From Orbicella franksi (Eukaryota): a DNA stretch of 64,000 nt. A program made the translations under genes and the position numbers. The notes under the pieces are model-generated. The model worked only from the letters and a program-made list of their open reading frames with translations, did no database searches and was not told where the DNA came from. Positions 1-64,000 of this stretch are shown piece after piece. Location: contig OZ116699.1 of assembly GCA_964199315.1 (NCBI GenBank), positions 20,522,001 through 20,586,000 on the forward strand. Reading direction: 5' to 3'. Position 1 is the first letter of the stretch, and every line of letters starts with the position of its first letter.

Positions 1-12369: not shown

Positions 12370-12601
12370 GATACCGGTGCGATGCTCTACCAACTGAGCT
12401 ATGAAGCCACACATTGGGAGCGAGGTCAATTCAGTTGAGTTCATATCTTCCCGTGAGGAGTGAAATGATGTGAAGTATACATGAAATAATTCATATTTGA
12501 ACTGCGGTTGTAGATGAAAGTAAAGAATGATCATCGCAGTGAATTTTCCAATTTAAGCAATTGGAAAGAAGAAGCCTGAAAAAATCAGGGCTTCAACGGG
12601 A
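12217..12601 (-). repeat. tRNA-related tandem repeat, 252-bp unit, about 1.5 copies
   Basis: Unit starts TGTGAAGTATA at 12217 and 12469, and the copies are near-identical. The minus strand of 12336-12408 folds as a tRNA-like cloverleaf (GGCTTCA/TGAAGCC acceptor stem, A and B boxes, anticodon GGT, imperfect anticodon stem). Confidence 0.85.
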
Positions 12602-13824
12602 TTTTCCGTCAACTCAAGATCGTATCTGGACCATGGAGTTATAGTTAAAAATGCTAACCAAGCTTTGTCCCGAAAGTTGTTGCTGTTGACCACCACTGGC
12701 AAGGTTGAAAATACTCCCAGAGAAGTAGTCGGTATGCCCAGACACGTTCGGTTATTTCGACGCTTTTGGAAGTAAATTCGGCCGGGATTGGTCGTGCAAG
12801 GAACTTAAAATTACTAAAGTACGGCCACAGTTGCCGTTTTAGGGTAGTGGTACCGCATCATGACTGAGACAAGTTAGTGTGCATGGTAAAAAAAAGTCAC
12901 ACACGAACCCAGAATGAACTTTGGTGGTCCACGCCCTATTTCTCTGACCAGAAGCATATCACCTTAGGTGATATGCTTCTGCCTTGACCTATCGTTTGGT
13001 TTGATCTCGCGTGCATAGTGATACTAGTACAAACAGAATCTCAACGTGAACTGAATTTATAGATATCTTTTAATGTCTATTTATCTATACAATATTTATT
13101 ATTTTGTATGGATCCTGTAGGTTTTTTTTGTTACTATTTTCTATGCAATTTCATATACACAACACAAGTTGAGCTCTAACTATTTCATTGATTTCATCAT
13201 TTCAATTATTCCTTTCTTTTTCCTATTTAATAATAAGGTAATCTATCTTGTATGGATCCCGTAGCTTTCTGTTGCACAATTTCACTACACATCGCAAGTT
13301 TAGCTATAATTATTTCTGCCAATCATTCCTTCTTTTTTTCTATTTTATAACCGAGAAAGATTCAGATAAGTTTGGTTCATTTTCAATTCTCTGAAGCAAC
13401 CATGTAAAACACAACTCTGATACCACTGGTACAGTGATGATCAAGTGCAACTTCCTAATTCTAAAAACGATTTTTTTTACACAGCACCTTCGTATCCTAA
13501 AATTAAAAAAGGTTGGCCAGTAACATTTACATCACAGTAATCAAATCTCATCTTAAATGTCCATGAAAAAGCCTAACAATAGTTTTCTTTAAAAGCAATC
13601 TGAAAAACAATCACTCAATAAAAGCTCTCACCTTGTAATCATTTTTATATTAGTACAAAACAAACTCAGTGGTGCTATCAACAAAGGATATGAAGTTCTA
13701 CATATTTTTCGAACCAATTCGTTATTATTGATTACTTTATTAAGTTTTATAATATCATGATCAAAAAACAAGACAACGAGGACTTGTAAATGCACTTGCA
13801 CGGCGGGGCATGAAGGACTTGTTT

Positions 13825-16800
13825 TCAATTGTACTTTATTTCCCCTAACGTGTTTGACAGTTCCCTCCTTCTACGTATGTGGCTGTCAAGATGCTTGGCC
13901 TGTTCCATGAAGTCTGCCTCCCACACAAGTGTATAACCGAACTCGGAGTTAGGCCTCTTCCACTCGCAACCATGCCTCTCGATGAACCCCATACCCCCGG
14001 TCAACACTAATGAAGTAGACTTGGGCGATGTAGGACCCCGTGTGTCTGCCATACACCTCACTGCGGACACGTGACGGTGGATAAGGGTCAAGTGTTTTCG
14101 TGTTGAAGGATCTACGAGAACCACGTGACCAGTGCCCAGTCCTACCCAGAGAACTTTGTGCGACAGGAGAAGGCTGACAACGCGTGTTTCGCGTAAGTCA
14201 CCAGTGTAGCCGCTGTCCCTGAGAATTGTCAGACAGTCAACAGAGCCAAGGAATTTAGTTTTGGAGAAATCCCAGCACTCGATCACCGGACTATCACGAG
14301 TTGATATCCAAACAAACGTTGAGCCCACAGCGATGTTCAAAACAAGTCCCTTTGCTCTGTCCTCGACAAACCATCGACGCTCGATCTCAATTTCCGAGTT
14401 CTTCTTTATTCTGAGAACGACTATTTCGTTACCGCACCCGCAGAACAACCTCTTTCTGCCAACAGCCGTGCAAGCCAAGGGATGGGCTTGACAATCCTCA
14501 CAGGTGGTATCTCCAATGATCTTGCTGTGACACAGGTCAAAAAACTTGGGTTGAGCATCTTCTTTCTTGACACTGTGTGTGTGATAAACAGCTAACTGAC
14601 CGTTAGCGAGTCCTGCCAGTACAACGTCCACGTTCACGTCATTGGCTCCATCCTTGTAGTGCCTCAAACAAAGAACCGCGTCAGGAAGCTGAGGAAGGGA
14701 GAACTGGCACTTGTGATTCCACGCGTCAAAAACCCAGATTTTCCCAGACTGCGTGCCGGCCAACACGGTGTCGTCATTCACTGCTACGATACTCTTCACC
14801 CGTCTGTCTCGGATAAATGTGCCCGTGCAGCCCTGGGAAAACGTAAGAAACAATAACGTTTGCGTATTTTAATTACAATATGATCCAAATTGGATATAAG
14901 GCAACTTCGGAAAATTTATAGCTTCTACCCAAAATTGGCCCACATTGAGGTTGAATTTAATATAATACACAAGCAAATAGTTAACCGTGAAAAGGTCTGT
15001 TGATTGATCTATTCAAAGTCGTTTCTCTTTATTTTTCTCAGTAAAAAGCGAGCGAGTGTGGCTAGCGACCGACAACGAGCGCAGAATGAGGTAAAACGAA
15101 CAACCCTTGCATTCGTGTTCGTTCAATCTTCCGGCTGTGGTTTTTTATTTTGTCTGAACACTCGACGATGTTTAAGAAATAGGACGCCTGTGACAGACCA
15201 GTAGTTGATTGGCATAAGGTCGTCTAACTGCATTTGGTAAAAGTGCAGATTTTTGTTGTAGTGCTGATTTACAATAGTTATTTTGCAAAAGTGTTAAAAT
15301 TCGACAAATCCTTTGGTATGCGCGGAAGTGCTTCGACCTACCTCCACTCCATTGTCTGACAGGTCGATAATGGTGACCTGACCACTGAAGTTATCCGACT
15401 GTCCACTGCCCACCCACACCTCCACTTTAGGTGTGTCTTTTTCTTCAAAGTGACGAACGGTCATGCACTCTACTGTCTGTCCCTTGGACACGGCAATGTC
15501 ACGCTTCAAACAGATCAGCTCGGGGTCACACAAGCGCGAGTAGGCCTGTCACAAAGAGCAGGGAACGTCAATTGGAAGTCTTACGCCTTTGTAACAAATA
15601 AATTAAGTTCACTAATAAGATGCCAGTTTTAGCTTGCTAATACAAATGAGAAGTGAGTAAAGTAGGTCGGGTTTACAAGCATTGATCTTCTTCCCTGCCT
15701 TCAAAAGTGATCGAATATCATCAATTTACGAGCAGACAGATAAAATAAGGATCAACAGACCAAAAATATTTCCCAAAACTGTGAAACTGAAAAAACACTT
15801 CTCCCACTGAAAGAGAAGGCGTTATTAGTCAGCGGCACCAAAAGCAGATGTAGAAAGATGCGGAAATACAGCATGGACATGCATAGTCGGCGGCTTTTCA
15901 GATGACAAGATGAAAATAATTCTTTCATGCTAGTAATTGAATCCATTATTCACAGAATAAATTGAACCCCTTTACCCAGACCATGGAGAACTTTCTGATC
16001 GCAAAACAAGGAGCGAAACAACAGCTTTTCAAAATAAACAATAAGAACAATCTCTTCACGTTACCTGTTCAGCGGTAGCTCTTCTATGCGGCTGAGGCTC
16101 AAGAGCATGCGCAATAAGATCCGCCATGTCTGGCCAGGGAGGGCAGTCTGATGACGTGATAGGATCTAAGGCCCGTCCTTTCAACACGGCTGCATCCAGC
16201 TCGTGGCGGAAACGCAAGTCTTCAAACGGCTTGGTTCCTCCAGTCACGAGCTCGTACAGGAACATGCCAAACGAATACATATCGACTTCCATGTTGTAGG
16301 CGATGTCTCCGCGAGCAATTTCGGGTGCTCGATAGCCCGGCGTACCTTCAGTGGCGGTCAGACCGCAACGAGTGGCATACCGAGCGATGCCGTAATCAGA
16401 TATCTTGGCGTTGATCAAGTTTGTGAGAGAAAGGGAGAAGATAAGGATGTTGTGGGGTTTTAGATCACGGTACACGATCATGTGATGGTGTAAGAATGTG
16501 AGGCCTTCTGCAACCTGCAATAAAAAAATACGCAGAGCCCAGATTAAGACCACCAGTCGCCAAAAGACTAATAAGCAAGTGTTTTAGTTGAATAATTTCA
16601 CAACAAATAGCTTAACGTGTGTTCATAAAGACAGGCAGTATTACGAATCCATGCAACTTTGGCTCTTTCCATAGGAGGCCTTTTTCTGATCTCCGTATGC
16701 AGTCAGGTTAACACTTGACATTTTGGAAAACCCCTTACCAACATCAAAATAAACAAAGAGTTCGGTCTAATCAGAAAGGCTTTACATCAGAATAGCATCA

Positions 16801-19800
16801 CACAGATACGTCACGTTACTTAGCGACAATAATATCCCAGGTTCATGATATTACCTACAATGAGGATCCCACCGAAACTGATAACTCATTCGTCACTTTG
16901 GGTTACTGACTTACTGACTCCCAATTTTATACGTTGAACATTGTACGAAAGGCTCTCTTCTCACCTGTAAGGCAATTCTGTGCTGGATTCCTTTGCTGAG
17001 CGCCTGCCCTCTGTTTAGGAGCGTACTCAGTGATCCCAGTGGAGCCAGCTCCATTATAAGAGACCACGGCTTCACACAAACGCCCACCATGGTAATAACA
17101 CTCAGATGGCGCAGCTTCCGTAGGAACATGACTTCCTGTCGAAGTGACGTGTGAGGATTGCACTCATTTCCGGAATGAAACACCTATACAAAAACATCAC
17201 GGTCTAACATTAGCTAAAAGGTTGTTGTGAAGCCGAAAAGTCTAAATGGGGAGCAGGGACGACACAGTGGTGAAAGCACTCGCCTCGCACCCATGTTGCC
17301 CTGGTTCGATTCCTGCCTGGTGTCATATAAGCGTTGAGTTTGTTGTTGGTTTTCGCCTTGCTTCGAGGGTTTTTCACCGGTTCTCCGGTTTTCCTCCCTC
17401 CTAAAAACCAACATTTTCAAATTCCAATCCGATCAGGATAGAGGACCTGCGCGGAAACCAGCTGAGGCTGATGTGGCTTCCTCTCTAAAGATTATAATTT
17501 AAATAAATAAAATATTATAATTTACATTTTACCGCTTATAGTAACAAAGTTGAAAGCAGCACAGTCACAAACCTTGGCGGCAACAGACTTTCCATCATAG
17601 AGAGCCCTGTACACCGCGCCATAGCTGCCGTCTCCAAGCAGTGAGGTACGCGTTGTATCCAGCACCAGTTTACTCTCTTCAATTTTGAACTGTTCACCGA
17701 CATCTTCCAGGACCACATCAGGCGCTATCTGACGCAGCGACACCAGCAGTTTCGTGTTGGGGCACATGATGTATTCATTGTCACTCGCCCTAGCTATGGT
17801 GTCAAGGGCGAAAGTATGAGTGTCTTCTCCCTTGCACACAGGACAAACAGCCTGCTTCTTGACAAGAGGTAGCCCTTCCTGTGGATCCACTCCCCCTAAA
17901 CATAACAGATTCACACGTCAATTTTAGCATTTTCTTTTTAGTACTTAAGGCCCTTGTTTAGTGTCCCAATTAGTCCGCTCGGGCCAAATACATTTGACAC
18001 TTAAGTAAAGGTTCGTATCTTATCTTAATAGGCGAATCTTAGTTAATGTAATTGTTTACAATTTTTCCTCATGAACATAAGACTTTGCGCATAGAAGGCA
18101 TCACGCTAGAAACGAATAGACTACAAACATTTAAAGAGCTTCTGAAACTTAGCAACTGGTGACATGTTTAGCTTTTTGGGTGTAATATTCGAGGAGAAAT
18201 AGGTTTCAAAAAGTGCAAAATTTCTGGGAGGCAAAAGCGCTAATGAGCTCATACATTCTTTGTAAAATCTTGAGATTTTTAACCTGCGTAGCTTAAAAGT
18301 ATTCAATCATCGGGCTCAAATTCATTGGCATTGCAGAGGTTATCGCGCTGTTCCCTTTCAATATTCAGAACTAGTGTTTTTGTAGCTCCATCAGAAACTG
18401 TATCGCTTCTTCGTCCCCATACCGCCTTAAACTACATTGCATATGTGAGCTTTTGTCAGGGCTTCTTCCTGGAATAGTGCGCAGCTTATTGAGATGGATC
18501 ATAGTATATACAAGTAAGTGTAACACTTACACAAGTCTGGAAACCATTCCTCCAGCAGCGTGTCCAAATGATCAACCACGTGTGCGAGAATTCTTGCTCC
18601 ATGCTTTGTACTTGGCGTTGTAATCACCACAGTGTCCGCACAGGGATTGGTCAAACCGTGCGATATGACAAAGAATGCCTGCTCTGTCCAGTAGACGAAG
18701 ACACCTTCATTCCACTGTTGGACCTGTGGTTCACGCGGGCTCTCCAAGTGGACCCTGTGGTCCATATACAAGTCCACCACGAAAGTCTGGACTCTTGCAA
18801 TAAGGCGCGGCCAGAAACTGGGGGGTAGATAAGCCAGGTTGTACTCGCGGCTCACGAACACATTACGTCCCGGGTTTGGAATCTTGATTGAGGGTTGTTT
18901 ATTGCTGAGCAAAGATGGCAAAAGGTACTTGTCGTCTCTCAGTGGGAGAACAATGCAGTAGTGTTCAAGCAGCCTGTAAGGAAGAAAAACTTCACTAGTA
19001 TCAAGTTCAAACTGTCTTCTACATGAATTCTCTTTTGTCCTTCCATTGCACTGTAATTAAGGATATTTTTTATTTTATTTGTAAAGTAGTGTATCGGATG
19101 TCATGTAAACAGCTGTACAACATCTACAAGCTTGTAAAATTATCCACATTGTGTAACATCTGCAAGCGTGTAAAATGAGCAGTAACACTTATCGAGAGGT
19201 TTTCAATTGAGTGTCGTAAAACCAAACCCAAGCCAATTACGTACCAAGGTGGCTATTCAGCCAGTCTCAAACCGTAGCACAATCAAAACCAAAACCAAAG
19301 AAATTGCCTGTCGTGATTACTTTCGACACTCAATTGAGAACCTGTCCAACGTGCAAAGTTATTTTACTGCTAATTCGTTTCTCTAACTTCAACCTGGCAT
19401 AATTAAAGAAAGCAGAAATCGAATGCTTGCTAGTTAGTCTCACTGTGCTGTACAAAAACTGTATATAAAATGTCAATGCCTGATGAGATGCGTAACACAT
19501 TCGAACGTCCCAAAAACGGCGGGTAAGGACGATGCCAAACTGTCGAACAGAGGGATGCCTTGAAAGAGTGATCAAGACATTTTAAAACTCTACTTCTCGT
19601 AGATCAAACGAATCGTATAAAAGAAACCTTCTATCATGTTTTGACCCATGAAAGGTGTCGGGCAATGACTCTTCATCTATGTCCGTAAAATAATGCATCG
19701 TTTAAAAATAGAGAGAGGACGGGAAACAGTAAGAACGAAGGCAGTTATGTACCAGGGAACATGGAGCTTACTTTAGTATCTGTGGCATGAGATCGGGAGT

Positions 19801-22800
19801 CAGGTTAACTACACAACTTCCATCTCTGACCAATTTCTCGAGATCCTCCAAACCAAGGATGCCATTGGTGTTCTTACTGTCTTTTCTTGTCACCAAATGA
19901 GCAAACAAATGGAACACCCACAGGGGATCAACAAAAAGGAGATCGTCCAACTGGCAAGCTGGATGATCAACATGGATGAGGACTCCTGAAAGTGAGAAAA
20001 AAGATCAAGGAGTTTGGTTAAAGGACTACGCTTATTGCTGTTAAGTGCTTCTGAGAAACACTTTCCTAAGAGAGAAATTCCTGACTGCCGGCTAAGAGAG
20101 ACTAGAAGAGCAATGAGAATTCTAAGAACTTTGATTTGTATTTTGACGGTTGGCCTTCATTTTCGAGGCAGTCTTTTGACACTATGTGTACGTCGCTGGG
20201 ACATGAAATCCTTGCTGTTATGGAGTGAGAAATAACCGTTAGTGGAAAGTAGACTGTATATTATATAAGGGCAAACAGTGAGGGAACCTTACCTGCTTCA
20301 CTCATGAACCTAATGGCTTGTTCAAGCTCAGTATCATCCATGAGTAATTCATTGTCCTGAATGAGCTTTCGGATGCTGGCCATTTTCAAGATTCTTGGTG
20401 GTTCATGTCCTCTGGCGTGGACAAGATGCAAAATCAAGTCTTGTAGTCGCACAAAGTTCTGTGGGACTCTCGGGCCAATCAACGAATGGCCTTTGCACTT
20501 GCATTTTGGGATGAGCTGCATGATCCGATGACGGAGGGACTGCACTCCTGATGTTTCTTGAGTGCAGTCAAGTACCACGTGGCTCTTAACCTGGGGCAAG
20601 CCAGCACCAGCACACATGCTAAGGGCCCTTACCTTGATCTCATTTAGCAACTCGGTGACCTGATCCTTTGGCACCTTATCCTTATGAGTACCCACAAGCA
20701 TGACTGACGCCTCTGGTGCGCAGGCATGTATGTTGAGGAGCCAGGGCTTAAGAGAATCGATCTCACTGGTGCCTTTGCTCACATCATAGACTGCCAGAAA
20801 CAATGTCCTTGACGACAGGAGGCACTGATAAGCGCTGTACAAGTCATCACGTCCTTTGAGATCCCATGTGTTGATGACATAGTTCACGCTCTTGCGGTGG
20901 CACACTTTGCACTCAGCTTTTGTATCTCTGACACACCATTCTCTCGCCATTACATCATGGTGTGGTCCTGAAGCAATATCTTCCTGTAGCTGGTTCAACA
21001 ATGTCGTCTTTCCTCGTCCTGCCTGGCCAACAGCAACCAACTTCATACGATAATAAGGCACGGAATTCTTGAGCCTGGAGTGCAGGAATCCTATGAGTTC
21101 CTGAGCTCTGCTTTCTAGAATAGCTGAGTCCAGATCAAGCTTGAGGCCAACCAACTGCAGGTCCCACAGACTGGACAATCTTCCCATCTCATCCGGCAAG
21201 TGTGTGATACCAGTGTTGCGGCTCAAATTAAGGGAGGTCAGTGATTTTAATTCACCAATTCTACCCGGCACTGACTTCAGACAGTTGTCGCTTAAATTCA
21301 GCCTTTCGAGGTATGCCCACTTCTCTGCACCCTCCAAGGAGAGCTTTTTAATCTTGTTGTCAGCAAGAACGAGCTCTTTCAGCTGCTGTGTAGACCAGGA
21401 AATAGGAGGTGGGATGTCCTCCAGATTGTTACTTGAAAGATCCACAACTTTCACATTGGGGAGTTTGAGAAGAAATCGCGGGAATGAAAATTGTTTCTTT
21501 GAAGACTGCCCCCCAAGTTTATTCTTGTTTAACCGAACCGTTTTCAAATTTGTCAAGGACGGCGCCACAATCTCTGGCAACGTTGTGAAGTTGTTGTTTG
21601 AAGCCACAAGAGTTTCAAGAGAAAGACATTCTGAAACGAATTCACGAGGAATCTCCGAGAGCTGATTGTTTGACAAGTCGAGAGTTTTCAGTCGCCGTAG
21701 TTTCAAAGCAGAATCCGGCAGCTTTGTCATGTTATTGTCCACCACATACAGACTTGTTAATGCCGGAAATATATCTCCCAACCACTCAGGGAAACAGCTT
21801 TCCTCATTGTGTGACAAGTTCAAGTTCTCAAGCATAACATTGCTATCTCCAGGATGTCGAGGCCGGGCCATCTTTATCTTGTTGTGTGACAAGTTTAAGA
21901 CTTTCACCCCTGTCTGGATAAAGCAGTAAGGAAAACTCGAAAACTCGTTGTGACTCAGATTCACATATCGCAATTGCGGCATAGCATCACAAAGCAAAGA
22001 CGGAAATTTTGACAAGTGGTTATGACTCAGGTCAAGCTTCTCGACTTTAGCCAGATATGCAAGGAGAAGTGGAGAGGCTTCTGCAAGTGGCTCCAGGCTC
22101 AAGATGTTGTTGCTTGAAGCATCAATCAATCGCACTGTTGCCTTGGCAGAGATAGCTCTGATTGACTGCTTTCGCTTTCTTTTTGCTTCAAAGGGCTCGC
22201 AAGTCCTTGACCTTCTTCTGTCTGCACATTGGCCAAAGAATCTCCCACTGTCAAACTCATCACTGCATGTACTCAGGGACCGTACTCGGTAACCCTGCTG
22301 AAGGTTCCAGTTGTACACGTAGCTATTGTTGGGCATTTCAAACACACCAGGCACGTCTTCTTCGGGTTCTGTTATTCTGCCAATCTGTTCAGAGTCGGTA
22401 CATGGCAGTGGCGATACCTTTGCAGGATAAGAAGAGGCATCTAGACTGTTGACCGGAGGAATTATGTCACTGCGTGCACGCCTCTTCAGCATGGGCCGCC
22501 TACATTCTGGCAGGTACTCATCAAATGACCTTCTGTGAGCACTCCTGGGTAAAATAACGCAGTTCCTGTCTGAAAAGGGAGACACAACACGAGGATCATG
22601 TGAGCTGTAGGGGAAGGAAGCTCCACTGACACTACGTGCCCGCAATGCTGATTTTTCAGTTAATTCCGGAACATTCAAATCAATGTCAGAGTCAGAATCA
22701 GAATCATTGTCTGACTCATGCTCCAGGCCCACTAATATATCTATGCTAGAAGGGACACTTGCTTTGTCCGCCTGCCAGCCAGTTAAGCTACCATCCAAAG

Positions 22801-25800
22801 GCTTGTTTAAGATTGGTTCACTCCCTTTTCTTCTAAGGCGATTACTTAGAGTTGCTCTTAGTTGCGTTGTTCTCTCCGCATCGTCCAGAAATTCAGTCCA
22901 GCCAGTACTAAGGACTGGTGGAGAGTACTTACTACCAGCTAGAGAAGGCGACATCCACTGCGGGAGCAAATTACCCAAATTAAGGTTGCTGAATGCAATG
23001 ATACCAGCTTCTTTGTCATGGCCAAGATGCTGCAGAAGCAGTCCCACAATGTTGCTATAACCCATCTCAAGAGAAACCCTTAGTGAACTCTGAATGTCTG
23101 TGATTCCTTGAGTGAGAAGGAACTTGACCATTTCTTCCTTGCCGTTCTGGCAAGCACGGCAAAGTGGTGTGTTCTCGCCATGACCAGCATTGACATCTGC
23201 ACCCTTCTTTATCAGACAGTCAGCTCCTTTGAGAAGGCCTCCAGCACATGCCGACAGCAACATCTGTGTTTTCAGATTCCGTTCCCAGCCAAGATACCGA
23301 ATGCATTCGCTGGATAGAAACACAAGCTCTGGTTCTTCAGAGAAGTTTTCCAAAATGTAAAAAAGCCTTTCGTGTGCACAATTGTTCACCAAAATTGTAC
23401 TCTTCCCTTCATCTATTTGAGCAATGACCAGCATGGCTGCGCAGCCTTCTGCTTGAACACCTCTATCTTCCTTAGCCTCGCACATGGCCTGAATGACACT
23501 TGACACTGCCCTTTGACAATGATCATCTGACAACAAAGGTGCCAGCACCTGAATAAGAATGCATCCTTTCTGAAGTATTGCAGGTTCTGTTAGGTGCCTG
23601 CTCATCACATTAAAAATGGTATCCACACCACCATGATCTGAACTTTTAGAGACTAAAAGATCTGGAATTTCTTCAGCAGCAGCAAGCACACCTGATAAGT
23701 CGGGAAAGAGAAAGTACATTAATCACTGATGTAGGAAAATGTCTTGAAGATAGTAACAATATTCTTAGTTTCTAGTGCCTCAACACCTCACTGATGTGAT
23801 TAACCTCCCAAGCGTTTTCTTCAGAATACAAGTAATGAAGTGCCAAGAATGTGTCCTTGTTTGTTTGCTCCTGTAGTTGATGTTTTTTCGCCAATCATGT
23901 TTGTCGGTCTAGCTCAGATGATTATGATTATGTCAGGAAAACACGTGAGGCATTTCTGCTGAGGCAGCAATTTATAATTTGGTGAGTTTTGTTTTTTTTG
24001 TTTTCTCCTTTGAGTTAATTTACGGTTGGGGTTGGCTGGGGTAATCTACCACAAATACCAGGCAGGTACTACTTAAATTTTATGTATAAATTGTGCCCTT
24101 CCCTGGGATGAGAGCATTGTCACCAAGTTTTCCTTCAATTAGTAACAATTGTTAACTCCCTCAGTGGTTCAGAGGTAAAGTCTGCATACAAGCCAAGTGG
24201 CCCATCAGGCCAGAGCTTATCGCAGTGTCTGTACCATGAACTGACTAGGATTATTTCTGCTCCTCCCTGGATGGGATGCTAGTCTATTGCAGGGTTACCC
24301 ACAGCATTAAATCGCCGCTACCCATTTATACACCTGGCCAGAGAGAGGCACTGTGCAAGTTAAGGGTCTTGCTCAGGAACACAACACAATGTCCCTGACC
24401 AGGGCTCAAACCTGGACTGCTCGATCCAGAGACAAGTGCACTAACCATGAGGCCACGGCACCTCCACACTCCGCGGTTCATAATGAAAGTTCTTTTCTTT
24501 GTGCATGTTAAGGTGTACAAGAGTAGTTTTGAATTCACGAGCGAACATCAGTCATAGCTAATGAAACCATACTGGTCAAGAAAATTACAAAATTATTCTT
24601 TGACCACCAGAAATTTGAAAACATCGACCAATTCCAGTTGCAAACGAATTTTAGAAAAATGTTAAAAGCATTTAAACAATCCCCCTCCCCAACAAGCCAT
24701 AATATTTTTCGGGTAAGTACTTACCCAAAGCCTCTAATGAGATCTCTGCCAGGGATATCTGGTCTGGAAAATTGTCCATGGCATTCAAAATCATATAATG
24801 AACACCCTCAACAGCACTTTGATGCCAGACAAGCTCAACATCAGTTGCCAAGCAAGCAATTAATGCTATTGCTTCTTCTTGGACACCAACATGGTCTCCA
24901 AACCTGCAAAATCACAAGACTTCTCATTAACTTGTGAAAGCATTACCAGTTCATTTCTTTAGATGTACAATTGTTATACAATGAAGCTATAAGTCATTAC
25001 TCTTGCTAAGATTGCCATCAATTGCTTACCTTTGAGCACAATTGAAGATGAGCTCTAAAACACCACAGTTAACCAAGAGTTCTTTGTGACCACACCCAGA
25101 CAATGACAATCCTCGCAGTGCTCTGCAGCCCCACTGTTGAACTTCAGCTTTCCATTTGTGTTGCTTCATTGCATGGACAATGTTCAAGTGTAATCCTTTG
25201 GATATCAAAGACTGAAAAATACATGTAAATGTCATCATAACAGAAATAAACATCTGAGTGCCAAACAATACATGTAGTAACTAACTTGAAGATTTTTCTC
25301 TAATGAGACATTCATACAAGAAGCTAAACATTGAGGTTTAAAAATGAACCCTCCAGTTTCCATGTCTTTTGGCCTGCTAGAGTAGTTAAAAAATGCGGTG
25401 TGAGGCCTAAGGTATGGTGCATGCAGGAATATTTTTGAAGCATATGAAAGAAATGTAAGAGTTGCTCAAGACAATAACTGAGCGCAACTCTAGCATCTTG
25501 AGTGCTCTCCAAACTTTACACACCATAATTTGATAGTGCACAGCTAAAAGTAGCATGAAAATGGAAATGTACATCAAAACCAGCACAAGCATTAAGATAA
25601 TTTTTCTGACAAATCTATTCATTACGATGCATACTGAAATTGATTGTATGACATTGCTAAACTATGTTATAACTTACATTAACTAAATTGAAAATTATAC
25701 TTGTCAAAACAGGTAGATAAACAGGCGTTGCTGTTCTATAAAAACACTCTGCATTATTACCTTCCTTAGAGAGCTAGAGTTATTGACAATGGAAGCTAAG

Positions 25801-28800
25801 ACTCTACATGATGACTCGCATAGCTCTGGATCATCCATGTGTAACACCAAGGCAGCCATACTGCAGCTGTGTAAAGGAATGGTGCTATCACCAGGCTCAT
25901 CACCCATTTCATCCAACACATCAGGACAAACATCAATCAACTCTTGCAGGGCATGACAAGCAGCATGTAAGACTTCTGGGTTGTCATAATGGCTTGTCAT
26001 GGCAGTGAAAACCTCTCTCGTCCACATGCAATTCTGTATTTCTAAGAAAAACCATAAATATCTCAGTTGAGAGCTGTAATATGCCTCTTGTTTAGCTACT
26101 AACTTTAATCCTTGAAAAAGAACTATATAGTACATAATGTTCTTCTTTCTGAGGATTTGTAAACAGGGCATGATATGGCTTTGTGAATTGATTTACATGT
26201 AACTCCTTAATATTGCTTATGCCTAACAAGGACCACCATAACTTTTAAAAATGAATAAAGTTACTGTAATACATTGAGCTGACAATTTTGGATAATTGCA
26301 ACAGCGAAATTGTTGTGGGCATGTCAAATGCAGTACAAATAAAGCACAAATTCTGAACCTGCACTTGCCCCCTTCTTTAATAGCATTGCGCACAAGTGAT
26401 GTATATGATGGGCTTCTCATGTATGAAGGCTGTTTATGAATACCTCCATAGCAGAAAAAAATAGTATTATTGTACCCGATATTCAGATGTATCACCCACA
26501 ACAAAGCCAGCAAGCCAGCAAAGAAATACCATGAAGAAATACAGTAGATCCAATCCAATTCGTTTCCTTGCCTTGATGAAACTGGCCAGCTCTGTCTTCA
26601 CATATAAAAAACCTGAAAAACAGTTTTAGCCCGCGCTATCTATGTTACATGTAGCGCGCTGAACATATCAATATGCAGTTAAGGTCTGCTCACCGTCACA
26701 GATTTGCTTATGTGGTCAGATAAATGGCTCTATTAAAATCTAGGTCCTTAGAATTGCACAGTACATCTAAGTCTGCTATCAATGTGGAATTGTCTCAGGG
26801 ATAATACTAATGTCATCTTGTTCTATCGTATTCAAGGATTCTTGTCTGAGTTATGTGGGGGGTCTCTGGTGATGTAATATATTTTTAGAAACTGCGAGAC
26901 ACTATTCAATGCTGCATGTACATGTACTTGATAATTTTCCTTTGGCTCCACTCAGAACGCTTGCAGTTAAAACTGAACACTCTAAACAAAGTCTAGGTCC
27001 AGAAGAATCACATGTATTTTTGACTGGACTTTGATTCCACAATGTTGTATGCTACTTACCATGTTGCAGCTTTTTCTCAAGTGCCTCCGTGAGCAGGGCT
27101 AATGCAGTCAAGCCACTTTTCTGAATGTCAACGCAATCCTTAAAATTCTGTAACGCATGGAGAATTACAACTAGGACAATGCTCTGTTGAACTAAAATCT
27201 CCCTGTGAGACTCCAAGTCTGCCAGAAGTACCAGGAGTTGGCACCCAGCTGCTTGCACCCCAGGGCAATCACAATGTTTCTTCATTGCTTCTAATGCAAC
27301 AATAAATGTTCTCCCACGAACAAGAGTACAGCAGTTTTGTTCTGAAGATGCCAAAACACACATCAACTGTATACCTTGCTCTTGAATCTCTCCTTTTATA
27401 TAAAAAAAAGAAATAAAAAATACATGAAGATGAAGAATCTACATGCAATAAAAACTTAGAACAAGAAATACGACACCAGTGTCATAGACAAGAATGTAAC
27501 TGGAAAGCACTTGGACCAAACAGGCCCACACAGTCAGTGTTTATCCCAGATTTCATAGCATGAGCAACTAGGAGTCCATACCACACCACTTTCCAGCATT
27601 CCACTTCAGTGCATTTGAATAATAGTAGCAGGGCAAGATTGAGGTATATTTTTTCGTATGTTTGCTGTATTTTTGTCAACCCTAACCTTGACTTGGTGCC
27701 ATTGCATGTTGGAATGCAGTAAAGGTCTGTTGCAGGGTAGGAGAAACCCCAGATCTGATTTTTGCTCTTGGGCAAGTGAAAATAGAAGTTCAGCGGCACA
27801 AGTGAAATTAGCCTCAGTAGTCTTGTGAGTATGAACAAAATGTCAACTTGATAAATGATAATTTCCAGTCAGAAGACTGTAAGATCAGTTATGCATGGAC
27901 TAGTTAGGACTCCAAGCATTCTTTGTGTGAGTTTATCCTCTGATTTCCTTACTGGCTGCCACTATTTAAGTGGGGGCAAGGGAAAACTGAAATTTACTGG
28001 CCCAATTTCCATTTTGTTTTTCCTACCCTGTATTGTGTGTAGGAGATACACGGATTATAAGTAGAGACTACTCTTCCAGGTTTCTAGGGTTACTATGAAC
28101 TAATCCAAAAGCCTTTCTCAATGGCTTTACTCATCTGCCAAATACAAAGTCTAAGGGTCATTTTCCAAGGGTCTATTGAAAGAAAAAAGCAACACAGGGT
28201 ATAGAGAGGTCTAGTTGAGTCCAGAAAACAAAACATTTGATATGAACAGTAACGTGCTGACCGAAACGGAAATAGAAGTCAAATAAAACTCAGCATGCAC
28301 ATTGAGAGGATATGAAATCTACCCCTGAATTTATAGAGAGATAAACAGGGAATGGAGGAAAATGGCTTCTGACCAGCACGATAAATCATTACAGGGTTTT
28401 CAAATTGTAAAAAAGTTGCAGGAGGAAATCATAAAGTAGCCGGAACACTATCTCATTGTGATAACAGCAGCCTTGTGGAGGAGGGTGCTAGAGAGGAACA
28501 CCCCCCTTCTGCACAGGTAAATGGAGCGCTCACCCCGGAAAATTTTGAAAGTCAGGGTGCCTTGAAGTTTATTCCAGTGCATTTTTTGCACCCATAACTG
28601 ATTTTGTTGAAGGCCACTGTACACATATTGACGAGGGTTAGTGTGAAAAAACTTTGTGAAATTAGTTGCTTTCAGAGTTTTAGCATCTGATGTACTGGGT
28701 ATATGAGACCCTTCCATGCCTGGTGCATCGAACAAAAGCAGTGAGTAGATGTGTCAATTTTTTCTGTTTATTCTTTACACCCTAATACCAGTGAAGTTTA

Positions 28801-31800
28801 CAAAATGAATATAATTTCCTTGAATTCACTTTTAGAGAAAAACACTTAGTTTCAATCCCCCAAAATGCATCCGTCCCAAGATTGTTTTTGCTTTCATAAC
28901 AAAAGAGAGCTGCGACAAATCAATGGAATTGACGTAATACTTCCTTTTACAAACATGAATTATCACAACAAAGTCCGCGGTCTTGTTTCATTTCTACATC
29001 GATTTGTGGCAATTCACAGTTTCATCTGTCTGACATTCTCAACACTCACATTGTTGAAGGTTTTATTGCTAAGACTTCTTTCAATCTTTTGTTGAAAATA
29101 CATCTGGTGCAGTCAAGACCCTAACGAGTAACATTTCACAAGGAAGACTGCCTTAGCATTCACCATGCGAATGTGGCTACAGCCATGGATACTCTGGTCA
29201 ATTCAGCCTATGCGGATTGTTCTATCATTGCTTTCAGAACTGGAACAACATGTAATATTTGTTAACTCTAATTCTAAAATAATAGCTGCAATGTTTTTTT
29301 TCCCTCTGTTAGTGTTTATTTATTCCCTCAAAAATATCAGATTGCAATTACATTTAGTGAAACAGAATTGTGTATTACTGGTAATAAAATTTGGAATGCA
29401 AAAAGTACGCGGCGCAACTGCTTGAAGTAGCCAGTGATTTGTGCCAGGCGCCGGCTAAATGTGAAAACCCTGCATTATGGACAGAGCAGTAAAAGTGAAA
29501 ACATATGTCCTTCAGCAACAGACCATTTTCGTATTCTCGGTATTGGACTGGAACTAGCTTACAACTGAGGCTAATGTGGGGAGACTTTTCAAATGCAAAA
29601 GAAATTAACCTCTTCAACCCATTGACTCTCATGCTGCACGTGACCTGCCATGATGGGGTTGGCCTTTGTTCTACTTCTGACGTCATCACCTTTGACCAAA
29701 ATTGGCATCCTCTATACTCAAGTTCTGCAGGAGGAAACAATCTTTGCAATGATACCCAGATCAGAGTGACTGGCTGAATGGAGCCTGAAATATCTACGGA
29801 AATGCTTCAAAATTTGAGTGAAAAATCTGCAGCAAAATTTCCTGCGACTACACTTAGCTACCCTATGGTAAAAATTGCCTGTCTCAATGATGCTTTCTCA
29901 GAAAGTTTTGAACTGGAAGCTATCCCAGTGGAAGGTCAATCACTGGTGCAAAAAGATAAGAAAAGGAGAAAAAGGCAAGGCAAAAAAAGTTGAAAGAAAA
30001 CAGAAAGCCTAAAGACGTATTAAATGACTTTCTCAAAATTTCAGAATTTTGATTTCTGTGCATGCCCAAGCAAACATATCCTAAAACGCAGTGCTAGTGG
30101 AAAGAAAGGCATACTGTCTTGTTGCAAAAGACTTTTTGAGAAGATTGGAGCTAATTTGGCCCATACCCAGGCTGAAATTCTCTACAATGTCCAAAACATG
30201 CATTTTTGGCAAAAAGCTCCGGGAGTCAATGGGTTAATGAAATTTCCCCACATGAGCCTTCACTGTATGGTATTTCCATACCAACACAGAGAAAACAAAT
30301 ATGGCATATTGGTGAGAATGTTCACTATGCCACAAAGAAATTCCTTCAGTACACATACATCTTGATGGGTGCAATCAGGGTAAAGCTATAACTAAGCGTT
30401 ATTGTAATTTATTTGAGTGGCAATTTGAACTGCTGAATCTCAAATAAAGAAGTATTGGGAAGAAAATATGCCATTGAAGACTTTTGATTTGGGTAGAATT
30501 GTGACAAGAGTCTTCTTGGACAATAAGAAAGAGTTCAAAAGCAACTAAATGGAAAGCCATTAACAACCTATGGAAATTTTAGTAGATCAAGAACTTGATG
30601 AAAATCACTTGCAATCCTATGCTTAATGCACCATTATGCAGTTGATGATGCCCTTCTATTACCAAGCATTCACCTATCCAAATAGCACAAAAACCAATTC
30701 AAAAACACTTCCTGAAACTTGAACTTAAAAGCTAAATGGGAACACTTTCGTAAGTCTGTGGAGAAAATATTACTTCCATACTATATTCCAGATATGAACC
30801 CTAATTTTATTCAAAATGTGGTGATTTAAGCTAAGGGTGATTCAAAAGTCATCCAAAATCATTTTGATCACACTCTTAGGAAGTGCCCACAGTCACTGAT
30901 GGGTGCAGCTTTCATCTTGTATCATAATTATTATAGAATTTCACCATATGGGTAACATGATCTTCAATGCTACCAAAGGTCATGTACATTATGGCAAATG
31001 ATGAATTTAGTTGATAATACAGTGACTTGTCCACACTCTGAAGATGGATGTGAGGAAATTAAATTCATACAACCAAGCTTCTAAACAAAGTCAAGCCAAT
31101 AACATATCACACTCTCCAGGCGAAAGCAAAGCACATAATATGTGCGATGATAAAAAGTTATTTCTGCAATGTAAGGTCATGTCATACCTTTAAAAAGAAG
31201 TGAAAACTTCAAGTGATATGTAAGATATTATAAAAAATAAGTCAATTATGCATGTGGCTATTGTTATATAATGTAAGGAAAGACATGATGAGAGTAAAAA
31301 TCTAAAAATAAAAAAAATTAAACACATAAAGGAACTGATGTTGGGTAGGTTACACTGACTTAGTAACAAAATATCTTTTTCATGACCTTAGGCCCAGTCC
31401 AAACGCCGCTCCAAACACCGTTCCACTCATTTGCCGAACCAAACTTGATTAAGTTCGACTTTAGAGCGACATAAATCAAAGGCATACTGGTATTTTGTTG
31501 TCTTTATTTTTTGCGACGACTTTGAGCTTCATGCATGACTGGTCATGCCACTCAATTTTGAGCCAATCACGAGTCCTGCTATATGAAAAATAAATTGCAG
31601 TACTTTATGCATTAGGTTCGACACATGAGAACACCGTATGAATCAGCTGCTGCTCCAATGTTGCATAGTGCGACAGACCCTGCTGAATTTAATGTTGTTT
31701 GCCACACCAAACTTAACCTGCCAAACCAAAGTGATTCAAACGCCGCTCTTCTGCCGTACTTAACTCGTCAGTTAGGTTCGGCGCATGAATGGAGCAGCGT

Positions 31801-32684
31801 TTGGAACGGGCCTTATAGAAGGTAAAAAGCAAAGCAATTATTGCCTTGCTTTTTATTTACCTACAGTACATGTAAAATCATGTAAAAAGATATGTTAATA
31901 ATAAGTTAAAAACAAATCCATCTCTTACTTTTTGTTTGCCAAGAAAACAAGGAACATAAACACTTGCTGGCTAACCTGATTTAGCGTGTTTCTCCATGAT
32001 TTCTACCACCATACGATACTTTTTCCGTACATCTTTCACGTCCATGCTTATGAAGTCTGTCTGTGCAATCGGATCGTCTGAGAGTAACCGTGTTAAAGCT
32101 TCAAACGCGGGAATATAAAACTCCTCGTCCTCGCCAAAATGGCTCATTGCTGAAAGAACTGTATCGATAGCTCCATTATAGACAGCATCGCTTCTTGTCG
32201 TAGAAGAAGTGCACAGAGCAGACAATAATTTACAGCCTATAACTTGGCACATGTTGTCAGGGTGCCTTCCCATCATTTTCAAAATAAATCGTTGAGCCTG
32301 TTTCTTCTGCAGTTCGGATCTTACTTTTGGACTAAGCAACACAAGTCTGGAAAGCGCATAACAGCCGTCTAGTTGAATTTTGCGGTTGGTGTTAAAATCT
32401 TGCATTGCAGACATTATTGTCCTGTGAGCTTGCTCTCTTTCAAGAGGCTCTGAATCCACTTCGACTTCTTCGTCATCTAGAACCTCGGCTAGTAAACTCA
32501 TGCAGTTCTCCACTTGCGCCTCGTTAGAATTATTCTTGATATAACAGAGCAGTTTGAGTAATTCTTGTATATTTTCCTGGTTTAGTTCGCCTTCCAAGGC
32601 CATCGTAGGCTTTGCTCCGTTCAAACTTTCTAGCAGTCGGGAGCTTTGCTCACAAAAGGAGGTATCAGGGTAGATCAGGGCCAT
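13825..32684 (-). CDS. LRRK2: Leucine-rich repeat kinase 2-type ROCO protein (ARM-ANK-LRR-ROC-COR-kinase-WD40), complete, 13 exons, 2647 aa
   Basis: Coding exons 32684-31976, 27392-27060, 26041-25761, 25211-25030, 24903-24725, 23691-20293, 19985-19772, 18973-18531, 17895-17573, 17183-16965, 16514-16065, 15545-15342, 14832-13825; all GT-AG, phases join, total 7944 nt. N-terminal armadillo repeats; ROC VPYYRMKLVAVGQAGRGKTT; kinase LGDGSYGAVY, YRDLKPHN, DYGIA, GTPGYRAPE; WD40 LWVGLGTGHVVLVDPSTR; C-terminal helix HIRRRRELS. These match LRRK2 rather than LRRK1 (human sequence recalled). Confidence 0.93.
17248..17515 (+). mobile_element. tRNA-derived SINE (second family) in LRRK2 intron 9
   Basis: tRNA-like head with A-box-like CAGTGGTGA and B-box GGTTCGATTCC; body GGGTTTTTCACCGGTTCTCCGGTTTTCCTCCC; AT-rich tail. 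Confidence 0.7.
19198..19342. mobile_element. Short MITE in LRRK2 intron 7
   Basis: Inverted ends GGTTTTCAATTGAGTGTCGTAA / TTTCGACACTCAATTGAGAACC. Confidence 0.7.
24173..24470 (-). mobile_element. tRNA-derived SINE, family shared with 40702-41009 (LRRK2 intron 5)
   Basis: Minus-strand head CCTCATGGTTAGTG..GGTTTGAGCCC, conserved core GGTAACCCTGCAATAGACTAGCATCCCATCCAGGG, tail GCAGACTTTACC; colinear with the 40.7-kb copy. Confidence 0.85.
29618..30233. mobile_element. piggyBac-like MITE in LRRK2 intron 1
   Basis: Ends CCCATTGACTC / GAGTCAATGGG, flanked by TCAA (29614-29617) and TTAA (30234-30237), consistent with a TTAA TSD with one change. Confidence 0.7.
31391..31812. mobile_element. PIF/Harbinger (Tourist-like) MITE in LRRK2 intron 1
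   Basis: Ends GGCCCAGTCCAAACGCCGCTCC / GGAGCAGCGTTTGGAACGGGCC with a TTA duplication on both sides (31388-31390, 31813-31815). Confidence 0.8.
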
Positions 32685-34432
32685 TAGAAATCCTCTTTAA
32701 ACAAAACCCTCTAACAAACAAACGCTTTTCTTCTTCCTCAGTAGGCAAGACCAACTTGGATGATTAAATAAAATGAAAGAACTGATGTCATAATCGGAGT
32801 CCTTTCATAACTCAGCGTAACTTGAGCTCGTTGCACAACATTATTTGGGATGATCCGAAACCGCTCCCAACGTGAGGTTAACTGATCTGATCCCTTGTAA
32901 AAATCGATCGGAAATATACACAACACGTTAAACATGTGACAAATGCATGAATGACCAGACCATTTGTGGATCGATTGAGTTTGAACCGAGCCTGGGACTA
33001 TCCCAGACGACAAAAATTGTAACGGTCTCGTCCTTCCTACCTTCCCTCAAGCTTCCTTCCGATCCGACGCTCAAAATTCTGTGAAGCCGACCCTGGATAA
33101 AACTAGATGAATATTGCACCTCTGTCTGCAGTGTATACAGCATACAAGTACCTGGCTGAAGTGGCTATGCTGAGGACATGCTAGCAAATATCTTACTCTT
33201 TACTTTCAAGTCATTCGATGCTCTCCATGTTCTAGCTGCTTCGACAATGACGTCATAAAATTTCTTCGGAAACAGGCGAACATTTTCCGATTAGCCACAT
33301 CACTGATCCGATTTCGATCCGAGTGAGCGAGTCACAAGTCATCACCAAAAATGGTAGCCCCCTGAGCACCACGTTATCTTATTATTCCGGGAGAGGGATT
33401 TTCCCCACCGATCTGCATTGATCTTATGAATTAATGTCTAAGGGGGAAAAAAGCAGAGCCAAACAAAATATTGTTAGAGGACCCCACAACGACTGTTGAC
33501 TCTAGTTCTGTCCCTGAAAAAGACAAGCTCTGCTACTAAATATGAGACCGTGACCTGAAAAGAAACACACAGTACACAGGCTCTCTGTGGCAGAATAATT
33601 TTCACGTTAATTGACTTAATTCAATGAAAACGTAATCTAGTATTCCAGTTATTTTCATACTGTCAGTCATGGTCTTGACCAGTTATGGAAGTGTGATGTG
33701 ATGGTGTCAAGATTTGGCATCGTGATAATCACGAACCAAGGTCATAACCACAAAAGTAAGAAGCACGAAAGAAGTCTTGATGCTTATGTAATGAACCAGT
33801 ACACTGAAGACTCACTGAATGTATACATTTAGCTAAATAAGTATGAACATTTTCATAAGCTCTTAAAAATAACCGGGAGGGCTCCTGAAATAGATTATGC
33901 CGGCAGCTAGTGGAAGAGAGCACCGCATGCACGTGATTTTGGCACTAAGCTAGGTTTTCTATGATTTGCTGACTGTGTTTTTAATCATTTTAATAGTTTC
34001 ATAAATATAAAAGTTTCTAATTAGTACCATCATTCAGCTTGCTCTAATAAATTGATATTCTTCTCTAGTCTTATTTTTGGTATTGGATTTAACAGATCTT
34101 TTGGTGATGGTCTGTGAATTCCTTTACCGATTTACTTGCATTTGCAAAATATGTTTCTGGATTTGGCGACGATTCTGGGATTTTTAAACAACTTTCGGAT
34201 TTGTTTTAAATATTATTGTGGATCTAAAAATTTCATTTGGATCGTTTCTCTTGTTTAGACTTATGATTAATGATTATTTACCCTCAGGCAGTAGTAGTGC
34301 CACAGTAGTAGTAGGTAGTGTAGGTAGTATGAATGGTAGTGTGTATATGCATGCGGGGAAACTGGGAACGACATCAATGCAAAAATGGCGGAAAAGGGAC
34401 GAAGAACATTTCCGTGAATTAAAACCAAAGAA

Positions 34433-37400
34433 ATGGACTCAAAGGAGGTACAGTTCAGTGTCTTTTTAGGTTAACACGATAGAAAAGAATGATTTATGTG
34501 TAACACACCAAACTGAAATAATGCATTTCGCCATCATAGCTAAGATCCGTTGTTTATCGTCCTGATCAGATCACCTTCGTCATTCGGCGACTTTACCTTC
34601 GTATTCGCGTGTTTCTTTAAAATTTCCACTAAACAGTAAAAAGTCAAGTGTTAAATATATCATAGTCTGCAAGTTAGAATAATTACCTTCAACTGCTGTT
34701 ATAGAGGTTGTCTGCAGGATGGCAGGGTTCTGATACAATGTTGATGCCAGTTGCATAGCAGTAAATTTTCCTCAGTTGTAAGCGAAAGATCAACACATGG
34801 AACTATTTTGCTGTTGTAGGTTGTCATCAAAATCTGTGATCTGAACCCTCATGTGGTTTGCAGTTTGTGCGCAGGATACTTTGTTGATGCCACGACTATT
34901 ACAGAATGTCTGCATACCTGTATGTACAGAAATTGTCCTGTTCTTTTTACATGAGTTGTATGTCGTATCTGCACTAGAACAGATCATTTTTGATCTATAT
35001 TGGTTAGTGACCAGGCGTGAGGTCAAGATGGCTTGATATTGGTTAAGTTCTTTTTTTGCGTGGTTATGGCTGAGACAGAGTCAAGGTCCATAAACATGCA
35101 AAAAGAGAACAATGCCAATATCAAGCCATCTAGACCGAACAAGCTTGGTCAATAAAGGATTTATAAAAAGAACACTTTTCTTGAGACCTTTACCTTATTT
35201 CAGACCTGATCCAAAAGCATTACATTATTTTAGATCAGACTCTACCCAAGACCTGCTGTGGTTTGAATTAACAATAAGGAGGACTGAAATTTCATGCTTA
35301 GGACTAAAAGGGCCTAAATGGTCATTCCATCTTTTTTATCCTAGTTTGCAAAAGCTGTATTGTGAAATACTTCCAAACCAGCAAGAATTGTCCCATGTGC
35401 AATCTGCAGATACATGAAACCCAACCGCTTTTCAACCTCAGGTAAATCAGTAATCCATTAAGAATCAAAATACCTAATTGTCAAAATGGTTATGAATTAT
35501 TGCAGTCTCTTTTGCATTGAACATAGTAACCTCCAGCTTCAGTTACAACCCTATTAAAAATGAGTTAAATATGCAATTTTTACAATTGGTTGTCCCAGAC
35601 AATATCCATACCCCTCCCATGGAGGGTTTTTTGGTTTGAACTCCCCCCTTCCCTCTGCAAATTCTAGGTTTTGTTCATACTTTCCTTTAAAATGTTGGCT
35701 TTTGGGGTCCCCCTCCCCCTTGGAATTTCCAATAACACTTTTTGGGTGGGTATGAATATGCTCTGGAACTGCAAAATAATAATTTATCGATAAAGTGAAA
35801 CTAATTGGAAGGAGATGCCAGGGGAACAGAGTCAGCCGGAGAGTGTTCCTGAAGAAAACGATAGACAGGCAACGGTGGCGGCTATGGTAATGGCCCTATG
35901 CACACAAGGACAAGAAGAGGATTGAGCGAACAAGTGACACTAACTAACATTGCCATGTATGAGGCCTTCCAAGGGATAAAAGCGACAAGCAACATGAAGT
36001 TGAAAACCAGCGACACGGGAATTTCTAGTCAGCAACAAGCAAATCAAATGCACCCCTAAAATTTGACAGCGACATAAGAAGCACTAGAAAAGTGGTCGAT
36101 GTTGCTGCCCTTTTGGTTGTTTTGCCTATTTATATAGAGATTGTAGTCTGCAAATGTCAGAAACTTGTGTTTTTCCACTGAATAAACTCTCTAAAAAAAC
36201 AATGGTGTAGTGACAGCAACATATGACTTCATGCAGAAAAACGACAGGGACATTTGTTTCCGCTGGTTAGGCGACATCGGTACACGAAAGGATGTGGCAT
36301 GCGACACAACTAACCCCCTTGGAAGGCCTTGTGTATACTTGTCAGTTGAATATTCAATGTTTGATCATTACAACACCGCACAGGTTAGACAGAACAATGC
36401 AAGACATTGTGGCTAAACTTGTTCCTGGGATTGTTGAGGGTAAGCCTGCTAATTTTGTTTGATGCTGAATGTTAGAGGTGCACAGTTATTTGAAGTTACA
36501 ATGGCTAAGGACCATGATGTTGTGTCTGATCATGAAGGTGGCTCCTTACAAAGATTGTTTCTTGTTGTGGGTTATGCTTTACAGGTAAACTGAAAGGATG
36601 GAGCAATGGACTGCTTTTAACAGCAACAACAACAACAACCATTTTATTTTGCATAATACAGAGAATATCATTCAGCAAAAGAATACATCAAACTTAAATA
36701 AGCATAAAAACTACTCAAAATAGTAAAAACTAAACGAGCTTTAATTATTATGCTTTAAATCGGTTGTAAGAAAAATAAAGAAAAGAAGAGGTGGAAAGAG
36801 AAAAAATATATATAGATATAAATATAAAAAGAAATATAAGTAGTAACAGTACCAGTTATAGACAGAGCATTGTTTTATGGGCCTGATTGCATTTGTTGTT
36901 GTTGTCATTGTGGTTGTTGTTGTTGTTGTTGATGGTGGTGATGCTGTTTACACCAGAATGTACATCAGCTTGGCATTGACCATAATTATTATTAAATAAA
37001 ATATGAGTTATGCAATCATGTTTTGTTGGTCTTTGTGTTTAGCTGAAGAGAAGAGAAGACGGGAATTCTATGAGTCCAGAGGGATGGCAGTAGTGAAACC
37101 TTCTCAGGGTAATAAAACTTGACCAAATGTGTACATTGCATAATATTATTTTTTCTTATCACTTGTTGTGCTAGTGTGATTTCATGCATTGCAAGGCTGA
37201 TAATAGTTTTCTTTTCTAGCTACAAATATACAACTTACACTAGAATATAAACTTCATTGACTGTGATATTCATACAATTAAATTTTAATTAGTTAATAAT
37301 ATTAATGAAATATTAATACAATTAAAGCCCCATACACCCACCATGATAAAGTTTAGAAGGAATATTTTCTACTTGTGATCGTTTGATTGCATTTCCATCC

Positions 37401-39898
37401 CTTGTAACATTGGGTTTCATCTTTGAAAAATAAATTTACCGGGATATTAGACTTTATTGTCTGCAGTAGCCATACATTTTGAATCAACGAAAGGAGTTCT
37501 TCTTAAGTTAACTAATAGTTGCCCCCATTTTTCTTTTCAGATGAAAATGAGAATGAAAAACCAACAACAGAGAATGTGGTTAAAAGAGACTACTCTGAAA
37601 ATAGGAACTTGTACAGAGATGACGAACAAGTTTCTCTGTGTGTTGAGAGATATGAGGAGAGGTTAGTACAATTCTGCAAGCATAGAACTGCAGAATAGTA
37701 CTGCACATATAAATGGCAGGGTTATGAAGAGCTTATCATTAGTTCAGTGGAATCTGGATCAAGTAGGTCAGGTTGTAGTCTTTGCAGAGTCTTTAGCAAG
37801 ACCCTTTCCCTTTGCAGTGCCTCTATGTACCTATGTGTGTAAATAAGTAGTGGCGTGAACTAGTGGTAACCTAACATAATGCTAACAGGTCAGCTGCAGT
37901 GCTGAGAGTAGCCTCCCATCCAGTGGGAGTAGTAATCCTTGTGTTTGTTCCACACTAGAGAAACCAGAGTTCAGTGTTGTCACCAATAACCTGTCTGTTC
38001 TCTCCTTTACTCCAAGTGAATAATTGTGTACCATAAAATGTTACATTGCAAACTTTTAAAGTGTATATGACATAGAGGATATTACATGCCCGTGCGTGGA
38101 TACGATGTAATATTCTGTTTATTATGTAAACATACCAATGACGACGTTTTTGACGATTTTCCGACGATTTCCAACCACTTTCCAAAGATTTCCGAAGATT
38201 TTCCAAAATTGTTCTGAAGGCCAGACGAACGCCTCCGAACATTTTGTGAAGATTGCCGAACACGACCGAAGAAGATCCGCAGATGTTTCGATCATACATC
38301 AACAAATTTAAGTGTAGTTAAAGGGACAAAAGAAAAATGTTATCAAAAAGGAATGATATCTTCACAGTGTGAAAGATAATAATAGTATCTTCACTGCGTA
38401 CGATGAAGATATGATTTTTTAGTAAAAAAAAAAATCCTGGTATTTCATTGGTGTTTATATAATAAACATTTTTTTTTACCCGGTGTTTGTTTCTTTGCAA
38501 TAAACATGCAATAAACGAAATCTGGTTTAGATATGACGAAAAAAAAAATTTCGTTACTTTCTGCCACCTGAAGTTCACCCATTTTCGTTGCATATAAGAC
38601 AGCGCGAGTAATGAAACAGTAACCTTGGCTCTTACATACCATCAGCTATTAATATGAACATTCTTTTTTTCCCATTTGTTTTAACAGCGTGGAAGAAAAC
38701 GGAGATGAGACAGAAGACAGCAGAACAACAGAAACCGTGGGGGTAGGTTTCAAAGATATAACCCTGCTTTTTACTGTCATCTCAAAAGAAGAACAAAATT
38801 ATGGTGGAGAACTTTCTTCTGTGTTTGTGCGTTTTTTGCAGACACTGAGTAAGAAATACTTGCGTTGTTCAGCTCGGATGATGGTTGTTCAACTTCAAAA
38901 GCTATTGAGAATGAAACTCAACATCCCAGAGGAGAAAGAGGTGTGTTAACCATACTTCTCTTATGTTAAAGCTACGTTTTCTTTGTGCCAGGTATAATCA
39001 TTCTCTACGCTTACTTCACGTAAAATAGCACCCTAAGTTTCTGCGCTGAGTTAGTGACTGACCTGCATCTAAATGAGCTAACCATTAGGAAACTTTGGAC
39101 AGAAATAGCTTTAGAACAATTTTATAGGTTGATTCGTGGGAAAGTAGGAGCATTTGCTAATTGCTAGAGCAAACCAGTGTACGTGTATATGGATGGGAAC
39201 CGATATCAGCCATCATCAGTGCAGCTGAAAACTAAATAAATGAAATGTTCGATGTCGTATTGATTATGTATTCGGTGTTATTGCATACGTTTTAACTCTT
39301 GTTACGTTCGCATGCTACAGGTTGAAATTGTGTGTAATGAACACGTGATACACCCATTCAGAACCATGAAGTTCATTTGGATAAGTGAGTGGTTAAACCG
39401 GGTAAGTCTGAAATATTTGTTGTCCTATTTTTGGGAGTTTGCGAACGCGCAAGTGCTTTTCTATCAGAGCTCAGGGAAGTACACGAAATTGGAAATTATA
39501 GTGAAAGAATGAAATGTAATGTCAAAATTTTATACTGGTCAACATCTTTCGTGAAGAAGCCGGACGAAGCTAGAAAGTGTGGATAGAAAGTGAGCAGACA
39601 TGTGATAGTCCTCTGAATCGTTGTTATACCGTAAACTAGTGAAGATGAGGGCCAATTTTCCTTGGTGAAAGTTACTGTTATTATGATTGACGATTTTTTA
39701 CGCATCCCGGATAGCGTTAAATTGTCTCGAAACCAAGACGAATGGTGTGGGAGCACGATGAGGGATGAGAAAGGGGCAGGCCATCCTCAACACGAACCTG
39801 ACCCAGCTTCATTGTCCTTCATAACACAGAGTTTATTGTTTTTGCTCCCTCAGGCACCGCCCATGGTTTTACATTATCGTGTTCACGGTGCCTCTTGA
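34433..39898 (+). CDS. PCGF1: Polycomb group RING finger 1 (variant PRC1.1 subunit), complete, 10 exons, 244 aa
   Basis: Coding exons 34433-34447, 34820-34919, 35345-35441, 36384-36439, 37043-37108, 37541-37661, 38688-38742, 38842-38940, 39321-39401, 39854-39898 (735 nt, phases join). [50 protein letters not shown] matches PCGF1; [28 protein letters not shown]. The first exon/start codon is the least certain part. Confidence 0.9.
37990..38620. repeat. Interspersed repeat in PCGF1 intron 6 with short internal GATTTTCCGA-like iterations
   Basis: Iterated GACGATTTTCC/GAAGATTTTCC motifs at 38140-38260; exact 24-bp match with 2709-2732 (inverted). Boundaries approximate. Confidence 0.55.
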
Positions 39899-40701
39899 AG
39901 AACTGTTACTCGACAACACATCGTTAGGCGTCACAATGGACAGGGCTCCTCAAAGAACACAGAAGACGGAAAACTGTAACTTTGTGACCAACCTCGATCC
40001 AGGAGAGAGAGGTTGCTTTGTGGCATACACAAGTTTCATTCGTTATAACAATGTGCTTACACATTAGATAAAACTTTACGTTTTCCAAAACGTGTTGTCC
40101 TTTTAACGACCAGTGCCAGTCAGGCTTTGATGGGAACACAAGCAGGACACGTCATGCTGCCCACATCTAGTTACATCTTGGATAACACTATATCTTGTTA
40201 GTCAGCTCTGGAAGACTGAATTACAACTGGAAAAGCTTCCTGGCTTATATGTTATACGCCTATCACACCAAAACCTTATTCAACTGGTGTAAAATTAAAG
40301 CCTTGTTGCTTTCTGCCCCTGATATTCATTCATTTAACTTACTTTTACCAGTTTAAGCTGTCACCAGGATATTTGTCGATAAATAAGTACTCGAACTGTT
40401 TGTTCTTGGGCCGAGTCAAAGTTTGATGAGCTGGATTCAATCCGGTGTTATTGCATTTAAAGTCCCGAGTTAATTTGGGGAAAGTTCGAAAGCTATCTTT
40501 TACCACAGTGTTCGGAAAAACTACTTTCATTGATAATACGTTACCTGTTATTATGTACACATTGCATGTATATTTTAGTGTTTTACCCACAAAAGTAGAA
40601 GAAGGATTTGTGTCCTTATACAGTGTTGACCTAATCGAAAAAATAAAGTTTATGATGTCCTCTTTACGTAGTTTACGCCACTTACATATAAAGATTTGTT
40701 A

Positions 40702-41009
40702 GGAGATGACCTCATGGTTAGTGCGCTCGACTCCGGATCGAGCGGTCCGGGCTCGAGCCCTTGCCGAGGACATTGTTGTTTTCTTGGGCAAGACACCCGA
40801 GCAAGCTACTTTACTCTCACTGTACCTCTCTCCACCCAGGTGTACAAATGGGTACAAGCGAATTTAATGCTATTTGGTAACCTTGCGATGGGCTAGCATC
40901 CCATCCAAGAAGGAGGAAAAATACACCTGGTCGCTTCATGCTACAGAAACCGGAGAAAAGCGCCGGCCATGATGGGCTACTTAGCTCGTGTGCAGATTTT
41001 ACCTTTACC
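40702..41009 (+). mobile_element. tRNA-derived SINE between the convergent 3' ends of PCGF1 and PCGF3
   Basis: Head CCTCATGGTTAGTGCGCTCGACTCCGGATCGAGCGGTCCGGGCTCGAGCCC, core CTAGCATCCCATCCA, tail GCAGATTTTACCTTTACC; same family as 24173-24470. Confidence 0.85.
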
Positions 41010-41747
41010 AGCTCGCCAAAAGTGAGACTTTGAGGGAAAAGACATATTCATGAAGTTAGTAGAACAGCCTGGAAATTGAAGAGAAAGTTCCCCTTTTATC
41101 TCCTCCCCGTTCTCAGCCTCTACGTGATCTGCCGGCGGAAGGACCCAGGAAAGGCAAGCAGTTTTGAGGGCTCGTATTTTGAGAATCAGGGATTAACATC
41201 CGATTATAGCAGAAGGCTAATAAGTGGATTATTTCCCGCTCTGAAATTCCTTTTACGTGGGTGGTATGAAAATTATGTTTTGGATCGGTTGAGTTTAAGG
41301 AAATGTGATTTCTCGACTGTCGTCGGACACTATAATGCGGAGTAAATTTGGCGCGCACGAATAAAATTTGCGCCGACATCATCTTCTGGCTAACTCATAA
41401 GTCCTTACGTGTGGGAGCTTAGCAGTCATATCAGTAGTTATCATGACCTATGAACCGTTAAGATATTACAGGGTAAATTTGCCGTCGTTGTCGCGTTGCA
41501 TTCGGTGTTGGTGCAAGCTCGAAAACTGATCACTTTGAAAGTCATATGCCGGGTATATGCACAAAGAACCCGCAGCACGTAATTGAAAGGCACAGTTTCA
41601 TCATATTTGCTTTAACTGAATTTCTAGGACGAACTACCCCCAAGGTTAAGGAAGTTGAACAGAACACATATAACCCACAAGCCGGTGGGTATTTTCTCTG
41701 CGGGTTTCCCCTGACGGGGCATCGAAACTCGCCTCCATTTTCGTAAC

Positions 41748-41915
41748 TACAGTAGAATCCCGATTTTTCGAACCTCCAAGGGAAACGAAACTTGGTTCGA
41801 AAGATCGGATAGTTGAAGAAACCGAGGGTAAAATTACAGCGTTTGACTGACGAGGGGAAACGACGTTTGGTTCGAGTTGTCGGGAGGTTCTAAAAACTGA
41901 GGACTCGAGAATAGG
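41748..41915. mobile_element. Tc1/mariner-like MITE fragment
   Basis: Begins TA|CAGTAGAATCCCGATTTTTCGAACCTCC with internal inverted TTGGTTCGA motifs; the right end is degenerate. Confidence 0.5.
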
Positions 41916-42561
41916 GAAGACCACACGAGAGCCAACCTCGTTCCCAGGACTTCCCAGTGACGAGATTCAGGGAACCCGCTACAGATTGGATCACAAGAGC
42001 AGGGCAGTGGAATATTATTAAAAATTTTGAAAATATAATGTTTGATATCAGTTATCGACTGATACAATGCGCAAGAATGCATGTCTTGTGTACTGTACAA
42101 TAAATATTTCCATCTCTTAAAAAACAGTTATACCTGTTAATAGAACGCAAATAGCAGCGCTTTTACACGCAACGCGCGTAATTATCGAAACGCGTGGATG
42201 AATGGCATATGATGTGTAATTATACACAATTATGACCAAGTCACGATCAAAATTTTTAAAATCGTCCTCACTGGAAAACTCCAGAAATAAAACCGAACTA
42301 TACATTTTCGTACTTAGACGAAGGAATTGATTCATTTTGTATTTTCCCGATGACATATTCTGTCGAAAGAAACAGCGTCGCGTTGGCTCTCGTGGTTGAC
42401 GGCTGCTGTGCTCGTTTGAATCTTTTTTTTCTTTTCACAGCAGCATTGTTTACAGCTGGTAGCAATTCGGAGCTGTCTCGGCAGATGCGTGGAAGAGAGG
42501 CTGGTGCTTGGAAGAGAGGCTGATTCACGCTCTAAGCTTCCTGGTTATTGAGGTAGCCAAG

Positions 42562-51912
<9,351 letters not shown>

Positions 51913-54789
51913 CTACAGTGGTAATAGACTCGACCGGTTATGCGAAACCACGCACGAAGCCCAACAGAACTTTACGCTCTATGCTTGATTTCGGCTAGAT
52001 AATAGTGTTAATGAAGAGTGATGTGGCAAATTTCTGTCAACACTTCGACTTCAGTCAAGATTCTTCAAAATCTCTCCGGCGAGAGCCTCAAAACAAAGGC
52101 CAGAGAGTCGACGAACGTGCCTTTCGACACAAGAGTTTCGACTGGATCAATCAGACCACACGTACAAACAGAGCAAAGAGCCTCAGGGCAGATTTGTTGT
52201 GAGCGGTGGGCGGTCAACATAAAAATTATCCGATCATCAACAATATTCCCGAACAAAGAGGGCAGGCTAGTCTCTTGGGACCTTCTCTTCACGTTGATCA
52301 CTTGAAGCGAAAGAGCGACTTTTACCACGTTCCCTTCATTTGCGCGTGGAAGGGCAAAAAAGTTCGCGCCAACACACGATCGGTTAATTTCCTCCGCTCT
52401 TCCTGTCGGAATCAGTTTTCGTTCCTAGTGTAAAGAGAACGAAGGAAGCTGAGAGAGGCTTGTGGTCTCTTATCTGTAAGCCAAGAATCCAAGGCCTCTC
52501 AATAATGAACCAGTTTTCAATAGAAGACAAACAATGATAATATCTTTAGTACAGCCGAATACGAATAGCGCTTTTGCCGGTGGCTGAACGTGTAATAAAA
52601 CGTTCTTGAATACGTCTATTTACCACGTTTCACGTTTAGACGCCATCGGTTAGAGTGTTTTTTTATGAGGTACAAGAGAATGTTCCTAGATACCGGAAAT
52701 GGAGAATAGATGGCCTGTCAAAATAACTACAATTGGCATGCATCAAATATCACAGAGATTCAAAGGATCCTAACACGACAGCACAAAATGCACGTGTAAA
52801 CCGCCGCTAAACAAGAAACTTCTCGGCAAACTAAGCTAATCTCCCGTGTCCAAACATACAAGCACGGAATGAAAAGCTCTGTGGATTACTAAGGGTAAAT
52901 AATAAAGCTCTCAATCGTTAGGTAAGGCCGGACCAAACTTTTTTTTTTTTATCGATTTTACAGTCTGGCGGTGATCTTATCTTCAGCGACTATGGAATGC
53001 AAACTGAATGAAGGGACAGAATTAAATGTCTTCCGGTCAACAAGTACCTTGTAAATGTGTCCATTTCTTGCTAAATTTAAATGCCTTATCCCTTAAAATA
53101 ACTCCCTCAATTTTGGATCTTGAGAGCTATTGAAGACCAGAACCATTTAATTTCTTCTTGCTGTATACGCCAGCTGACCTCTTGAAGAGCCATTGTAAAA
53201 AAATGTGGAGAGATTGAAACACTTTAAAAACTAACGCGTTTCCGCTTTTTCGAGTGATTCAGTTATCCTAAGTCCTTCACTCAATAACGACGAAGTATTT
53301 AATGTTGCGAAGCGTTTTTACACTGAACTGTCCGAGCTAATATACTTCACCAAACATTGCGCCATCTTCTTAGTTTATACGGACCACAGTTTGACTGGCA
53401 GTCCGACAGGTTATTAGATCTGTAAGAAAATTATATTTACAAGTTGGCTCTGAGGCGTCAAATAATTAAGATTCGCGAGGGATTTATTCATTAGTGGCAC
53501 TTCTGGTCTGCATATGGCTAATTTTTAAGTGCCATTTTCCCTTCAAGTTGGCATGTAATACCGGAATGCAGAGGTCACTAATGAACCTTCAGCAGACTGG
53601 TTTTCAAGAAGTTTTAAACACAGATAACTACATCAGTATGGTGTTTTACTTAGCAGTACATCAATCCGACCTGCTGGAATTTTCTGTCTCATCAAAGACA
53701 ATCAGTTCCTCGAAACAGGGCTTCAAATATTCTGCTAATACTAACAAGATGAACTCGATCAGGATACGGCTGGGATATTATGTACCATCACCCGGAGTGC
53801 AGACAGTGTTATTAAATATAGCAATAATAAAAAGAGTGACAAATGGCACAATAAAACCAATTGCTTCTAGCAGATAATCTTAAAATGGTACTCTACTGGC
53901 AATAGACTGCGCTGTCAGTATATCTGAGTCAGTATCAAACCGAAAAAAGTTAACTGTTAACATTTTGCGGTTTGGCAAGAATGGCTTTTTCCTTGCATAT
54001 ACTATAGTATTTTAGTTTGGATCTGTTACACGAATCAATATTGCTACTGTCATAGTTATTTGCAAGTGAATTGTACAAATACTATTCATTGAAATAAAAG
54101 GAAAAACAAGCAATGGTCCAGAAGCCGAAATCATTTACGTCTTGCACCGTACTGCTCCCAAATGAAACTGACTTTTACGAGCACAATTGAAGACTGGTTA
54201 TATTCTATTGTACAGAGTCAACTGACCTGCACCCGGACTCACGGCTATCGGTCTTAAGATATATCAGTGGTTGGCATGGTGATCACTCAGTATTCCTTAA
54301 TGAGTTCTAAACAAATAGGTTTAGCCGCAAGCCACAGGAGTATTGAGGCCGGCTATCTTTAGTGGATCAGTCCAGATGGTTTTAGGTTGATATTTACTGA
54401 GTTTTCTCCCAAAATTAGTAGGTCACATATGCCGGCTAAACAGGTCTGATCTAACACTGAATTAGAAAGGCCAAGGCTTGTAGGACGAGAAATCGTCCAT
54501 GGGAAAATTCATTTTACTTTGTTACAAATAGATAACTTTTTGGAACTGTTCTCAAATGACAACTGAAAATTGTGAAGCCTGAGTATAAACGACTACGAAA
54601 CAACTGGCAACCGTGTGAGACCTTAATTATGAGAAGCCTCGTGGCTCACATCTCATGAGCCCGAACTCTTTGCGACAAGGGTGACGGTTTAAACTTCAGG
54701 CTAGAATTCAACCTTACTCTACCTTCAAACTGCAGAGCCAAGGACAATCGTCCACTCAGGAGAGTCAGGGTTAGTTACAGTGATAATAA

Positions 54790-55982
54790 CAGGGGCGTAG
54801 CGTCCATATACGCACATATGCTCGTGCGTACAGCTGAAATCTGGAAAAAAAAATTATTCCCTTGTAGCATTTGTCAAAGATACCATAAAATAGGACCGAT
54901 TTTTAAATTTCGGATTATACTGGCCTGTGTGTTTGTTTTTCCAGTACCTTTTAATTAATCCATAAACGACAAGAAACGTTATTTGGCTTCCTAGACTTGT
55001 TAACTCTCTAGTTTTTTAGGAAGCAAACACCCTTTTAGCTTTAATTCTACATTCCAGCGAAGCTCACTGAGCTAACAGAAAGAGCCGTTAATGATATCTA
55101 CAGCTACTTCGGGAGTGACATGGACATCTCTAAGGGCGAATTCAAATCCGAGGTCAAAAGATGGAGGCAAAAGTGGAGTGGAATAGATGGTAATGTGAAG
55201 CCAAAGACTTTGGTTGAGACTCTTGATCATGGTAACCCTAAATTCTATCTCGGAGTTCATGTTGCTGTGATAACATTGTTGACGTATCCTAGGTCAAATT
55301 GCACTGCAATCTCGTTCCCAGAGTCTCCGTTCTCCTTGACCAGCGGTCGGAAAACGAGAGCTCTGGAAGCAACCATTTCGGGCGTGCGCCATAGATGCAG
55401 ACTGCGCAGTGAAACTGGATGGGCAGAATTCGGTTGTTTCAAAATGGTTGCTCCCAGAGCTCTCGTTTTCCGACCGCTGGTCAAGGGGAACGGAGACTCT
55501 GGGAACGAGATTGCTTGCACTGCTGAGCGTAGTTTCAGCAATATGAAGAGACTGAAAACGCCCTCACGAAGTACCATGGCAGACGGGAGATTGAGCTCTT
55601 CAACAAGCTTGCACATTCGCAAGTACCAGGACGTTGACATTGATGATATTATAACAGAGTTCGCTCGTCTAAAGGGTAGACGTCTTGCCCTTTGCTTGTA
55701 AACCCCCTGTTTTTTACCATTGTCTTCCCCCATTCTTTGTTGTATAGTGGGTTACCGAAAACTCTAAAGATGGGTAAAATAAACAACTAACTACGGCATT
55801 TTCCGTCGCATTTATTGATGAAAAAAGTTCCGCGAAAATAGTTCGAAATGGTATTTCTGAAGCCCTAAATTTCAAAATTTTCTGGGGGAGCATGCCCCCA
55901 GACCCCCCTAGCTTGGGGCGCCTTCGGCGCTCCCAATTTCCGCGCTGTGCGTACACCTTCAAAATCTCACGCTACGCCCCTG
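54790..55982 (+). mobile_element. Non-autonomous hAT transposon derivative retaining the C-terminal dimerisation-domain fragment
   Basis: Perfect 14-bp TIRs CAGGGGCGTAGCGT / ACGCTACGCCCCTG; ORF 55120-55701 contains CTAERSFSNMKRLKT..RSTM..RLSS..LHI, typical of hATC domains; no catalytic core; an 8-bp TSD is not cleanly preserved. Confidence 0.85.
55307..55513. mobile_element. 207-bp MITE nested in the hAT relic
   Basis: Long TIRs starting CAATCTCGTTCCCAGAGTCTCCGTT / AACGGAGACTCTGGGAACGAGATTG; 9-bp TSD ATTGCACTG / CTTGCACTG. Confidence 0.92.
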
Positions 55983-58900
55983 AATAAACAGTAAATACTC
56001 TCCAGAATTAACGCTGATTTAAGTCAGAATCAAGTTTAAATTTTTCGGGTTTATCGCCATTCAGGTCCAAGAACTAACTAAGGTTGAATCCTAAGATCAG
56101 CTCAGTATCATGATGCACAATTTGAAAATGCTGAGTACATGGACAGTTGCTACACTGAGTACACTATGGTACACTGATCAGTAGTGCCCCAGCCTCCCTC
56201 CCCTTCAAGCAGGCCAAGAGATTGCTCTGAACTGAGCCTATTGACAGACATATTCTTTCCAGTCACCTTTACGGCCGATACTACCACATGGAATAAGTCA
56301 CAATTTCTTGTCATCGTCTGGATAAAACTGTTGTGATATTGCCTGAACGTTGAAGACTATTAACCTCATGGGTCCTTATGTCTGCGGCGTCTACACCGTG
56401 TCTATTGGCAAATTAAAACGCACATTGCAGCCTTTATTATGTGGATGTTGCACGTGTCGAGCCAGACAAAAAGTCTATCGCATTTGACGTCGGTATTAAT
56501 CCATGAATTGACATGAAAGACATTTGTCCTTCATGATCATACACGAAATTTGTTAGTGTTTAATTACTCGGTTGAGTGGGCCGCTATGCGTGGGCTGCGA
56601 GACGCCGCCTACAAAAAAACCCACGCAGTTGAAAATTACACATGTCACTTTTCGTATTGTGTTTGTTTAGACTTCAGTAAACACAGTTGAAAAAGTATTT
56701 GCTTTTGGAATCAGCCGAGAAACGGAATAAATAAAGCATGCTTAGCTCATTTACTTTGGTGTGTTTGATGTCAGAGGTTCTTATAATGCCATGACTTTTG
56801 TTATCGCACGAAGTTTTATGTCGTAGTCGTCTTATTAAACTCAAGAGATTAGAATATCATGCTTTATGGCTGCTAATCTGTCTTGATCTTGAAATAAAAG
56901 AAACACAGCAATTAACTTTCCTATAGCCATCTCAGGCGAATAATTCCATGACGGCAATAAATTATTCTAGGGCTACTCAACCTTTCCACTTCTGAATCAT
57001 TTGGTCCGTATTAGGCACATTTAGAAGACCTGATACAAAGCTATGCCAGCTCCTCACGTCAACATATTTGCGATAATGACCCGTGGTAAGTGTATCAGAC
57101 ATTTTTTCTCTTTTTTTTTTCTGATTACTTACGGCTTAGAGTTAGGTTTGCAACCTTTCGTGATCCAAGTGAAAGGCAGCATTTTTGCGATAATACACTG
57201 AGCTGAACCTTGGCTAAAAATCGTCTCCAGTAAAGAACCTCGTGTATAAATTTTTTTCTTTGCGACTTGAATCAAAGATGTCCATGGCACGGGGCAGGGA
57301 CTTTGTCCATCATTTGGTTCATGTGTTTTGATGTAGTATAGACCGGAAACATTGCCGGACTTTGCAGCAATGTCGTATTATCGTCAGCAGGAATTGTTGA
57401 TCCTGTTACTGATAATCTCTGAGTCGATTCTTATTAGAATAATGTTTTAAAACACTTGTTTATTTCAAAACAATGCGTCAATTAGGCAACAGCTGCAAAA
57501 TGCTTTTATAACCACTTACAATTACTTTCGCGTGGGTCTGTAATTTCAATTTGTCTTCACTAACTCAATAACAGTCAAAGAACTGAACTTTTGTAGACCT
57601 CAGGATACGATATTTTTCAACAGAAAGAGAGGAAATCGCGCTTGATCTTGAATGCAGCCATGCCGGCGGCGTCTTACAGCCACTAACCGCGAGAGTTTTG
57701 CCACATAAAACAAACTGTGAGTCGTACGCCATTAATAATGCAGAAAATAAAATCTGGGTAGTTTAGGAAGCAAATAGAATAACACAATGGAAAGCATTCT
57801 TCAAATTAGATATCTTACCTCAGTGTTTCGTCTCTGGTAGTGCCTAATTGAAATGAAACAACTTTAAAATTAAGATCTTACTCTTACTCCTACTTACTTA
57901 CATTTAGGCAGCATTTTCATTGTTAATTCGCCATGAATCATTCGGAGATACAAGAATTTTTAGGGATCAGCCGGTGGTACTTCAAGTATAATACAAGTTA
58001 TTTGTTTTTAAGTTGTTTGTTTGTTTTCTAGACTGGTTCAGATTTAACATAACTTTTCAATTAGTCACGGGATGGAGCTCCGTTAAGCAGCTGACTAGAG
58101 GTCATGATCATGACTTTATACTGCCGTTATAACGTTAGTAAATGGCTTGAAACTTCAGCGTCTAACCTATCACGCTGACCGAAAGTATATCACATGGCAG
58201 TTTTTTCAGTTCTTGGTAAGAATATTAAAGTTACAAATCTACCACCTACACTTGGGCGAAAGGAAGATGGAGAGAGGAGAAAGATGGAGAGGACTATACA
58301 AACGGAAACATGAAACCAAATAAAACGGAAACTAGCTGGAAAACTTGGGACTCAAGCTTGTTTGTTCAGTCTCGGACTATGCCCCTTTTGAGCTTGCATT
58401 GACGGAAAACGGGTCCTTGTTGGTTGTCATTGGCTGCGCCGGGTTCGCTTTGTACACAATTGCGACAGACAACCGGATGAAAATGCGAGAGACGAGGTCG
58501 CGTAAAACTGTAAACACCTCAGACAAACTTTGCCAGCCCATCGCATGCAAAATTAATCGGCTAACGAGACGACAAAAAAAATGTTGTGTTGAGTCAACTA
58601 TGACTTCAGTGTACTGTAGAAAGACTATGCCGCTGAGGGGTTTGTAACTAGCCCGTGTAATGAAATGATAATCAGAGATAGCTTATATCATTTCGCGGTA
58701 GCCATTTGAAGACATAAATCAATCGTCTCAGTTTTTTACTATCTGACAACACCTGTCACAGGTAGTTGTCGCTCTACAGTCTTGAGCTGACAAATTCAGT
58801 TATCGGTTATGAGAACCCAGAAATGTTCCCTGGGTAATGGAGGACAGCTGATCAAACGCCAAGATAGACTGTTTGCACGCTTTGACTGCCAATTGTACAA

Positions 58901-61060
58901 ACAAGTCTCCTCACAGGCCCACAAAGATAATTTAGACTTCTACATTCAACATTTTCCCCTAGGGCCCACTTTAATTTCTAAATTGCGGTCGTCTCATGTA
59001 TAATTTATCACCGGGCCTAAGAACTGTAGCCTTATCTTAACTAATCGACCACAAAAATTTACTCAAATGGTTGCGAAAATTAAAAAAACAGAAACATTCA
59101 CTCGGTCACACAATGGGAAAAGTTAAAGGAAGAAACCGTGGCTTGCGTTTACTGAATCAGTTGAAATGTGTTCTCCATCAAGGTCTATTTTTCCATGGTT
59201 ACCGATATAAAGATACGCTCTGACGATATATAAATCTCTAGGGCCATATTTCACTCGTGGTTTCTTTTCTATGAAAATATTTTCACAACAAAAGCAAGCT
59301 GCTGCGCCGCTTTTGTTTCATTTATTGTCGCGTGTTGTTACAACTGTTTCGTAGGGTTCCGAAACAAAAGGCGTACCCACTGAAACCCTACACAGTCGAA
59401 AGAAATTACTTCCCATGTGCTATTCACGCTTTGAGATTAGTTTAGATGTAATTACAAATTCTTTCTTCGCGTAATCTAACGTAATGAAATCCTCCAATAG
59501 GAACAAGAATGCCAAAGACTGACATTTCCTCTACTCAGACGATGTCTCTCGAGTTTCAACAGGCCCCCTATTTCTGCCCGGATCTGCTTGTCTTGTAAAA
59601 CAAATACGAAAGCTTGCACATGAACGCTAGCAAGACGCAAAAACCCCGGCCGACTGCCGCTAAGGTTAGGTTTCTTGTTAAGAGGGCAGCCTCACGAGTT
59701 AGGTGAATATTCTATTCCTGTACTTCACTACCTGTTCTGCAGTATTATAAAGTGGCGATAGGTTTTCAACCATTAGTTCAAGATAATAAATGACAGCTAC
59801 TGATCTGACATCTCAGGAAAACTAACGCAATTTGTCGGAAAGAATAAATATTTTGAATATACAGTGTTGCATTTTGGCAGTTTATTTTAGTTGATAGCCT
59901 AAAGCTTAATCTACAGGTTCGCGCGTAAGAAATCGGGAATGTTTAGATAAGGGAAGATAAGCGCTCTGTGAAAACACCATATGTCACAATATTTGACAGA
60001 AACTACTTGTGCCATTTTTGCTTTCATAAAATGAGACAAATCAAAGCCTTGGTATATGGTAATTTTGCCGGGTGGTCGTGTCTTGTGAGCACACAGCATG
60101 CGAGCCGTGGCTCAGTGTTTCGAAAGAATGATATTTGAAAGGCTGGCTTTGTAAAGATAATTTACCGGAGGCGATTTACGTTAATGAGGAGCTTCCTACC
60201 TGGCGAAGGAAACACATTTAAGCGAATAAACACTCGACTTCTCATCCGGGATTTCCTAACAAAGGAAACCGCAATCCACAGAGCGCGATAAAAGGTTTGT
60301 CAATATCTGTACATCGTGGTGGGCCTGAACTTCAGCGTTCTGAAATGGCAATTCTTCGGGTAAGTATTCCCTGAAACCACGCTCGATTTGTTCCAAAACA
60401 AAGATCCTTGCATGAAGAACATTTAACGGAGGTTTATTTGCCGTGAAGCTGAGTCTGTAAACGGGTGAAAACAGGCCAATTTAGCCCTTTCCGATTTAGA
60501 CGGCTGATTGTTCCGCATCCTACAGCCGCCTGTCTTGTGGCGGCGGTTTTCTTGTTTCGTCATGCGTTGAATCCTCGCGGCTATTTGCTCGCAGACTTCA
60601 TAGATCAGGGACGGCCTTATAAAAATCTCATCTATCAATTTCAATAAACTAAGGCGAATCCAGTTTTAAACGAAGTTCACATCAAGTGTTCTGTTCAAGC
60701 TCTGTTGAGTTGAGAGGCAAGATGACATCTCTACGGAAAGGAGAAATCCTCATTATTAAGCCAATGAACAGATAACCTGATGCGAAATTTCGAGGACGAG
60801 CTGTGGGGAATCAAACGCTAGAGATACTCACCGCATGTCATTATGCTCTTTAATATAAGTATAGTAACATATGAAAGGAAAAGCCATTTAAGAATGCTCA
60901 TTAGCCATTTGTAAAGATCGCTTAAACTAGCTGCTCTGTTGACACAAATTCAGGTGAAATTGCGGGCGTGAGGTTTTTATTTGGATCTCGGGACACTTTG
61001 CGTTCAAAGATCATCAGTTGGTGTTGACGAGAAGAGGTTTTAAAACGTCTTGATCAATCA

Positions 61061-61280
<220 letters not shown>

Positions 61281-64000
61281 TAGAAACAGTAGCAGGGATG
61301 TGTGACTGCCTTTTTAGAATCCTTACATGTCGACATGATCTTTCAAAGCGCAGCCCAGGGCGTTGAAAGATGATGGAATTAGAGCTCTAGGAGCAGGGCG
61401 AGTTCGCCATTCTCTTCTGCTGTTATGCCCCAAGGCTGGCCAGATGTTCATTTATTATGCACGCTCGTCAAACGCTATTTATTTTGTTATTAGTTTAACT
61501 CAGTGACGCCAAGCATTTAGACGCTTATAAATAACACGCTCGAAGGCTGTCATTCAGCGTGGCACGCGCGCAGACAATGTGAAGTGGCTTTTGTATTCTA
61601 TTCTTCTCGCGCTCTCGTCATTATGAAACAGTTTGCCAGCTAAAGATTGAGAAATTGGTCTTCCACAATAACCTATTATCGGCCAGCCCGATTTATTCAC
61701 AAAATAGTTTGCCTGTGACGGGTCCCAAGTGATTTCTTTCGCACTTCACGGAGAATAATTACATTTAATTACTTTCAACTAAGAGCATTTACTCTATATA
61801 TGTAGCTTCGTTTTGCATACTAAGTAAGTCGGAGATTATCTTGACAAAATTCCTCCAAGAATGTCTTTTCTTTGCCCATTCTTTCCATAAGATATCCCGA
61901 GGTTTTGAGGTTTATTTGTGGTTATAACTCGCGGTGATATTAATTTTCGTCGCTATTTGAAACGGGAAGTATTCCCGCTGGGACAAAGTTGTACAATATT
62001 AATAGGACCCCTGCGGTTTTGTATTTGTTTGTGCTTATAATCTTAGCTTTTTAGGCTATGAAAACCTTGTTTTTGTGTAGAGCGAGATTGGCCACGATTT
62101 CAAAGAGGAGATAAGTTTATGCACTCGTCGCGCAGCAGTAAAATAAGTCTCGCATTGTGTTTGGTCATGGGCGAGAGTGTAATTTAGATTTCCGTGAAGG
62201 CCGCCCTGTAGCAAGTCATAACAAGAAAGCGGAACGTCATCTTTCAAAGCTGAACAATACGATAACAATGTGCGATAACTTTATCATTAAAGTAAACATG
62301 GTGTATTCACTAGATTAGACCTAGTATTAGCTTGCTTTTGTAAAAAATTGAGACAATTTGAAAAGGCTGTTGTACGTGCCGAATTGTTCTCAAGTCGTCT
62401 CAAAGCTAGAACATTTTCAAGAGCACCATTAAGCGAGGGCACGATAGAGAGGTCTTTCGAAAGATATATCGCCCCGTTGTTCACATCCTTCAGTTTTTAA
62501 GTGGTTTTTGGTTAATCTTTGAGACTTGAATCCTCGACTGTATGTCAAAAATTTAACCGTGTCGCTGGCGCGAATTCTTTCCCAAATTGTTCAGGGTTAC
62601 CTCGCGCGCGGAAGGGATTAATACCGTTAAACGAAGGAACCTTTGTTCTTTTCCCGACCAAACAAGACAAAATGTTTGCAGATTGTTTCTCAAGTTGTTG
62701 CTGAATTTCGTCATGGGAGAGAGAGGTCAGACTAATGCTCCGCTCTGCTAATCTTATCAAAACCGTGACGAGAAATCTCTTGATCAGATAAAGGCATTGG
62801 TGTTAAACCTCTATTAATGGAGAAGAATACGTCACGGGGAAAAGACGAAAGCTCTAAAGACTTGAACATTAAACGTAGATAAAAAAAAAAAAAAAAAGCG
62901 CTACTTTTACAGCTGAACGAAAGGATTAATACAAAACGCGTTCCTCATTTGCCAGTACAATTAAATCTTCCAGAAGCTGCAAAATTAAAACAGGCCAACA
63001 TTTTAGCACAACACACCCCCGGAACACACCGTGATAGCAATGTTTGGATTTTATTTGCTCGGATGACTGAGATACGAGATCAGCTTCGCAACATGCGGTT
63101 CCGTCCTTTCTCAATGAAATATCATTAACTCATCATCAGAAGACCTTCTGAAAAGAATGAATACCATTTTAATTGCTTTTCTGTGTTTGACAAGTTGATT
63201 GTGAAGATAAATGGACCATTTTGATGGAATAAGACAATAGTTTATTATGGAATCAGTCAGTGTTCTTTGTGTTATAGGCCTTATAGAAAACATACTTGGA
63301 AAAATCAAACAAAGCTGAACGTGTGTCTTAAATACGGCTCGGTATTTTGATTGGCAACGAAGAAACGGTCGCCTTCCATTTGATACCTATCTTGTTGGCG
63401 CTTTTTAAAACAAATGTATATCTTTCATATCCATCAATGTCAATCGCTTTTCAGTTCGATGTAACAGATGACAACAAAGATTAAAACATCACGCACTACG
63501 GAAGCTCAGTGTTGTTTTGAGGAGAAAAATTATTGGTTCAGCGAAAAATGATGAAGATTTTTAATGTAATGCGGATACTCGCAATCAGTGCGCCCAAAGT
63601 ACAAGGCAGTTTGCTATTGTCATTTTCATGTTAATCGAAAATCTGGACGTTATTTGAAAATAAAATTACTGAAGATTGCATCAAAATGTATCAAATGAGA
63701 TAAAGAAGCGCTCTTTTATAATCAGCAGTGCTAGATCTTTATTTTCTGTTGTAATCGGCTTAAGAAATTCGAAACACTTGAAATCTGCAACGTAGTATTT
63801 TGACTTTTTTTTTTCTCAGAATTGTTTAAGTTTAAGTTTAAGTTTAATAATACTTTGTCATGAAAAACAAAAAGTACATGACTGGAGAATAATTGGGGGA
63901 AACTAAATTTCCATACAAAGTTTGGCAGTTTGTTGGCTTGTAAACTGAGGTATTTGACACTGGTTTCGCTGTTCTTTTCCTCGAAAATGAAAATTTAGTT

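Follow-up and report, generated by a model that had tools for sequence, protein, structure and literature searches.

The position of human LRRK2 R1441 carries a cysteine, probably an ancient hexacorallian residue, in the LRRK2 orthologue of the coral Orbicella franksi

The occurrence of a human pathogenic allele as the wild-type residue of another species is a well-known phenomenon. For the gene considered here, the closest described systems are human LRRK2 (PARK8), its paralogue LRRK1, and the LRRK2 of the sea anemone Nematostella vectensis (nvLRRK2). In human LRRK2, R1441 caps W1791 (PMC8863276), and the proposed effect of the Parkinson's disease (PD) mutations affecting R1441, N1437, and Y1699 is an uncoupling of the ROC domain from COR-B that frees the kinase (PMC8863276). 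The equivalent of R1441 in human LRRK1 is K746, and loss of the basic residue is activating in both human paralogues, as R1441G in LRRK2 and as K746G in LRRK1 (PMC7886321). As to the cnidarian orthologue, passages of the Nematostella paper state that nvLRRK2 does not conserve the PD residues of the ROC domain (PMC11308222); to the extent of these passages, which name neither the residue nor a cysteine, cnidarian non-conservation of the ROC PD residues is already in print. A literature search on LRRK2 in combination with "compensated pathogenic" yielded nothing relevant.

The window, i.e., the whole stretch of 64,000 nucleotides of the O. franksi genome analysed here (assembly GCA_964199315.1, contig OZ116699.1, positions 20,522,001 to 20,586,000), contains on its minus strand a complete, intact, and ordinary LRRK2 orthologue of approximately 13 exons and 2630 codons (13858-32678; all coordinates are window positions). 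The gene was delineated by a tblastn search with P0227, a coral-type protein of 2633 aa, residues 5-2629 of which are collinear with positions 32678 to 13858, and by several pieces of the ARM_LRRK2 domain upstream of the large exon. The order of the Pfam domains, ARM_LRRK2, ANK_LRRK2, LRR, Roc, COR-A, COR-B, Pkinase, and Beta-prop_LRRK2, is of the LRRK2 type, and the ARM-ANK-LRR-ROC-COR-kinase-WD40 order is shared with human LRRK2, as are the flanks of the ROC helix. Unlike the human gene, the coral gene is compact (approximately 19 kb, 13 exons) with one exon of 3.4 kb, and the identity of the two ROC domains is only about 36-40%.

The ROC-COR part of the gene is split over three exons. The 3.4-kb exon (20292-23692) encodes the end of ARM, ANK, LRR, ROC, and the start of COR-A, as matched by Pfam ANK_LRRK2, LRR, and Roc, and RNA contigs of three runs end or are joined at 23692 and 20292. 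It comprises 1133 codons, and the same long open frame was found in 34 related assemblies. Within it, the ROC GTPase domain (20678-21043; Pfam PF08477, E 2.9e-13) corresponds to residues 893-1014 of a 1152-aa open frame (20261-23719). Next come the COR-A exon (19771-19984; Pfam COR-A), bordered by introns 19985-20291 and 18973-19770, both GT..AG on the minus strand, and the COR-B exon (18530-18972; Pfam COR-B), which phmmer aligned to human LRRK2 1652-1795. Contigs of 4.5-7.9 kb from RNA runs cross both introns at these GT..AG joints. As the RNA contigs are spliced at 19984/20292 and 18972/19771, the limits of the three exons are set and the gene is expressed as a spliced mRNA. The kinase exons (16044-17183; Pfam Pkinase, E 1.7e-30), located from the translation and by tblastn with P0227, contain the intact motifs YRDLKPHN and DYGIA, the latter retaining the equivalents of G2019 and I2020; the ROC motifs GRGKTT (P-loop), DLKG, and THKD are intact as well. 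The C-terminal LRRK2-type WD40 beta-propeller is encoded at 13858-15548 (Pfam PF23748, E 1.1e-65 and 4.6e-13; tblastn).

An earlier note on this DNA had named the gene as LRRK2, and the assignment is borne out by the domain order and by the ROC and COR-B scores. In a phmmer search against all PDB sequences, the ROC domain matched human LRRK2 with E-values of 5e-40 to 3e-38 versus 2e-19 for LRRK1, and for COR-B the corresponding E-values were 1.6e-22 versus 1.1e-06. The nearest named proteins are all annotated as "LRRK2(-like)". Length-matched searches returned no named full-length LRRK2 protein of a stony coral; they recovered P0227 and P0270, both coral-type and full-length, as well as the Nematostella protein. 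The LRRK2-type locus is present in one copy in the 497-Mb genome, together with three further ROC-bearing (ROCO/LRRK1-like) loci, L002-L004 (contigs C1 and C3). Confusion of paralogues was rejected, as the LRRK2-type locus is single and the three other loci are distinct from it and all encode Arg where LRRK2 has R1441. In L002, the codon immediately preceding this Arg is the exact site of an intron.

Several other features were found in the window. The intron 18973-19770 contains a short, very high-copy repeat (19124-19320), probably an interspersed element of small size or one of MITE type. In each of the four runs aligned to the window, the summed contig depth climbs there from tens to values of 2000-10000, loose ends are numerous, and internal deletions vary. 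A 494-codon open frame on the plus strand (4203-5687), which encodes a reverse transcriptase (Pfam RVT_1, E 1.8e-33), is a retroelement copy located approximately 8 kb downstream of LRRK2. Between it and LRRK2, also on the plus strand, lies an uninterrupted 312-codon open frame (9141-10079) that covers the Rtf2 RING-finger family model in full (Pfam PF04641, E 1.4e-92) and is either an intronless Rtf2 gene or a retrocopy.

The codon of interest is TGC, encoding Cys (20722-20720, minus strand), and was read directly in the context ATA CAT GCC TGC GCA CCA GAG (I H A C A P E, preceded by AAC for Asn), within the 1152-aa frame, which also contains the peptide quoted in the earlier note. It is situated in the ROC helix facing COR-B. 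The gapless alignment with human LRRK2 given in the note, placing this Cys on R1441, is correct: in phmmer comparisons with PDB chains, coral query residues 107-206 correspond to human 1411-1507 without gaps around the site, the coral ROC region as a whole aligns to human 1313-1535 (E 5e-40), and R1441 was assigned by counting along the printed alignment. The top-scoring chain is that of the human R1441C mutant (9oya_B), reading "nikaCass" versus "nikaRass" in the other LRRK2 chains shown.

When 1.84 billion cluster representatives were searched exhaustively with HMMER, this provided 147 ROC homologues that could be aligned at this column. Arg is found in 100 of these representatives, the others having Cys (12), Gln (9), Ser (6), Ala (5), His (5), Leu (4), Asn (2), Val (2), or Tyr (2). 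Among LRRK2 proteins, Arg is present in molluscs, hemichordates, amphioxus, Lingula, Owenia, Tubulanus, lamprey, other sharks than those named below, chimaera, coelacanth, and tetrapods. Leu is found in all sampled echinoderms (Acanthaster, Patiria, Asterias, Amphiura, Lytechinus, Diadema, Antedon, Anneissia, and Holothuria; rows P0002, P0193-P0199, P0203, and P0005), and Val in Hydractinia and in all four sampled teleosts (Megalops, Alosa, Boleophthalmus, and Periophthalmus; rows P0028, P0249, P0251, and P0274). Clytia has Ser, Macrostomum Gln, and Capitella and the skate Rhinoraja longicauda (P0233) His, while Cys occurs in the carpet sharks Stegostoma tigrinum (P0228) and Chiloscyllium plagiosum (P0232). 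The site is lineage-fixed in several non-basic states, such as echinoderm Leu and teleost Val. LRRK1-like proteins of Montipora and Dendronephthya have Arg. The RocCOR regions of the zebra shark (Cys) and the bullhead shark (Arg) are 91% identical, with 47 residue differences, and their local helix and COR-B tip are identical. The earlier note had treated Cys at this site as unusual; non-Arg residues proved commonplace in LRRK2 and other ROCO proteins, vertebrate LRRK2 included, which is the very observation that it had named as telling against its claim.

A word-indexed search with the large exon retrieved its counterparts in other assemblies as 34 clusters, with identities of 55-97%. Clusters that are at least 87% identical all have Cys; those at 72-79% have Cys, Tyr, Phe, or His; and those at 55-63% have Cys. 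A maximum-likelihood tree of the orthologue rows, rooted with sea-star and amphioxus proteins, groups the window with rows that have Cys without exception (17/17), and the outlying cnidarian rows (P0188, P0004, P0189, P0187, and P0177) all have Cys too. The sister coral clade of 12 rows has Tyr in seven, His in three, and Phe in two. Over the whole tree, the column requires a minimum of five changes, and by this fewest-change count Cys is ancestral, the sister clade having departed from it. The N. vectensis LRRK2 (isoform X2), whose identity with the coral proteins across the large exon is approximately 49-51%, has the same Cys in the local context ...NIYACAPDAP...; therefore, the Cys state predates the split of anemones and stony corals. 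On these grounds Cys is reconstructed as ancestral for sea anemones and stony corals as a whole. The comparison of coral and anemone LRRK2 ROC domains that the earlier note proposed shows Cys in the clade of the window and in Nematostella, and Tyr, Phe, or His in the sister clade.

The codons found at the site are all single steps apart: the window has TGC, the basal row P0177 has TGT, and the others are TTT, TAT, and CAT. Since the basal coral-like orthologue has TGT and the lineages with Tyr, Phe, and His have TAT, TTT, and CAT, the older codon probably ended in T, and the TGC of the window is then likely to be a later synonymous change. A recent CGC-to-TGC transition at a CpG, the change that the earlier note had suggested by analogy with the human mutation, was rejected in view of these codons of related lineages, and any loss of Arg predates the coral-anemone split. 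The CpG depletion of the gene body, noted in the same context, is real: the observed/expected ratio is 0.47 in the exon and 0.56 in the gene versus 0.73 in the window.

The remainder of the ROC:COR-B contact is retained in the coral protein. N1437 is conserved in ROC, according to the PDB alignment, and in the COR-B exon the phmmer alignment showed the Tyr equivalent to Y1699 (18829-18831, minus strand) and the Trp equivalent to W1791 (18544-18546, minus strand) in the helix tip EEWFP (human 1789-1793). Thus N1437, Y1699, E1789, E1790, W1791, and the kinase motif DYGIA are common to the human and coral proteins, and at the interface the Arg alone is missing. As the partner of R1441 is a backbone atom, covariation of a side chain with it is not expected. 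A scan of ROC-COR columns over 50 sequences from 19 lineages (11 with Arg versus 8 without), which is of low power, revealed no column consistently co-varying with the loss of Arg, the best other column being a conservative E/D change. A universal compensating partner is accordingly not supported, as nothing convincing emerged at the level of these lineages, and the neighbouring ROC changes which the earlier note had supposed to compensate for the substitution were identified neither in ROC nor in COR-B by this low-power scan, which leaves room for lineage-specific compensation.

Most probably, the Cys has been fixed since ancient times as the normal residue of LRRK2 in hexacorallians, and is neither a new mutation nor a polymorphism, and we infer that the interface does not depend on Arg. 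Residues that are small or aromatic and carry no charge (Cys, or Tyr, Phe, and His in the sister clade) would pack against the COR-B tip; the interface would be held by other contacts in place of the Arg cap; and these contacts would set the resting coupling between GTPase and kinase. If so, Cys would represent the wild-type behaviour of coral LRRK2 and not a disease-like state.

Two other explanations of the Cys deserve little credence. One is a shifted register, with Cys away from the structural position of R1441; the block between KPWL.NI and V.LVGTH.D is gapless in the PDB alignment and in all 147 homologues, and its flanks (PWL..NI and V.LVGTH.D) are conserved, so that, judged by sequence, the chance of such a shift is very slight. 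Equally slight is the chance that the Cys arose by an error of sequencing or assembly, or represents a polymorphism within the species. Public runs that contain the stretch number 20; they come from 10 studies and bear the labels coral or coral metagenome. For four runs, each from a separate study (three RNA and one probably DNA), contigs were aligned over 18400-23800. The codon is covered in all four (pieces 20212-21229, 20292-21844, 20292-22232, and 20292-23692), with zero differences at 20720-20722. The runs are distinguishable by their SNP patterns, since they differ from the window and from each other nearby (20588, 20894, 21053, 21248, 21374, and others), yet all of them agree with the window at the codon. 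Besides, Cys is present in every related cluster at 87-97% identity and in Nematostella. Error and polymorphism were rejected on these data. The C/T polymorphism suspected in the earlier note was absent from the contigs of the four runs, where rare variants are dropped and an Arg allele of low frequency could escape; of the two alternatives it offered, the fixed substitution stands and the segregating variant does not. At three positions, 20588 (A>G), 22778 (G>C), and 19193 (C>A), the letter of the window is matched by none of the four runs, and therefore the window assembly has a private allele or an error there; at 20588 the codon changes from GTT to GTC without altering the amino acid.

A more serious alternative is that hexacorallian LRRK2 is naturally R1441C-like, with slow GTP hydrolysis and a loosened ROC:COR-B contact, either compensated elsewhere or operating at a different set-point, or, in a variant of the same idea, with the Cys serving as a redox switch. 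A basic residue at this site is clearly functional in many contexts, since its removal activates both human paralogues, which it restrains, and since the three other ROCO genes of the coral keep Arg. Human LRRK1 has a basic residue other than Arg and the coral LRRK1-like/ROCO paralogues have Arg; only coral LRRK2 has lost the basic residue. The loss is thus specific to LRRK2, and Cys has been retained for very long in many lineages. Absence of Arg could therefore represent a truly different regulatory set-point. However, Tyr, Phe, or His freely took the place of Cys in one coral clade, and this speaks against an essential thiol; the eight independent non-Arg lineages share no co-varying ROC-COR column; and the carpet-shark Cys, in a RocCOR so close to that of an Arg-bearing shark, suggests simple tolerance. 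On balance, we consider the R1441C-like state improbable. A related proposal, by which hexacorallian and, independently, carpet-shark and skate LRRK2 would be natural R1441C/H-state enzymes regulated through lineage-specific suppressor contacts between ROC and COR-B, is speculative and rather doubtful; if it were true, the differences between Cys-bearing proteins and their Arg-bearing relatives, such as the 47 RocCOR residues of the zebra and bullhead sharks, would contain natural suppressors of a Parkinson mutation.

The preferred reading, of a normal and ancient coral Cys at an interface that would work without the Arg cap, sets the gene among compensated or tolerated pathogenic deviations: the human pathogenic Cys, and also His (in the skate and some corals), is normal in other orthologues, and since the low-power scan showed no co-varying site, plain tolerance is equally possible. 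The human allele R1441C, a dominant gain-of-function in human, is the wild-type residue of the coral, present in the window, in all 17 clusters of its clade, in the outlying cnidarians, and in Nematostella, and is reconstructed as ancestral across the clade. What is new here, beyond the published statement on nvLRRK2, is the clade-wide picture, with Cys as the ancestral state of hexacorals, along with Cys or His in elasmobranchs; it is a useful footnote and no surprise. Human position 1441 is not a universally constrained Arg, as Cys is normal in corals, anemones, and some sharks, and His, Val, or Leu in skates, teleosts, and echinoderms. Caution is needed when ROC mutations are modelled in Nematostella, an animal already in use as an LRRK2 model, because the "mutant" residue is its wild type. 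Finally, natural Cys/Arg pairs among close relatives could provide a cheap search space for suppressors.
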